Source: Phormidesmis sp. (GTDB taxonomy: Bacteria; Cyanobacteriota; Cyanobacteriia; Leptolyngbyales; Leptolyngbyaceae). Taken from it: a stretch of DNA of 64,000 nucleotides. Of the stretch, positions 1-64,000 are shown piece after piece (the first letter of the stretch is position 1; each line of letters begins with the position of its first letter). Position numbers and translations under genes: made by a program. The DNA lies in NCBI GenBank assembly GCA_965248535.1, contig CBDFJR010000005.1, positions 352,001 to 416,000 on the forward strand, written 5' to 3'. Under the pieces are notes generated by a model. The model did not search any database. It was not told where the DNA came from and saw nothing but the letters and a program-made list of their open reading frames with translations.

Positions 1-105
1 CCCAGCGACGAGGCTGAGTTCTGGCTACAAGCAAGTCAAATATCACTCGATGCAGTTTGGGATAATACTGAGGATGACGTATATGCCCAGCTACTCCAAG
101 CATGA
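1..105 (+). CDS. C-terminus of a putative antitoxin (partial, runs off the window start)
   Basis: Frame 1 reads PSDEAEFWLQASQISLDAVWDNTEDDVYAQLLQA*. The W-D-N-x-E-D-D-x-Y tail is typical of antitoxins preceding PemK/MazF, and it overlaps the toxin start. Confidence 0.7.
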   Translation, partial: PSDEAEFWLQASQISLDAVWDNTEDDVYAQLLQA

Positions 106-412
106 TGTTATATTGGTGCGCTATCCCTTCTCAGATTTATCGAGTTCAAAGGTAAGACCTGCTGTTGTTGTGAGTACGTCGCATCCATCTCAAGACATTC
201 TCATTACTCCTTTAACAAGCAAAACAAGTGCATTACTAGCAGGAGAGTTTGTGCTGTTTGAGTGGGCAGCAGCCAAATTGAACGTAACTACCGCAGTCAA
301 AAGAGGGGTATATACAGTACATGAAAGTTTGGTGATTAAAGTAATTGGTCAGTTGGTTAAGGTCGATGCTGATCAACTTAAGCAATCTTTGCAAAGCTGG
401 TTAGGTTTGTAA
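83..412 (+). CDS. PemK/MazF family toxin
   Basis: DVILVRYPFSDLSSSKVRPAVVVS and PLTS motifs; ATG at 83 lies inside the antitoxin tail. Confidence 0.9.
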   Translation: MPSYSKHDVILVRYPFSDLSSSKVRPAVVVSTSHPSQDILITPLTSKTSALLAGEFVLFEWAAAKLNVTTAVKRGVYTVHESLVIKVIGQLVKVDADQLKQSLQSWLGL

Positions 413-506
413 TTTAAGCCAATAGCCACAGCCCAAGGCAGTGTTGGTTTGCAAATGAGTATGATGGGAAGTCTCAAGAGCAAATGCTCAGGTATGGTAT
501 GCAACT

Positions 507-1081
507 ATGTCTAACAGATTGGAGTGTGCACAAAGACTATATGAAAGTGTTTTGGACTGGTACAAAAGTGCAGATTCAAAGGCTCAGGTAGTTTTAGCAA
601 TCGATGCTGGCTTCTTAGCATTTCTCACAAGTACAGTTTTTTCCGAGCCTGATAAGCTACGAGCAATTCTTGCTGAATTCAATTGGGTAACCTGGTCAAC
701 TCTAACTTTGATGCTTTTGTCGTTAATAGTATCGATTGGATCATCTATAGCTTGCATTTGGTCACGAATGTATTCATCCAATGAAGTCAAGCGAATTATT
801 AAAAAAGCCGAGTTGGAATTTAACGACACTAATACTTACCCGCCGGAAAAATAATGTGGTTTTTCCAATTTATTGAAGGTTTGAACCAGCAAAAATTTCA
901 AGCTACTCTTGAGTCCATTGAGGAGGAATTCGAGCTTAAAGTGATGGCAGAAGAAATTTATATTCTTTCAAAGAATGCTCGCGAGAAACACTTCATATTT
1001 AACATTGGCTTTGGGTTTGCAGCATTAAGTTTAATTCTTTTTGTCGTCGCGGCTGTGAGTTATTTATCCTCTGTCGCTTAA
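507..1081 (+). pseudogene. Pycsar-effector-like (DUF5706/PycTM) membrane protein, split by a 1-nt frameshift
   Basis: ADSKAQVVL + TM1 + TM2, then FF...IYILSKNAREKH + TM3. ORFs 507-854 and 854-1081 join if one A is added to the A5 run at 847-851. Confidence 0.7.
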
Positions 1082-1097
1082 GTTCTAAGTAAACGCA

Positions 1098-1184
1098 GCC
1101 CAACAACCCGGCTGGAGCGGACTGAAGGGAGATCTTGGTAGAAATGCGAAGGTTATTTGCAGCCGCTCAGCCGGAACGTTATGC
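1098..1184 (+). other. attC-like integron recombination site A
   Basis: R'' GCCCAAC ... R' GTTATGC. Inner arms CCGGCTG(G)AGCGG(A)CTG / CAGCCGCTCAGCCGG pair with two extrahelical bases; 87 bp. Confidence 0.85.
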
Positions 1185-1255
1185 CGCCGAAAATTCAGTG
1201 TGAGAAAGGCATTCAAGCTTTTTAGTTGAGTGTTGTAGTACCTGAAAAATTGAGG

Positions 1256-2194
1256 CTAATTACCCTGATGCTTGGATAAGTCCTCAACAACTTCGAGGAA
1301 ATTCCTTAGAACGGTTGACTGATTGTGAGTTCTCCTAACAGCAACAATTTCTAACACTGGAGAGAATTCCTGAATATCGCGGTAAATGACCCCAGTCCGT
1401 CGAAGGTTTTTCACATTAGCTGGAAGCACTGAAACACCCATCCCTCCAGCGACCAAACTCAACACAGTTGTTATCCAGGCTGCCTCTTGGACAATGACAG
1501 GCTTACAGTGAGCGCTGATGCAAAGTTGATCAATTTTATCGCGTAAGCCACGAAGTAAGGTGTGCGGTGGTAGAACAAACTCCTTGCCGTTAAGCTCTGC
1601 GAGTGAAACACTCGTTTTTTTAGCTAAGAAATGCTTCTCCGGGAGGACAAGCACGAGTGATTCATGAAGAACCAGAGTGTCAGAAAAAGACTCGCTATCC
1701 TCTTTAAGCAAGTCTTGTAAGTTGTGTTTATGGAAAAAGCCAATATCGATTTGATGATTGCGTAACTGTTCGATTTGATCATAAGAAGCCAGTTCATGCA
1801 GAACAAGATTAACGTTCGGAAACTGTTCGCGAAAATCTCGGATAATACTGGGTAATTTGCTATTTGCAATTGATGTATTGATTCCTACATCCAATCGACC
1901 GTATTTTCCTGCTTGGGTTTCCTGTGCGAGTTCAATGGCTTTTTTTGTCTGCTCGATGATTTGCTCGGCTCTTATCAAGAAAGCCTGTCCCGCATCGGTT
2001 AATCCTAAGGGACGAGTTGAGCGATCGAAGAGATCGAAGCCCAACCTTGTTTCTAGTCTCTGGATCTGTTTACTTAAAAAACCTTGGTCAAGATCGAGCG
2101 CAAGGGCTGCTTGAATGAATCCTTTATGATTTTTCAGGGCGATCGCATATTCCAGATGTCGCAACTCAAGTTCGTGCCATCTTGCCGATTTCAT
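1256..2194 (-). CDS. LysR family transcriptional regulator
   Basis: N-terminal HTH (ELRHLEY...LSKQIQRLE..LG..LFDR) plus substrate-binding domain (LVAGGMGVSVLP). Confidence 0.95.
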   Translation of the reverse strand: MKSARWHELELRHLEYAIALKNHKGFIQAALALDLDQGFLSKQIQRLETRLGFDLFDRSTRPLGLTDAGQAFLIRAEQIIEQTKKAIELAQETQAGKYGRLDVGINTSIANSKLPSIIRDFREQFPNVNLVLHELASYDQIEQLRNHQIDIGFFHKHNLQDLLKEDSESFSDTLVLHESLVLVLPEKHFLAKKTSVSLAELNGKEFVLPPHTLLRGLRDKIDQLCISAHCKPVIVQEAAWITTVLSLVAGGMGVSVLPANVKNLRRTGVIYRDIQEFSPVLEIVAVRRTHNQSTVLRNFLEVVEDLSKHQGN

Positions 2195-2324
2195 GCTTTT
2201 ACTATGACGCTTTAGTCATGTACTCATGTCAATGATAGCGATTTTATCATATTCATCTCCCCTATACTGTTTTCATCCGAGCAAGCCGCTCAGTCATGCT
2301 TATAACAACAACAAAGAGGAATGA

Positions 2325-2552
2325 ATGATTAAACGTGTTTTGCTGGTAGGCGGGACTCATGGCAACGAACTCATTGGAGTTTATCTCATCAAGAAATTTG
2401 AGCAAGACCCGGAGCTAGTTCGTAGAAACAGTTTTGAAACATTGACTCTGTTAGGTAATCCGAGAGCTATAGAAGCAACTGTCCGCTACATCGACAAAGA
2501 TTTAAATCGTTGTTTCGAGGTTCAGGAGTTCAACTATGAGCAACCTAAGTAG
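2325..2552 (+). CDS. Aspartoacylase, N-terminal half
   Basis: GGTHGNE, GNPRA and [11 protein letters not shown] motifs of the AstE/AspA family; stops at 75 aa. Confidence 0.85.
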
Positions 2553-2583
2553 TACTTATGAAACTCAACGAGCGACAGAAATT
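2521..2583 (+). repeat. 63 bp imperfect direct repeat, copy 1
   Basis: 55/63 identical to 3407-3469 by manual alignment, no gaps. Confidence 0.9.
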
Positions 2584-3394
2584 GACCATGACACCTATTA
2601 TTATCTATCCATTTACATCAGTCGGAACTGAGGCAACAGACTTATCCATTCATGCCATCAAATACATTTCAGATCCCTTTTTCCTAGCTTTATGCATCAT
2701 CTTTGTTGTTTGCACCTGTACAGGGATCGTGATTCACTCTTGTAAGCCAGCTTTCGTAGATCCAATTGCTAACGTCAAGATGTCAGGTTCTCCCGACCAA
2801 ATTGATTATGTAATAACTGGCTTCTTAATAAATGGATTTGGTTTGATCCTCGCAGCATTTGCTATGCCAAGATTCATACAATTAGAGCCAGTCAAGGCTT
2901 TTATATCGTTCTCTGGAAGTTATCTGTTAGGAATGTTTATTGGCGGATGGTTATATTTTTTATCTCGAAGGACTTTGCTAAGGCTTAGGCTTATTTCACC
3001 GTGGACTACGATTCGCAAACTCCACTGTCAGGAATGCAGGAGATCCCTTCATCTAATTGCATCCTCTAATTCATTTGAAAACCTGTTGTTTAACTATTTG
3101 AATTCAGCCGAGCAAGTAGCTGCAAGACTTGGCAGCACAGACTTTGAGATATGGCAGTGTTCTCACTGTCACCCATCCGCTAATCGGGATAGTGTACATC
3201 TGCGAGGCTATAGAAGATCCGGCTCTGTAATTTGCCCAACGTGTCACGAGGCTACGATGAGTGCAGGTCATGTATCCATCACTCGGAAAGGTCCTCAGGA
3301 AGAAGAAGAAGAGACGACTTACACCTGTCTTTGCTGTTCTAATAGGATGCGGAAGACTCGTACTATTACTTGGTCGGAGTTTGATCCAGTATAA
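2558..3394 (+). CDS. Membrane protein with C-terminal multi-CxxC zinc-finger region
   Basis: Three hydrophobic segments, then CQEC, WQCSHC, CPTC, CLCC. Resembles the Cys-rich tail of TPM-domain proteins but lacks the TPM domain. Confidence 0.7.
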   Translation: MKLNERQKLTMTPIIIYPFTSVGTEATDLSIHAIKYISDPFFLALCIIFVVCTCTGIVIHSCKPAFVDPIANVKMSGSPDQIDYVITGFLINGFGLILAAFAMPRFIQLEPVKAFISFSGSYLLGMFIGGWLYFLSRRTLLRLRLISPWTTIRKLHCQECRRSLHLIASSNSFENLLFNYLNSAEQVAARLGSTDFEIWQCSHCHPSANRDSVHLRGYRRSGSVICPTCHEATMSAGHVSITRKGPQEEEEETTYTCLCCSNRMRKTRTITWSEFDPV

Positions 3395-3406
3395 GTCATG
3401 AATAGT

Positions 3407-3469
3407 TTCAGGAGTTGAAGTATGAGAAACCTAAGTAGTATCTATGAAACTCAACGGGCTAGAGAAATT
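3407..3469 (+). repeat. 63 bp imperfect direct repeat, copy 2
   Basis: Matches 2521-2583; contains GGAG-7nt-ATG starting the C-terminal half. Confidence 0.9.
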
Positions 3470-4114
3470 AGCCGTGAGTTTGGATCAGAAGGACGAATGC
3501 CTGTAGATATGATCATCGATCAGCACAGTACCACCTCTAATGCAGGATTAATGCTGATTCTGGATCAGCTTGATGCTTTTACCTTGAATTTGGCAGTCTA
3601 CCTGACTGTTATACAGCCTGCTCTAAAGGTCTATAGTTCTACTAATTCGGGGCGAAATCGCGATTCCCTGCGATCGATTGCCAAATATCGGATTGGGATT
3701 GAGGTTGGTCCTATTGCTCATGGCATACTACAAGCAGAACTGTTGCAAAAAACCGAAGACTTGATTTATCCGATTTTAGATTATGTGGAGCAGTACAACA
3801 ACAACATGGTTGCCCTTGAGACTTCTCCGTTGCTCCTTTACCAGTATGTTGGTGTGATCGACTATCCCAGAAATGACCGGGGCGAGATTGCAGCAATGAT
3901 TCATCCTCAGCTTCAGTTCCAAGACTATGAAGCATTGAAGCCTGGTGCGCCAATGTTTTTGACTTTTGATGGGGAAACGATCTGCTATTCAGGAGATGCA
4001 ACTGTTTATCCCCTTTTCATTAATGAAGCCGCTTATTATGAAAAAGGCATTGCGATGTGTCTGACTCAAAAGCAGCGATTTCATGTCAACCTTAACCCAC
4101 TTGAGCATTTATGA
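3422..4114 (+). CDS. Aspartoacylase, C-terminal half
   Basis: IIDQHSTTSN, IEVGP, IDYPR, IHPQLQFQDY and FINEAAYYEKGIA motifs. Confidence 0.85.
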   Translation: MRNLSSIYETQRAREISREFGSEGRMPVDMIIDQHSTTSNAGLMLILDQLDAFTLNLAVYLTVIQPALKVYSSTNSGRNRDSLRSIAKYRIGIEVGPIAHGILQAELLQKTEDLIYPILDYVEQYNNNMVALETSPLLLYQYVGVIDYPRNDRGEIAAMIHPQLQFQDYEALKPGAPMFLTFDGETICYSGDATVYPLFINEAAYYEKGIAMCLTQKQRFHVNLNPLEHL

Positions 4115-4725
4115 TATTTCGACAGAATCTAACCACGATCGCGACAATCATCGGAATGTCAATCATGCCACTGCCAGCTTTCTCTACAGAGGTTCTAATT
4201 AGAGTAGACTGTCTGAGTCCAACTCAAGGCGCAGGAGCCTGCGAGGTGAGATGGCCTAATTTTCCCAACACTGATATCTGGGATGTGACATGGCTAGATG
4301 GCGTGCAAACTAGAATCAGAATGTCTGGGAAAAATGGGCCGCAACGCTGGAATCCACAAAATAAACAGTGGGCTGACGGCTCCAGCGTCGGTCTTTGCTG
4401 GGATCGCCAATGCATTCATCTTCCCCGAGACCAATGGAAATCTTTAGCATCTAAAACGACCAGAGCGCCAATCGAGTGTTCAAATCCTACTCTGCAAGAA
4501 AGTACATGTCAGATGGAATATGTGCGCGAGACAAAAGGTGTTCGAGTTTATTGGCCAGATGGTTCTATCGAACATTACCTCAGTTCGCCAAGTGACAATC
4601 GCTCTGCATTGCAGTGGCGCAAATGGAGCCACAATAAAAATAGATGGATTGAGGTGGCAAATTTTGGGATATGCCTTGACAAAATGTGCTTGCTTTTTGA
4701 TGCTGATTTCTTCAAGAAACGATGA
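4111..4725 (+). CDS. Secreted protein with two tandem Cys/Trp-rich domains
   Basis: Signal-peptide-like N-terminus and an internal duplication; ATGA overlap with the upstream stop. Confidence 0.7.
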   Translation: MIFRQNLTTIATIIGMSIMPLPAFSTEVLIRVDCLSPTQGAGACEVRWPNFPNTDIWDVTWLDGVQTRIRMSGKNGPQRWNPQNKQWADGSSVGLCWDRQCIHLPRDQWKSLASKTTRAPIECSNPTLQESTCQMEYVRETKGVRVYWPDGSIEHYLSSPSDNRSALQWRKWSHNKNRWIEVANFGICLDKMCLLFDADFFKKR

Positions 4726-4809
4726 TGGTTAAGAATGTGAGTTCCATACTGACTTCTGACTGCTAAATCTTGACTTTAAGGTTAGAGCTTGTATAGAGAT
4801 GCCCGAACT

Positions 4810-5049
4810 ATGAAATGCCCTAAGTGTGGTTACAACAATTTGCCGGAAGGAACACGGGATGGGAGATGTGATGAGTGTGGATATCTGATGTTGCCTGAGC
4901 GTGATAATTTTGATCCTAAATGTCCTAAATGTGGTTACAACAATTCGCTGGAAGCGGCACAAGATGACAAATGTGATAAGTGCAAATGTCTGATGTCGCA
5001 TGAGCGTGAGAACATTAGAATGATGGATATTGCATGCTTTTTAGATTGA
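4810..5049 (+). CDS. Small tandem zinc-ribbon protein
   Basis: KCPKCGYNN...CDxC repeated twice, also duplicated at DNA level. Confidence 0.6.
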   Translation: MKCPKCGYNNLPEGTRDGRCDECGYLMLPERDNFDPKCPKCGYNNSLEAAQDDKCDKCKCLMSHERENIRMMDIACFLD

Positions 5050-5522
5050 GTTTGAGCGTGAGAACATTATAAAGATGAACACTGTTGTAGAGTATAAACG
5101 CATCGACTGGAAAACGCATTGTCAACTTCATTGCCTTAGGGTCGTCTTTCAGCGTTTAACCTCAAGAAATCAAATTGAGATTTTTAATAACGGCATCTTC
5201 TGATACGGTCTCTAGACTATGGGTTATTTAAGATTTTGACAGGGTAATTCTTATACTTCTAGAAAATAGATTATGGGGAAGATTTTCTAAAGGGGAAGTT
5301 AAGCCATTTAGCTTAAACAGTAGAGTCTTTAGTTCTAGTCTATAAGATGTTTGAAGTGAGCTTTCTGGTGATGAAGCTGTTAATTCTGATAGCAACCATT
5401 ACACTGGATTTTGTATAGATCGCAAGTTCTGTCTAGACAATAAGGTACACCTCATGATGCCCATTTTCAAGAAGTATAAAATTTTCAAACATACAATGTA
5501 CAATGTGATGGGTAAAGCCGCT

Positions 5523-5609
5523 GCATAACAATTCAAATGCATCGGACAGTCGAAAGTTTCTGGTGCTGAGTTTGAGTCTGTCTGCCGCCGCTGACTAGGA
5601 ACGCTATGT
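5523..5609 (+). other. attC-like site B (degenerate)
   Basis: GCATAAC ... GCTATGT, 87 bp, similar to site A. The TAA in R'' ends an upstream truncated reading frame (...NVMGKAAA*). Confidence 0.7.
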
Positions 5610-5636
5610 ATTACAATCTGTGTTTCTGGAGCTCGT

Positions 5637-6161
5637 ATGGAAAAGCATAAGATCACAACACTACAAAATATCTTCAGTTCTAGACTCGATACCTTGAGCC
5701 ATCTCTTAAAGGTAGCCGAGAGTCATTTCGCAGAAGATTTGGAATCTGTATTGCAGCTTCGCATAGCATCCGATATGTTTCCTTTCGGTACACAGATTAT
5801 ATTCACTTGCAATCAGCCTCGCAACTTCGCATTGTGGTGCTTAGAAAAGCCAGAGAGCAACCTAAACCCCGATGTCGCATCTTTAGCTGAGGCTCGTAGT
5901 CATATTTCATCCACTAAGGAGCTTCTGGCAAATATCAATGCTATCGATACTAAGTTGTCAGAGATCAAACGAGTTGAGCTTGGGCAAGGGCTGTATGCAG
6001 AATTATTGGGACTCTCGTATGTAGATGATTTTCTAATGCCAAACTTTTATTTCCATCTGACGACGGCATACGACATCATGCGTATGGCAGGAGTGCCAGT
6101 AGGTAAGCGCGATTTTATGATGCATTTAGTGCCTTTCGTAAACCATCAAAGTGATGCATAA
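5637..6161 (+). CDS. DUF1993 family protein (cassette gene)
   Basis: RIASDMFPF and PNFYFHLTTAYDIMRMAGVPVGKRDF motifs. Confidence 0.9.
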   Translation: MEKHKITTLQNIFSSRLDTLSHLLKVAESHFAEDLESVLQLRIASDMFPFGTQIIFTCNQPRNFALWCLEKPESNLNPDVASLAEARSHISSTKELLANINAIDTKLSEIKRVELGQGLYAELLGLSYVDDFLMPNFYFHLTTAYDIMRMAGVPVGKRDFMMHLVPFVNHQSDA

Positions 6162-6241
6162 CAACTCCAACGCACCGGACTAAAGTCAGTGGTTAATGAG
6201 TTGTAAAAGATATCTGTGTCCGATGATTGGGAACATTATGC
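6156..6241 (+). other. attC-like site C (degenerate)
   Basis: GCATAAC contains the DUF1993 stop codon; GCACCGGAC arm; ends ATTATGC; 86 bp. Confidence 0.7.
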
Positions 6242-6292
6242 AGAAAAATCTAAGGGTTAAAATAGGGGTGTCGTTGAAACGAGGTTAAGCCC

Positions 6293-6416
6293 AGGACAGT
6301 TCGACAGCCTCGCTACAGCAAAGAAGAATTTGCTCGACGCGGCGATGAGATCTATAGAATCTCAGGTGCGGCCCCAAGTCGAGGAAGATAATCATGGGAA
6401 GATTGTGGCGATCGAC
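6293..6416 (+). pseudogene. Fragment of a small TA-associated protein
   Basis: TVRQPRYSKEEFARRGDEIY / ESQVRPQVEEDNHGKIVAID with a frameshift and no start codon. Confidence 0.6.
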
Positions 6417-6476
6417 CCATACCGAAACAGCAAGCCTTGAAGTGAGTTAAAATCGAGAGACTGCGATCGACTATCT

Positions 6477-6640
6477 ATGAGTGAAACCGTCTATTGAAAC
6501 CAGTAGCTTGGGCTACCTGACTGCTCGACCTAGCCGAGACACTGTTGTGGCTGCCAGTATTGACATAACGAGGGAGTGGTGGGACACACGTCGCGGCTAC
6601 TTCAAAAATCGCATCCCAACGACTAGAAGTCCTTCGTAAT
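6477..6640 (+). pseudogene. PIN-domain (VapC-like) toxin N-terminal fragment
   Basis: MSETVY / ETSSLGYLTARPSRDTVVAASIDITREWWDTRR, frameshifted and truncated. Confidence 0.65.
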
Positions 6641-6647
6641 CTTGTGC

Positions 6648-6684
6648 AAAAGATACTAGCTGCCGCTCAACTTAGCCGTTCGGC
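6648..6684 (+). other. attC-like site D, right half only
   Basis: GCTGCCGCTCAACTTAGCCGTTCGGC resembles the L'/R' arm of sites A and B; the left arm is missing. Confidence 0.6.
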
Positions 6685-6716
6685 AGCTTGTGCGCGGTGT
6701 TGTATACTGAGCTAAT

Positions 6717-7100
6717 ATGTCAAATCAATCTGCACCAGAAATCGAGCTGCTACGGGCAGCGTATTCGGCCTTCAACGCGCGCGATATTGATGCCGCTCTC
6801 GCCCTCATGACTCCCGACGTAGCTTGGCCGAGGGCGTTCAAAGGCGGTTTTGTCCGTGGGCCTGAGGAAGTCCGCGCCTACTGGACAGAGCAGTGGAGCG
6901 AGATCAATCCACACGTCGAGCCGATTGCCTTTTACTCGGAGGACGCTGGGCAAGTCTTGGTTGATGTGCATCAAGTTGTGCGCGATCTAGCCGGAGCCTT
7001 ACTTGCTGATGAGCACGTTGGCCACCGTTTCACCATTGAGCATGGCTTGATTCGAGCCATGGAAGTCTGTTCACTGCCATCGTCTGGTCTCGGTGCTTAA
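6717..7100 (+). CDS. SnoaL-like / NTF2 family protein (cassette gene)
   Basis: AYSAFNARDIDAALALMTPDVAW motif; the stop codon lies in GCTTAAC (R''-like, 7095-7101). Confidence 0.9.
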   Translation: MSNQSAPEIELLRAAYSAFNARDIDAALALMTPDVAWPRAFKGGFVRGPEEVRAYWTEQWSEINPHVEPIAFYSEDAGQVLVDVHQVVRDLAGALLADEHVGHRFTIEHGLIRAMEVCSLPSSGLGA

Positions 7101-7247
7101 CCCATGCTCTGTGGTCATAACTATCACAGCCCCTAGTGGATTATGCTTTTGTCTCAACTGATGTGCCTTTAGAATTCATCTTCTGTTTAAACAAGCATCG
7201 CCACTCTGCCATTAGACAAGCAGCCGCACAAACCTATGCACCCGGCT

Positions 7248-9557
7248 CTAGCGTTTCTTCCCAAATTTCGATTTTAAGTCGTCTAGCGTTGGCGATTTTG
7301 ATTCAGACGTGGGTTGCTTAGGTTGAGTCTCACGTTTAGGAATCGATTGAGTTTCCTGTTTGCGAATCGGTTGAGATTCCTGTTTACGAATCGGTTGACT
7401 CTCTGAGCGATCGCCCGACTTCATCGATAGACTAATTCGTTTCAAGCCCTGATTGACTTCTAATACTCGAACCATTACAACCTGTCCAACTTTGACGATC
7501 TGCTGCGGGTCACTGACAAAGCGATCGGCGAGTTGTGACACATGGACTAAACCATCTTGATGCACTCCCACATCGACAAATGCGCCGAAGTTGGCGACGT
7601 TGGTGACTACGCCTTCTAGCTCCATTCCGACTTTGAGATCAGACATTTCTTTTACGCCTTCTTTAAAGGTGGCGTATTTGAACTCAGCGCGAGGGTCACG
7701 TCCGGGCTTTTCTAACTCTGCAATGATGTCGCGCAAGGTGGGTTCTCCGATCGTGTCACTCACATAGTTTTTGAGATTGGCTTTGAGGTGATCGGCAATT
7801 TGGCTCGTCTGCGTCAAGGGCAGCGCGAAATCTTTGGCGATCGCTTTCACCACACCATAGCTTTCGGGGTGAACGGCGGTATTGTCGAGAGGATTGTCAC
7901 CATCGCGAATCCGCAAAAATCCGGCGGCTTGCTCAAAGGTTTTCGGCCCCAGTTTGGCAACTTTGAGTAGGGCTTTGCGATCGCGAAAGATTCCGTTCTG
8001 ATTGCGATAGGTCACAATGTTATTAGCAATGGCAGGCGAAATGCCAGAGACAAAGGTTAGTAACTCTTTAGAAGCCATGTTGAGATCGACTCCGACATAG
8101 TTGACGCAACTCTCAACCGTCTCGTCTAGCTTCTTTTTGAGCAGTTTTTGATCGACATCATGCTGATATTGCCCCACCCCGATCGACTTGGGATCGATTT
8201 TGACCAATTCCGCGAGGGGATCTTGCAATCGTCGGCCAATGCTAATCGCGCCTCTGACGGTGATATCTAGGTCAGGAAACTCGGCGATCGCCACATCACT
8301 CGCCGAATAAATCGAGGCTCCCGACTCATTCACCATGACTTTAATCGGCTTTCGGTCTAGCGTTGCCAAAACTTCGGCGACGAATTCATCGGTTTCTCGT
8401 CCGGCGGTGCCGTTGCCGATCGCAATCAATTCAATCTTGTGTTGATCAAGCAGTTGTTTTAGCGTGGCGATCGCCTGCACTCGCTGATGTGATCCTGTGT
8501 GCGGAAAAATCGCCTGGTATTGCAAAAACTTTCCCGTTTGGTCGAGAACGGCGACTTTGCATCCCGTCCGAAATCCCGGATCGAGGGCTAGGGTTGGCTT
8601 CATTCCGGCGGGCGCAGACAGCAGCAACTCCCGCATATTTGACTCAAAGGTTTTGATCGATTCGATATCGGCTTCAGTCTTTTTCTCAGCCCGAACTTCT
8701 GTGATCAAAGACGTTTTCATCAATCGATTAAACGCATCTTTAAGCATCGATCGATAGAACACTCGCACCGATTTTATCTGACTGCGAATCTCGGATTCTA
8801 GATAATTTAGAACCGCATCTTCGTCAAAATCTAGATCAAAGTTCAGAATATTTTCGGTCTCACCCCGATAGAGTGCCAGTAGGTTATGAGGCGCGATCGC
8901 GCTGACTTTTGCCTGAAATTTGCGATACATCTCATACTTTGTGGAACCTTCGGCGTGGTCACTTTTAATGCTCGATCGGAACACGCCCGTCTCTAACAAA
9001 AACTCGCGCAGATAAGCCCGGAGTTCTGCCTTTTCTGAGACTTCTTCTGCCAGAATGTCGGCGGCCCCCTTGAGCGCTTCTTCAACCGTTTTAACGCCCT
9101 TCTCTTCAGACACAAACTTTGCGGCTTCGGCTTCTAACGATCGTGCTGCCCCATTGGGTTGATTGAGAGACTTGATGAACTGTGCTAACTCTCCTAAGCC
9201 TTTTTCTTTGGCGATCGTGGCCCGCGTCCGGCGTTTGGGTCTAAACGGCAGATAGAGATCTTCTAGCTCATTTTTTTGCAAACAAGATTCAATCTTCACC
9301 CTAAGCGGCTCAGTGAGCTTGTCTTGAGATGTGATCGAATCGAGAACCGTTTTTTTGCGCTCTTCTAACTCGGTTAAATAGGCGAAGCGATCGGACAAAT
9401 CGCGCAACTGCACCTCATCCATTTCGCCCGTGCGCTCTTTGCGATATCGCGCAATAAATGGCACAGTGGCTCCTTCTGCAAACAAATCCAGCGCACTTTT
9501 AACCTGAGCAGGATGCAGAGACAACTCTTCTGCCAGAAATTGGGAAATATTTAACAT
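7248..9557 (-). CDS. tex: Tex family RNA-binding transcriptional accessory protein
   Basis: ATVPFIARYRKERTG, DPGFRTGCK and IGVGQYQHDV motifs, C-terminal S1 domain. Confidence 0.97.
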   Translation of the reverse strand: MLNISQFLAEELSLHPAQVKSALDLFAEGATVPFIARYRKERTGEMDEVQLRDLSDRFAYLTELEERKKTVLDSITSQDKLTEPLRVKIESCLQKNELEDLYLPFRPKRRTRATIAKEKGLGELAQFIKSLNQPNGAARSLEAEAAKFVSEEKGVKTVEEALKGAADILAEEVSEKAELRAYLREFLLETGVFRSSIKSDHAEGSTKYEMYRKFQAKVSAIAPHNLLALYRGETENILNFDLDFDEDAVLNYLESEIRSQIKSVRVFYRSMLKDAFNRLMKTSLITEVRAEKKTEADIESIKTFESNMRELLLSAPAGMKPTLALDPGFRTGCKVAVLDQTGKFLQYQAIFPHTGSHQRVQAIATLKQLLDQHKIELIAIGNGTAGRETDEFVAEVLATLDRKPIKVMVNESGASIYSASDVAIAEFPDLDITVRGAISIGRRLQDPLAELVKIDPKSIGVGQYQHDVDQKLLKKKLDETVESCVNYVGVDLNMASKELLTFVSGISPAIANNIVTYRNQNGIFRDRKALLKVAKLGPKTFEQAAGFLRIRDGDNPLDNTAVHPESYGVVKAIAKDFALPLTQTSQIADHLKANLKNYVSDTIGEPTLRDIIAELEKPGRDPRAEFKYATFKEGVKEMSDLKVGMELEGVVTNVANFGAFVDVGVHQDGLVHVSQLADRFVSDPQQIVKVGQVVMVRVLEVNQGLKRISLSMKSGDRSESQPIRKQESQPIRKQETQSIPKRETQPKQPTSESKSPTLDDLKSKFGKKR
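7321..7403 (-). repeat. 24 bp coding tandem repeat in the Tex tail
   Basis: ESQPIRKQ ESQPIRKQ ETQSIPKR ETQP. Confidence 0.75.
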
Positions 9558-9593
9558 GGGTCAATGTGAAGTGCAGTCGATCGGGTAAGCCAG

Positions 9594-10295
9594 TTAGTAC
9601 AAAGCCGGAATGGGTTGCTCTGAGGCCGCAGGCTGAGAGGTTTTTGGGGCCTGAGTCTGGGGTGAAGGCTGAGTCGAGGGCTGGGTTTGAGTAGAAGGCT
9701 GAGTGGTCGAAGGAATAATCGGAGTGGGAACCGCCGAAGGAGTGGTAGGAATAGGAATCTCTCTGCCGATCGGAATAAAAGTCGGCAGCAGATCACGAGG
9801 ACGATCGCTGGCATCAAGACAAGACGCGATCGCTTGTTTGCCGCCCACCTTAAGCTGGCTATTTAGCCCCACCACACAATCTGAAAACGTTTGAGGCAAC
9901 AGACTTCGACGACAGCTATCGAGCACATCGACGATCGCCGTATCGGTCACGCCGCGACGAATGCCCACCACGCAGCTTGCTGCATCAACCGGCCGCCGCA
10001 CTTGACGACAGATCGACAAGGCATCGGCTGCCGCCACTTTTTCATCAACGATGCGATTGACGCAGGTGCCCAAATCATCGGGTTTGAGGGCTTGACCACA
10101 CGCGTTAGCCGCCTCTGCTGCGGAAACTTTAGCACGGGTCAAATCAGCCGCGCAGGATTGATAGGGGTCGATCGCTCTCCCAAAAAGAGCCTTTGCCGGG
10201 GCCGCAGGTAGGGCGATCGCAATCAAACTTGCGGTCACGATCTGCGCGACGGGAAGCCGAAGCCCTTTGAGACTCATCAAATTTTGAATGTTCAT
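9594..10295 (-). CDS. Conserved cyanobacterial secreted Cys-repeat hypothetical protein
   Basis: Signal peptide, repeated C-x(3-4)-R/L-x-P...CV units, Pro/Thr-rich tail. Confidence 0.75.
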   Translation of the reverse strand: MNIQNLMSLKGLRLPVAQIVTASLIAIALPAAPAKALFGRAIDPYQSCAADLTRAKVSAAEAANACGQALKPDDLGTCVNRIVDEKVAAADALSICRQVRRPVDAASCVVGIRRGVTDTAIVDVLDSCRRSLLPQTFSDCVVGLNSQLKVGGKQAIASCLDASDRPRDLLPTFIPIGREIPIPTTPSAVPTPIIPSTTQPSTQTQPSTQPSPQTQAPKTSQPAASEQPIPALY

Positions 10296-10444
10296 TATGG
10301 TCACACCAGCTAGAGAAGAGATAAAAGCGCCAAGTCGATCGTAGGGCACCCAGAGAAAATTGTGGCACGGAACTGGCAAGAAGCGATCACGATCGGGGTT
10401 CTTTTCCGAACCGACTTGCAGAATCGCTGTCTAAACTCAACCCA

Positions 10445-10480
10445 AAAAGCCCCCAATCCTAAATGAGAATTGGAGGCTTA
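10445..10480 (-). terminator. Intrinsic terminator after the GlsB/YeaQ gene
   Basis: AAGCCCCCAAT...ATTGGAGGCTT stem with a T-run on the minus strand. Confidence 0.6.
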
Positions 10481-10499
10481 ACTTAAGAGCTAAAACAGG

Positions 10500-10769
10500 T
10501 TAGTAAGCGCGGCGGCTGAACTGGTAGTACAAGAACAGCGCAATGATTGCACCAATGACAGCAACAATGATGCCAGGAATGCTTAAGGATGCAGACGTGA
10601 ACGCTAAGGTGCCTGTGTTGATCAAAGTAAAGATTGTGCCGCCAATAAAAGCGCCGACAATACCTAAGACCATTGTGCCCAAGATGCTGCCACCCTGCTG
10701 ACCGGGATAAATCGCTTTAGCGATCGCACCTGCAACAATTCCTAAAACGATCCACGCAATAATATTCAT
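10500..10769 (-). CDS. GlsB/YeaQ/YmgE family stress membrane protein
   Basis: MNIIAWIVLGIVAGAIAKAIYPG motif. Confidence 0.92.
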   Translation of the reverse strand: MNIIAWIVLGIVAGAIAKAIYPGQQGGSILGTMVLGIVGAFIGGTIFTLINTGTLAFTSASLSIPGIIVAVIGAIIALFLYYQFSRRAY

Positions 10770-11183
10770 TGGCTTAACTCCTGTATGGTTTGTATGGTTT
10801 CAGTCTGGGTTATTTTCGCGATCTTGGGCTTCGCGATTTTTAAACTAGCTGGGTCAGAAATCGAAGGCTACTGAACTGAAATAGTTTGAAAGCTTTTGTG
10901 AAACTGCTTTCTCAAATTCAGACCAACTGCTCAGATCAACGATGTAGATGACTAATCACCAAGCTTTGCAGTGGCTCTTGTATCCAAATTACTCTCTAGA
11001 CGGCGGGCGACCATGTATCTATGGAAATAACGCTTCCTCTAGCCAAGGGCTGATTCTCGCAAAATGATGCCATCCCTAACGAAACGCCATCGGTTATGGT
11101 TTGCGATCGCAGTGCCAAAGCCCCTGACTCAATTGCCTGAGATGCAGGGAAATCTAATGCTAGACCCTCAAGGTAACTGCAAA

Positions 11184-12293
11184 ATGACTGAACCGGAGAA
11201 TGAATCAGAGTTAATAAAGCAAGCCAACCGAGGCGAGATCAGGGCAATTTTAGCGTTGCTCAAGCAGGCTTTTGCCGATCGAGAAATCACCGTGAAAGTG
11301 AGTCTGCAATCAAACTGTCTGCGAATCTTATTAGAATCTGATCGGGTGCCTGATGCTAAAGCTGCGATCGCGCTGATTCACGAAAAATTGCAGCATCTTA
11401 GAAGCGATCGCATTCAGTCAGTTCAGGTTTTTGGGCGAGTGACCGAAGTCAATCAAACTAGCTGGGCTGAGACCTTAAACTTAGCTCCAACGTCAACTGT
11501 AGCGGTTGATCTCGCTCAGACTCAGGCTGTCAAGCCGTCTCCCCGATCGCTAACTCAACCCATTGACTCAAAGGGACTGGGTGCATTGCTAACGGGATTC
11601 ATTCTTGCTATTTTCCTTACAATCATCAGTCCGTTGAGAGTTCTATTCTACGGCTTTCTTATTCTGGTTCATGAAGTTGGGCACGCAGTGACTCATTGGC
11701 TGTTTGGTCGCCCTGCCATCCCGACGGTTAACCTAGCTTATGGAGGCGGTGTCACCTTAACTTTCGATCAGTCTAAAATTGTTCTCTGTTTGATCTATCT
11801 TGCGATCGCGTTTCTGGTTTACTATTGTCGTCACTATCGATTTATTCTAGTGTTGTTAGGAATTTTCACTAGCGTTTATAGCTTTTGTCTAGCCAATTCC
11901 ACTAATTTAATGCTTTCGACGTTTATGGGTCACGGCATGGAGTTAGTTGCGATCGCGACCTGTCTATATTTATCAATGAGCGGATACTTTTGTCGGTTTT
12001 CGGGCGATCGCTCAATTTATAGTATGTTGGGATTTTTTACCCTATTCGCCGATGTTGATTTTTCCTGGAAATTAACTCATGATCTCGACTATCGAGAAAT
12101 GTATGAAGGAGGCATCGGTGGCGTGATCGATAACGATTTTGTGATTTTAGCGCGAGATTACTTTAACGTTAATCTATCCGTCGTAGCAAACGATTTTTTG
12201 ATCGGCTGCCTAGTGATTCCTCTCGTGATATTTCTAGTGTTTCGCTATGAGTTTTGGCTGCGTAAGCGGCTCGATTACCTTCTGCGATATTAA
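11184..12293 (+). CDS. Membrane protein with M50-like metallopeptidase motif
   Basis: HEVGH in a TM segment, several TMs, distal DND; soluble N-terminal domain. Start uncertain (11064 possible). Confidence 0.7.
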   Translation: MTEPENESELIKQANRGEIRAILALLKQAFADREITVKVSLQSNCLRILLESDRVPDAKAAIALIHEKLQHLRSDRIQSVQVFGRVTEVNQTSWAETLNLAPTSTVAVDLAQTQAVKPSPRSLTQPIDSKGLGALLTGFILAIFLTIISPLRVLFYGFLILVHEVGHAVTHWLFGRPAIPTVNLAYGGGVTLTFDQSKIVLCLIYLAIAFLVYYCRHYRFILVLLGIFTSVYSFCLANSTNLMLSTFMGHGMELVAIATCLYLSMSGYFCRFSGDRSIYSMLGFFTLFADVDFSWKLTHDLDYREMYEGGIGGVIDNDFVILARDYFNVNLSVVANDFLIGCLVIPLVIFLVFRYEFWLRKRLDYLLRY

Positions 12294-12300
12294 ATAGCCG

Positions 12301-13446
12301 TCAGTCTTGCCACAAGCGCCGTCCTGGTTTGCCGTTTAATCGTTGGTGAGCATCGTTTAACAATTTAGGAATCTCTAGATTTTCTGGGCAGCGCGGCAGA
12401 CAGTCACCGCAATCATTACAGCGATTGGCTTTATTACCCGGAAACCAGTGCCCTGCATTCTCAAACATCCGATAGCGATATTCTCCAAAGCGAGTCATGT
12501 CATAAGCGATCGCCAAGTTTCGCAATCGCAGTACCTCTGGGATATGAATCCCTTGGGGGCAAGGCAAACAGGCATAACATTGGCTGCACAAATCAGTTTT
12601 AAGGGTCTGGGCTTGGTGAGTTTGCAGACGAGCGATCGCGGCTCTCCAGCCCGTGTTTGTAGCGTCTAAATCAAACTCTAGAAGCCCCTTGTCAGTCCCC
12701 ATCCAGGGCAGATCGAGTTCGGTGGAGTTGGCGGCTCCGACGCTCAGAGTCGTGATCGCCGGGCTGTCGAGCAGAAATCGATAATTTAGCTCCAAGGGCG
12801 AAAAAGGTGCACAGAGATCGATCAGCGTTTGAGGAGGCGTATGGAGCAGCCCAGCTTTATCGGCAGGCGAGATAATAAACACGCCCATGTCTTTTTGTTG
12901 GGCCAGCGCGATCGCTGCCTGATTGCGCTGAAAAAACAAGGAGTAGTGCAGATTAACAAACTCAAACAGATCGGTGGCGATCGCCGCTAAAATCACCTCT
13001 AAAAACCCGTGGGTCGAAAACCCCACATGGCGCACCCTTCCATCCGCAACTGCCTGCCGCACTGCCTGCATACATCCGTTTTCAGCCGTTACCAAGGTCA
13101 GATGCTCCCAGGTGTTTAAGCCGTGGATGGCCAGCGTGTCTAAATAATCGACCTTTAATCGCTGCAATGACTCCTCAATGGCTCGTTCCATCGTTGCTGC
13201 ATCAGGAGTGGGCGCAATTTTTGTCGTGATATAAAGCTGCGATCGCGGCAGCCCATTTTGCAGCGCCGCACCTAAAAATCGCTCACTTTCGCCATAGCCT
13301 CTCGCCGTCTCTAGGTGATTGATGCCTAGGGCGATCGCCCGTCTGATCGTCTGTTCTGCCACGTCTTGAGAAGTCAGGCAGCGCATTAACCCCAGAGAAA
13401 AGATCGACAGAGACAGATTAGTTTGACCAAAACGACGATAGTTCAC
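12301..13446 (-). CDS. Aldo/keto reductase with C-terminal 4Fe-4S dicluster
   Basis: GINHLETARGYG, HVGFSTHG, CSQCYACLPCP and CNDCGDCLPRCP motifs. Confidence 0.93.
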   Translation of the reverse strand: MNYRRFGQTNLSLSIFSLGLMRCLTSQDVAEQTIRRAIALGINHLETARGYGESERFLGAALQNGLPRSQLYITTKIAPTPDAATMERAIEESLQRLKVDYLDTLAIHGLNTWEHLTLVTAENGCMQAVRQAVADGRVRHVGFSTHGFLEVILAAIATDLFEFVNLHYSLFFQRNQAAIALAQQKDMGVFIISPADKAGLLHTPPQTLIDLCAPFSPLELNYRFLLDSPAITTLSVGAANSTELDLPWMGTDKGLLEFDLDATNTGWRAAIARLQTHQAQTLKTDLCSQCYACLPCPQGIHIPEVLRLRNLAIAYDMTRFGEYRYRMFENAGHWFPGNKANRCNDCGDCLPRCPENLEIPKLLNDAHQRLNGKPGRRLWQD

Positions 13447-13454
13447 TAACGGTT

Positions 13455-13961
13455 TTATTGCGCCTCACCGCTGCTAAAGCGCCCGCGCTGGCTAAAATCT
13501 TCGGGGCTGAGTTGGTCAAGAAACTCACGAAACGCTTTGCGCTCGGCTTCATCGGCATCGCGATCGACGGGAATAGACGCATCGGCAATCACTTCTTCCA
13601 TCACCCAGATCGGGCTATTGGTGCGAATGGCGATCGCGATCGCATCGCTGGGTCGCGCATCAATTTCTCGTTTTGCTTCGCCCTGGTTCACAATCAGCAC
13701 AGCATAGAACGTATTATCTTGTAGAGAGTGAATCACGACGCGATCCAGAGTCATCTCCCACGATTCCATCAAATTGACAAACAGATCATGAGTGAGGGGG
13801 CGCGGAGGAGTCTGGTTTTCTAGAGCGCTGATGATCGCCTTTGCCTGATCTTGCCCAATATAGATCGGCAATGCTCGGCGGTCAGTGCCATCTTTGAGGA
13901 GCACGATCGGGCTGCGGGTTGCCGCGTCCAACGCAATTCCAGCGACCTTCATTTCAATCAT
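13455..13961 (-). CDS. Bifunctional nuclease family protein (DUF151)
   Basis: LPIYIG, RPLTHDL and DARPSDAIAIA motifs. Confidence 0.93.
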   Translation of the reverse strand: MIEMKVAGIALDAATRSPIVLLKDGTDRRALPIYIGQDQAKAIISALENQTPPRPLTHDLFVNLMESWEMTLDRVVIHSLQDNTFYAVLIVNQGEAKREIDARPSDAIAIAIRTNSPIWVMEEVIADASIPVDRDADEAERKAFREFLDQLSPEDFSQRGRFSSGEAQ

Positions 13962-14285
13962 CGGTATAGCCTCTAGAACACTTGCAGCAAAAGAAACGTT
14001 AGATTCGTGAATAATGACAGAATCACCCGACTACTTAGCACACCTCATTTGGGGATCAAACAGGGATGCAGTCATCAGTATGCCCTGATTTACCCCCTGA
14101 TCCTAAATGATCCGCTTTAGAATTTGACAAAATAAAGAAGACTTCTCAGTTTTATCAAGTTTCTCAAAACGATTATTTGCTGACAAATTCAGCAAGCTCT
14201 CACAGATCGACTTCAGCCCACCGCCGCCAAAACTCTATCGCAGATTACGGCGAAAATCCCCATCCTTTACACCCCTTTAAGACTC

Positions 14286-14963
14286 GTGTTTACAGGACTG
14301 ATTCAAACCGTGGGCACCCTGCAAGCTTTAGGATCTGAGCGTCTTCAGATCCATTGCTCAACTTCTACAGCCGCCTTAATTTTAAAGGACTTAGCGATCG
14401 GCGATAGTGTTGCCGTCGATGGAGTCTGCCTCACGGTGACTGAGATTTTGACACCGGGGTTTGTGGCGGTTGTCTCTCCTGAAACCACAGGGCGCACCAC
14501 GCTGTCTCAGTCTACGGGCAACTCGCAGGTCAATCTAGAAACCTCTCTGCGGGTTGGCAGCAAGTTGGGCGGTCACTTTGTCACAGGTCATATAGATGGA
14601 ATAGGAACTCTCAAATCGGCTGTGCAAACCGCTAGCTCTTGGGAGATGACGTTTACGACGACCAGCGATCGGGTGTCCCGCTACATTCTCCCTAAGGGCA
14701 GCGTGGCAGTTAACGGCATTAGCTTGACGGTGGCAAACTGTGATCCCGATGGGTCGTGGTTCACGGTGGCGGTGATCCCTCACACCTATGCAGAAACCAA
14801 TCTCTGTCTCCTCAGCCCCGGCAGTTGGGTGAATTTAGAGGGCGATATTTTGGGTAAGTATGTGGAGAAGTTTCTACGATCGGGTTCCGCCAATCATGAG
14901 ATGGCGATCGGGTCTCCTGCTGACCTCAGTTCCGACTTTTTAGCAGAACACGGCTATCTGTAA
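14286..14963 (+). CDS. ribE: Riboflavin synthase alpha chain
   Basis: MFTGL start, GDSVAVDGVCLTV, GGHFVTGHIDG. Confidence 0.96.
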   Translation: MFTGLIQTVGTLQALGSERLQIHCSTSTAALILKDLAIGDSVAVDGVCLTVTEILTPGFVAVVSPETTGRTTLSQSTGNSQVNLETSLRVGSKLGGHFVTGHIDGIGTLKSAVQTASSWEMTFTTTSDRVSRYILPKGSVAVNGISLTVANCDPDGSWFTVAVIPHTYAETNLCLLSPGSWVNLEGDILGKYVEKFLRSGSANHEMAIGSPADLSSDFLAEHGYL

Positions 14964-15104
14964 ATTCATCAAAAATGTTGCATTGCAAGGTTCTACAGCG
15001 AAAAAGTTGAGTAGAGCCTTTTTTCATGGTTTTCATGGTTTAAAGCTTGCAAAAAAGACCAAACTATGGAAATGGAAAAATAAAGTTAAAGTACCACGAC
15101 TTTC

Positions 15105-15268
15105 CAGGTTAGCAGCAATGCCCGAAACCCGGCACAAAATGATTCTGCTGTCACAGCGTCTCATAAATGCTCTGCATCACCACCAGTCTGTCAGTCCCCA
15201 GTCTTTATCTAGGCGCGATCGGCTACGGTTAGCAATCCCGTGTCTACACTGACAACTTGAATATTGGA
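15105..15268 (-). pseudogene. Degraded PIN/VapC toxin, C-terminal remnant
   Basis: Minus-strand fragments SNIQVVSVDTGLL / RSRLDKDWGLTD / VVMQ / HF / AGFRALLL in shifting frames. Confidence 0.65.
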
Positions 15269-15270
15269 AG

Positions 15271-15546
15271 TCACGTAGCATTGCTCAATAAACTGTGTTT
15301 GGGTGTGCCGTAGAGATAGTGATCATGCTCGATCGCCCAATCTTCCGGCATATCTTTCACGGTTCCTACATAATTCTTGAGAACATCCCAAGCATTACCT
15401 CTTTCATTTGAGGATTCGGTTTGAGACAGCGGCACTTCGTCAATCACAAGGACAATTTTGTGATCACCTGCGGGAATGTCAGCAGGTAGCTGGAGCGTCA
15501 GCTTTCCGTCTGGAGCGACATGAGCGATCGTTTCGATAGTTTTCAT
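15271..15546 (-). CDS. Putative antitoxin
   Basis: MKTIET..V..DGKLTLQLP N-terminus and PEDWAIEHDHYLYGTPK C-terminus; sits upstream of the PIN remnant. Confidence 0.7.
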   Translation of the reverse strand: MKTIETIAHVAPDGKLTLQLPADIPAGDHKIVLVIDEVPLSQTESSNERGNAWDVLKNYVGTVKDMPEDWAIEHDHYLYGTPKHSLLSNAT

Positions 15547-15594
15547 CTCAGGGTAGAAAGTTATTCGGTGAATGTTACGATCGCCAATTCTTTT

Positions 15595-16695
15595 CTAAGA
15601 TTTGCTGTTGCTCAGTTGGGCCGGAGCTTTCTGGGCGGTCTGCAAAGACTTGACTAACTGAGCCATTGCGTCTTCTAACTGCACGCCGGGATCTTGAGCC
15701 ACCCAGCCTTCGGTCGTCAGTTGTCTAAACTCAAAGTGCAGGTGAGGCCCGGTAGAGTTGCCCGTGCTGCCGACTCGCCCGATCGCTGTGCCTTGTTTGA
15801 CGATTTCACCCGGTTTGACAAAGATTTCTGAGAGGTGTCCATACAGGGTTTGCTGCCTGCCGTTGTCGTGTTCAAGCGCGATCGCTAATCCATATCCACC
15901 AAAAAAGTCTGCTAACACCACTCGACCTGACAGCGCTGCTAAGACTGGAGTGCCCATCGGCGCGCCGAGATCGGTTCCAGAGTGAAAGCGGGCATCGCCT
16001 GTGATCGGGTGAATTCGCCAGCCAAAAACTGAGGTGATTGCCACCGGAATCGAGATCGGAAACATCAGCCGCAGATTGCCGTTGCCCGGCTGACCCAGAG
16101 GGCGAATCGTGCGGTTATAGTAATCTTTGACAAAGCTGTAGGCGGGCGCTGCGGCAGCCGTGGCCGTGGTTTCTGAGCTATTAGAGAACTCTCTAGTCGT
16201 AGAAGCCAAACTAATGGGCACAGACTCGACCTGATCCACGATCGCAGTGCCATCGCTTTGGACGGGGGCGCTAGCTGCAACTGGGCGCTGACTACCACAG
16301 GCCCCTCCCACGATCGCTTGTCCAGGGTTAAGGGTGATCTCACAGCCCGATGCCCGATTGGTAATCACGATCGTGCTAGGTGCCTCGTAGGAATCTGACG
16401 GCGATCGGGGCACAGCAGGCAAAGGCTGCACGTCAACCTGCACGCGTTCTGATGTCGCAGCAGATGGCAGAGCCAAGGCAGCCGCGCCGCGAGTGGCAGG
16501 GCTGAGTTTTTGAGGGGCGGGTTGAACCCTAGTTGAGGGAGTCGAGACAATAACTAGAGGCACGTTAGCAGGAGCTTGGGCGATCGCAGACCCACTGCCC
16601 AAAATGCCAACTCCACCCAGATAACTCAACCGCCTGATCAATAAACGTTGCCTCCAAAAAAGCTGCTGGCGGGTTGCGTTGGGTTGCTGAGTCAT
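15595..16695 (-). CDS. M23 family metallopeptidase
   Basis: HSGTDLGA, YGHL and STGPHLHFE motifs. Confidence 0.93.
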   Translation of the reverse strand: MTQQPNATRQQLFWRQRLLIRRLSYLGGVGILGSGSAIAQAPANVPLVIVSTPSTRVQPAPQKLSPATRGAAALALPSAATSERVQVDVQPLPAVPRSPSDSYEAPSTIVITNRASGCEITLNPGQAIVGGACGSQRPVAASAPVQSDGTAIVDQVESVPISLASTTREFSNSSETTATAAAAPAYSFVKDYYNRTIRPLGQPGNGNLRLMFPISIPVAITSVFGWRIHPITGDARFHSGTDLGAPMGTPVLAALSGRVVLADFFGGYGLAIALEHDNGRQQTLYGHLSEIFVKPGEIVKQGTAIGRVGSTGNSTGPHLHFEFRQLTTEGWVAQDPGVQLEDAMAQLVKSLQTAQKAPAQLSNSKS

Positions 16696-16843
16696 GATCA
16701 ATCTCCTCACAAATTGCTGGCTGCGCTGGCGTAGATGACTCTTGTCGAAAAGGCCCGTTGACAAGTTCCAGTCTACCCGACAGGATCGGGCTTTTCCAGC
16801 TAAAGTGAACGTGACTCTATTGACTACGCAGTCTCAATTATTC

Positions 16844-17614
16844 ATGCACACTTGGCACTGGCAAATCTGGAATCATCTCCCCTATTTAACGTGTAGCCTT
16901 CTAGAGCCTTGGCAACACGGCTTTTTTACGCAGCAGTTTGCGCCACGATCGCCCTTTGAGATCACGGAGTCGCTGTATCCATTAGCTCAGGCCTATCGAG
17001 TCAAACAAGTTCACGGCAACGTCGTGCTGGCACCGTCAGAGATGCCGAATCCATTGACGAACGAGAATTTGCTGGATGCCGATGGCGTGATTTCAGAGCG
17101 GGCCCATCAAGCGGTGTGGGTTTGCAGCGCCGACTGCACCCCCGTGCTGATTGCAGATGTCAAGACGGGTCAAGTGTCTGCTGTCCATGCTGGGTGGCGG
17201 GGAACGGCTCAAAAAATTGTGCCCACAGCGATCGCTCGTCTCGGTCAGCAAGGCAGTCAGATTCAAGATCTGCGAGTGGCAATGGGCCCGGCGATCGCCG
17301 GAGAAGTCTATCAGGTTTCGACTCAGGTGGCCGTTGAGGTGGGGGCAACCGTGACGGATCTCAAGAACTCTTTAGACGCGAATCTAGAGCAACTACTAGC
17401 ATTGCCTAATTCTCCGGTGCGGGCTGACTCGACACCAGGGCGGGCACGATTGGATGTGCGACGAGTCAACGCGATGCAGCTAGAGCGATTAGGACTGAGT
17501 GCAGAACAGATCGCGATCGCGCCTCACTGCACCTATCAAGACCCAGTAAATTTCTTTTCCTACCGACGTGAAAAATTGAAAAAAGCTCAATGGTCTGGCA
17601 TCGTGAGCGGTTGA
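16844..17614 (+). CDS. pgeF: Peptidoglycan editing factor PgeF (YfiH)
   Basis: QVHG, ADCTPVL, HAGWRG and FFSYRR motifs. Confidence 0.93.
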   Translation: MHTWHWQIWNHLPYLTCSLLEPWQHGFFTQQFAPRSPFEITESLYPLAQAYRVKQVHGNVVLAPSEMPNPLTNENLLDADGVISERAHQAVWVCSADCTPVLIADVKTGQVSAVHAGWRGTAQKIVPTAIARLGQQGSQIQDLRVAMGPAIAGEVYQVSTQVAVEVGATVTDLKNSLDANLEQLLALPNSPVRADSTPGRARLDVRRVNAMQLERLGLSAEQIAIAPHCTYQDPVNFFSYRREKLKKAQWSGIVSG

Positions 17615-17648
17615 GGACGGGTCAATTTTATCTGCTGGACTGAGCGTT

Positions 17649-18092
17649 TTAGCCTTTGCCGTAGTATTTTTCTAGCAGCGATCGCAGCATATCCACCATG
17701 GGAATGTCGTCTTCGACTGCTTTCGCTTTAATAGCTTTGTGTAGCGGCTTAGAAATATCTAAAGTCAGCCGCTTCATTTTGACTGATTTCTCAGGCTGCT
17801 CTTTGGAGTCTTTGGCAGATTTTTTAGCGGGGATTTCAACGGGGGTCTCGTCAGGCTCTGCTGTCTCGATCGGGGCAGCAACCTTTGTTTTTGCCCCCTT
17901 CTTCGCAACCTGGACTGACTTTTCAGCGACAGGTTCTACGGCTGCAACGGGTTCTGCGATAGAAATTGACGCGACGAGAGCGGGGCTTTCTTCCACATTT
18001 TTTCTAGCAGCCCGCTCATCTGAGTGGGTGGGGGCTAACATTCCGTTTGATTTTGGGCTAGCTTTCGTTTTCTTGCTGACCATGTTCTGCAT
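17649..18092 (-). CDS. Hypothetical protein with C-terminal ribbon-helix-helix-like domain
   Basis: Low-complexity K/A/E/P N-terminus, then KRLTLDISKPLHKAIKAKA...MVDMLRSLLE. Confidence 0.65.
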   Translation of the reverse strand: MQNMVSKKTKASPKSNGMLAPTHSDERAARKNVEESPALVASISIAEPVAAVEPVAEKSVQVAKKGAKTKVAAPIETAEPDETPVEIPAKKSAKDSKEQPEKSVKMKRLTLDISKPLHKAIKAKAVEDDIPMVDMLRSLLEKYYGKG

Positions 18093-18168
18093 TTACGATT
18101 TAGTGTTTTTGCAGAATATCGTATTTACAGAAGCAAAGATCAGCGAGTTTACAAGAGTTGTCCGATCG

Positions 18169-18842
18169 CTAAGTAAACTGCTGGCTCAGGGTGACTGGGT
18201 TGTGCACCGTGATTTTTTTCTTGTGAATTGAGATCATTTTGTCTTGGCGTAAGTCGCCCAGCAGCCGAGTCACGGTGACGCGAGTCGAGCCGATCGCTTC
18301 AGCAATAGCCTGGTGTGACAGCTTTAGGTCGATCGTGATCCCATCTTGACTGGGCACCCCAAAATCACGGCAGAGAATCAGCAAAAAGCTGACCAATCGT
18401 GACCCCATATCTCGATGAGCCAGGGTTTCGATCATCATCTCAGTCTGCAAGATTCGAGAAGACAAGCCCCGCAGCATCAGCATTGACAATTCAGGATTGT
18501 CTTTGAGAGCTTTCTCAACTTGCTCGATCGGCACCGACAGCAACTCAGCCGGGGTGAAGGCCACGGCGTGATAGAAGCGATCGGCCCGCTGCCCCGTAAT
18601 CAGCGACAACACGCCAAATACGCTATTCTCACGCAGCAGAGCTACGGTGATTTCTTCGCCAGCTTCATAGACTCTAGAGAGCTTTACAGCCCCTTTTAGC
18701 AGAGAAAGTAAACCCGTTCGGCTGGGTCGCCTGGGAAGAAAATCGTCTTGCCGCGCTCAAACGTCTCGACGACTGGCGGGAAGGCTCCGCCGCCAATCTG
18801 ACGAAACATGGCTGCTAACGGTCGCTCTTTGGTCACTACCAT
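18169..18842 (-). CDS. ntcA: Global nitrogen regulator NtcA (2-nt frameshift near 18700 in this sequence)
   Basis: [15 protein letters not shown] / [29 protein letters not shown] ... [21 protein letters not shown]. The span is 674 nt, i.e. 223 codons + stop + 2 extra nt. Confidence 0.93.
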
Positions 18843-19148
18843 TTCCTTTGTCGTAACTCCTACGCCAACGTTCTCCATGTCATCGATCGCGCCTTAAGCT
18901 AGAACTTTCCTGTGAGAGATTGATGACTTTAGAACACTTAAACTCACTCTCACAGTAGTTTTTGTGCTTAATATTACCTTATTTCTTCTAGTAGCCTGAA
19001 GTTTTCTGAAAACCGGGTAAAGATTCTGCCGATCCCTTAATTTTTTTAACGACTTATGAAGATTTTGCACCCCTGCGATCGCTCAGTAAAGCGATTTGCA
19101 CGTCATCCGTTCCGTGGCGCTGTAGGCTAATAGATGCCATTGAAATGA

Positions 19149-19952
19149 ATGTCTATGTTGAACCTGACTGGAAAAAACGCGCTGGTGACGGGAATCGCCA
19201 ATAACAAGTCGATCGCTTGGGGCATCGCTCAACAACTCCACAAAGCGGGCGCAAACCTCGGCATCACCTACCTGCCCGACGAAAAGGGACGCATGGAAAA
19301 AAAGGTGGCCGAGCTAGTAGAGCCATTGCAGCCCAGCTTATTTTTGCCGCTCAACGTTCAAGACGACGACCAGATTCAGGCGACGTTTGACACCGTGCGC
19401 GATAAATGGGGGCAGTTAGATATTCTGATTCACTGTCTAGCGTTTGCGAGCAAAGATGATCTGTCGGGCGACTTTAGCAACACGAGTCGGGCCGGGTTTA
19501 ACCTAGCTCTCGATATTAGTGCTTATTCGCTGATCAAGCTGGCGGGAGTTGCTAAACCGTTGATGACTAGTGGCGGCAGCATTGTCACGCTGACCTATTT
19601 TGGCGGGGTGAAGGTGATCCCCAACTATAATGTCATGGGCATCGCCAAGGCGGCCCTAGAGATGAATGTGCGCTATCTGGCCTCAGAAATGGGGTCACAA
19701 AATATTCGAGTGAACGCGATTTCGGCCGGGCCAATTCGGACGCTGGCCTCGTCGGCGGTGGGCGGCATTTTAGACATGATTCACCACGTTGAAGCGGTGG
19801 CTCCTCTGCGGCGAACGGTGACTCAAACTGAGGTCGGCAACACGGCAGCGTTTTTGTGTAGTGACTTGTCTAGCGGCATAACCGGGCAAACGATCTATGT
19901 CGATGCAGGCTACGAAATTATGGGCATGACGGGATCAAAATCTGCTGAGTGA
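19149..19952 (+). CDS. fabI: Enoyl-ACP reductase FabI
   Basis: GIANNKSIAWGIA, YNVMGIAKAALE and ISAGPIRTLA motifs. Confidence 0.97.
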   Translation: MSMLNLTGKNALVTGIANNKSIAWGIAQQLHKAGANLGITYLPDEKGRMEKKVAELVEPLQPSLFLPLNVQDDDQIQATFDTVRDKWGQLDILIHCLAFASKDDLSGDFSNTSRAGFNLALDISAYSLIKLAGVAKPLMTSGGSIVTLTYFGGVKVIPNYNVMGIAKAALEMNVRYLASEMGSQNIRVNAISAGPIRTLASSAVGGILDMIHHVEAVAPLRRTVTQTEVGNTAAFLCSDLSSGITGQTIYVDAGYEIMGMTGSKSAE

Positions 19953-20091
19953 TGATATCCGCATCGTTCTTATGTGACTCCGGGAGTGGCGGCTAGAAAG
20001 TCTAGAACACTGCCGGATTTTTTAAAGGTTTCTTGAATGCGACTCGCGATCGCGGTTCAGATTGCAGAGATAATAGAAAACGATCCTCAAA

Positions 20092-20742
20092 ATGATTTCT
20101 ATGCAGACTAGCGATCGTCTTCAAGTTGCGCCTAACTCCTACATTCCTGAAGGAAATCGGACTGCCTCGATCAGCCGCAAAACGGGCGAAACCGATGTGC
20201 ACGTCAGCCTCAACTTAGATGGGACGGGTCAGTGTGTTGCCAAAACTGGGATTCCGTTTCTCGATCATATGCTGCATCAGATCTCGTCTCATGGGCTGAT
20301 CGATCTAGATGTGCAGGCAACGGGCGATATCGAGATCGACGATCACCACACTAATGAAGATGTTGGCATCACTCTAGGAATGGCGATCGCAAAGGCTTTG
20401 GGCGATCGTAAAGGCATTGTGCGGTTTGGTCACTTTGTGGCACCGCTAGATGAAGCCCTCGTTCAAATTGCCCTGGATTTTTCGGGTCGTCCTCATTTGA
20501 GTTATGGGCTAGAGATTCCGACACAGCGAGTGGGAACCTATGACACGCAGCTAGTGCGAGAATTCTTCGTGGCGATCGTTAATCACGCCCAGATGACGCT
20601 GCACATTCGTCAGCTAGACGGCATTAACTCTCACCACATTATTGAGGCGACGTTTAAAGCGTTTGCGCGATCGCTGCGGATGGCAACCGAAATCGATCCG
20701 CGTCGTGCCCACACAATTCCTAGCTCTAAAGGGGTGCTATAA
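20092..20742 (+). CDS. hisB: Imidazoleglycerol-phosphate dehydratase
   Basis: [10 protein letters not shown] and [12 protein letters not shown] motifs. Confidence 0.97.
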
Positions 20743-21028
20743 CCACGATCGTGACCAACTATTTCTCAATCTGCTATGCGCCGATGAGAATGCCTCGTGA
20801 ATTCTGTGATGGTTGCCCCATGACAATTTTGACGATCGCTAGATGAATTGTTTTAAGCGATCGTCTACTATTTTCTGATCAAGGCAATCTGCACACTCAA
20901 GATCACGAAGGGGATAAAAAATGTCACTGATGACTCGCTGCTTTGGGTTGCACCCATTTTGGGGCTGTGATTGCAGGGGCGGTTTATTCTGCCCTGTTTA
21001 GCGAAGCGATCGTTGCCGAGGAAGAACG

Positions 21029-21176
21029 AGTCAGAGAGCGGGCTTAGAAAGTAAATTCCATCCTGTGAAATCTCGCGCCTTCACCTCAGGCAGACGAGTT
21101 GGCGGGCCCTGCGACCCGTTTCGCCTTGGGGACGGAAGACGGTCACACTGTTGACAGGTGCCCCTGCTCTCTGGCT
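21029..21176. ncRNA. Candidate structured non-coding RNA, family unknown
   Basis: GC-rich intergenic island closed by the stem AGTCAGAGAGC / GCTCTCTGGCT, with nested helices inside. Confidence 0.35.
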
Positions 21177-21370
21177 GCTGACGGGGTTAAAGCCTAAATT
21201 TTGCCTCACCTTTTCTACTAATAGTCAAGCATTTCGTCAATTTCTGACCTGCGATCCCCACCTTGCGATCGGGCTTTGTTAACCCCCATTTTCCTCTAAT
21301 AATTTCTTTACCTTTTGAGATATGATATGTCTCATCAATAGGTATTTATCTACAGAGGGCAAGCGCAGTC

Positions 21371-22381
21371 ATGAGAGTAGCGATTAACGGCTTTGGACGC
21401 ATTGGGCGAAACTTCATGCGTTGCTGGGCGGGCAGGGAGAACAGTCAAATAGAAGTAGTCGCTATCAATGACACGTCTGATCCCAAAACCAACGCTCACT
21501 TGCTGACTTATGACACGATGCTGGGCAAGTTTAAGGCCGATGTCAGCGCCGACGAAAACACCATCACCGTCAACGGTCATGTGATTAAGTGCACCAGCGA
21601 TCGCAACCCAGAAAACTTGCCCTGGAAAGATTGGGGAATCGACCTGATTATTGAATCGACTGGCGTGTTTATCAGCAAAGAAGGAGCTTCTAAGCACATC
21701 AACGCTGGAGCCAAAAAAGTTCTGATCACGGCTCCTGGCAAGGGTGACGATGGCACATTTGTGGTTGGCGTAAATCATCTAGATTATGATCACCACAAGC
21801 ACAACATTATTAGCAACGCTAGCTGCACCACTAACTGCCTTGCCCCTGTTGCTAAAGTCATTCACGAAAACTTTGGCATCATCAAAGGCACGATGACCAC
21901 GACTCACAGCTACACGGGCGACCAGCGTTTGCTTGATGCGAGTCACCGCGATCCGCGTCGGGCACGGGCTGCCGCGATGAACATCGTCCCCACTTCGACG
22001 GGCGCAGCAAAAGCTGTAGCGTTGGTGTTGCCAGAGTTGGCGGGCAAGCTAAACGGCATTGCGATGCGGGTTCCGACTCCTAACGTGTCGGTGGTTGATT
22101 TGGTGGTGCAGGTTGAGAAAGCAACGATCGCCGAGCAGGTCAATGACGTGCTGAGAGCGGCGGCTGAAGGCCCCATGAAAGGCATTCTCAAATATTGTGA
22201 TCTGCCTTTGGTGTCGAGCGATCACGCCGGAACCGATGAGTCTTCGATCATTGACGCGGCTCTGACGATGGTGATGGGCGGCGACATGGTGAAGGTGATC
22301 GCTTGGTATGACAACGAGTGGGGCTATAGCCAACGGGTGGTTGACTTGGCTGAAATCGTGGCTCAGAAGTGGGTCGCTTAA
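21371..22381 (+). CDS. gap2: Type I glyceraldehyde-3-phosphate dehydrogenase, NAD(P)-dependent Gap2 type
   Basis: [17 protein letters not shown] and [16 protein letters not shown] motifs. Confidence 0.95.
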
Positions 22382-22402
22382 GATCTGTTAGACATTAGCT
22401 TT

Positions 22403-22440
22403 AAGGCCCTCAATTCCAAGTTAGGAGTTGGGGGTTTCTT
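22403..22440 (+). terminator. Terminator after gap2
   Basis: GGCCCTCAATTCC...GGAGTTGGGGGTT stem followed by TCTT. Confidence 0.6.
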
Positions 22441-22480
22441 GTATAGTCGAAGTAGCATTGTCAAGTAGCTGGTATTTGTC

Positions 22481-22657
22481 ATGAGTACACTGAACGAGAT
22501 CAAAGAGGCTGTTAGTCGCTTTGCACCAGAGGATCTTGCTGCTTTTCGCGCCTGGTTTGTGAAATTAGATAGGGATGCATGGGAGCAAAAGATTGGAGAG
22601 TGTGTGAAGGCGGGTCGGTTGAATCCACTGTTTCTAGAACTTCTTGAAGCTTTATGA
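22481..22657 (+). CDS. Small antitoxin-like protein (58 aa, not in the ORF track)
   Basis: MSTLNEIKEAVSRFAPEDLAAFRAWFVKLDRDAWEQKIGECVKAGRL, the pattern of short TA-associated proteins. Confidence 0.55.
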   Translation: MSTLNEIKEAVSRFAPEDLAAFRAWFVKLDRDAWEQKIGECVKAGRLNPLFLELLEAL

Positions 22658-22684
22658 GACGTAGAAGTTCAGACAGATGCGCTC

Positions 22685-22895
22685 ATGCAAAAAGATCACA
22701 AAAGACTTCTAGAACAGTATTGGGCAGATGAGATTAACTTAGAATCTCAAGGACTTGATCAAGCGCAGGCTCAGATTCTACGATCGAGCTTCACCACTTT
22801 CTCAGAGGATTGGGACAGTCCTGAAATGAGCATCTATGACAACTACGAAGCAGCCAAAGCCAGTCTTTAAGCGAGGTGGTCGTATTGGTGTGTGT
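22685..22895 (+). pseudogene. Antitoxin C-terminus plus truncated PemK/MazF-like toxin start
   Basis: ...FSEDWDSPEMSIYDNYEAAKASL* overlaps MTTTKQPKPVFKRG, after which toxin similarity is lost. Confidence 0.55.
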
Positions 22896-22993
22896 GCTTT
22901 TGTCAAAGGGTTCCCCCGCAGTAGCGTTACTGGGAACGGTAACGCTAATTGTTGGGCTGTTGAACTGATTTTTTGCATAGTAGGTATAGATCC

Positions 22994-23929
22994 ATGCGCC
23001 TCCAAACCATTCCCGTAGTTGATCTCCGAGATTTTCTGTCTGATTCACCCCAGAGGCAGCAGGGTTTTGTGTCAGCGATGGGGTCTGCGTTAGAAGACAT
23101 TGGCTTTTTTGCGGTGATTAATCACGGCGTTGACTCGACTTTAATTCAGTCTGCTTACCAGGTTGCTGAGGTTTTTTTTGAGCTTCCAGAAACGGTCAAA
23201 CAACGCTACGAAAAGCCAGAACTTCACGGACAGAGAGGCTTTACAAGCTTTGGTCGAGAACACGCCAAAGATCACCCCGTCCCTGACCTCAAAGAATTTT
23301 GGCACGTTGGCGCGTCAAAGTTGCCGAACCTAGAGGTTGCAGAAGTGCCTCAGTTTGCCCCGATTCTCAGCGACCTTCACGCCCAACTTGCTGCCTGTGC
23401 CGCTAGATTGCTAGAAGCCTGTGCGCTGTATTTAGGAGAGTCTAAAAATCTGCTGCGAGAGATGACGATCGGGGGTGACACGATTTTGCGCGTGATTCAC
23501 TATCCACCCGTTGCACTAGATGCCCACCCAGCCAGTTTGCGATCGGCTCCCCACGAAGACATCAATCTGATTACGCTCTTGTGTGAAGCCACCGCCGAGG
23601 GGCTAGAGCTTCAGCAGCGAGATGGCGTGTGGCGGCCGATTCACGCCCTCGACGGGCAAATTATTGTCGATAGCGGCGACATGCTTCAGCAGTTAACAAA
23701 TGGATTGTTCAAGAGCACGACTCATCGAGTGGTCAACCCCGACGGCGATCGCACTCGGCGCTTTTCGATGCCTTATTTTGTCCATCCTCAAGCCGAGACA
23801 GACTTAACTCCTCTCTCCAGCAGTCTGGCCAAAACTAGAGGGCCTGCACGGTTTCCGCCGATCACGGCAGGGGCCTATCTTCAACAGAGGCTTCAGGAAA
23901 TCGGCCTGAAAAGAACCGGATCAGTCTGA
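22994..23929 (+). CDS. Isopenicillin N synthase family 2OG-Fe(II) oxygenase
   Basis: HEDINLITLL, STTHRVVNP and RFSMP motifs. Confidence 0.93.
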   Translation: MRLQTIPVVDLRDFLSDSPQRQQGFVSAMGSALEDIGFFAVINHGVDSTLIQSAYQVAEVFFELPETVKQRYEKPELHGQRGFTSFGREHAKDHPVPDLKEFWHVGASKLPNLEVAEVPQFAPILSDLHAQLAACAARLLEACALYLGESKNLLREMTIGGDTILRVIHYPPVALDAHPASLRSAPHEDINLITLLCEATAEGLELQQRDGVWRPIHALDGQIIVDSGDMLQQLTNGLFKSTTHRVVNPDGDRTRRFSMPYFVHPQAETDLTPLSSSLAKTRGPARFPPITAGAYLQQRLQEIGLKRTGSV

Positions 23930-23953
23930 AGTCTCTGATCCTGCATTCCTGCG

Positions 23954-24049
23954 TTATCCGCCTGCGGCAAAGGTTGCCATAACCAACACCGATAGTAGAA
24001 TGCCGGGAGACAGCATTAAAGCCAACATGAGCAAATCGTGGGTCGTCAT
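23954..24049 (-). CDS. Small single-TM protein (31 aa, not in the ORF track)
   Basis: MTTHDLLMLALMLSPGILLSVLVMATFAAGG*. Confidence 0.55.
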   Translation of the reverse strand: MTTHDLLMLALMLSPGILLSVLVMATFAAGG

Positions 24050-24269
24050 AGCAGTTTTTTCTAGAGAAGGTGTGATCGTAAAGACTAAAGCTGATGATTG
24101 TGCCAAACAGCACAGCCCATCACGACTTCTTTCATGCTAATTAGATTAACAGGAGTTTTCTCCTTGCTTGGGTTGAGAAAACCTAAAGATTCAGATTCAG
24201 CGATCGCCCGATTGATCTAAGATTCACTGTCGTTAGCTCAAAAATTTTCACTAGGGTCAGCATCTCACC

Positions 24270-24620
24270 ATGAATCACTTCTCTTTTGACGAGTTGCAGA
24301 GAAAAGACCTCTTCATTGCGCTGGGTCTCTGGGTGACCGTGGAGTTGGTTAGTTTTATCTTCTTTCCGGCGGTGGCGCTGATCACTCCGGGCGAGCGCCT
24401 CAAAACCTGGTTTTTAATCAGCATTCCGCTAGGGTTGGGGGGCGCATTGCTGATTAGCGCGAGTTCTCGATTTGTGGCCCTGTCGCACCAGCGATCGAGC
24501 GGAGCTACCAAAACGCTCCTGGTTTTTTTGGGGCAGTTTGGCGGCTGGATGGGGCTAGTGGGCATCTTGTTTCCATTTTTTATGGTGTGTTCAGAGTTTT
24601 TCTCAACCCTAAAATATTAA
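24270..24620 (+). CDS. Hypothetical membrane protein
   Basis: Three hydrophobic segments, clean ORF. Confidence 0.7.
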   Translation: MNHFSFDELQRKDLFIALGLWVTVELVSFIFFPAVALITPGERLKTWFLISIPLGLGGALLISASSRFVALSHQRSSGATKTLLVFLGQFGGWMGLVGILFPFFMVCSEFFSTLKY

Positions 24621-24632
24621 GACTTAACGCTT

Positions 24633-25202
24633 ATGGCCAGTCTCACCAAAGCCCTGAAGGAATGGGCGATCGCGATCGAGGGTTTAGAAACGGGGCGCAC
24701 GATCGCGCTGCTCAGAAAAGGCGGCATTCGAGAAGAGGGCAACCGCTTCAAGGTCGAACAAACTCAGGTGGTGCTCTACCCGACCTATGAGCACCAGCAG
24801 CCTCATCTGCTAAAAGACGACCTTCAGACAAAGGTGAACCCCGTGCCGTCTGGCTGGCATCCTGAAACAGTGCAAATTAGCTCAGTGGCAGCGATCACCG
24901 ATAGGTTTCAAGTCACTGAGGCGGAAATTCTAGACTCCCTGTTGCCGTTTCATATTGGAAACGATCAGTTTGCCGCAGAGCGCTTTCAATGGAAGCCTAA
25001 ATCGCCGCTCTATCTCCTGCTTTTGCGGGTGTCTAAGCTTGCCCACCCCCAGATTATTCCTTATCAGACTGAATATGGTGGCTGTCGATCGTGGATTGAT
25101 CTAACAACGGCGATCGACCTAGAGGGTGCAACTCCCGTTTTGAGCGACTCAAACTATTCAAGCCAGGTTGAGACGATTCGCTCTCTGATTCCAACTCCCT
25201 AA
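24633..25202 (+). CDS. DUF1802 family protein
   Basis: ALKEWA, LLRKGGIRE and YGGCRSW motifs. Confidence 0.92.
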   Translation: MASLTKALKEWAIAIEGLETGRTIALLRKGGIREEGNRFKVEQTQVVLYPTYEHQQPHLLKDDLQTKVNPVPSGWHPETVQISSVAAITDRFQVTEAEILDSLLPFHIGNDQFAAERFQWKPKSPLYLLLLRVSKLAHPQIIPYQTEYGGCRSWIDLTTAIDLEGATPVLSDSNYSSQVETIRSLIPTP

Positions 25203-25281
25203 CTTTTCTGACAGAATTTGTTTCAAACTCAACACTTGGCATTATCCTGTGAACCAGGTTTGTTGAAGGCTTTTGCGTGAC

Positions 25282-25473
25282 CGAAAAAATGGGATACAGG
25301 CCCCGTCCTTCTAGGACGGCTTTGATTGGGATGTCTGGTACGATAAAGGCAAGTCGCCATAGGGCATTGGGAGACTCTAAACGGATGTGGAGGGACGATA
25401 AGACTACTTCGGTAGCGCCTCCCCATGAAGCGTCAAGGAATCCTCGCTCTTTTAGGACGAGGAGGTATGTCAA
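25282..25473 (+). mobile_element. Non-autonomous IS200/IS605-family mini-element (PATE) carrying a TnpB omegaRNA-like scaffold
   Basis: TGAC immediately 5'; left hairpin CCGTCCT-TCT-AGGACGG; related right hairpin CCTCGCTCT-TTT-AGGACGAGG; terminal TCAA; no transposase or tnpB. Confidence 0.8.
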
Positions 25474-25493
25474 ATGAAGAAAAAACCGCCCAG
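25351..25493 (+). ncRNA. Predicted omegaRNA (reRNA): scaffold plus ~16-20 nt flank-derived guide
   Basis: AGACTCTAAACG..TGGAGG..AGAC-TACTTCGGTAG..GAAG..GAATC-hairpin-TCAA parallels the ISDra2-type reRNA layout as I recall it. Extended -10 TGGTACGAT at 25336-25344. Confidence 0.6.
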
Positions 25494-27125
25494 CAGGTTG
25501 GGTAAAGGGGTCTTTTATCTGGTCTCTCTCGCCGTTTGCCTAGGAGCGGCTCCGGCGTGGGCAACTCCTCTAAAGGACTGGCAATATGACCCGACCGCAA
25601 ACCAGCTAGAAGTCACTTTAAAAGATGGGGTGAAGCCGCGCTATTTTCTGATGGCTCGACCCGCCCGCATTGTCTTAGAGTTGCCTAACACCGAAGTGGG
25701 CAACGTTCAGCGACAGCAAACCTATGAGGGGGCGGTGCGCCAGGTGCGGGTTTCTCAGGTTAAACCAGGGCTAACGCGGATTGTGCTAGAGCTTTCGCCC
25801 GACGCGACCCTGCTGCGAGGGCAGGCGCAACTGCAACGAGTCGGTGATGCCGCGCAGTCTACGAGCGATCGCTGGGTGTTGCGTCCCCTTTTGGCTCAGG
25901 CAACTAATCCACCTACCCCGACTTCGAGCCTGCCGCCGACTCCCACCAGTCCGACTCTCATCAATCCGGCTCCCCCTGTGGTCTATCCGCCGGGGATCTC
26001 GCCCCCTAGCCCAGAAGTCAGTGGATCGCGTGCCGTCGATCGGGCCATTCCAGACGCTCAAGACAGACCCATCGATATTGTGGTGCCCCGACCCGCGACA
26101 CCCTCTGTTTCGACCAATCCGCCTCCCGCGATCGTGCCTCTAGTGGTAGCATCGTCGCCAAAAATTGCCGCGCTCCGACTCCCCCATCGCCCGAAAACTT
26201 TCCGCCGGGAATCGCTCCCAGTTCTGAACCACCTGTTACTCAGCCAACGGCTGCCCAAAGGTCAGGCTCAAACGGTGAAGCGGTTTCTAAGATTGCTCAA
26301 AAGCCAGCCTCTAATCTGCAACTCCCAGACATTAATCCCAGTCTGGCGATCCCAGAGTCTTTGCCGCCTGTCACGGTGCCCAACCCTGCGATCGCGGCTC
26401 CTACCGTGAGTGTGCCGCCCCTCACCCCTAGTCGCGAAACGAGCGCGCCGGACTTGCCCCCCGCCGCCACCTTTAATCCCTCAGCCGCCGTGAGTGTGCC
26501 CCCTCTTAAGACAACGGCACCTGCCACCCTCTTAGAGCGACCTGCCCGATCGGGGCGACTCAACCCGATCGAGTTTGGTCAACCGCTACCCACATCGCCA
26601 GCGCAGTCACGATCGTCTCAGCCGACCAGCCCAATTAGCTATAACCCTGGGGCACTGCTTCCGGCGGGCACGGTGCTGAGTTTGCGATATTCTGGCAGCA
26701 AAGCTCTGCCCCTGCAACCCGATCAGCCTCGTCAAGAAGTCTTGGTGTTGCAGAATGGTTTGCACGATCGAGCAGGTAATTTAATCGCCCCCGAAGGCAC
26801 CCAAGTCTTAGGCAAGTTTGAAACGAGCAGCGGCGGCAGTCGCTTCATTGCCCAAGCGATCGTGGTGCAAGGAAAAAATGTGGCGATCGCCGCCCAGTCA
26901 GACGTGTTGGGCGGTGCTCGCAAAGTCTCTGACAACCGACTGATTCGCAACTCAGGCATTGGCGCGCTAGCAGGTGCTATCTTAGGCGGACTCTCTGGCG
27001 GCAACGTGATCGGCGGAGCCGCAGCAGGAGCCGCAGTCACCTACGCAACGGCTCCCAAGTTTGCCACAATTCAGCCAGGGCAAATTCTAGAAGTGCGATT
27101 GATCGAAGATTTAATGCCCATTTAA
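25474..27125 (+). CDS. AMIN domain protein with Pro-rich linker (frameshift near 26170)
   Basis: Signal peptide and AMIN domain (PARIVLELP..TRIVLEL). The Pro-rich linker continues in the frame of ORF 26361-27125. Confidence 0.8.
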
Positions 27126-27145
27126 TCGGGTAAACGGCCCAAACC

Positions 27146-27195
27146 GTAGGGGCACGGCATTGCCGTGCCCCCACAAACGCCGTGCCCCCACAAAC
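27146..27195. repeat. GTAG-type REP-like palindrome with partial duplication
   Basis: GTAGGGGCACGGCA-T-TGCCGTGCCCCCAC, then a second GCCGTGCCCCCACAAAC; lies between convergent genes. Confidence 0.7.
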
Positions 27196-27197
27196 GA

Positions 27198-27782
27198 TCA
27201 GAATTTTTCATTATCCGGCGGAGTCGCCCCCGATCCAGGCGTAGCAAGAAAGAGATTTTTGGCGTTGTCGCTCTGATAGACACAATCAATTTTAGGATTG
27301 CTCTCCAACGCCCCGACATAGCCAAACGTATTCATCCGTTGACGGCACTCACGAGTCTGGTCAGGCGTGATCAAATTGCGCTGCTCTAGCACCTGCCAGT
27401 TAGCACTCCGCAGCACACACCCCGGTTGGGTGCTGGCTTGAGCCACATAGACCTTAAACGGATTAAGCGTCACAAAAAAGCGGGTCTCTAGCGCGATCGC
27501 GCTGGCCCCATTTTGAATGCAGATTTCTGGGTTAGGGGCTTTCGCATCAATTTGCACATTGCTGACCACATTCGTGTCGTTGGTCGAAGCCGTCGAGCTA
27601 AACCCAATGCCTACACCAATGCCCAGAATAAAAATGCCCGCAATGATAAAGAGAGAGGTGTAGTTAAACGGCGTTTTTGGCTTACTCGGCTTGCCTTTGT
27701 CGGGCGGCGTGTAAGCATCCTCATCATCTCTTTCGTAATCGTAGGAATTATTTCGGGGTCTACGTTTCATAGTGGCTTGCAA
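27198..27782 (-). CDS. DUF3172 family protein
   Basis: APNPEICIQNGASA, TLNPF and QPGCVLR motifs. Confidence 0.88.
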   Translation of the reverse strand: MQATMKRRPRNNSYDYERDDEDAYTPPDKGKPSKPKTPFNYTSLFIIAGIFILGIGVGIGFSSTASTNDTNVVSNVQIDAKAPNPEICIQNGASAIALETRFFVTLNPFKVYVAQASTQPGCVLRSANWQVLEQRNLITPDQTRECRQRMNTFGYVGALESNPKIDCVYQSDNAKNLFLATPGSGATPPDNEKF

Positions 27783-27962
27783 ATTGAGAAACTGAGCGAG
27801 AGCAGGCTATCACTCTATCGTCTAACAGTATGACAAATCTCACCCCTCCTTGACTGAGATTTTTGCCTGGGATAGCTGCAAGAACGTCTCATCAGATGAG
27901 CAGAAATCGCGTATCCTAGACTCACCCTTGGGTTATTCTACGCAGACGCAATTCTCTGTCTT

Positions 27963-28592
27963 ATGTCTGAAGCGCTCTTACAAAACCGCGACTACACGAT
28001 CGTCGTTGCCAAAACTGCTGCCAGCCTAGTCAAAACGCCACCGGGATATGAACAGCGATGGTTAGCGGCCCACGATGCCATTCTATCTCTGGCGCAAACT
28101 TGCGAGACCTTTGACCCTGATGGCATCACGGTTTATATGTCGTGCCGAGATCAAGCCGATCTGTTTAAGCAATATAAGCAGGTGTTGCCCAGCCAGGTGA
28201 CCGCGATTTTTGACGCGCACTATCCGCCTGACACGCTCAATCTGCTCACCGTGCTGCAAACGGCACTAGATGACTATTTCACTCGCAAAGCCGCCGCTCA
28301 AACCAAGCTTAACGGCGAAATGATTCTTGTGCTGATTGACGGAGAACCTCAAGATCGGATGGCGATCGCTAAACTGATCATCCACACTACCGTAAAGCTC
28401 GATCGAGATCACGAACTCGGCATTGGCTTTCTTCAGCTAGGCGATGACTTTATCGCCAGAGGGTTTCTTAACGCTTTAGATGAAAACCTCAAGTCGGCAG
28501 GTGCTAAATTTGACATCGTTCACACTCAGACTTTTGCAGAAGTCAGCCCTGACTCTCTGACTAGATTTTTGCTTGACGTGCTGAAGGACTAA
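27963..28592 (+). CDS. vWA-like domain protein with degenerate MIDAS
   Basis: NRDYT, FDPDGITVY, LIDGEP and AKFDIV motifs of cyanobacterial vWA proteins. Confidence 0.8.
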   Translation: MSEALLQNRDYTIVVAKTAASLVKTPPGYEQRWLAAHDAILSLAQTCETFDPDGITVYMSCRDQADLFKQYKQVLPSQVTAIFDAHYPPDTLNLLTVLQTALDDYFTRKAAAQTKLNGEMILVLIDGEPQDRMAIAKLIIHTTVKLDRDHELGIGFLQLGDDFIARGFLNALDENLKSAGAKFDIVHTQTFAEVSPDSLTRFLLDVLKD

Positions 28593-28662
28593 GCGCTGAG
28601 ACTGTCACAACCTGATAAGCTGAAGGCGGAACTGGATACCGCAACTACCGATATAAAACCCT

Positions 28663-29292
28663 ATGGAGTGGCACGCATCAGATGCCCAGAGTCTCGCGAT
28701 TATCGATCGTGAAATTGGCGACCACGCTTTCTCACCCGCAGAATATGAGATTGTGCGTCGGGTGATTTATTCGACGGCAGACTTTGAGTATAAATCTCTG
28801 GTTCGATTCTCAGAGTTGGCGTTGCAGTCGGGGGCCGCCGCCTTAGCCGCCCGCACCACGATCGTGGTCGATGTGCCAATGGTGCAAGTGGGCATCACAA
28901 CTAACATTCAAACCACCTTCGCAAACCCGATCTATTGCAGCATGGAGGCGATTACCCGTCCTCAAAAAGAAAAAACTCGCGCCGCCTGGGGCATCGAAAC
29001 TCTGGCCAGACGCTACCCCGAAGGAATTTTTGTGGTTGGTCAGTCTCAAACCGCTCTCGCTGCCCTCGTCGAACTGATTGAGGCTGAAGAAATCAAGCCT
29101 GCGCTGGTGATTGGCACCCCGTCAGGGTTTGTCGATGTCGATGTGGCTAAAGCTCGCCTCAACGATTCTCTGATTCCCCACATTCGCACCGAGGGGCGGA
29201 AGGGCAGCGCTGTCGTGGCAGCGGCGATCGTCAATGGGTTGGTCGATCTGGCCTGGCAAGCTTATGGGCGTGAAGGCAACGGCGTAGGATAA
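28663..29292 (+). CDS. cobH: Precorrin-8X methylmutase
   Basis: VRRVIYSTADF, IGTPSGFV and GRKGS motifs. Confidence 0.85.
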   Translation: MEWHASDAQSLAIIDREIGDHAFSPAEYEIVRRVIYSTADFEYKSLVRFSELALQSGAAALAARTTIVVDVPMVQVGITTNIQTTFANPIYCSMEAITRPQKEKTRAAWGIETLARRYPEGIFVVGQSQTALAALVELIEAEEIKPALVIGTPSGFVDVDVAKARLNDSLIPHIRTEGRKGSAVVAAAIVNGLVDLAWQAYGREGNGVG

Positions 29293-29418
29293 CGGTTCAG
29301 ACATCAGATTAACCACTGCTAGAGATTTCTAATTGAAGTTCCGCAGTTGAAATTTTTGGATCTCAGGCTGCTGTAGTTAGAATGGGAGAATCAACCTGGC
29401 TTGACCGGAAGGTTTCAC

Positions 29419-29640
29419 ATGGTTTCATCAGAGTTAATCTTGAACTTGAGAGGACTGAGCCGTTCAGACAAGTTTCACATTATACAAATTCTGATCTCGG
29501 AACTAGCCCAGCAAGAAACGGATCTGATTAAACCTGACCAAGCTTACCCAGTCTGGTCGCCCTATGATGCGGTTGAGGCAGCAGATACGATGTTACAGGT
29601 GCTACGTGCTGCCAAGGCTCAAGATCATGCGGGACGGTGA
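29419..29640 (+). CDS. Putative antitoxin-like small protein
   Basis: LSRSDKFHIIQILISELA...YPVWSPYDA; overlaps the next gene. Confidence 0.7.
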   Translation: MVSSELILNLRGLSRSDKFHIIQILISELAQQETDLIKPDQAYPVWSPYDAVEAADTMLQVLRAAKAQDHAGR

Positions 29641-30055
29641 GCGATACCCATTCATTTCTAGTGATGCAACATTGGGCGAGGCTAGTTTTCGCCCGTATTT
29701 ACCACTCACCCTGTTTCACCAACAAGTTTCTGTCACAGCATCTGGACTGCTAGATACTGGAGCAAGTGTCAATGTATTGCCATATTTGACAGGGGTTGAG
29801 CTTGGATACGAATGGGAACGGCAAACAACCGCGCTGAGTTTGACAGGAAACTTGGCCCAGTATGAGGCGCGTGTTGTGCTTGCTCAGGCTGTCGTTGGGC
29901 AGCTTGAGCAAGTGCAACTTGTATTTGCCTGGACACAGGCTACGAACGTACCACTTATCTTGGGACAAGTTAATTTCTTCATGGAGTTTGATGTTTGTTT
30001 TTACCGTTCACAGCTAGAGTTTTCAATCAGCCTCAAAGTTCCTGCCTCAGAGTAG
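29627..30055 (+). CDS. Retropepsin-like aspartyl protease family protein
   Basis: LLDTGA and LILGQ motifs. Confidence 0.8.
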   Translation: MRDGERYPFISSDATLGEASFRPYLPLTLFHQQVSVTASGLLDTGASVNVLPYLTGVELGYEWERQTTALSLTGNLAQYEARVVLAQAVVGQLEQVQLVFAWTQATNVPLILGQVNFFMEFDVCFYRSQLEFSISLKVPASE

Positions 30056-30074
30056 CTTGTTGTTATTGCCAACC

Positions 30075-30162
30075 ATCTAACACTGCGTTGGTGCGAACGA
30101 GACAGAAAGGTTATCGGTAGGAGTTTGAGGCTGTTTGTCGCCGCATAACTTCACCGATGTGT
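30075..30162 (+). other. Solo attC-like site (degenerate)
   Basis: ATCTAAC-ACTGC-GTTGGTGCG ... CGCATAAC-TTCACC-GATGTGT, 88 bp; the central part resembles sites A and B. Confidence 0.65.
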
Positions 30163-30227
30163 GACTTTCATAAAACCGCTCAGAACTGACTCTCACCCTA
30201 GAACCAGAGATTTCTTGAGAGCTAGTA

Positions 30228-31046
30228 TTAATTATCAAAACTGCGGCGGCCCGATCGTCGCCCTGAGTTTTTGCGCGGACGGCGGTTTCTAGAGCCACTA
30301 TTCCGAGTGCGACTCGAATTTTTGCGCGTGGGCTTGGGTTCGTCATGCTCAATGCGGCGGCGAGGCTGATCGTCATCGTCAGAGCGATCGTCAAAATCAG
30401 GGTCTGCGTCTAATCGACGACTCACTGACTCAAACTCATCGCGCCGCAGATAGGGATAGTCGCTCACCCACACGCCGCACCGAGGCACAAAAATATCCGT
30501 GACTTTGGCAATGCGGCTCAGGTCAGAGCGATTGGAGAGCACCACCATTTCGGCAGTGTCACCGGGGGCGATCGCTTGATGTTCTCGCTTGATCGGCACC
30601 TGTAGCTCGGTCATAAACCCAGATTCGTCTTCGACCACTAGATTCAACTTGCGCTCTCGGTTTTCGACCACGACTAGCTCGCCGCGATCGTTGACCGTTT
30701 CTTCTTTGCCGACTACCTCATCTGAAACGTAGACATCCATGACCTCGCCGCGCAAAAAGCCTGCATATTTATAGCGGCGATATTCAATGTTTTTCAACCC
30801 TGCCTGCATCACGGGTCGCCACAGACAATAGACGAGGGCAAACAACCCCAAAAAGAAGCGCAGCCCGCGCAGCTCTTCGATCGGCAGCAGCCAACTCACC
30901 AGCAAAATCACCGCCAGCGCCGAAATCGAGATCAGCACTCGCAGCAAAAAATCTGAAAAGCTGCCCCAAAAGTAGGCATATTGGGCACCCGTCCCCACCG
31001 CAGGGATCAACTGTTCTAGCTTTTTGCGACTGAGAGGAATTAGCAT
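30228..31046 (-). CDS. Conserved cyanobacterial membrane protein
   Basis: MLIPLSRKKLEQLIP start, two TMs, WVSDYPYLRRD, Arg-rich tail. Confidence 0.8.
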   Translation of the reverse strand: MLIPLSRKKLEQLIPAVGTGAQYAYFWGSFSDFLLRVLISISALAVILLVSWLLPIEELRGLRFFLGLFALVYCLWRPVMQAGLKNIEYRRYKYAGFLRGEVMDVYVSDEVVGKEETVNDRGELVVVENRERKLNLVVEDESGFMTELQVPIKREHQAIAPGDTAEMVVLSNRSDLSRIAKVTDIFVPRCGVWVSDYPYLRRDEFESVSRRLDADPDFDDRSDDDDQPRRRIEHDEPKPTRKNSSRTRNSGSRNRRPRKNSGRRSGRRSFDN

Positions 31047-31375
31047 CGGGCGGACTCAAAAAACCAGTCTGGCTCACCTAGCCTAATATGATTTTGGCTC
31101 AGGAAAGTCTAGGATTATCGCCATTCTAGCGGTTCCAGTCTTTTTACGGACGGGTCAAATGCGCTAGATCACCCGTGATCAGGGAGATCCTACGGATTCT
31201 TTCTCGATCGTCCAGAATTTGTGTACTAAAACTTGAGTACTTCTCGTGAGGGGGGATGGAAATCTATATTCCACAATGAGGACAAGTCAGAGGAACGTAG
31301 TTCGGAAAGGCTAGACAACTAGGGGGCAACTAAGTTTGTTTAGAAATTTTCGGTTCAACGCGTTCTTCAGATGAA

Positions 31376-31417
31376 CTGCCTGACTCCGGGGGCTTTTAGG
31401 GGTCAGGCAATTTTTTG
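31376..31417 (+). terminator. Intrinsic terminator (T-run on + strand)
   Basis: TGCCTGACTCC...GGGGTCAGGCA followed by ATTTTTTG. Confidence 0.7.
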
Positions 31418-31418
31418 T

Positions 31419-32240
31419 TTAAATGAGTTTCTCTAACCCATAGACCAGGCTTTTGAGAGAGAGCACCTTGCGAATGGAAAGCAAGACCCCAGGCATATAG
31501 CAGGCGCGATCGCTGGTGTCGTGCCGCAGACTATAAATCTGTCCAGGGGCACCAAACATCACTTCTTGGTGGGCGATCAGTCCCGGTAGTCGAATGCTGT
31601 GAATCCGAATCCCTTCAGCCGCTTGTCCGCCTCGCGCTCCCGGAATTTTCTCGGTTTCTTCAACCATGGGTGCATTAAAAGTTTTGCCTAACTCTGCCAA
31701 CATCTGGGCCGTCTGAACGGCCGTCCCGCTGGGAGCGTCGGCTTTTTGATTGTGATGTAGCTCAATAATTTCGACGTGCTCAAAATATTGAGAGGCCTGA
31801 ATCGCCGCTTGCTGCAACAGCACCATGCCGATCGAGAAGTTAGGAATAATCAAACATCCCGTGCTGGCTTTGTCGGCAAAGATTTCTAGCTCGTGAATTT
31901 GACCAGCACTTAACCCGGTTGTACCGACGACGGGGCGAACTCCGTAAGCGATCGCCGATCGCACATTCCCATAAACTGAATCTGGATGCGTCACATCGAC
32001 CACAACGCCCAATTCTTTCTCTTGAGACAGCATCGCCATCATCGACTCATAATCATTGGTGATCGGCACTTCTAGCGCGCCGCAGCCAATCACCTCGCCA
32101 ATATCTAGCCCGTTTAGTTCGGGGTTTCTCGCCACGGCTCCGATCAGCGTCATGTCACTCGCCTGAGACACCGCCTTGACAATTTCTCGCCCCATTTTGC
32201 CCGTGGCACCGTTGACCACAACCGGAATCTGACTCGCCAT
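31419..32240 (-). CDS. dapB: 4-hydroxy-tetrahydrodipicolinate reductase
   Basis: GATGKMG, VVGTTG and [15 protein letters not shown] motifs. Confidence 0.97.
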
Positions 32241-32412
32241 AATTGAGACCCGTTTTGAATGACCTAGAGGCATTTTAGGATCAAGCGATCGGGTTTCGCT
32301 CGGTTCTCTCTGAGATTCCTTTTTAACGATTGAAGTCCGCTCCATTCATGACGCAGGGTGGTTTACAATTAAATGCGCTGATTAAAACTTCTTTAATTTT
32401 GCAGGTAATCTC

Positions 32413-33513
32413 GTGACTTTTACGACAGAAGCTACTTCCCAGAATGGACGCTCTACCGTGTCGCCCGCTCTTCGTCGCCGTGCGGTCTTTCCCTTTACGG
32501 CGATCGTTGGTCAAGAAGAAATGAAGCTGGCATTGCTGCTCAATGTCATTGACCCCAAGATCGGCGGGGTGATGATTATGGGCGATCGGGGCACTGGCAA
32601 ATCGACGACCATTCGGGCATTGGCTGACCTGCTGCCAGAAATCGAAGTCGTTGCCGATGACCCGTTTAACAGCCACCCCAGTGACCCCGAAATCATGGGC
32701 GATGCTGTGCGGCAACTCGTCGAGAAGGGCGCAGAAGTCCCGGTGACGAAGAAAAAAGTGATGATGGTCGATCTGCCCCTTGGAGCCACCGAAGATCGGG
32801 TTTGCGGCACGATCGACATTGAGAAAGCCCTCTCTGAAGGTGTGAAAGCCTTTGAGCCAGGGTTATTAGCGAAGGCAAATCGCGGCATTCTCTACGTGGA
32901 TGAGGTCAACCTCTTAGACGATCACCTAGTGGATGTGCTGCTCGACTCTGCCGCCTCAGGGTGGAACACGGTTGAGCGAGAAGGCATTTCCATTCGGCAC
33001 CCGGCGCGATTTGTGTTGGTCGGATCTGGCAACCCCGAAGAAGGAGAACTGCGCCCCCAATTGCTCGATCGCTTTGGGATGCACGCTGAGATTCGCACAG
33101 TGAAAGAACCCGTGCTGAGAGTTCAAATCGTCGAGCAGCGAACCGAGTTTGACCAAGATTCTCAAACCTTTTTAGAGACCTATGAGCCGCAGCAAGTTGA
33201 GCTTCAAGCGCAGTTGGTCGAGGCTCAAGAGCGATTGAAAGCGATCGAGATTGACTATGATCTGCGGGTCAAAATCTCTCAAGTCTGCTCAGATCTAGAT
33301 GTGGATGGGTTGCGCGGCGATATTGTCACCAATCGAGCCGCTAAAGCGATCGCCGCCTTTGAAGGTCGCACCGAGGTCACCGTCAACGATATTCGTCGGG
33401 TGGCCACGCTCTGCCTGCGTCACCGTTTGCGAAAAGACCCAATGGAATCGATCGATTCTGGTTATAAAGTCGAGAAAGTGTTTAATCAAGTGTTTGGGCT
33501 TGAAAATGCTTAA
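32413..33513 (+). CDS. chlI: Magnesium chelatase ATPase subunit I
   Basis: [25 protein letters not shown] and LYVDEVNLL motifs. Confidence 0.97.
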
Positions 33514-33659
33514 AGAAGTGTTTGCAAACAATAGCTGAAGACCCCTTAGTCTCTGCTATCTGAGGGTTTTAAGCTCTTGTCTCATCTACACTTAAGGTGC
33601 CCTTAGTTCAGTCCTAGCAAGAGATTACGTTTATTTACAAACAGTTTCTCAAACGCAAT

Positions 33660-34040
33660 ATGACCATCAATCAACCCGATCGGCTCGATCGCATTGAAGC
33701 AATTCTGGCAAATCTAGCCAGCCGAGACGCAACCATTGAGCAGCGCTTTGAGCGATACCAAGAAGCCGCACAACAGCGCTTTGAGCGAGAGCAAGAAGTT
33801 GTCCGACAGCGCTTTGAGCGAGAGCAAGAGGTTGTCCGACAGCGCTTTGAGGAACTTGATCGACGACAAGACATCACTCAGCGACAAATAGACGTATTGC
33901 TAGCGCTGCATGACGAGACGAGTGAGAGGCTCGATCGACAAGATAGACAATTAGACCTCGATCGGGCTGAGTTTCGCTCAACTGTGCGCGATATTCTCAG
34001 TCACTTGCAGACTCGATATAGCGACAATGGTGACGGCTGA
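33660..34040 (+). CDS. Coiled-coil hypothetical protein with 11-aa repeats
   Basis: DRLDRIEAIL start; CAGCGCTTTGAG recurs at 33741, 33774, 33807 and 33840. Confidence 0.7.
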   Translation: MTINQPDRLDRIEAILANLASRDATIEQRFERYQEAAQQRFEREQEVVRQRFEREQEVVRQRFEELDRRQDITQRQIDVLLALHDETSERLDRQDRQLDLDRAEFRSTVRDILSHLQTRYSDNGDG

Positions 34041-34082
34041 CCTTCACAGGCGGGACAGAATCGAAGACCCTTTCTAACTGTT

Positions 34083-35027
34083 TCAACCATCTTCTAACGA
34101 AGACAGCGCAAACTTTGACGGGGACTGATCAATCTTTGCGGCTGTAGACAGTTTTTGCAAAAACTCCTGCGCCATCGCTGCAAACGCTTTTGCCCCGGCT
34201 GTGCTTGGGTTTGCCAGCACAACAGGCGTGAAGGTATCCACTGCTTTAGACACATTTACGTCCGGCGGAATTCTCGTTTTAAACAGTTTGGCTTCACTAA
34301 AATCTTCGTTTAGCCGTCGCATCACTTGCCCATAATAGCGACTCGAAAACACATTTCCAGACAGCGAAAACGCAATGCCTAACAGATTAGGAGTGAGCGG
34401 AGTATCGGCTTTATGGGTCTCTTTTAGTTTGGCAATCCGCCGTTCTAATAGCTGAATTCCGATTAAAGAGAGCGGCTCAGGTTTAGCGGGAATGAGATAG
34501 AAATCGCTGGCAAGCAGAGCACTGCGCGTAATTAAATTATAGCCAGGAGCGCAGTCTAAAATGATCAGATCATAATCTTTGCTAACGGGCTGCAAAACAC
34601 TTTTAATCAAGGTTTTCTCAAAGTTATTCCAAACTTGCTCAAAGTTTGTCTGACCCTGGCGAGTGGCAGTTTGGTGGAGCATTTCTGAGACCATAAACTC
34701 GTCGTAGAGATCGATATCTCCGGGTAACAAATCTAACCCTTTGACGTTGCAAACATACGATCGGATCGCTTCTGAAACAGTGGTTGAAAGCTGTTTATCT
34801 GAGAGAATCGATCGCTTAATTAAATGCCGGAGCGTCCGTCTTTCGGTTCTAATTTTGGCGAAGTCTGCGGGAGTCATCAGACTGAGAGTGGCACTGATTT
34901 GAGTATCGAGATCCACAATTAAGACTTTTTTGCCGTGATTTTTAGCGAGGCACGTTGCAAGGTTCACGGTGAGAGTCGTTTTACCGACTCCGCCCTTCAT
35001 GTTTGCGGTTGCAATGATAAATGCCAT
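34083..35027 (-). CDS. ParA family ATPase
   Basis: KGGVGKTT deviant Walker A, DLDTQ, ILDCAPG. Confidence 0.93.
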   Translation of the reverse strand: MAFIIATANMKGGVGKTTLTVNLATCLAKNHGKKVLIVDLDTQISATLSLMTPADFAKIRTERRTLRHLIKRSILSDKQLSTTVSEAIRSYVCNVKGLDLLPGDIDLYDEFMVSEMLHQTATRQGQTNFEQVWNNFEKTLIKSVLQPVSKDYDLIILDCAPGYNLITRSALLASDFYLIPAKPEPLSLIGIQLLERRIAKLKETHKADTPLTPNLLGIAFSLSGNVFSSRYYGQVMRRLNEDFSEAKLFKTRIPPDVNVSKAVDTFTPVVLANPSTAGAKAFAAMAQEFLQKLSTAAKIDQSPSKFALSSLEDG

Positions 35028-35289
35028 ACACGATATCCTCTCGGTGACGACTGTGAGCCGCAGACTGAATTAGGCACTTCATGATACTACTTTGCACTCG
35101 CAGTCATAACTTTTGTCTAAGCGAAATTCTTTCAGTAGATAAATCGAATGATGATGGCTAACCCAATCACCCAACTCGACCCAAATACTAGTTGATTGAC
35201 GCGACGCTCACTGCATAGGGCGTATACCCCTATCTGAATGAATTTCCTCAGCCCGCGAATTTGATAAATGCAGCTAAACATTTAACAGA

Positions 35290-35325
35290 CAAATTTCACT
35301 TCCTTTTCAAATTTCACTTCCTTTT
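35290..35325. repeat. 18 bp perfect tandem duplication in a promoter region
   Basis: CAAATTTCACTTCCTTTT twice. Confidence 0.8.
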
Positions 35326-35465
35326 ATAAACTTCTGGAGTGAGATAACGGTCACAAAGATTGATGGAACTAAAACTGTGTTCTAATATTCAACTAGTCAA
35401 ATGGTCTTCCTCAATCGTTTTTTCATTCCTGACTCTTTTTATACAATCAAGATAGGCACTAAATA

Positions 35466-37871
35466 ATGGCTGCTCTGGACACATTAATTTCCTTGCCATC
35501 AAGTCAGGCTGCCCTGACGACTCGTCCCGTTACCCCCGGTTTAGCGGTTGACCCCTTTACCGGAAGCGATGTTCAGGTTAAACCCTGGATCTCTGGTTCG
35601 AGTGGCTCCGATGTCCTCGGTTTGACCGCACGGGGGACGACAGCACCCTCTACCAATGGCTTGCCAGGGTTTGCAACGGCGATAGACCCCGATGGTCAAG
35701 GTGCCCTGAGGCTAACGGCAACGGGTGCAAGCCAGTCCTCTTTTGCCATCTTCAACCAGGCGATCGACTCCACGCTGGGTCTTTCCATTACTTTCGACTT
35801 TTTCTCTTACGGGGGCAGTGGTGCCGATGGCATTAGCTTCTTTCTCATTGATGGCAGTGCATCACCGAGCGCCCCAGGTGCTTTTGGAGGAGCGCTTGGC
35901 TACGCTGCTCGCGGAGCCGCGAGTGGGCTGCAAGGGGGCTATCTAGGCATTGGCTTCGACGAGTTTGGAAACTTCTCTAGCACGACAGATAATTCACCCG
36001 GAGGCATCAGTTCAGCCCCAACCCCTGATTCGATCGCCGTCCGGGGCAGCCAAGCCAACGCTTACAAGTACCTAACGGGCACTGCTACACTGCCGACCAG
36101 TCTGGATCTGCCAGGGGCTTTAGCAACTCGCACCGCCGCCCGCCGCACTGCCCGAATTGACCTATCACCCACTGGCAATCTCAACGTTCAGATCGACCTG
36201 AACGCGGATGGAGACTTTCTAGACGCAGGTGAAACGCCAGCCGCCCTTCAAAACTATGATGTGGTTGCCAACAATGGGGCGCTTCCAGCCAACTTTAAGT
36301 TCGGCTTTGCTGGTTCTACGGGAGCGTCTACCAACATTCACGAAATTCGTGGACTGTCGATCGGTGCCAGTGGGCAACTCATTGATGGAATTGCTCCAGC
36401 AAGCTTTACTACGTTCCAGCCGCCAACCATTTTGGCTCCCAATCTGACGCTTAATCCGACGACTGGAAACCTGACCGCCACAACGGTTTTCATCACCAAT
36501 TTTAAGCCGGGTCAAGACATTTTAGGCGTTCTAGGGCAACCCACCACCGCGACAAGCGGCACGATCGGCAACCTGAATTGGACTTTCAACTCCGCGACCG
36601 GAGAACTGGGTCTTGATGGCCCTGGAACCGCCGCTGAGTATCAGGCAGCTCTGCGCCAAATCACCTATCGCAACAGTAGTAACACCCCAGACACAACAAC
36701 CCGCAACATAGCGATTCGACTAGACAGCCTACCGGGTGGCCCGCAGAGAGAGGAGCCTTTGCAGGTGACGATCGCTGCGGCTCCTCCCCGTCAGCCAGAT
36801 ATTCTATTGCGTGATTCTGCGAGTAATGCTGTCGTGGCTTGGTATCTGCAAGGTTCGACTCTAGTACAAGGCAATCAGGTGGTGCCTTTCCTCGCGCCTG
36901 CTTGGGCGATCGTCGATTCTAAAGATTTCAATGCCGATGGTCGAGCTGATGTGTTGCTTCGCAACGACTCTTCGGGTGAAATCGTCATCTGGTACATGGG
37001 TGACAACGGAACGATCCTGCCAGGTTCGGGCTATATTACCACTCCGGGTACGCCTGGGTCGCAGGTGGGCAACAGTGCCGCTGCGTTGAAGCTTCGCGAT
37101 GGCTGGCAACTGGTTGGCGCGGCTAACGTCGATGGTGATGCCGAACTGGAGCTTGTTTGGCAAAACCGCAGCACCGATGAATATGGTTTCTGGAATATCA
37201 ATACCACCAACAACAACTTCGTCAGTGCTGACTTTTTCCGTGACAGCATCGGGGGCATTCTTAAAACTCGGAGCACCAACGGTTGGGAAATTGTTGGTTT
37301 AGCGGACTTTAATAAGACAGGACGTGCTGATGTGCTGTTGCGCTATGCGGCTTTGGATCAGACGGCTTACTGGCAATTTAACGTTGATGCGGTGACCAAT
37401 CAAGTGCGCTTGGCAACAGCGGCACTCTTGCCGACAACGGGTAACATAGACAATACGCTGAGGGTGCGAGCGATCGCAGACTTCACAGGAGATGGTCGCC
37501 CTGACATTCTCTGGCGCAGAACCGATGCCGATGTGACTATTCTCTGGACGATTGGATTGAATGCCACAACCAATCTACTGACTGCCACACCTAGCACGCT
37601 CCCTGCTGCTGGCAGCGTCAGTTGGACGATCGGGGGGGCAGATGATTTTGTCGGTGTCGGTCTGACTCAACCGGATGGCACGGCAGATATTGTCTGGCGC
37701 AACCCAGACTCTGACCAGATTGTGATTTGGTCGATTAAGAACGGTCAACTAGACGTTGCTAATTCAGATCTAGTTAGGGGTAAGAGCGGCTCTATAGCTC
37801 GAACGGGTCTTTCCACCTGGAACATTGAGGAAGTCAATCAGTTTGGCGTAGGCACAGACATTAGTCTTTAA
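35466..37871 (+). CDS. Surface protein with L-type lectin-like domain and FG-GAP/VCBS repeats
   Basis: GADGISFF, GIGFDEFGN, FGFAGSTG...HEI, and repeated DFNxDGxxDILWR. Confidence 0.85.
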   Translation: MAALDTLISLPSSQAALTTRPVTPGLAVDPFTGSDVQVKPWISGSSGSDVLGLTARGTTAPSTNGLPGFATAIDPDGQGALRLTATGASQSSFAIFNQAIDSTLGLSITFDFFSYGGSGADGISFFLIDGSASPSAPGAFGGALGYAARGAASGLQGGYLGIGFDEFGNFSSTTDNSPGGISSAPTPDSIAVRGSQANAYKYLTGTATLPTSLDLPGALATRTAARRTARIDLSPTGNLNVQIDLNADGDFLDAGETPAALQNYDVVANNGALPANFKFGFAGSTGASTNIHEIRGLSIGASGQLIDGIAPASFTTFQPPTILAPNLTLNPTTGNLTATTVFITNFKPGQDILGVLGQPTTATSGTIGNLNWTFNSATGELGLDGPGTAAEYQAALRQITYRNSSNTPDTTTRNIAIRLDSLPGGPQREEPLQVTIAAAPPRQPDILLRDSASNAVVAWYLQGSTLVQGNQVVPFLAPAWAIVDSKDFNADGRADVLLRNDSSGEIVIWYMGDNGTILPGSGYITTPGTPGSQVGNSAAALKLRDGWQLVGAANVDGDAELELVWQNRSTDEYGFWNINTTNNNFVSADFFRDSIGGILKTRSTNGWEIVGLADFNKTGRADVLLRYAALDQTAYWQFNVDAVTNQVRLATAALLPTTGNIDNTLRVRAIADFTGDGRPDILWRRTDADVTILWTIGLNATTNLLTATPSTLPAAGSVSWTIGGADDFVGVGLTQPDGTADIVWRNPDSDQIVIWSIKNGQLDVANSDLVRGKSGSIARTGLSTWNIEEVNQFGVGTDISL

Positions 37872-38170
37872 CTGCGTTTAACCGCGATCGCTGGTTTGAT
37901 TGATGACAGAAGCTGATCAAAGTAACTCTGTTGTCAATCACTTTTTGATTGCCCCTCTGCTCAAAACTGATAAAACTCACAGGCGATGGACTGTCAAAGA
38001 AGATGTCCATAGAGGTTCAGCCCTGCTGTCATTGATCGTTCAGCTCAAACTCAAAGTCTCCCTCTACGCAAACCTGCACAAAATCAGATCGACAGCTAGA
38101 AGGCTGACTAAAACTAGGTGTTAGGCTGGAGAAAGATAGGGTGAAGCAGTTGCCAATAGAAGGCTTCATT

Positions 38171-38512
38171 GTGTCACCGGGAAACCCAATCCCCTTGTGG
38201 GTTGGGAGGGGTAGGTGCGCGGGTCAAGGGGTTCAACGCCCCGCAGACTCGCAATAATCTGTGCAGGAACAAACTGTTTTCTGGTACAATCAAGCTGACA
38301 AACAAGCCCACTCCTTTAATCAAGGCACGACCTGCAAGGCTACGCACTACAGGGGATACAGTTTCAGAAGCTTCGGCTTTTTGGGAGAGAGGGACGAGCC
38401 TTAAACGGCTCCTTGCGAAAAAATTAAATCCTTCGGGCTGCGGTCAATCAGCCTATTGCGCTCCGACTTCTAGACGGCTAGATGGACATGGAAGTGCAAG
38501 CCTCATCCCCTT
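38171..38512 (+). mobile_element. Internally deleted IS200/IS605 (tnpB) remnant
   Basis: Left hairpin CCCAATCC-CCTTGT-GGGTTGGG; TnpB-like C-terminus ILRAAVNQPIALR (38428-38481); half of a matching right hairpin (AAGCCTCATCCCCTTG). Confidence 0.6.
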
Positions 38513-38558
38513 GAAGGCTTCATTCTCTGGTTATTTTTAGCAAGAAGACTGCCAACCT

Positions 38559-40220
38559 GTGACTGCATCTGTTTTTGCGGCTGAACGCCTATTATTTACG
38601 TCTGCGACTCCTCAAGCAGACGCAATCTCGCTGATTTTTGCTTTCCCCAATGAATATAGTGTGGGAATTACGAGTCTGGGTTATCAAGTTGTTTGGGCAA
38701 CGTTAGCAGCGCGAAATGATCTAGAGATCAGCCGTCTATTTACTGACGTTCATGAATCGTTGCCATCCCAGCCTGAGATTCTCGGCTTTTCGATGTCGTG
38801 GGAACTCGATTACGTCAATATTCTCGGCTTGCTGGAATCGTTGGAGATTCCGATCCGATCGTGCGATCGCGCCACACATCACCCGATCGTGTTCGGGGGC
38901 GGCCCCGTTCTCACCGCTAACCCCGAACCCTATGCAGATTTCTTTGACGTGATGCTGCTGGGAGATGGAGAGATTTTGCTTGATGCCTTTATTGATGCTT
39001 ATCAGGCGGTTCGACACGCCGATCGTCAAACTCAACTGCGACATCTAGCCCAAGTTCCGGGAATCTACGTCCCTAGTTTATATACGGTGACCTATGAAAG
39101 TCCCGATGGTGCGATCGAGCGCATTGAGCCGATCGACTCCACGATTCCCGCCCGCATTGAGAAGCAAACCTATCGCGGCAATACGCTTTCAGCGTCTACG
39201 GTCGTCACCGAGAAAGCCGCCTGGGAAAATATTTATATGGTCGAGGTGGTGCGGAGTTGCCCAGAAATGTGCCGCTTTTGCCTCGCGAGTTATCTGACCC
39301 TGCCCTTTCGGATCGCAGACGTTGAAGAGTCATTGATTCCCGCGATCGAGCGTGGTCTACAAGTCACCGATCGCGTGGGATTGCTCGGTGCATCGGTGAC
39401 TCAACATCCAGAGTTTGAGAGCCTGCTAGACTATCTCAACCGACCTCAAAACGATGCTGTCAGAGTCAGTATTGCCTCAGTGCGAACGAACACGGTAACA
39501 GAGAAGCTAGCGCGGACGTTGAAGAACCATGACACCAAATCGATCACGATCGCTGTTGAAAGTGGCTCCGATCGGCTCCGGCAAATCATCAACAAAAAGC
39601 TGACCAACGACGAAATTATTCAAGCCGCCGTCAACGCTAAAGCAGGCGGACTCAGCGCCATCAAACTCTATGGCATGGCAGGCGTGCCGGGCGAGGAAGC
39701 CGAGGATCTTGAACAAACCGTTGCTATGATGCGCGAGGTTAAAAAGGCGGCTCCGGGTCTGCGACTCACCTTGGGATGCAGTACATTTGTACCTAAAGCC
39801 CACACGCCTTTTCAGTGGTTTGGGGTCAACCCTCAAGCCGAAAAGCGCCTGCAATTTCTGCAAAAGCAACTGCGCCCACAAGGGATTGATTTTCGCCCTG
39901 AAAGCTATAACTGGTCAGTGATTCAGGCGTTGTTATCGCGGGGCGATCGCCGTCTCTCTCACCTGCTAGAACTGACTCGACACTATGGCGACTCGTTGGG
40001 CAGCTATCGTCGTGCTTTTAAAGAACTGCGGGGGCAGATTCCTGAAATGAGCGTCTACGTCCACGATATTTGGTCGCTCGATCGGGTCTTGCCTTGGAGT
40101 CACCTGCAAGGGCCGTTACCTCAAGCTACACTGCAAAAACATTTGATAACCGCGATCGAGCAATTTACTCAACCCCCACAGGAACTTCGGGCGGCATCTT
40201 GTTCAGGACAGGTTGCTTGA
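38559..40220 (+). CDS. B12-binding domain radical SAM protein
   Basis: FPNEYSVGITSLG, CPEMCRFC and FVPKAHTPFQW motifs. Confidence 0.92.
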   Translation: MTASVFAAERLLFTSATPQADAISLIFAFPNEYSVGITSLGYQVVWATLAARNDLEISRLFTDVHESLPSQPEILGFSMSWELDYVNILGLLESLEIPIRSCDRATHHPIVFGGGPVLTANPEPYADFFDVMLLGDGEILLDAFIDAYQAVRHADRQTQLRHLAQVPGIYVPSLYTVTYESPDGAIERIEPIDSTIPARIEKQTYRGNTLSASTVVTEKAAWENIYMVEVVRSCPEMCRFCLASYLTLPFRIADVEESLIPAIERGLQVTDRVGLLGASVTQHPEFESLLDYLNRPQNDAVRVSIASVRTNTVTEKLARTLKNHDTKSITIAVESGSDRLRQIINKKLTNDEIIQAAVNAKAGGLSAIKLYGMAGVPGEEAEDLEQTVAMMREVKKAAPGLRLTLGCSTFVPKAHTPFQWFGVNPQAEKRLQFLQKQLRPQGIDFRPESYNWSVIQALLSRGDRRLSHLLELTRHYGDSLGSYRRAFKELRGQIPEMSVYVHDIWSLDRVLPWSHLQGPLPQATLQKHLITAIEQFTQPPQELRAASCSGQVA

Positions 40221-41277
40221 GAACCCGCTGACGCTTCAAGGCTGCACCCAATCCTAAAAATGCGCCCAACGTCAACAGTCCCACTACAGGAGAGGGTTCT
40301 GGAATCGATTTAGACTTCAGCACCGAGAAGGCATACTCTCCTAGAATTTCGTGCCCTCTGGTAGTCGGATGAAGCGGGTCCCAAAACAAAAAGTTAGGCG
40401 CATCCGTCACGGGATTGCACGGAGTCGCAGGCGGTGGAGCGGTTGGAAAGAGAGGCGTAGCGGGCAAACACTGCTCGGTCACGTTAGTCAACCCAAAGCG
40501 ACTAGGGCTGGCGATCGCTTGGTTGACCAGATCATTCACATCTAGAGGAATGATGTTAACGCCCAAGGTGGAAGGCAAAACGCCCAAGGTTTGAGCCAAA
40601 GCCGTGTTGTGAGCACTGCTCAAAAAACTCAACCCCTGAGAACGGGCTAGATCTCCCCGCGTTAGGGGCAGCTTACCGAGATCTGGCAAATTTGCGATTA
40701 AAAAGTTTTTTGCGCCACTCCCCGCCAGTTGGGTGATGGCTGTGCTGAGATTGGCGATCGCGCTTCCAACCGTGCCTTGGGGATCGGTGAGATTGGGGTT
40801 TAGATAGTCGTTTGCGCCTGCCCACAAAACGTAGAGAGCCTTTTGATCAGGAACCGGATTCTGACTTTGAAAGGTCGTAATCTGCTGCTGCAAGCCCGGT
40901 AGATTAGTCCCCAGTAATGGATTTAGCCCGTTGTCTCGTCCTGTAGTTGCGCCCCCATAGGCAAAATCATTCTTTGTGTCAACCCCAAGGCCCAGATCTT
41001 TGGCCAGATAGTCAACCCAAATGGCACCGTTAGAAAAGCGCCCATTGGCATATCCGATCGACAAACTGCCATTAGCAGCCGGAATCACCGGAGGCGGAAC
41101 GAGTCCCCCGGTGTCTCTCAACACGTTGCCAACATCAGAAAGGCTATCACCAAACACATATAACTGGCTAAAGCTGGCTGCGTGGGCGGCTTTGGGGAGC
41201 GAGATCAGAGCTACGATCGGCAAAGCAGTCAACGACAAAACCAACGATCGCTCACGGGAAGCTTTGAATACAGACAC
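40165..41277 (-). CDS. SGNH/GDSL hydrolase with PEP-CTERM sorting signal
   Basis: FGDSLSD, GRFSNG, GANDY, WDPLHPT, then IPEPS + TM + basic tail. Confidence 0.93.
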   Translation of the reverse strand: MSVFKASRERSLVLSLTALPIVALISLPKAAHAASFSQLYVFGDSLSDVGNVLRDTGGLVPPPVIPAANGSLSIGYANGRFSNGAIWVDYLAKDLGLGVDTKNDFAYGGATTGRDNGLNPLLGTNLPGLQQQITTFQSQNPVPDQKALYVLWAGANDYLNPNLTDPQGTVGSAIANLSTAITQLAGSGAKNFLIANLPDLGKLPLTRGDLARSQGLSFLSSAHNTALAQTLGVLPSTLGVNIIPLDVNDLVNQAIASPSRFGLTNVTEQCLPATPLFPTAPPPATPCNPVTDAPNFLFWDPLHPTTRGHEILGEYAFSVLKSKSIPEPSPVVGLLTLGAFLGLGAALKRQRVLKQPVLNKMPPEVPVGVE

Positions 41278-41414
41278 GTCATTCTCTCCAAGGTGAAAGA
41301 AGTTAAAGCGTGAAAAGATCTTCTAGGGAAATCTCAATCGATTCTTGAGCTAGTAGTCCGCCAAACTGGCTCTGAGGAGTAATATCGAACCACTTAGCCA
41401 ATATCTCGTTTGCA

Positions 41415-41471
41415 GGGGGTTTGGGGGAGGCAACCGTCCCCCAATGGGGGTTTGGGGGCACGCCCCCAAGG
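41415..41471. repeat. Tandem G/C-rich short palindromic repeat
   Basis: Two units of GGGGGTTTGGGGG-N(2-9)-(G/T)CCCCCAA. Confidence 0.65.
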
Positions 41472-41732
41472 GTCGGCAGCCCAAGACTATCGCCTCATCT
41501 CCAAAGCTCTGGACTAGTCAAAGTTGAATGGGTGAACTGCTAGATATTCTCTCCTCATTACGCCAAGATTTCCGTTGATAAGGATCGTCCTTTATAAAAT
41601 CTTTACTGAGCATGGCGGAATCTACGGATTTGCCACCAGAAAACGCTTCACAAACTGTCTTTTCTCGAATGATGGAGAAGAAAGCAACAGTCTCTACAAT
41701 AGAGAAACCACGTAACTGGGTCAGCGTTTCCT

Positions 41733-42477
41733 GTGATTTTCCGTTTAGTCCACCCTGCATTGGCTTCACTCTCTTTGGCTCCTGACTTTAGAGGCAGTTC
41801 GCTGCGATCGTTGGGATATCAAATCGGGGTCGTTTTAGTTTGGCTGGCGATCGTCGGCTTACTCGCAGAAGCCGCCAAACGCTTTGGCAAAGCAGACACC
41901 GAAGTGATCTCGCAAAGTGGTGCACATTGGCACCGGAAACGTCGTTTTGATCGCCTGGTGGCTCAAGATTCCTCTGTGGGTAGGGGTTTCAGCATCGATT
42001 TTATTTAGCGCGATCGCGCTCCTCTCTTATTTCGTGCCGATCTTGCCCAACATCAACGGCATCGGTCGCAAAAGCTTTGGCACGTTCTTTTATGCGGTCA
42101 GCATCGGTTTGCTAGTAGCCTGGTTTTGGTCAATTGATCAACCGCAATATGCCGCTTTAGGCATCTTGGTGATGACGTGGGGCGACGGCTTGGCCGCGCT
42201 AATTGGTCAACGCTTTGGTCGGCACATCTATAAACTGTGGGATATGCAAAAAAGCTGGGAGGGGTCTCTCACTATGCTGATAGTCAGCTATGCCGTTAGC
42301 TGGCTGATCGGGGTAGGCACCGTCGGCAACATCTGGCAAACCTGGCTCATTTCTCTGATCGTTGCCTTGGTCGCCACTGGGCTAGAAGCCTTTTCAAAGT
42401 ATGGAATCGATAATCTCACCGTGCCGATCGGCAGCGCCGCGATCGGGTTCTTTCTCAGCCAGCTATTGATTCCTTAG
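41733..42477 (+). CDS. vte5: Phytol kinase (polyprenol kinase family), 1-nt frameshift near 41910
   Basis: EVI/RKVVHIGTG, WGDGLAALIG, KSWEGS and IDNLTVP motifs; one extra base in GTGATCTCGCAAA. Confidence 0.8.
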
Positions 42478-42639
42478 CCTCGATCCATCGCAGGGGTGAG
42501 AGACTGAAAATGCCACCCCCGCTAGACTGAGAGTAGTTAAAACCCCAGCCAGGAAACTTTTGGCCCTTGAGAAAAGTCGCTGGTTTCATAACTTGAAACC
42601 GTTTTCCCTAAGACTCTGATCGTCCCCTACCCTGTAACC

Positions 42640-43260
42640 ATGACCTCTATCGTGAAGCCGCCCAGCCCAGCCCCTAATTGGGAAGAACACTCTCTCACCT
42701 CGCAGCCCGACCCTGAGCAACTAGACAATATCAAAGCTCAATTAGATCTGATCTTGCTGGCACTTGAAGCGATCGCGGGCATCAGTTCTGAAGCCATGCT
42801 GCAAGCGGCAGCCGATTTAGGTCTAGAATCCGTAGTTGCCGATCGGGTCTCTCTCTGGCGATTGCGTCAATCTAGCCCCTTAAGAAAAGGCCAAGGCGGA
42901 CGCAAGAAACTTGATGTCGAAGAAGCGCGGGCCCTCTCGCTCATCATCTGTCACCTGGCAAAACAGCACAATGAGTTAGTGCGTCGAGCCGTCGCCTTGC
43001 TAGAACAGCTTGCCGAACAGAATCGTGAACCCCACCAAGCCTCGCTGTTAGGAAACTATTTAGATGCGTTTCACAATACCTACCAAGAGCGGATGGAAGA
43101 TGGCGAAACGGTTCCAACCGATATCTTGACTCATCTGGCCCTCAAGCTTTTAATCGATTTATTGTTTTATGGCAGTTCAAACGGAGTCCGGCGGCTCTGG
43201 CTGACCTTGTTGGAGCGATCGATACCCTCCCCTCAATCTTCTCTCCCCTCTCACGCCTAA
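42640..43260 (+). CDS. DUF3038 family protein
   Basis: LDLILLALEA, WRLRQSSPLR and LLIDLLFY motifs. Confidence 0.88.
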   Translation: MTSIVKPPSPAPNWEEHSLTSQPDPEQLDNIKAQLDLILLALEAIAGISSEAMLQAAADLGLESVVADRVSLWRLRQSSPLRKGQGGRKKLDVEEARALSLIICHLAKQHNELVRRAVALLEQLAEQNREPHQASLLGNYLDAFHNTYQERMEDGETVPTDILTHLALKLLIDLLFYGSSNGVRRLWLTLLERSIPSPQSSLPSHA

Positions 43261-43290
43261 CTCTCTCTGACGTACTTCACTTTTGAACCC

Positions 43291-44715
43291 ATGTCTTTTT
43301 CTCCCTCAGTGACCCGACGGTATACGCCGCCCACCTGCACGTTGGCAATCTCCGCAAAAGACTCGCCCCTCTCGCGCTGGACAGGTCGCTCGCTGTTGAA
43401 ACATCTGCGGTTTAAACTCAGCTTTGACGATCCGCGAATCAGCGATGATCACTGGGTGACGGTGCAGGGCGATCGCACTCAGTTAGAATCGCTCTCTCAA
43501 GTGGTGACTGCCTATGTTCAGCAGTTTCTTAACCAATCCACCACTCTCTTAAATGCTGCTCACTTACCGCGTTTAGACAGCAATGTTAGCCAACGTCTTG
43601 GTTATTCAGCGATCGCCGCAACGCCAGGGGTGATGTCTAGTTCTGCCCTCGGTGATGCCAACTCTGGGTCAGATAACCCGGCTAAGATTTCAATTCAGCC
43701 GAGCGGCATTCTCTCCCATGAGCTATTTCTAGGAACCCTGTCTACTCAAGAATCGGGCGCATCCATCCGTTTAAGTGCCGTGCAGCTTGCAGATCTGGCC
43801 AGTGCTTTAGATGACTATGCCGCCGAGGTGACAGCCCTCCCTAATCTCAATCGCCCCGCTTGGTTAAGATCATCGCCTCAGTGGACAAGTCTGGCCGCCA
43901 CAGCGCTAATCGCCTTTGGACTGACGGCCTCTGTCTTGCGGTTGCTCGATCGCCCTGCTCAAAATCAAACCGTTGCGACCAGCAGCCAAGGAGCCAGCAG
44001 CAGCGACCAGCGCCTTGCCGTTCAACCCCTACCGAATAGCTCTAACGCTAGCCCGTCGGCCGCGTTGCCCACGACTCCTCCACCCTTGACCTCTATTCCT
44101 AACCCGCCTGCTCCATCTATTAAGCAGACGACTCCTTCAACGGGCACTCTGCCTAAAATCACCATTCCGTCTGAGCCTCCAGCCAACTCCGTGCTTGTAG
44201 ACCCGCCTCCCGGAGCCATCACCATTCAGCCTGTGCCGTCGGGCGATCGTCCCACTATTTATCCTGTCTCTCCGGTGCCAGGCAGCCGCGCCGAGGGCAG
44301 CAGTGCTAAGACTCGCAGCGCTCCCAGTTCGTCTGCGGCAGGTCAACGGGCGGTCGGAGAGAGAGCCGCGATCGCCTCCAACAGCACCAGCCCTAACCTC
44401 AGCCAAGACAGCACTGCCTTTGACACCATTGATCAAGTGTCCGAAGTCAGAAAAGTCTTTCAAAAGCGTTGGAAAGCTCTCCCAGAGACCTCGGAAAAGT
44501 TGCAGTATAATGTGACCCTAAACGCAAACGGCACCATTCGGAGCATTATCCCCATCAATCAGGTGGCAGGCGATTATATCGATCGCATTGGCATGTCTCG
44601 CTGGGATGAACTGTCTGTTTCACCCCTCCAGAAGGGAGATAGCGCCGTGATTCGAGTGGTTCTCAGCCCAGACGGAACGGTGCAAACCTTCTTGCAGCCA
44701 GCCAGTGGGCAATAA
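43291..44715 (+). CDS. DUF4335 domain protein
   Basis: RRYTPPTCTL start, QLADLASALD, TM, Pro-rich linker; follows DUF3038. Confidence 0.85.
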   Translation: MSFSPSVTRRYTPPTCTLAISAKDSPLSRWTGRSLLKHLRFKLSFDDPRISDDHWVTVQGDRTQLESLSQVVTAYVQQFLNQSTTLLNAAHLPRLDSNVSQRLGYSAIAATPGVMSSSALGDANSGSDNPAKISIQPSGILSHELFLGTLSTQESGASIRLSAVQLADLASALDDYAAEVTALPNLNRPAWLRSSPQWTSLAATALIAFGLTASVLRLLDRPAQNQTVATSSQGASSSDQRLAVQPLPNSSNASPSAALPTTPPPLTSIPNPPAPSIKQTTPSTGTLPKITIPSEPPANSVLVDPPPGAITIQPVPSGDRPTIYPVSPVPGSRAEGSSAKTRSAPSSSAAGQRAVGERAAIASNSTSPNLSQDSTAFDTIDQVSEVRKVFQKRWKALPETSEKLQYNVTLNANGTIRSIIPINQVAGDYIDRIGMSRWDELSVSPLQKGDSAVIRVVLSPDGTVQTFLQPASGQ

Positions 44716-44769
44716 AAAAGCGGGGTGTCTCACCAACGTCCCCGCCGCCTCATTTCTCACGATCAGCCC

Positions 44770-46650
44770 TTAATAGATTTCTACTGAAAGCGCGAAACTA
44801 TCGGCTTTATCAGAAGACACCTCAAGCGTATAGTCGCCGTCTGCCCGCAGTCGCCCTTGCCAGTCACGAGATTTGCTAGAGCTACCGCCGATCCGCTGAC
44901 CGTTGGGCGCGATCGCGCTAAAGTTCACGTCTCCTTCGGCCACTCTCACGGACATGATCTGTCGATTGCTAGCTTTCAACAAATACTGACGTTTGTGATT
45001 AGCGCCGACTTTGCCCGTCACCACCGTTGCCGATTTGCCACGATCGAACTTAATCCGCTGCGTGTCTGAATAGTCAGAATGACTTAATGGCGTGATCGCC
45101 ACATCGAGCGAGTAGACTCCGTTTCCGGTCACCTGAATGGTATATTGCTCGGTCGCCGGGAGTCGCCCCGTCCAACTGCGAGTTTGATAAGCCGCCGTGT
45201 CAATGCCCTGTTGATTGGCTCGCAGCACATTCATGACCACGCCCGATGACCCTTCTAGAGAAGCCGTCATAATTTGCCCCTGAGTGGCTTCTAAAACATA
45301 GGGCTTTCGCTCATCTTGCAGATTTCCGGGGATGACCATTGAGCTTTCCCCGGCCGGAAACTCAATTCGCTGCGGGTGGGTGTCGCTGATCGGCACAGAA
45401 TTGCTCCCACTCTCTTTAGCGGCATGGAGATTAATCGCTTGCTGAGTCGAACCTGGGGGCAGCGTAACTTTAAACAAGTGTGCTCCAATGCCCAGGGTGA
45501 CTAGAAGACTGGCTGCGATCGCAGAACCCACTCCAATTCCTTTTTTGGTAGGCGGTTTAATTTGATTTGACACAACCTTCTCTGGCGTTTGCGAAGAAGG
45601 CGCACCTTCTGGATGATTTGCCGTCATATAGAGTTGGGTTTTGATGGTGGTCACCGGAGCATCGGCGCGATCGCGAGACGCAGGCGCGATGTCTCGATTG
45701 CTCAGGGGTGCGGGCGGCAACAGCATCGGGTTGAGGAGGGTGCTTTGCATCGCTTCTTCCATCAACGGCTGCAAATCTGCCCAGGTTTCTCGTGCCGATT
45801 GATAGCGATCGCCGGGCTGCAATGCCAGCATTTTTTGCAAGACCAGCGCCAGCAACTCACTGATTTTGGCGTAGGGTTGCCATTGCCAAGCCAAAGTCTG
45901 GCTATCTAACAACCCTTGGGGTTCTCGTCCGGTCAGCAGCACGAGAGAAGTCGCCCCTAGCGCATAGAGGTCACTGTGGGGAGAGACCTTTCCGGTTTGC
46001 AACTGTTCAGGAGGTGCATAGCCCACTTTGCCGACGCGGGTGATGTTGGAGACGATGGGCCAGTTACTCGCCGCTTCCTTGACGGCCCCAAAATCGATTA
46101 AAACGGGCAGTTCTAGGGGCAGATTTTCGCTGGCAGACTGACCAAATAATTGATCAGAGCCTTGATTGTGGCTGCTGAGAATGATGTTTTCGGGAGAGAT
46201 GTCTCGGTGCACGATGTCACGATCGTGAAGATAGCTCAAGACAGGCAGCACATGATTCAGGAAATACAGAACTTCTGTCTCAGAAAACGCTTGTCCCTTT
46301 TGTTTACGGGCTTGCAGCAAACTCCGATAGGTTTGCCCCTTCACAAAGTCTTGCACCAAAAATAAGCGTTGCTCATCTTCAAACGCTGCCCAAAAACGCG
46401 GGATCTGAGGATGCTGAATCTGATAGAGCGTGCTGGCTTCTCGTTGAAACAAGGTTTTAGCTTTCTCGACCAAGGCATCGTCTTGGTAGGGAACTGTAAA
46501 CTCCTTTAAAACACACGGCTCGTTAAAACGCTCTTGGTCGATCGCTAGATAGGTTCGACCAAACCCACCTTGGCCCAAGACTTGCTTAACCAAATATCGC
46601 TGGCGGAGCAACGTTCCTAAAGAGATAGAGGACACCATTTCAGTTTGCAT
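44770..46650 (-). CDS. Ser/Thr protein kinase with TM and two extracellular PPC-like domains
   Basis: LGQGGFGRTY, HRDISPEN, IDFG and GYAPPEQ motifs. Confidence 0.93.
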   Translation of the reverse strand: MQTEMVSSISLGTLLRQRYLVKQVLGQGGFGRTYLAIDQERFNEPCVLKEFTVPYQDDALVEKAKTLFQREASTLYQIQHPQIPRFWAAFEDEQRLFLVQDFVKGQTYRSLLQARKQKGQAFSETEVLYFLNHVLPVLSYLHDRDIVHRDISPENIILSSHNQGSDQLFGQSASENLPLELPVLIDFGAVKEAASNWPIVSNITRVGKVGYAPPEQLQTGKVSPHSDLYALGATSLVLLTGREPQGLLDSQTLAWQWQPYAKISELLALVLQKMLALQPGDRYQSARETWADLQPLMEEAMQSTLLNPMLLPPAPLSNRDIAPASRDRADAPVTTIKTQLYMTANHPEGAPSSQTPEKVVSNQIKPPTKKGIGVGSAIAASLLVTLGIGAHLFKVTLPPGSTQQAINLHAAKESGSNSVPISDTHPQRIEFPAGESSMVIPGNLQDERKPYVLEATQGQIMTASLEGSSGVVMNVLRANQQGIDTAAYQTRSWTGRLPATEQYTIQVTGNGVYSLDVAITPLSHSDYSDTQRIKFDRGKSATVVTGKVGANHKRQYLLKASNRQIMSVRVAEGDVNFSAIAPNGQRIGGSSSKSRDWQGRLRADGDYTLEVSSDKADSFALSVEIY

Positions 46651-47336
46651 AGCTTTGGAGGACAAAGAGGGCCTTGAAAGACTACCTACGTAGCGATTAT
46701 CACTCAATATCTCTCTCGGTACTCATGGGGCATGACCCCCCATAGAGTCAGGTTCTGCCTTCTGAAAAGCCTTCAGTCAAAAGATTTCTATGAAGTAATT
46801 GAGATCACTTAGGACGGGATACGTTAAAACACGGGTTTAATCCTGGTGACAGTTAGAGCGCGATCTCGTTAAATATACGTAACTGCTTTGAACCCGTGAG
46901 GTTGAAACGCACTGAAACATTGCAGAATAATTCGTTAGTCAAAGAGTTAATCGTTGTACAAAAACCGTACAAAAAACCGTACAGAGGGTTTAGATTTTTG
47001 ACTGGATTTTTGAACCTAGCGATCGGGTCTGAACTTTGACGGATAAATCTTCACATCTCCCTAGAGATAGAAGAATAGTGACCAGCAAGCCATATAAAGT
47101 TTTATGACGAGATTAGTTGAGTTGACTGGCTTGACTGCAACTAAAAGTTAAGCGAAACTTACATTGACACGCTTAACTGCTTTCAAGTTTATTGACTTTT
47201 GTGACGATTTAAGTCGCAGTGAGTTGATTGATCAAAGTTCAGTAAAGTGTAAGAAAATTAGAGCAATCGTGTGCAGTCATCACTTGATGGTGACGATCGT
47301 GCCCTTAATACGCAGCCCTTTTGTAGAGCCGAGAGT

Positions 47337-47546
47337 ATGGAAACGCTAGAGTTTGTGATCTACCCAGATGGTCGAGTGCAAGAGACGGTGACAGGCATCA
47401 CGGGGACTTCTTGTGCAGAAGTAACGGCCGCGATCGAAGCCCAGCTTGGTCAAGTCCTAACTACAGAGCACACCTCTGAATATTTCGCGCAAACCGTTCA
47501 GCACTCTGCCGCTGTGACGATTCAAGCAACGTTTAGCCACTGGTAA
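47337..47546 (+). CDS. DUF2997 family protein
   Basis: METLEFVIYPDGRVQETVTGITGTSC. Confidence 0.9.
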   Translation: METLEFVIYPDGRVQETVTGITGTSCAEVTAAIEAQLGQVLTTEHTSEYFAQTVQHSAAVTIQATFSHW

Positions 47547-47588
47547 TTCTTTTCAGTTTGTAAAGTTTTAAATACGTTAACCACTGCC

Positions 47589-47975
47589 ATGTCACACTTT
47601 AGCCAAATCAAAACTCAAATTCGCGATCTCACCTCTTTACAGTCTGCTTTAGACGATTTGGGCATCGACTGGAAATCTGGCCCTCGCGAAGTTCGGGGAT
47701 ATCAGGGTCTAACTCACACTGCTGAGGTTGTCATTGAGCAAGACAACGGCTACGACATTGGGTTTGCCTGGAACAGTCAATCTTATGAACTCGTGTCCGA
47801 TCTGCAATTTTGGAAGCAAGACAGCCCGGTTGATTATTTTCTCAGCAAGATAACCCAGCGCTATGCCTATCACACGATCGTCAACGAAGGTGCTCACAAA
47901 GGGTTTCAAGTTTCTGAACAAAAGCGCAACCAAGATGGCTCGATTCGTCTAGTTTTGCAACGCTGGAGCGCGTAA
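47589..47975 (+). CDS. ycf35: DUF1257 / Ycf35 family protein
   Basis: MSHFSQIKTQ, DIGFAWN and ITQRYAY motifs. Confidence 0.9.
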   Translation: MSHFSQIKTQIRDLTSLQSALDDLGIDWKSGPREVRGYQGLTHTAEVVIEQDNGYDIGFAWNSQSYELVSDLQFWKQDSPVDYFLSKITQRYAYHTIVNEGAHKGFQVSEQKRNQDGSIRLVLQRWSA

Positions 47976-48439
47976 TGTCTTCCTCCCACGGGCCAGGCTC
48001 TTCAGGCGACTTCTTGGGCCCAGAGCGAACAGGACTAGAGCCTGAATTAGGCGGTTTTTTGAGAGACGCAGAAGCCCGATCGGGGTTTGAGCCAGAACTG
48101 GGCGGTGCCTTTCGGCAGAAGGGCGTTTATGTCGATGAGCTTGTCTGCATCGGCTGCAAACACTGTGCTCACGTTGCCCGCAACACGTTTTACATTGAGC
48201 CTGACTACGGGCGTTCTCGCGTCGTCTCTCAAGACGGAGACTCAGAAGACCTGGTTCAAGAAGCGATCGAGACCTGCCCTGTTGACTGCATTCACTGGGT
48301 CGATTACACGAGCTTGAAAAAGCTAGAGGAAGAGCGCAAATATCAGGTGATTCCAGTAGTCGGGTTTCCGGTTGATCACGCCATGGTTGCCAGCAGTCGG
48401 CGTAAACAGAAAATGAAAGCCAAAAAGAAGGAACGCTGA
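47975..48439 (+). CDS. Ferredoxin with duplicated EPELGG leader
   Basis: CIGCKHC and CPVDCI motifs. Confidence 0.92.
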   Translation: MSSSHGPGSSGDFLGPERTGLEPELGGFLRDAEARSGFEPELGGAFRQKGVYVDELVCIGCKHCAHVARNTFYIEPDYGRSRVVSQDGDSEDLVQEAIETCPVDCIHWVDYTSLKKLEEERKYQVIPVVGFPVDHAMVASSRRKQKMKAKKKER

Positions 48440-48499
48440 TGTCAAGTCTTATCTAGAGTTGAGGCTCCAATAGTAGTTGACTAGAGCCGTCTCAACTGT

Positions 48500-49090
48500 C
48501 TAGCTCTCACTGCTGAAGACTTCAGAAGCCACTTCTTCAGTCTCTTCATCGATCACCAGCGATTGAGTTACAAACGGCAGATGAGCGCCTGTCAGCCCTT
48601 TTTTGATGCGCTCAGGTGTTTCTTCAAAGACAACAAACAGCGGATAAATTTTGGCAGTGCCTTCGCTGAGAATGTGTTGATAGCGAGGAGGCATGACCCA
48701 CTCATAATCTTTGTCTAATAGAATCTGTGTGCGCCGCCAGCGACCCAAAAGGTCAGAGAAATCTTCTTCGGGCTGATGAATGAAGATCAGGATTTCACGC
48801 CCGGTCTTGATCTTCCATTCGGGGTCGCAGAGCACGATCGCCACCTCACAAGGCAACATCAGTGACTCAACGGTTGTAATCGTCATGGCCCCACTCGCTG
48901 ACGGAGATGAGTGACGAAGCTTAACGATCGGCAGCGGAATCGTAATCACGCTCTCTTCGGGCCTTCGCAGGCTGGGCAGCATCTCTAGATAAGCCCGATA
49001 GCGTTTGAGCAGCGCGATCGCTTCAGCCGATTGGCTATAAGCAGCTAGCAGTTCTTCGTAGTGAGACTTTTGAAGGGTCATAGTAAGCAT
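48500..49090 (-). CDS. Conserved cyanobacterial hypothetical protein
   Basis: YLEMLPSLRRP, CDPEWKIKTG and DLLGRWR motifs. Confidence 0.8.
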   Translation of the reverse strand: MLTMTLQKSHYEELLAAYSQSAEAIALLKRYRAYLEMLPSLRRPEESVITIPLPIVKLRHSSPSASGAMTITTVESLMLPCEVAIVLCDPEWKIKTGREILIFIHQPEEDFSDLLGRWRRTQILLDKDYEWVMPPRYQHILSEGTAKIYPLFVVFEETPERIKKGLTGAHLPFVTQSLVIDEETEEVASEVFSSES

Positions 49091-49168
49091 CTCTCATAAA
49101 AAAGTCAGAAGCTAGAATCCCACCTCGTCTAACTTCTGACCGGGCTGTGTTTAAAGGCTCTGAGCAGG

Positions 49169-50398
49169 TTAGCCAAGTTTCTCAAACACTTTGAACATGG
49201 GCAGATACATCGCCATCAGAATGCTGCCCACCATGCCACCCAAGAACAGAATCATGATCGGTTCCATAATGCTGGTCAGACCTTTGACCGCCTGTTCAAC
49301 TTCATCTTCATAAAAGTCAGCCACTTTCATCAGCATTTTGTCGAGTTCTCCGGTTTCTTCGCCAATGCTCATCATCTGAATGGCCATCGGTGGAAACACC
49401 TGCTCTTTTTGCAGCGCAATGCTGATCATCCCACCCGTCTGAATCTCTTTTCGGGCTTCGTCGATCGCGTTAGAAATCACCTGATTTCCGGCGGTGTCTC
49501 GCACAATCTCTAAGCAAGTCAAGATGGGCACACCAGAGCGAGTCAACGCACCAAACGTTCGGCAAAATCGAGCCGTAGCCGTTTTCTGAATCAAATCCCC
49601 AAACAGCGGCATTTTTAGAAAAAACCGATCCATCGTCTCTTGTCCTACTCGTGTTTTGTAGTATTGCTTATAGGCAAAAACAACTAGAGGAATCAGAACG
49701 ATCAAAATGATGACGTTAGGACTGCGAAGGAAAAGGCTAATGTTTAACATTGCCTGAGTAAAAGCAGGCAAATCGGTACCAATCTGCTGAAAGATGCCAG
49801 CGAAGATAGGAATTAAAAAGATGGTCATCGCCAGGAAAATAACGGTCGCAATCACCCCCACCACCACAGGATAGGTCATCGCTGACTTAATCTGGTTCTG
49901 CAATCGGGCAACATCTTCTAACAGTTTGGCTAAACGGTCTAACACCTCGTCTAACACCCCGCCGACTTCTCCCGCTTGCACCATGCTAGTGTAAAGCCCG
50001 TCAAAACATTGGGGATGTTTACGCATGGCCTCAGAAAGGTTGGTGCCCTGCTGCACATCGGCACTGATCTCCATCAGCGCTTTTTTGAGTTTTGGATTGG
50101 TGCACTGGTCAGCCAGCACGCCTAGACTCCGCACCATTGCTACCCCCGCATTGGTCAGCGCTGCAAACTGACGCGAAAACACTGCCTTGTCTTTAACCGA
50201 GACCTGAGCCGTTGCAGCTTGAAACTTTTTAACGTCAAAGAGGTTGTTAGGATCAAAGCCCTCGCTTTGTTTGAGTTCTTGAACAAACAGCCCTTGATCT
50301 CGCAGGGCCGATCGAGCCTCTCCTAAAGAATCAGCAATCACTTTTTCTTTCTTGGCATTTCCTTTGGCATCTCGGACGCGGGCGACGTAGGTAGGCAT
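49169..50398 (-). CDS. pilC: Type IV pilus platform protein PilC
   Basis: FSRQFA, AGEVGGVL and IGEETGELD motifs; two T2SSF repeats. Confidence 0.96.
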   Translation of the reverse strand: MPTYVARVRDAKGNAKKEKVIADSLGEARSALRDQGLFVQELKQSEGFDPNNLFDVKKFQAATAQVSVKDKAVFSRQFAALTNAGVAMVRSLGVLADQCTNPKLKKALMEISADVQQGTNLSEAMRKHPQCFDGLYTSMVQAGEVGGVLDEVLDRLAKLLEDVARLQNQIKSAMTYPVVVGVIATVIFLAMTIFLIPIFAGIFQQIGTDLPAFTQAMLNISLFLRSPNVIILIVLIPLVVFAYKQYYKTRVGQETMDRFFLKMPLFGDLIQKTATARFCRTFGALTRSGVPILTCLEIVRDTAGNQVISNAIDEARKEIQTGGMISIALQKEQVFPPMAIQMMSIGEETGELDKMLMKVADFYEDEVEQAVKGLTSIMEPIMILFLGGMVGSILMAMYLPMFKVFEKLG

Positions 50399-50663
50399 AG
50401 CTCAGAATCTAAATGAAGAATGAAACGCTGATCGGGAAATGGGCAGTCACAGTTTAAAAAACTAGGAGCAGGACTATCTCAGTATTATGCTCCTAGCATT
50501 CTAAAAGCAGCAAAGCAAATAGCTGATTTAATCTCAGGGTTAAAGAGCGTTTAGAGAACCCGATCGCCAAATTGACTGAACTGAAGGCTTGCACCCTTCT
50601 CTCCAAGCCTAGACTTTGCCCCACGATCGGAGAGGTTTCCCAAGAAAGGGTGCAAAGTCTGAA

Positions 50664-51773
50664 TTAACGTTTTGCGGCTCCTGCCACTGCGCCTGTGGGT
50701 GCGCTGCCGATCAGTCGTTGCAACTCATCTGGTCGCGAGGTTTTAGACATTGCTGCTTCAAACGTGATCTGTCCAGCTTTATAAAGATCTGCTAGCACTT
50801 TTTCTAGGGTTTGCATTCCTAGTTTTCCGCCCGTCTGAATGGAAGAGTAAATCTGGGCAGTCTTCCCTTCTCGAATCTGGTTTGAGATAGCAGGGGTGAT
50901 CACCATGAGTTCTTGCGCCATGATGCGTCCATACTCACCGGGTTTGGGGTTTTTCTTGGGCACCAGAGTTTGGCTAAAGACGGCCACGAGTGAGTTAGAA
51001 AGCTGCACTCTGACCTGGGTTTGCCGCTCTGCTGGAAACACATCAATCATCCGATCGACCGTTTGAGAAGCCGAACTGGTGTGAAGGGTGCCAAAAACCA
51101 GGTGACCTGTCTCAGCCGCCGAGATCGCCAGGGAGATGGTTTCTAGATCTCGCATTTCGCCGACCAGAATGATATCAGGGTCTTCTCGTAAAGCTGCTTT
51201 GAGGGCGTTTGCAAAGCTCTTAGTATCTTCGCCGAGTTGACGCTGGTGCACCAGACTCTTAACAGGCTCATACACAAACTCGATCGGGTCTTCAATGGTT
51301 AAAATATGCTCGGCTCGTGTGCGATTGATCAGGTCGATCATCGCGGCCAGCGTGGTCGTTTTACCAGAACCTGTTGGGCCCGTCACCAAAATCAAGCCTC
51401 TAGGCTTTTCCGACATTTCTCGCACGACATCAGGAAGCCCCAGTTTTTCAAAGTTAGGAATTTTAGAACTGAGTGCCCGTAAGCACGCCGCGTAGGTGCC
51501 CCGGTCTTTGTAGACGTTGACCCGGAAGCGGGCTAAACCCCGCACCCCATAGGAGCAGTCTAGCTCCCAATTTTGCTCTAGATTTTTGCGCTGGGTGTTG
51601 TTGAGCATACTGAAAATTAGGCGCTGACACTCCTCAGCATTGAGCACTTGGTCGCCAATGGGCTGAAGGTGTCCACTGATCCGAAAATAGGGAGGTAACC
51701 CGGCGGTCAGGTGCAAGTCAGACCCTCCCATCTCGATCAGTTGCTCCATCAGGTCTTCAATCATCAACTCCAT
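50664..51773 (-). CDS. pilT: Type IV pilus retraction ATPase PilT
   Basis: GPTGSGKTT, ALREDPDIILVGEMRD and AISNQIREGK motifs. Confidence 0.97.
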   Translation of the reverse strand: MELMIEDLMEQLIEMGGSDLHLTAGLPPYFRISGHLQPIGDQVLNAEECQRLIFSMLNNTQRKNLEQNWELDCSYGVRGLARFRVNVYKDRGTYAACLRALSSKIPNFEKLGLPDVVREMSEKPRGLILVTGPTGSGKTTTLAAMIDLINRTRAEHILTIEDPIEFVYEPVKSLVHQRQLGEDTKSFANALKAALREDPDIILVGEMRDLETISLAISAAETGHLVFGTLHTSSASQTVDRMIDVFPAERQTQVRVQLSNSLVAVFSQTLVPKKNPKPGEYGRIMAQELMVITPAISNQIREGKTAQIYSSIQTGGKLGMQTLEKVLADLYKAGQITFEAAMSKTSRPDELQRLIGSAPTGAVAGAAKR

Positions 51774-51889
51774 ACGGTTTGCTCCTTGGGTACTTGGGGA
51801 TGAATGTCTAGATCGGTTTTTGAAATTGAGTCTACCCCACGATCGCTGGGTCGCGATCGTGGGATCAGTGAGGTGCCAGCAGATAGCAA

Positions 51890-53884
51890 CTAGTCTTGGA
51901 ACCGTGAAGTCGTGCAGTATGGACAGTCTAACCACTCTTGCTGCATCTCTGCGCCGCAGCCTCGACAGGTCAGCGAGCTTTTGCGTTTGGCCCGCAATTC
52001 GGCTTCTAAACCAGTGTCGGTAAAGGTGACCCGTTCGATTTCTTCAAAGGTCGTCAAGCCTGTACGCACTAGATTGAGGCTATAGGAAAGCAAGGTTTGC
52101 ATCCCTTCTTCGACCGCCGTTTCTTTGATTCGTTCAGTGGGTGCCCCCTCCGTAATCAAGGTTTGAATTCGTTCGGTCACCTTCATCACTTCATAGACCC
52201 CCAAGCGCCCTTTATAACCGCCGCCACTGCATTTCTGACATAAGGTGCCGTTGGCTCTGGCTTGATGAATCTCCTGGGGTTGGAGTGTGTTGGCTTTAAA
52301 CAGCGTTAGCTGAGAGTCTCCCGCACTCGATAACCCAAACCGCGCCAGTTCTTCGGTCGAGGGCGTGTAGGGCTGTCTGCACTCATCACAAACTCGACGC
52401 ACAAGGCGTTGAGCCACGACTCCCAAGAGAGCACCTGACACCATAAAGGGTTCGACACCCATCTCATCCAGTCGAGCGATCGCGCCTGCTGCGTCATTGG
52501 TGTGCAAGGTGGTTAAAACCAGGTGCCCGGTGAGGGCGGCCTCGATCGCCGTCTTAGCAGTTTCGCGGTCACGGGTCTCACCGACGAGAATCACATCGGG
52601 ATCTTGCCGCAAGAAAGCCCGAAGCACGGCTGCAAAGTCCATGCCTTTTTCGCGCAGCACCTGCACCTGAGTCAACCCAGGCAGTGAATACTCGATCGGG
52701 TCTTCTACCGTGCTGATATTGACACCGGGATCGTTGCGTTCAGCCAGAGCCGAGTAGAGGGTGGTCGTTTTACCAGACCCGGTAGGGCCTGTGACCAACA
52801 GCAGCCCAAACGGACGACTGACCATTTCTTGAACGGTTTCTAGCGACACGCGATCGGTGATCAGCTTGTCTAAACCCAGTTGAGTCGCCGCGTTGTCCAA
52901 AATCCGCAAGACCACCTTTTCACCGTAACGGCTAGGAAGCGTATTGACTCGAAAGTCAACCTTGCGACCGTCATAGATGCGGCGAATGCGCCCGTCTTGA
53001 GGCACTCGTCTTTCTGCAATATCAAGCAGCGAAATAATTTTGAATCGCGCCGTGACAGCAGGAATAATCTTTTTGGGAAAGGGTTCAAACGCTTCTTGCA
53101 ACACGCCATCTTTGCGAAAGCGAACTCGCAAGACCTCTTCTTGTGGCTCAATATGAATATCTGACACGCCCATTTGCAGGGCTTTAATCAAAATTTTGTT
53201 CACTAAGGCAATGATGGGAGCCGCTTCTGCATCAGAGGCATCTAGATCTTCAGACGAGCTATCGTCAATGTCTTCACCCAGAGACTCTAAGCCTTCTAAG
53301 TCGGACTTGACATCGACTTTTGACTGCTGCTCCATTTGCTTTTGGAGTTCTAGAGCAGTGTCACGGTGTTGTGACATCAAGCGCTGATAGTCTTCTAATG
53401 TGATGACTAATCGCTGGAGGCTCAACCCTTTTGAGCGCAGAATCCGGTTTAGATCGTCTTGAGCGGCCAGGTTGTCGGGGTCAACCATGGCCACCAATAC
53501 AAAGGGTGGTTGAGCGTTGCTCTGGGCCAGGGGTAATAATTTATAGCGGCTACAGATCTCGATCGGGATCAGGGTATCGATCAACTGACTCATCTGATTG
53601 GCCGAGATTTCGCTGATCTCTGGGTCGAGAGACTCCACCCCGTAGAGAATCTTCAGTTCAAATAGCTGTTGCTTTTTATATTGGCGAAGCAGGTCTGGTG
53701 GAAGCGGCTGTCCCTTAATTCTCTCTAAGGCGGTGGCCAGAGACTCACCCGATCGGCGACTCTCAGCGAGGGCCTGGTTTAACTGCTCACTGTTGACAAA
53801 GCCAGACTGGATCAGCTTGTTTCCAAACGGAGAGGAATTGTTTTGGACAATCAGAGCGCGGCGCTGAGAAGAGGAGTTAGTCAT
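51890..53884 (-). CDS. pilB: Type IV pilus assembly ATPase PilB
   Basis: DIAERRVPQDGR, GPTGSGKTT, LRQDPD; cyanobacterial C-terminal CxxC..CxxC. Confidence 0.96.
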   Translation of the reverse strand: MTNSSSQRRALIVQNNSSPFGNKLIQSGFVNSEQLNQALAESRRSGESLATALERIKGQPLPPDLLRQYKKQQLFELKILYGVESLDPEISEISANQMSQLIDTLIPIEICSRYKLLPLAQSNAQPPFVLVAMVDPDNLAAQDDLNRILRSKGLSLQRLVITLEDYQRLMSQHRDTALELQKQMEQQSKVDVKSDLEGLESLGEDIDDSSSEDLDASDAEAAPIIALVNKILIKALQMGVSDIHIEPQEEVLRVRFRKDGVLQEAFEPFPKKIIPAVTARFKIISLLDIAERRVPQDGRIRRIYDGRKVDFRVNTLPSRYGEKVVLRILDNAATQLGLDKLITDRVSLETVQEMVSRPFGLLLVTGPTGSGKTTTLYSALAERNDPGVNISTVEDPIEYSLPGLTQVQVLREKGMDFAAVLRAFLRQDPDVILVGETRDRETAKTAIEAALTGHLVLTTLHTNDAAGAIARLDEMGVEPFMVSGALLGVVAQRLVRRVCDECRQPYTPSTEELARFGLSSAGDSQLTLFKANTLQPQEIHQARANGTLCQKCSGGGYKGRLGVYEVMKVTERIQTLITEGAPTERIKETAVEEGMQTLLSYSLNLVRTGLTTFEEIERVTFTDTGLEAELRAKRKSSLTCRGCGAEMQQEWLDCPYCTTSRFQD

Positions 53885-54323
53885 GATGGCTGAACGAAGA
53901 TCTCCTTGTAAAATGTTCCCAAAAAATTTAGAAAGACTCGTCAAATCTCTCACCGAAATTGCCGAAGCCAGGGAGGGGGCGTGGAATGCTCCATCAAACC
54001 TGAAGGTCTTAGTCGCCATTTGCTGATTGCACGGCGATCGCAATAGAGAAGTTGGTACAGATGATAGCGGTTGTCGATAGCTCTCGTCAGAGTTTTCTAG
54101 GACTATTTTGAGAAGATCCTTTTTTGGTGCCTGCATTTTAAGAGCCAGCAGTGACTTTGCCCCGATCGCTGTTAATGAAATTCAGTCAGAATGCTTTAGT
54201 CAGGATATGATCCATTACGTTTGATAGGTCGCAGAAGCCTGGCATCCTGTAAACGATGATTAGGTAGGATGAAAGGGAGCCTTGACTAAGGTAAGCGATC
54301 TTTAATGAGGGGATAAGCGCACG

Positions 54324-55025
54324 ATGATTGACGAAGAAAATCAGCTAGAAGAGGCTCAAGCCTCAGCAACGACTTCAGAAGGGGTGCCGATCGGCGGAGA
54401 TGAGACCGAGGTGCAAGCGTCTGATGTGCCGCTAGGAGCCGAGACTGCTCTCCCTGAGAATGCGGTAGAAGACGACACCGACTATGAAGCAGCGTTTATG
54501 GATCTGCGCTCAACCTTTGCAACTAAGGAACGAGAGTTAGAAGCTCTCAAGGCGCAGCTAGAAGACCGAAACAATCAATATCTGCGAATTGTGGCGGATT
54601 TTGAAAACTTCCGCAGACGAACTCAGAAGGAGAAAGAAGACTTAGAGCAACAGGTCAAGTGCTCTACGCTGAATGAGTTGCTGCCCGTGGTCGATAACTT
54701 TGAGCGGGCCCGATCGCACATCAAACCCCAAACCGATGGGGAAATGAACATTCACAAAAGTTATCAAAGTGTTTATAAGCAACTGGTGGATTGTCTCAAA
54801 CGGGTCGGGGTTGCGCCGATGCGATCGGATGGCAAGGAGTTTGACCCCAACCTCCATGAAGCCGTGATGCGAGAACCCACCAGCGAACATCCCGAAGGCA
54901 CGGTGATTGAGGAGCTAGTGCGGGGCTATATGCTGGGCGATCGCGTTTTACGACACGCTATGGTTAAAGTAGCCGCCCCACCCGAAAACGAGGGTGACTC
55001 GGCAACTGCCGAAGCGGCTGAGTGA
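54324..55025 (+). CDS. grpE: Nucleotide exchange factor GrpE
   Basis: ADFENFRRR, FDPNLHEAV and RVLRHAMVKV motifs. Confidence 0.97.
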   Translation: MIDEENQLEEAQASATTSEGVPIGGDETEVQASDVPLGAETALPENAVEDDTDYEAAFMDLRSTFATKERELEALKAQLEDRNNQYLRIVADFENFRRRTQKEKEDLEQQVKCSTLNELLPVVDNFERARSHIKPQTDGEMNIHKSYQSVYKQLVDCLKRVGVAPMRSDGKEFDPNLHEAVMREPTSEHPEGTVIEELVRGYMLGDRVLRHAMVKVAAPPENEGDSATAEAAE

Positions 55026-55281
55026 TCCCAACCTCCAAAGGTGGCGTTTTATTGCGGTCAGACAAAAGCCCGTGCTACGCTCAAAACCAAGTAATTTAAG
55101 GCTTGGTGTCTGTTTGATCTGCAGCTATTACGTTACAAATATTTGGGGATGGGGAATAATTCGGATTAAGCAACTGAGTGGGTGAATAACTTTCGTGAGT
55201 CATTACGAAAAACTCATGCTATCAGTGGCATCAATCTCTCAAGTCTGCATTCATCTCGCATAATCTTCACCGACGCTAGCT

Positions 55282-57246
55282 ATGGGAAAAGTCATTGGTA
55301 TCGACTTAGGCACGACCAACAGTTGCGTTGCTGTCTTAGAGGGCGGTCAGCCCGTTGTCATTTCTAACTCTGAGGGCGGCAGAACCACCCCTAGCATGGT
55401 TGGCTTTGGCAAAGCTGGCGATCGGTTGGTGGGTCAACTAGCCAAACGTCAGGCTGTCACAAATGCTGAAAACACGATTTTTAGCATCAAACGCTTTATT
55501 GGTCGCCGTTGGGACGATACCCAGACAGAGCGTTCTCGCGTTCCCTACAACTGTGTCAAGGGCAAAGATGACACCGTAGACGTGCAGATTCGGGGGCGAA
55601 ACTATACTCCTCAAGAAATCTCAGCCATGATTCTGCAAAAACTCAAGCAGGATGCTGAGAACTATTTAGGAGAGACGGTGACGCAAGCCGTGATCACAGT
55701 TCCCGCTTATTTTAGTGATGCTCAACGTCAAGCCACGAAAGACGCAGGCACGATCGCCGGTCTAGAAGTGCTGCGAATTATCAATGAACCGACGGCTGCT
55801 GCCCTGGCCTATGGTTTAGACAAGCAAGATCAAGAACAGTGCGTTCTCGTATTTGACTTGGGAGGTGGCACCTTCGACGTGTCAATTCTTCAGTTGGGAG
55901 ACGGCGTTTTTGAAGTCAAAGCTACCTCTGGCAACAACCACTTGGGCGGCGATGACTTTGACGACTGCATCGTGCAGTGGATGATTGAGGCGTTTCGCCA
56001 GCAAGAAACCATCGATCTCTCGGTAGATAAGATGGCCCTGCAACGTCTGCGAGAGGCCGCAGAAAAAGCCAAGATTGAGCTTTCTGGCACGTTGAGCACC
56101 TCTATAAATTTGCCGTTTATCACGGCTGATGACACGGGCCCCAAGCATTTAGAAACTGAGTTGACCCGCTCTAAATTTGAAGAGCTTGCCAGCACCTTGA
56201 TCCAAAACACGATCGAGCCGATGCGACAGGCGCTCAAAGACGCTGAGTTAACGATCGACGAAATCGATCGGATTATTTTGGTGGGCGGTTCCACGCGCAT
56301 CCCGGCTGTTCAAGATGCGTTGCGTAAATTCTTTAATGGCAAAGCGCCCGATCGCTCCATTAACCCTGACGAGGCCGTTGCCCTAGGCGCAGCCATCCAA
56401 GCTGGGGTGCTCGGTGGAGAAGTTAAAGATCTGCTGCTGCTGGATGTGACCCCCCTCTCTCTGGGAATCGAAACCTTGGGAGAAGTCTTCACCAGAGTGA
56501 TCGAGCGCAACACCACCATTCCCACGAGCAAAACTCAAGTCTTCTCGACGGCCACCGACGGACAAACCTCGGTTGAGATTCACGTCTTGCAGGGTGAGCG
56601 AGCGATGGCAAAAGACAACAAGAGTCTGGGCAAATTTCAACTGACGGGCATTCCACCCGCACCTCGCGGCGTTCCACAAATTGAGGTTGCCTTTGACATT
56701 GATGCCAACGGCATTCTCAAAGTTTCTGCCCGCGATAAGGGCACTAATCGTGAACAGAGCATCGAAATCTCGAATACTGGCGGCTTGAGCGGTAGTGAGA
56801 TTGAGCGCATGAAGCAAGAGGCAGAAGTCTTTGCCGAAGAAGATATTCGGCGGAAGCATCGCGTTGAGCTACGAAACAAGGCAGACAACTTGTTTTCTAG
56901 CTATGAGTCTACGATGCGAGACAATGGCGAGTTTATCAGCACTAGCCTGAAGGATCAGGCCAACGAAAAAGTCGCTGAACTGAAAACTGCGATCGCCGAC
57001 CCCAAAATCAGCATTGAGGATCTAACGCAAAAAGTGGATGCGCTGCAACAGATTTTGTTTGCGATCGGCGCTGCCGTCTATGGAGGTCTCAATCAAGACA
57101 GCGAAGACTTTGGCCAATCATCCAGCAACGGCGCTCCCAAGAAACCTGCTTCTAACAGCGATTTTGACTTTGATAACGACGCGACTATTCCAGCAGATTT
57201 TGCAAATGATGCTACGATTACGGCTGACTATGAAGCAGTAGATTAA
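55282..57246 (+). CDS. dnaK: Molecular chaperone DnaK
   Basis: [19 protein letters not shown] and VGGSTRIP motifs. Confidence 0.98.
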
Positions 57247-57437
57247 TCAAAACTATTCAGGTCTATTCGATCAAAGCCTTTGATTCACCAAAGTTTGTGA
57301 CCTCATCCTCATCCGTTCGCTAGATTTCTTGCATAAATGCTAGATTTAGGTCTGAAGCGTCGATTTTGACTTAGCCAAAATTGTGACTCGTGAGAAGTTT
57401 GAGAACCTAGCCCCCTCTACCCCTGACACAGCGTTCT

Positions 57438-58571
57438 ATGGCTCGTGACTATTATGAAGTTCTTGGTGTCGCTCGTGAAGCAGACAAGGAAGAAATTAAG
57501 CAAGCCTATCGCCGTTTAGCTCGCAAATATCACCCCGATGTCAATAAAGAGACGGGAGCCGAAGAGCGGTTTAAAGAAATTAATCTGGCTTATGAAGTGC
57601 TTTCAGAACCCGACAACCGCGCCCGCTACGATCGATTTGGCGAGGCAGGAGTTGGCTCGGCGGCGGGTGCTGGCTTTGATGTCGGCGACATGGGAGGCTT
57701 TGCAGACATCTTTGAAAGCTTCTTTAATGGCTTTTCGGGCGGTGCTCCTGGCGGTCAACAAACCGCTCGACGACGAGGCGGCCCCGTTAGAGGCGATGAC
57801 CTGCGGCTAGACCTGAAGCTCGATTTTCGGGAAGCTGTCTTTGGTGGCGAAAAAGAAATTCGCATCAGCCACTTAGAAACCTGCACGAACTGTACTGGCT
57901 CAGGCGCAAAGCCTGGAACCCGTCCCCGCACCTGTTCGACCTGTTCTGGGGCGGGGCAAGTTCGTCGAGCCACACGCACCCCTTTTGGCAGCTTTACTCA
58001 AGTCTCGGTCTGCCCAACCTGCAATGGAACGGGGCAGGTCGTTGAAGAAAAGTGTGAAGTTTGCGGCGGCGATGGGCAACGCCAAGAAACTAAGAAGCTC
58101 AAAATCACCATCCCGGCTGGGGTAGACAACGGCACTCGCCTGCGAGTTTCAGAGGCAGGTGACGCAGGGCAGCGCAATGGCCCGCCGGGCGATCTCTATG
58201 TCTATCTATTCATCAACGAAGATGCTGAGTTTCAGCGAGAGGGCATCAACATCTTGTCTGAGATCAAGGTGAGCTACCTGCAAGCAATTTTGGGGAGTCG
58301 TCTAGAGATCAACACTGTAGACGGCACCGAAGAGTTAACCGTTCCGCCCGGAACGCAGCCAGACACGGTTTTGACATTAGAAAGCCGAGGGGTGCCCAAG
58401 TTAGGAAACCCGGTGAGCCGAGGCGATCATCTGATTACGATTTCAGTCGATATCCCAGCCCGCATTAGCGTCGAAGAGCGAGAATTGCTGGAGAAACTGG
58501 CGAAAATTCGGGGCGATCGGGTCGGAAAAGGCGGAATTGAAGGGTTTTTCGGTAAGGTGTTTGGCGGATGA
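57438..58571 (+). CDS. dnaJ: Molecular chaperone DnaJ
   Basis: HPD J-domain and four CxxCxGxG repeats. Confidence 0.98.
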
Positions 58572-58804
58572 GTAGCTCTGATTCTCTGACCATGCCGATG
58601 GATCTGCGGGGCACCCCTTGCCCGATTAACTTTGTTCGCACTAAACTGCGTCTAGAGCAGATGCAGCCCGGTTCTTTGCTAGAAGTTTGGCTTGACCCAG
58701 GAGAGCCGATCGAGCAGGTGCCCGACAGTTTGACGATGGAAGGATATCGCGTTGAGGCGATCGAAGAGCGATCGGGGTTCTTTGCGGTGAAAGTCCGGTG
58801 CTAG
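58568..58804 (+). CDS. TusA/SirA family sulfurtransferase-like protein
   Basis: [16 protein letters not shown] motif. Confidence 0.9.
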
Positions 58805-58823
58805 TCTCGAAAGGCTCTTGATT

Positions 58824-59951
58824 ATGAGTTCTGAGTCAGAATTAACCTGCGGGTCTGATGAGATCAATTCTTTGCCGAAGTCAGCACCTCTTTTGGGCAA
58901 GGTCTTAGCGGTTCAAGCAAATTATTATTGGGTGCGGCTAGAGGGTAAGCAGCCGAAACTGATGCTGTTGTGCACTCGGCGATCGCTCTTAAAAAAGATT
59001 GGTCAACGGGTGATGGTGGGCGATCGGGTGCGCGTTGAGGAGCCAGATTGGACTCAAGGAAGTGGGGCGATCGCCGAGATTTTTCCTCGGCGTTCTGAAT
59101 TAGATCGCCCGCCGATCGCTAATGCCGATCAAATTCTTTTAGTCTTCGCGCTGGCAGAACCCCCGATCGAGCCTTATCAACTCAGCAGATTTCTCATCAA
59201 GGCTGAATCAACTGGCTCAGAGGTCTGTCTTTGCTTGAGTAAGAGCGACCTCGCAACGTTAGAAGAGCGGCACCATTGGTCAGAGCGATTAGCAGCCTGG
59301 GGCTACAGACCGCTTTTTATCAGCGTGCGTCAGAGCAGGGGTCTGGCAGAGATTAACGATCGCCTCAGTCAAAAAATTACCGTGGTCGCTGGCCCGTCAG
59401 GGGTAGGCAAGTCGAGTCTGATCAATCAACTGATTCCCGCTGCAAATTTGCGAACGGCGGCAGTGTCGGGCAAACTGGCAAAGGGTCGCCACACCACGCG
59501 CCATACAGAGCTATTTGAGTTGCCCTTGGGCGGGCTGCTAGCCGATACGCCTGGGTTTAATCAGCCGGATCTAGACCGCTCTCCAGAAGATTTGGCGGGC
59601 TATTTTCCAGAAATTCGGCAGAGATTAGCAGAGGCAAGATGTCAGTTTAATGATTGTATGCACCGCGATGAGCCAGGGTGTGTGGTGCGGGGAGAATGGG
59701 AGCGCTATGAGCACTATCTGACGTTTTTAGGAGAAGCGATCGTCTTTCAAGCTCATCTCAATCAGCAGTCTGACCCCGATGCCATGATGAAGCTCAAAAG
59801 CAAAAAGGGTGAAGCACAATACGAACCTAGACTGGACACGAAAAAATATCGCCAAGAGTCACGGCGAACTCGTCAACAGTCACTGCAATCGCTCAAACAT
59901 GATATCGATCGGCTGATGAAAAGCGATGAAGATGAGAATGGTGTGAATTAG
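58824..59951 (+). CDS. rsgA: Small ribosomal subunit biogenesis GTPase RsgA
   Basis: GPSGVGKSS, GRHTT, DTPG and CQFNDCMHRDEPGC motifs. Confidence 0.96.
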   Translation: MSSESELTCGSDEINSLPKSAPLLGKVLAVQANYYWVRLEGKQPKLMLLCTRRSLLKKIGQRVMVGDRVRVEEPDWTQGSGAIAEIFPRRSELDRPPIANADQILLVFALAEPPIEPYQLSRFLIKAESTGSEVCLCLSKSDLATLEERHHWSERLAAWGYRPLFISVRQSRGLAEINDRLSQKITVVAGPSGVGKSSLINQLIPAANLRTAAVSGKLAKGRHTTRHTELFELPLGGLLADTPGFNQPDLDRSPEDLAGYFPEIRQRLAEARCQFNDCMHRDEPGCVVRGEWERYEHYLTFLGEAIVFQAHLNQQSDPDAMMKLKSKKGEAQYEPRLDTKKYRQESRRTRQQSLQSLKHDIDRLMKSDEDENGVN

Positions 59952-59956
59952 TTTCG

Positions 59957-61186
59957 CTAGCGAATCAGCAAAACCGCCGATTGTAGCAGACCAATCACAA
60001 AGCCGAGAATTCCGCCCAGATTGACGATCGCTTGCAGTTCACTTTTGACAATGCCGTTAATCGCGTTCTCTAAATCTGCGGGAGACGTAGCTTTGACGCG
60101 ATCGGTAATCACCTGATCGATATTCAAAATCGGAATCGCCTGAGCCACGATCGTTTCAAGATCTCGCTCCAGATATCGCTCTAAAATCAACGCCAACTCC
60201 TGACTGATCACTTCTAATGAGCCAGTCACCGCGTCTGACGTTTGCAGCCGAGTCAAAATTACCGATGCCACGTTTTCCCAATCGACCGACTCACTTAAGC
60301 CCTGCAACACTTCAGCCCCTCGGTCTTGCAGATAGTGCCGGACGCTTTCGCGCATGGTTTTGCGGAGTTGTCGAACGGTCGAAACGGGGAGATTTTGCAG
60401 CGACAGGTTTTGCAGCCATTCTTTTAGGCGCGATTTAACGCCCAGCGAGAAGACCAACTCTGCCAAAACGGTGTTGCAGGCTTCTTTCTCGTCTAAACAA
60501 AAAGCGCGTAGGCGAACCAGCGAGTTGCGAACTCCAAAAAGATTAGCGACCACCCAATAAGTGCCGCTCGTTTTTTCGCGAAAGCCCTCGTCAATGACTT
60601 GAATATTGCGATCGGTCAAAAAATCAATCAACACCTGACGAATGCGATCGGGCGGTGCCACCACTTGAGTCACCCAATCTGCTAGCTTTCCCGACTGATC
60701 ATCATTGAGTTGAAACTCTAGAATCACGCGATCGAAAATCTGATTCAACTGCTCTTCTAGAAACTCTTCGCGCCGTGCCAGCACCTTGAGAAGCCGCGGC
60801 AGTGACTGTCCAAACAAATCGCGCAAAATGTTTGCCAGGATTTTGGCAGTTTTCTGCTCTTTGTCTGATTCAAGCTGCTCTAGCGCTAGTTTTAGTAGCC
60901 ACAGCAAAGCACTCTGCACCCGCTCAGTTTGCAGCAGCCGCCGAGCCAATTTTTGCAATTCGTCGGGAGTCAACAACGACCCCATGATCGTGTCAGAGAT
61001 GCGTTTGGCGAGGCGTTCTTGATTGCGAGGAATCAGACCGGGCGTGAAGGGAACGCGCTGTTTTCCCAGATAGAGGGCCCGATAGGGGCGAAACAGCATT
61101 TTGATAGCGACATCATTGGTGAAATATCCAATAATTCCGCCAACAACTGGAGGAGCGACAAAAAGCCAGAGCGTAGAAAGATCCAA
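59957..61186 (-). CDS. DUF445 family protein
   Basis: [16 protein letters not shown] and [13 protein letters not shown] motifs. Confidence 0.92.
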
Positions 61187-61236
61187 GGCAGCCGTTTTGA
61201 GTGAAGGTGGGAGGCGTGAGTCTCAAACTGAGAACT

Positions 61237-61929
61237 CTATTTCTGTATCACTAACACTCCCATCGTACCCCCGGCAGTGGGATAGTGTGTGGCAGACGCA
61301 AATCCGGCTTGGTTGGCAAGGCTGACTTGCTTGGCACCCGTCGGAAATTTGTCGAGACTGGGAGCGATGTAGGCATATTCTTCGGTGAAGCCCAGCCGAT
61401 GCGCCGCCGGAACCACCACTTCGTCGAGATACCACTTCTGAAACGATCGCACCCACGCGTTACTAGGACGGTGCATATCAAGAATGGCGGCTTTGGCACC
61501 TGGCTTAAGAACTCGGTGAATTTCTTTCAAACTGAGCAAAATATCGGTGACGTTTCGCAGACCATAGCCCATCGTGGCGCAATCAAACTGGTTGCCCTCA
61601 AAGGGAAGCGTTAAAACATCCGATTCGACCCAGTGAATGGGCGGTTTGAGGCAGCGACGATCGCCGCGATCGTGCGCCACCTGCAACTGAGCCGAAGAAA
61701 AATCAACGCCATAAACCTGCCCCGTTTTGCCCACTTTTTCGGCTAACATCTGGGCAATATCCCCACTGCCACAGCACAGATCGACACAGCGATCGCCGGG
61801 TTTAGCGCCGCTCCACTTGACCGTCATTTGTTTCCAGACGCGGTGCTGACCGAAACTGAGAACCGTATTTAGCTCATCGTAAACAGGAGCGATGCGATCG
61901 AACAGAGCTTGGATTTGATCAGAATTCAT
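61237..61929 (-). CDS. menG: UbiE/MenG methyltransferase (demethylphylloquinol methyltransferase)
   Basis: FDRIAPVYD, DLCCGSGD and MGYGLRNV motifs. Confidence 0.9.
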   Translation of the reverse strand: MNSDQIQALFDRIAPVYDELNTVLSFGQHRVWKQMTVKWSGAKPGDRCVDLCCGSGDIAQMLAEKVGKTGQVYGVDFSSAQLQVAHDRGDRRCLKPPIHWVESDVLTLPFEGNQFDCATMGYGLRNVTDILLSLKEIHRVLKPGAKAAILDMHRPSNAWVRSFQKWYLDEVVVPAAHRLGFTEEYAYIAPSLDKFPTGAKQVSLANQAGFASATHYPTAGGTMGVLVIQK

Positions 61930-62030
61930 CAATTTTGGAGTGAAAACCCAATGAAAAAAGCAGATAGTTAGAATTCTAAATTTTAAATACCTGCTTTTTG
62001 GCCATACGCTGCTAAATCGTAAGAATCGGT

Positions 62031-62993
62031 TCAGCGCAATGCGATCGCCGGAGCGTAACGGCTACAGGTTAGGGCTAGCGCCACCTGTTGGGCAGAAAGA
62101 TGCAGCAGCATCAATTCATCTTCTCTGAGGGTGAAAGGCTGCTGCCATTGCAGCGATAACACCGCTAGCACTTCGCCCCGCAGCGTCACAGGAACTATCA
62201 GGTGTGCCTGAACGCCAGCCTTAGCGTAGTGAGGAACCTCTGACAAACTGGCATCGGCAGGGACATTTACAGACACCTGCATTTTTTGAGCAGCGATCGC
62301 ATCTTTCACCATCGGGTCTTTTTCTAACCAATTCTCTAAAGGCTCGGCCACACTGTAGCTGCCGTCAGCCGTCAGCGTTCCTTTATCAACCAGTTGCAAA
62401 ATGCAGCCATCGGCCAGAAAATTTTTGCCAAAGGCAGTGGCGATCGGTTCCAGGGTGCTTTCTAAGCTGACTGACTCTTGAGCCACGTAAACGATCGTCG
62501 AGAGCAGAGCAGTTTGAGCCTGCGATCGCCGCAATTCTTCCGTGCGTTGTTTCAGCAGTTCATAAGTCTCGGCGGCTCGCTGCACCACTGCTTTGAGTTC
62601 GTTAGGGTCCCAAGGCTTTGTAATATATTTATAGACCTGACCTGAATTAATCGCTTCGACCAGATCCTCAACGTCCGTAAATCCGGTGAGAATAATCCGC
62701 ATGGTGTCAGGAAATTTTGGGACGGTGCGACTCAAAAATTCCGTTCCTTTCATCTCAGGCATCCGTTGATCAGAGATAATCACCGCGACTTCGCCTTCAG
62801 CAGACAGCACTTCTAGAGCTTGAATTCCGCTTTCGGCTTTGAGAACCTGAAAGTCTCGGCGAAAGGTGCGATAAAGCAGATCAAGATTATCTGGCTCATC
62901 GTCAACCACCAGCATTTTGGTCTTTTTAAGACGCTCTGAGCTGACCAACTGGCGGCTAACGGTATCAAGCTCTGGAATTGTATATTCCATCAA
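62031..62993 (-). CDS. Response regulator with C-terminal GAF domain
   Basis: LVVDDE, IISDQRMP and YITKPW motifs, then a GAF-like region. Confidence 0.92.
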   Translation of the reverse strand: MMEYTIPELDTVSRQLVSSERLKKTKMLVVDDEPDNLDLLYRTFRRDFQVLKAESGIQALEVLSAEGEVAVIISDQRMPEMKGTEFLSRTVPKFPDTMRIILTGFTDVEDLVEAINSGQVYKYITKPWDPNELKAVVQRAAETYELLKQRTEELRRSQAQTALLSTIVYVAQESVSLESTLEPIATAFGKNFLADGCILQLVDKGTLTADGSYSVAEPLENWLEKDPMVKDAIAAQKMQVSVNVPADASLSEVPHYAKAGVQAHLIVPVTLRGEVLAVLSLQWQQPFTLREDELMLLHLSAQQVALALTCSRYAPAIALR

Positions 62994-63210
62994 TAACTAA
63001 CTCCTTCGCAAAGATGGGGAACAGCCGATCGCCGACAGTGAATTGTGTCTGGGGCGTTCAGCAAGACACTGGGCAAATGACATCTCTCTAGTCTGGCCAT
63101 TTTGCCCTTGTTTTTAACAGGTTGGGCTAAAAAGAAGGCCCGACCCGTAATCGGAGGGAATGTCTGGGTATTTATAGAGTGAGGAATCGTTTGGGCGATC
63201 GAAAACACAA

Positions 63211-64000
63211 ATGGACAGTGAACTACCCGCTAAAGACAAAAGGCTCGCGGTGCTAATTGATGCAGAAAACGCCAGTGCCGACCTAATCGAAGCACTTTTA
63301 ATGGAAGCAAGCCGATTTGGAACGACCCACGTCAAGCGCATCTATGGCGACTGGACAAACGGCCAGCTTGCTAGCTGGAAAGCTAAGTTACACAAACTTG
63401 CGATTCAGCCGATGCAGCAGTTTAGATATACGACGGGCAAAAATGCGACCGATAGCGCTCTGATCATTGATGCAATGGATTTGCTCTACACGCGCAACTT
63501 TGACGGGTTTTGCATTGTGTCTAGTGATAGCGATTTCACTCGTTTAGCCAGTCGCATTCGAGAAGCGGGGCTAGTTGTTTATGGATTTGGTGAGCAAAAA
63601 ACGCCAGAAGCTTTTGTGAGTGCTTGCGACAAATTCATCTACACAGAGGGGTTAAAACTTTTAGAAACCTGTACTGAAAAGCAACAAACAGAGCTTAAGA
63701 GCAGCATTTCTGAGTCGATAAACACGACTAAACAAACTGCGAAAGACTGCCAAACTACGAATGAGCTAATCTTAAAGATTGACAAAAAATTATTGAAGCT
63801 TTTGAAGAAGGCCTATGAAGCGATCGTCGGTAAAGACGGCTGGGCAAACTTAGGAACTCTAGGCGCACAAATCAGAAAACTCTGTCCAGATTTTAGTCCT
63901 AAAAACTATGGTTTTAAGCAGCTTGGGAAACTATTGCAGGCAACCCAAGTTTTTGACGTTAAAGAAAATCCAAACCCCAAGAACCCACAAGCCAAGGATT
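63211..64000 (+). CDS. NYN domain protein with OST-HTH (partial, runs off the window end)
   Basis: LAVLIDAEN, RIYGDW, GKNATDSALIIDAMD, VSSDSDF and GWANLG..G motifs. Confidence 0.9.
   Translation, partial: MDSELPAKDKRLAVLIDAENASADLIEALLMEASRFGTTHVKRIYGDWTNGQLASWKAKLHKLAIQPMQQFRYTTGKNATDSALIIDAMDLLYTRNFDGFCIVSSDSDFTRLASRIREAGLVVYGFGEQKTPEAFVSACDKFIYTEGLKLLETCTEKQQTELKSSISESINTTKQTAKDCQTTNELILKIDKKLLKLLKKAYEAIVGKDGWANLGTLGAQIRKLCPDFSPKNYGFKQLGKLLQATQVFDVKENPNPKNPQAKD

Follow-up and report, generated by a model that had tools for sequence, protein, structure and literature searches.

The split aspartoacylase locus examined here belongs to Phormidesmis sp. (assembly GCA_965248535.1); the window, meaning the whole stretch of DNA analysed, comprises 64,000 nt of contig CBDFJR010000005.1 (positions 352,001-416,000, forward strand). 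Two open reading frames (ORFs), termed the N-piece and the C-piece, encode complementary parts of an aspartoacylase and are separated by a middle gene, Z (Table 1). This three-ORF layout, described in an earlier note on the same DNA, was reproduced in coordinates, lengths (75, 278 and 230 aa) and strand (+), and every motif named there (HGNE, DLNR, DQH, IEVGP and NEAAYYEK) was found in the translations. N-piece, Z, C-piece and a 204-aa ORF follow one another on the same strand, spaced by 5 nt, 27 nt and -4 nt. The ATG of the 204-aa ORF overlaps the stop codon of the C-piece (ATGA), and this ORF probably belongs to the same transcription unit; GAGGA stands 5 nt upstream of the N-piece ATG. Terminator-like sites were absent from the + strand between 2150 and 5200, including the spaces between cistrons, promoter and terminator scans gave counts no higher than shuffled controls, and an Rfam scan of positions 1-8000 returned no match.

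Table 1. Features of the split aspartoacylase locus (positions within the window).
Feature	Position	Strand	Remarks
LysR-family regulator	1256..2194	-	intact, 312 aa; Pfam HTH_1 and LysR_substrate; divergent from the aspartoacylase genes
Aspartoacylase N-piece	2325..2552	+	75 aa; HGNE, DLNR; frameshifted tail YEQPK, then stop
Direct repeat, copy 1	2518..2591		N-piece end, GGAG-7 nt-ATG (ATG 2536), relic of C-piece start
Relic 31-codon ORF	2536..2631	+	duplicated C-piece start running into unrelated sequence, then stop
Middle gene Z	2558..3394	+	278 aa; N-terminal hydrophobic helices, C-terminal four-CxxC module
Direct repeat, copy 2	3404..3477		supplies GGAG (3411-3414), 7-nt spacer and presumed working ATG (3422) of C-piece
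Aspartoacylase C-piece	3422..4114	+	230 aa; YETQRA, DQH, IEVGP, NEAAYYEK
Downstream ORF	4111..4725	+	204 aa; hydrophobic N-terminus, Cys-rich; no Pfam or NCBIfam match

Taken jointly, N-piece and C-piece span positions 2-292 of the 293-position model of the AstE/AspA aspartoacylases (PF24827 and PF04952; NF002601, PRK02259). The N-piece matched PF24827 (positions 2-67 of 192, E 2.9e-20) in Pfam; the C-piece matched PF24827 (positions 76-191, E 3.1e-10), PF04952 (positions 2-76, E 4.6e-26) and the NCBIfam aspartoacylase equivalog NF002601 (positions 76-292 of 293, 252 bits against a cut-off of 180). The architecture of the family, with a barrel-sandwich hybrid domain (PF04952) behind the catalytic domain (PF24827), is present, but spread over two ORFs: in place of a single polypeptide of ~290-330 aa there are 75 and 230 aa in different frames, 886 nt apart, with another gene between them. 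The conserved H-x-x-E, the later His and the Glu of IEVGP are found across the pieces; their metal-binding and catalytic roles are presumably those of the human enzyme. In alignments of 60 rows each, the N-piece kept 8 of 8 invariant columns (A3) and the C-piece 16 of 16 (A4). Within the N-piece, the family alignment shows H12 and E15 as nearly invariant and R62 as invariant; within the C-piece, H35 and E94 are invariant. The divergent LysR neighbour is common to the window locus and many intact loci, being present at 69 of 195 fetched aspartoacylase loci, for example L004/L230, L227, L228 and L231 (126 of the 195 had enough upstream DNA to judge).

Read from the DNA, the gene was divided by a one-base insertion in a variable surface loop between the DLNR and YE.QRA motifs, which gives a +1 shift. 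The first 75 residues end at a stop nearby, and the other 230 would start at a +1-frame ATG just upstream of that stop, preceded by GGAG and a 7-nt spacer. This stop/restart junction, with its Shine-Dalgarno-like GGAG, is duplicated around the middle gene, as had been proposed. The repeat copies (74 nt, spacing 886 nt) are 84% identical; 12 of 74 positions differ, and the longest uninterrupted identity measures 14 nt. The shorter duplication first noticed (2521-2583 versus 3407-3469) was confirmed at 55/63 identity and 886 nt distance, and a repeat search found no other long repeats in 1800-4700. GGAG-7 nt-ATG stands in both copies (GGAG 2525-2528 with ATG 2536; GGAG 3411-3414 with ATG 3422), the first ATG preceding the N-piece stop (2550-2552) by 14 nt and the second giving the C-piece a candidate start of its own, as a sequence feature only. 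Subtraction of 886 from 3422 gives 2536, which is in frame +1 relative to 2325; the +1 offset is common to both copies, in agreement with the earlier note. The extra base is located in each copy at or adjoining 2541/3427. Since both copies carry it, the fission is older than the duplication, an order of events that the earlier note had already suggested. The duplication itself is not fresh, because the copies differ by 16%; despite this divergence, the frames of 230 and 278 codons are still open. The translation of the relic ORF aligns with the true C-piece start over ~19 residues.

The product of Z carries CxxC motifs at C157, C201, C226 and C257 and hydrophobic segments at residues 33-65 and 82-107. 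Its first 10 codons sit inside repeat copy 1, so that the native start is likely ATG 2588. Pfam gave no match. A full HMMER scan recovered a family of 94 representatives at E<=1e-3, the best relative (P0136) being 42% identical over residues 19-270; a word index of 5.8 billion proteins had returned Z itself only, which is misleading in view of this family, and a metagenome scan gave no match. The family alignment (A2) has 14 invariant columns, all 8 Cys among them, and P64, P69 and the 8 Cys of Z fall in invariant or nearly invariant columns; N-terminal helices, a P..F..P motif and four CxxC motifs in conserved spacing place Z within the family. A structure model (mean pLDDT 83; residues 1-22 disordered) found nothing in the PDB at E<=0.001, only generic zinc-ribbon fragments such as those of ZPR1 and NrdR. 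C-terminal zinc-ribbon modules of cyanobacterial proteins with a Psb32-like N-domain (388 aa, L023; 578 aa, L022) align with Z at ~142-270. The N-domain of these proteins, which we take to be TPM-like, gave a sub-threshold match to the Psb32 model in the L023 protein (75 bits against a cut-off of 160). Z has no such domain and belongs to a shorter family (226-310 aa) with helices of its own and the P..F..P motif.

Genes of the Z family adjoin LysR-linked aspartoacylase genes in G304, G119/L104 and L066, and of the best four Z hits in 401 genomes three are adjacent to an aspartoacylase gene. The middle gene had been described as captured; it is not foreign, as other cyanobacteria have members of its family directly behind LysR-linked aspartoacylase genes, and rearrangement inside an operon is for this reason the better description. 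Transposon-type insertions with target-site duplications likewise place a unique segment between direct repeats; here the repeat has 74 nt, its copies have diverged by 16%, and the insert is almost exactly one ORF. Insertion of a mobile element was rejected, as the insert contains no transposase or integrase gene and no terminal inverted repeats, and occurs once in the genome.

The layout was checked in read-derived contigs of four public runs (X1-X4) from three studies; the runs listed for this DNA included none of RNA. Contigs of X1 match 1783-3293 and 3405-5000 with 0 differences, and in X2 the corresponding stretches differ at 4 and 3 places; both runs also contain a second haplotype of 3264-3434. 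X3, from another organism and another study, yielded one contig of 1864 nt that is collinear with 1980-3823 through N-piece, insert and C-piece (~96% identical; 75 substitutions and 9 gap letters, with frames readable in part only); a search for relatives with the same split and insert had been recommended in the earlier note. X4, from the third study, gave near-identical pieces at 2354-2595 and 3208-3358; its contigs cover the locus in part, and an uncovered stretch does not mean absence. An arrangement unique to this assembly or produced by a mis-join, either of which the earlier note would have counted against its reading, is at odds with these four runs and three studies. A mis-join at the repeats or a frameshift due to sequencing error has a negligible probability: repeats can cause mis-joins and X1 may be the source sample of the assembly itself, but contigs of X2 and X3 run across the repeat copies in an unchanged order, that of X3 over the whole of 1980-3823.

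Elsewhere, a 75-aa form of the N-piece (P0123, 93% identical) and a form of the C-piece (P0002, 95% identical) were found. None of seven genomes of the same genus carries this aspartoacylase paralog or Z, and a metagenome scan with the C-piece returned 80 loci, all <=67% identical, a set from which near relatives may be left out (P0002 is absent from it). A second split lineage, known so far through Logan contigs alone, has N-pieces of 79 aa and C-pieces of 223 aa on the same two contigs, of 2802 and 2502 nt (P0124 with P0005, P0135 with P0008). By back-translation, a single overlapping DNA with a +1 frame change could encode the N-tail and C-head of each pair over 7-8 consecutive residues, which argues that this split has no insert. 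It lies in the same loop as that of the window, again with a +1 offset, is common to two organisms that are 90% identical, and leaves both N-pieces intact. Both fragments are accordingly retained as ORFs in diverged relatives (X3, P0123, P0002 and the second split lineage). A scan of the genome collection with P0005 gave as best match an intact protein of 76% identity; the insert-free lineage therefore has no genome in the collection.

The tree placed the two split lineages apart, and an AU test did not reject a single clade of both (p 0.197). Two independent hits in the loop and a single fission retained from an old common ancestor are both compatible with this test. The 195 fetched aspartoacylase loci include no further case of such a split at this loop; fission is therefore rare and not obviously favoured. 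Wherever both motifs were found at a fetched locus they stand in one frame, except at the window locus and at L021 and L089, which are broken elsewhere. Among the 90 aspartoacylase places listed in a survey of 401 genomes, open frames were at least 288 aa long except in the window (231 aa) and in G339 (217 aa). The latter (locus L232) was considered as a similar split and rejected; it is an ordinary nonsense pseudogene with an in-frame stop in the same loop. Broken aspartoacylase genes occur outside the window at L021, L089 and L232.

A complex of N-piece and C-piece, as proposed in the earlier note, was modelled with a score of 0.92 against 0.15 for the best control; in calibration, 116 of 157 solved complexes came up to that mark, as did 2 of 215 mismatched pairs. 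At least 93% of contacts were common to the runs, and the pLDDT of the partner was at least 86. As the pieces are halves of a solved single-chain fold, this result measures likeness to that fold and does not show binding.

Visible substitutions relative to X3 were counted. In the C-piece, 9 of them are synonymous and 4 are not; the selection test consists of these 13, and 140 further differences, summed over the four runs, lie outside it. For 3901-4051, 10 of 12 differences are visible (7 synonymous, 3 not), and omega is 0.11, or 0.19 if both hidden differences are non-synonymous; P is 0.001 under an equal-rate neutral model. The dN/dS analysis suggested for each half was carried out in this way for the C-piece, on a small, partial sample. 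The mostly synonymous changes argue for purifying selection on the C-piece after both the split and the insertion. Z looks less constrained (2 synonymous, 4 not), and near its 3' end X3 has one 3-nt and two 2-nt deletions. P0123 differs from the N-piece at 5 of 75 residues, none of them in HGNE or DLNR. The tree gives the branch leading to the window clade a length of 0.18 + 0.036, similar to the 0.17 of its intact sister P0003.

Taken together, the split aspartoacylase gives the impression of a functional enzyme in two pieces and not of a dead gene, because relatives keep the layout and conserve the large piece. We rather favour the view that a two-cistron enzyme has been kept by selection and that duplication of the stop/restart junction brought its operon partner in between the two cistrons. 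In the same moderate degree, it appears probable that the locus is an accessory LysR-linked aspartoacylase operon whose enzyme gene now consists of two cistrons. Among the possibilities raised in the earlier note, a two-chain enzyme co-expressed with a membrane partner fits best at the level of sequence: the layout is conserved, changes in the C-piece are mostly synonymous, and family-invariant residues are kept. After the frameshift, the 74-nt junction would have been duplicated in a later step, with Z, normally downstream of such aspartoacylase genes, coming to lie between its copies. N-piece, Z and C-piece would be transcribed together; N- and C-piece would be translated separately and assemble non-covalently into the normal zinc hydrolase fold, with Z as co-expressed partner. 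Every path considered from aspartoacylase-then-Z to the present order needs at least two steps: junction and C-piece may have been duplicated behind Z and the original C copy lost afterwards, or Z may have entered the junction by a templated insertion. The downstream DNA yielded no trace of a further Z or C copy.

A stronger, adaptive form of this reading is doubtful. According to it, N-piece, Z and C-piece would be a three-part unit with ordered translation, the hydrolase would assemble at, or be governed by, the membrane zinc-ribbon protein, and the loop would be a recurrent, selectable fission point.

Equally unlikely, in our estimate, is a slowly decaying pseudogene, in which frameshift and insertion killed the enzyme, too little time has passed for further decay, and an intact paralog does the work. 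The frameshift and the 886-nt interruption are what such a gene would show, aspartoacylase genes are broken at other loci too (L021, L089 and L232), and the assembly differs from close relatives at residues 59 (V versus A) and 102 (I versus T). An intact paralog of 299 aa on another contig (L003) could cover the function; it is only 51% identical, however, and no divergent LysR gene lies within the 1.2 kb fetched upstream of it, so that the two need not be redundant. Against decay, the layout predates the separation from the X3 organism, and the changes in the C-piece since then are the predominantly synonymous ones counted above; the long frames have stayed open while the repeat copies diverged, and the branch is about equal in length to that of the intact sister. 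A pseudogene would be expected to show a neutral pattern and lost conserved residues; the C-piece has a synonymous excess, and all invariant residues are kept. The recent pseudogene that the earlier note had named as its alternative is disfavoured by the age of the layout, the substitution pattern and the residues retained.

It is less probable still that only the C-piece, alone or with Z, is functional, perhaps as a non-catalytic binding protein, and that the N-piece is a dead remnant. Signs of purifying selection were seen for the C-piece alone, and the five changes in P0123 are not clearly below neutral expectation. They avoid the conserved motifs, however, and the N-piece keeps all invariant positions and the GAGGA before its ATG; the C-piece by itself lacks HGNE, which is nearly invariant in the family, and both N-pieces of the second lineage are intact.

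A switch, in which recombination between the 74-nt repeats deletes Z and toggles the locus, had also been raised in the earlier note and is highly improbable. The direct repeats at 886 nt distance would permit it, but at 84% identity they share no identical run above 14 nt, the deletion product would still be frameshifted, and neither the insert nor the DNA next to it contains a recombinase gene. The 886-nt deletion was looked for in the read-derived contigs, and none of the four runs has a contig that skips it (contigs can drop rare variants). Programmed +1 ribosomal frameshifting, by which the pieces would be rejoined into a full-length protein, is even harder to credit. The +1 offset in the same loop of two lineages speaks for it, as does the Shine-Dalgarno-like GGAG ahead of the stop, which bears a loose resemblance to prfB; no slippery motif was seen at the stop, and a shift in copy 1 leads into the relic ORF, which ends inside the insert and not in the C-piece, so that no full-length product is possible in the window. 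The frameshifting reading remains for the insert-free Logan lineage only.

Single-domain enzymes that are cut inside the catalytic domain and yet kept by selection are uncommon in nature and show where a fold tolerates fission. The cut in the window falls between two active-site motifs; it is found in two lineages, in one of them with the gene of the operon's membrane partner between the pieces. If the pieces of the proposed two-cistron enzyme reassemble, the loop would be a natural split site for the AstE/AspA fold, and the locus an example of how a frameshift and a fortuitous +1-frame start make two reorderable cistrons from one gene. It would also give a first functional lead for an uncharacterised family of membrane zinc-ribbon proteins and for the LysR-linked cyanobacterial 'aspartoacylase' operon, for which we know of no established physiological substrate. 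A literature search found no paper on a split aspartoacylase.

Parallels among natural gene fissions are mitochondrial cox2, a case of insertional fission of one gene (PMC5374615), and split-Doa10, a natural gene fission with complementary fragments (PMC3464245). One ancestral gene is represented in each case, as in the window, by two co-retained complementary ORFs, and in cox2 the division reportedly came about by insertion. The window locus differs from both in that the cut is a +1 frameshift creating an overlapping stop/start pair, in that this junction was then duplicated, and in that what lies inserted is an entire neighbour gene from the same operon.

The locus comprises a LysR gene and four closely spaced ORFs on the opposite strand. 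Judged by their family matches, the first and third of these ORFs together make up a single aspartoacylase of the AstE/AspA family. The fourth ORF starts at an ATG that overlaps the stop codon of the C-piece (ATGA) and encodes a Cys-rich protein whose N-terminus is hydrophobic. No match to it was found in Pfam or NCBIfam, and it lies beside no aspartoacylase gene in any other fetched locus.

Features of the split aspartoacylase locus (window coordinates)
Feature	Position	Strand	Length	Remarks
LysR gene	1256-2194	minus		divergent from the four plus-strand ORFs
Aspartoacylase N-piece	2325-2552	plus	75 aa	PF24827 positions 2-67
Direct repeat, copy 1	2518-2591		74 nt	84% identical to copy 2, 886 nt apart
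Relic ORF	2536-2631		31 codons	sole survivor of the duplicated C-piece start in copy 1
Middle ORF (Z)	2558-3394	plus	278 aa	bracketed by the direct repeat
Direct repeat, copy 2	3404-3477		74 nt
Aspartoacylase C-piece	3422-4114	plus	230 aa	PF24827 positions 76-191 beside the PF04952 barrel domain (Pfam); NCBIfam aspartoacylase equivalog, positions 76-292 of 293
Downstream ORF	4111-4725	plus	204 aa	last of the four ORFs
Zinc-ribbon ORF	4789-5049		86 aa	duplicated KCPKCGYNN...C..C pattern, small double zinc-ribbon protein, just 3' of the four-ORF unit

The frame break sits in the variable loop that links motif DLNR to motif YE.QRA; in an intact relative (locus L029, genome G327) this loop reads FQALDYEKNNSFYE. 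Translation of repeat copy 2 gives FQELKYEKPK followed by a stop in the N frame, and NLSSIYE in the C frame; with one base less at 2541/3427, the loop would equal that of L029 in length. The extra base is present in both copies, at one of the 12 positions at which they differ, and the frameshift is therefore placed, on this sequence evidence, before the duplication of the junction, as the earlier note had proposed ("fission came first"). Every checkable detail of that note's description of the locus was correct, including 55/63 identity over the repeat as there delimited and a GGAG-7 nt-ATG in both copies, whose ATG is offset by +1 from the N-piece frame. Each end of the inserted unique sequence carries the word CATGA (2586-2590 and 3397-3401), which may be microhomology or chance.

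Read-derived contigs of four public runs (X1-X4) were compared with window positions 1200-5000. Contigs of X1, which may be the assembly's source sample, showed no differences over 1783-3293 and 3405-5000, and those of X2 (same organism label, other sample) bridged these stretches with 4 and 3 differences. The split layout, for which uniqueness to this assembly had been considered, was also found under another organism label and in another study: a single 1864-nt contig of X3, collinear with 1980-3823 (75 substitutions, 9 gap letters), covers the N-piece, the middle gene with a repeat copy on either side, and the start of the C-piece. Near-identical pieces at 2354-2595 and 3208-3358 were obtained from X4 (third study), and protein databases hold relatives of the 75-aa N-piece (P0123, 93% identical) and of the C-piece (P0002, 95%). 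Between 3264 and 3434 (3' end of the middle gene to copy 2), X1 and X2 each contain two versions, one equal to the window and one with 18 substitutions and 13 gap letters (depths 13.8 versus 4.3 in X1 and 11.2 versus 19.4 in X2); some changes of the variant are common to X3, and the pair could reflect a population mixture or hypervariability of the junction.

Selection was assessed against X3 from visible differences, which are the best-supported ones. The C-piece showed 9 synonymous and 4 non-synonymous differences; within 3901-4051, 10 of 12 differences were visible (7 synonymous, 3 not), giving an omega (Nei-Gojobori sites) of 0.11, or 0.19 if both hidden differences were non-synonymous, and under a neutral model with equal rates a synonymous count this high has a P of about 0.001. 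C188S and S190P in the X3 C-piece are the same changes as in P0002, which argues that the X3 contigs come from the orthologous locus; because X3 has both split and insert, the C-piece would have been constrained after both events, as judged from a small and partial sample of substitutions. Of the dN/dS analysis proposed for each half, only a protein comparison with P0123 was obtained for the N-piece (5/75 changes, none in conserved motifs), which is suggestive of constraint at most. The middle gene (2 synonymous and 4 non-synonymous visible substitutions, small deletions near the 3' end in X3, and the second version of 3264-3434 in X1 and X2) looks less constrained. All invariant columns of 60-row family alignments are retained in both pieces, and the window-clade branch is not longer than that of the intact sister P0003. 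A slowly decaying pseudogene is a less likely alternative, the points in its favour being the small, partial sample of substitutions and an intact but distant paralog on another contig. This second aspartoacylase (L003, G000:C2:1128667-1132299; 299 aa, 51% identical) is preceded on the same strand by a 281-aa membrane ORF, possibly a prepilin peptidase, and no LysR gene was found upstream within the fetched DNA. Seven same-genus genomes yielded nothing closer than a gene at roughly the distance of L003 (46-52% identical to the C-piece).

The "recombination-switchable locus" of the earlier note found no support: the repeat copies share no identical stretch longer than 14 nt, no contig of the four runs skips the 886 nt, and a deletion would leave the reading frame still shifted. 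Nor can programmed frameshifting reunite the pieces at this locus, since the +1 frame at copy 1 terminates inside the insert. A mis-join at the repeats is contradicted by the run contigs, those of X2 and X3 bridging the repeat copies in the order seen in the window.

Both pieces, an N-piece of 79 aa and a C-piece of 223 aa, are also encoded on each of two Logan contigs of 2802 and 2502 nt (P0124 with P0005; P0135 with P0008), the C-pieces being 90% identical to each other and 69-71% to that of the window. By back-translation, the N-piece end and the first eight C-piece residues of both pairs are readable from one DNA in frames 0/+1, so these ORFs would overlap directly, without an insert. Counted in codons from the CF motif, the ATG is located as in the window, in different surrounding sequence. 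In the tree the two split lineages do not group together, the sister of the window clade being the intact P0003 (SH-aLRT 87); a single clade was not rejected by the AU test (p 0.197). Whether one clade or two, the +1 split of the loop appears to have been kept in more than one organism, twice over; the proposed search of relatives thus recovered split and insert together in X3 and the split without insert in this second lineage. The split is otherwise rare, no other of the window kind having been found among about 195 fetched aspartoacylase loci. Broken genes were L021 (G016:C37; its N and C motifs do not share a frame, and it has a TGA stop), L089 (frameshift between HGNE and DLNR) and L232 (G339:C71:7500-11500, minus strand), whose copy of this loop has an in-frame stop precisely at the YE-motif Tyr. 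In L232 the HGNE region was unmatched and the N-piece alignment begins at residue 21; it was rejected as a window-like split and assigned as an ordinary nonsense pseudogene.

A word-indexed protein search returned no relatives of Z; an exhaustive HMMER scan gave 94 representatives, including full-length forms of 226-310 aa (best, P0136, 42% identity), with hydrophobic N-terminal helices, a P..F..P motif and four CxxC motifs in common. In the structure model (confident, mean pLDDT 83), which matched no solved folds beyond generic zinc ribbons, residues 1-22, whose codons fall within repeat copy 1, are disordered, and this makes the ATG at 2588 the probable native start. The strongest hits among 401 genomes of the class were the window, G304, G375 and G119, and a same-strand aspartoacylase gene adjoins Z in three of these four. 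G304 has the order LysR, aspartoacylase, membrane protein of 190-212 aa (start-dependent), Z; in G119 (L104), the gene after aspartoacylase encodes a 472-aa fusion protein with Z as its C-terminal half; and in a Nostoc genome (L066, genome-collection scan) Z lies 252 nt after the aspartoacylase gene. A divergent LysR gene was present at 69/195 fetched loci. The window thus shows a rearranged form of a recurrent LysR-aspartoacylase-Z unit, and Z, described earlier as a "captured gene", is better read from these neighbourhoods as an operon neighbour than as foreign cargo. No leftover second copy explaining its position between the pieces was found, and each conceivable route there would need at least two steps. 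A membrane protein of ~184-212 aa recurs directly 3' of LysR-linked aspartoacylase genes (L231, L227, L228, L116; in G304, G355, G327 and one metagenome contig); at other loci this neighbour is a protein with the N-domain of the 472-aa fusion.

A Shine-Dalgarno-like GGAG precedes the C-piece ATG, the cistrons are tightly spaced in two separate frames, and no terminator-like site was found between them. All cistrons would lie on one transcript, from which the 75-aa and 230-aa chains would be translated separately and assemble non-covalently into the normal fold. Modelling of the two halves together, as suggested earlier, gave a score of 0.92 (best control 0.15), a mark reached in calibration by 116/157 solved complexes and 2/215 mismatched pairs; runs agreed in at least 93% of contacts, with partner pLDDT of at least 86. 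Such a score is expected for halves of a fold solved as one chain and would indicate only retained likeness to that fold. The locus is best read as a genuine two-cistron form of a known enzyme, present in other organisms too, probably functional and interleaved with its usual membrane partner gene; as such, the split aspartoacylase is a case of gene fission.
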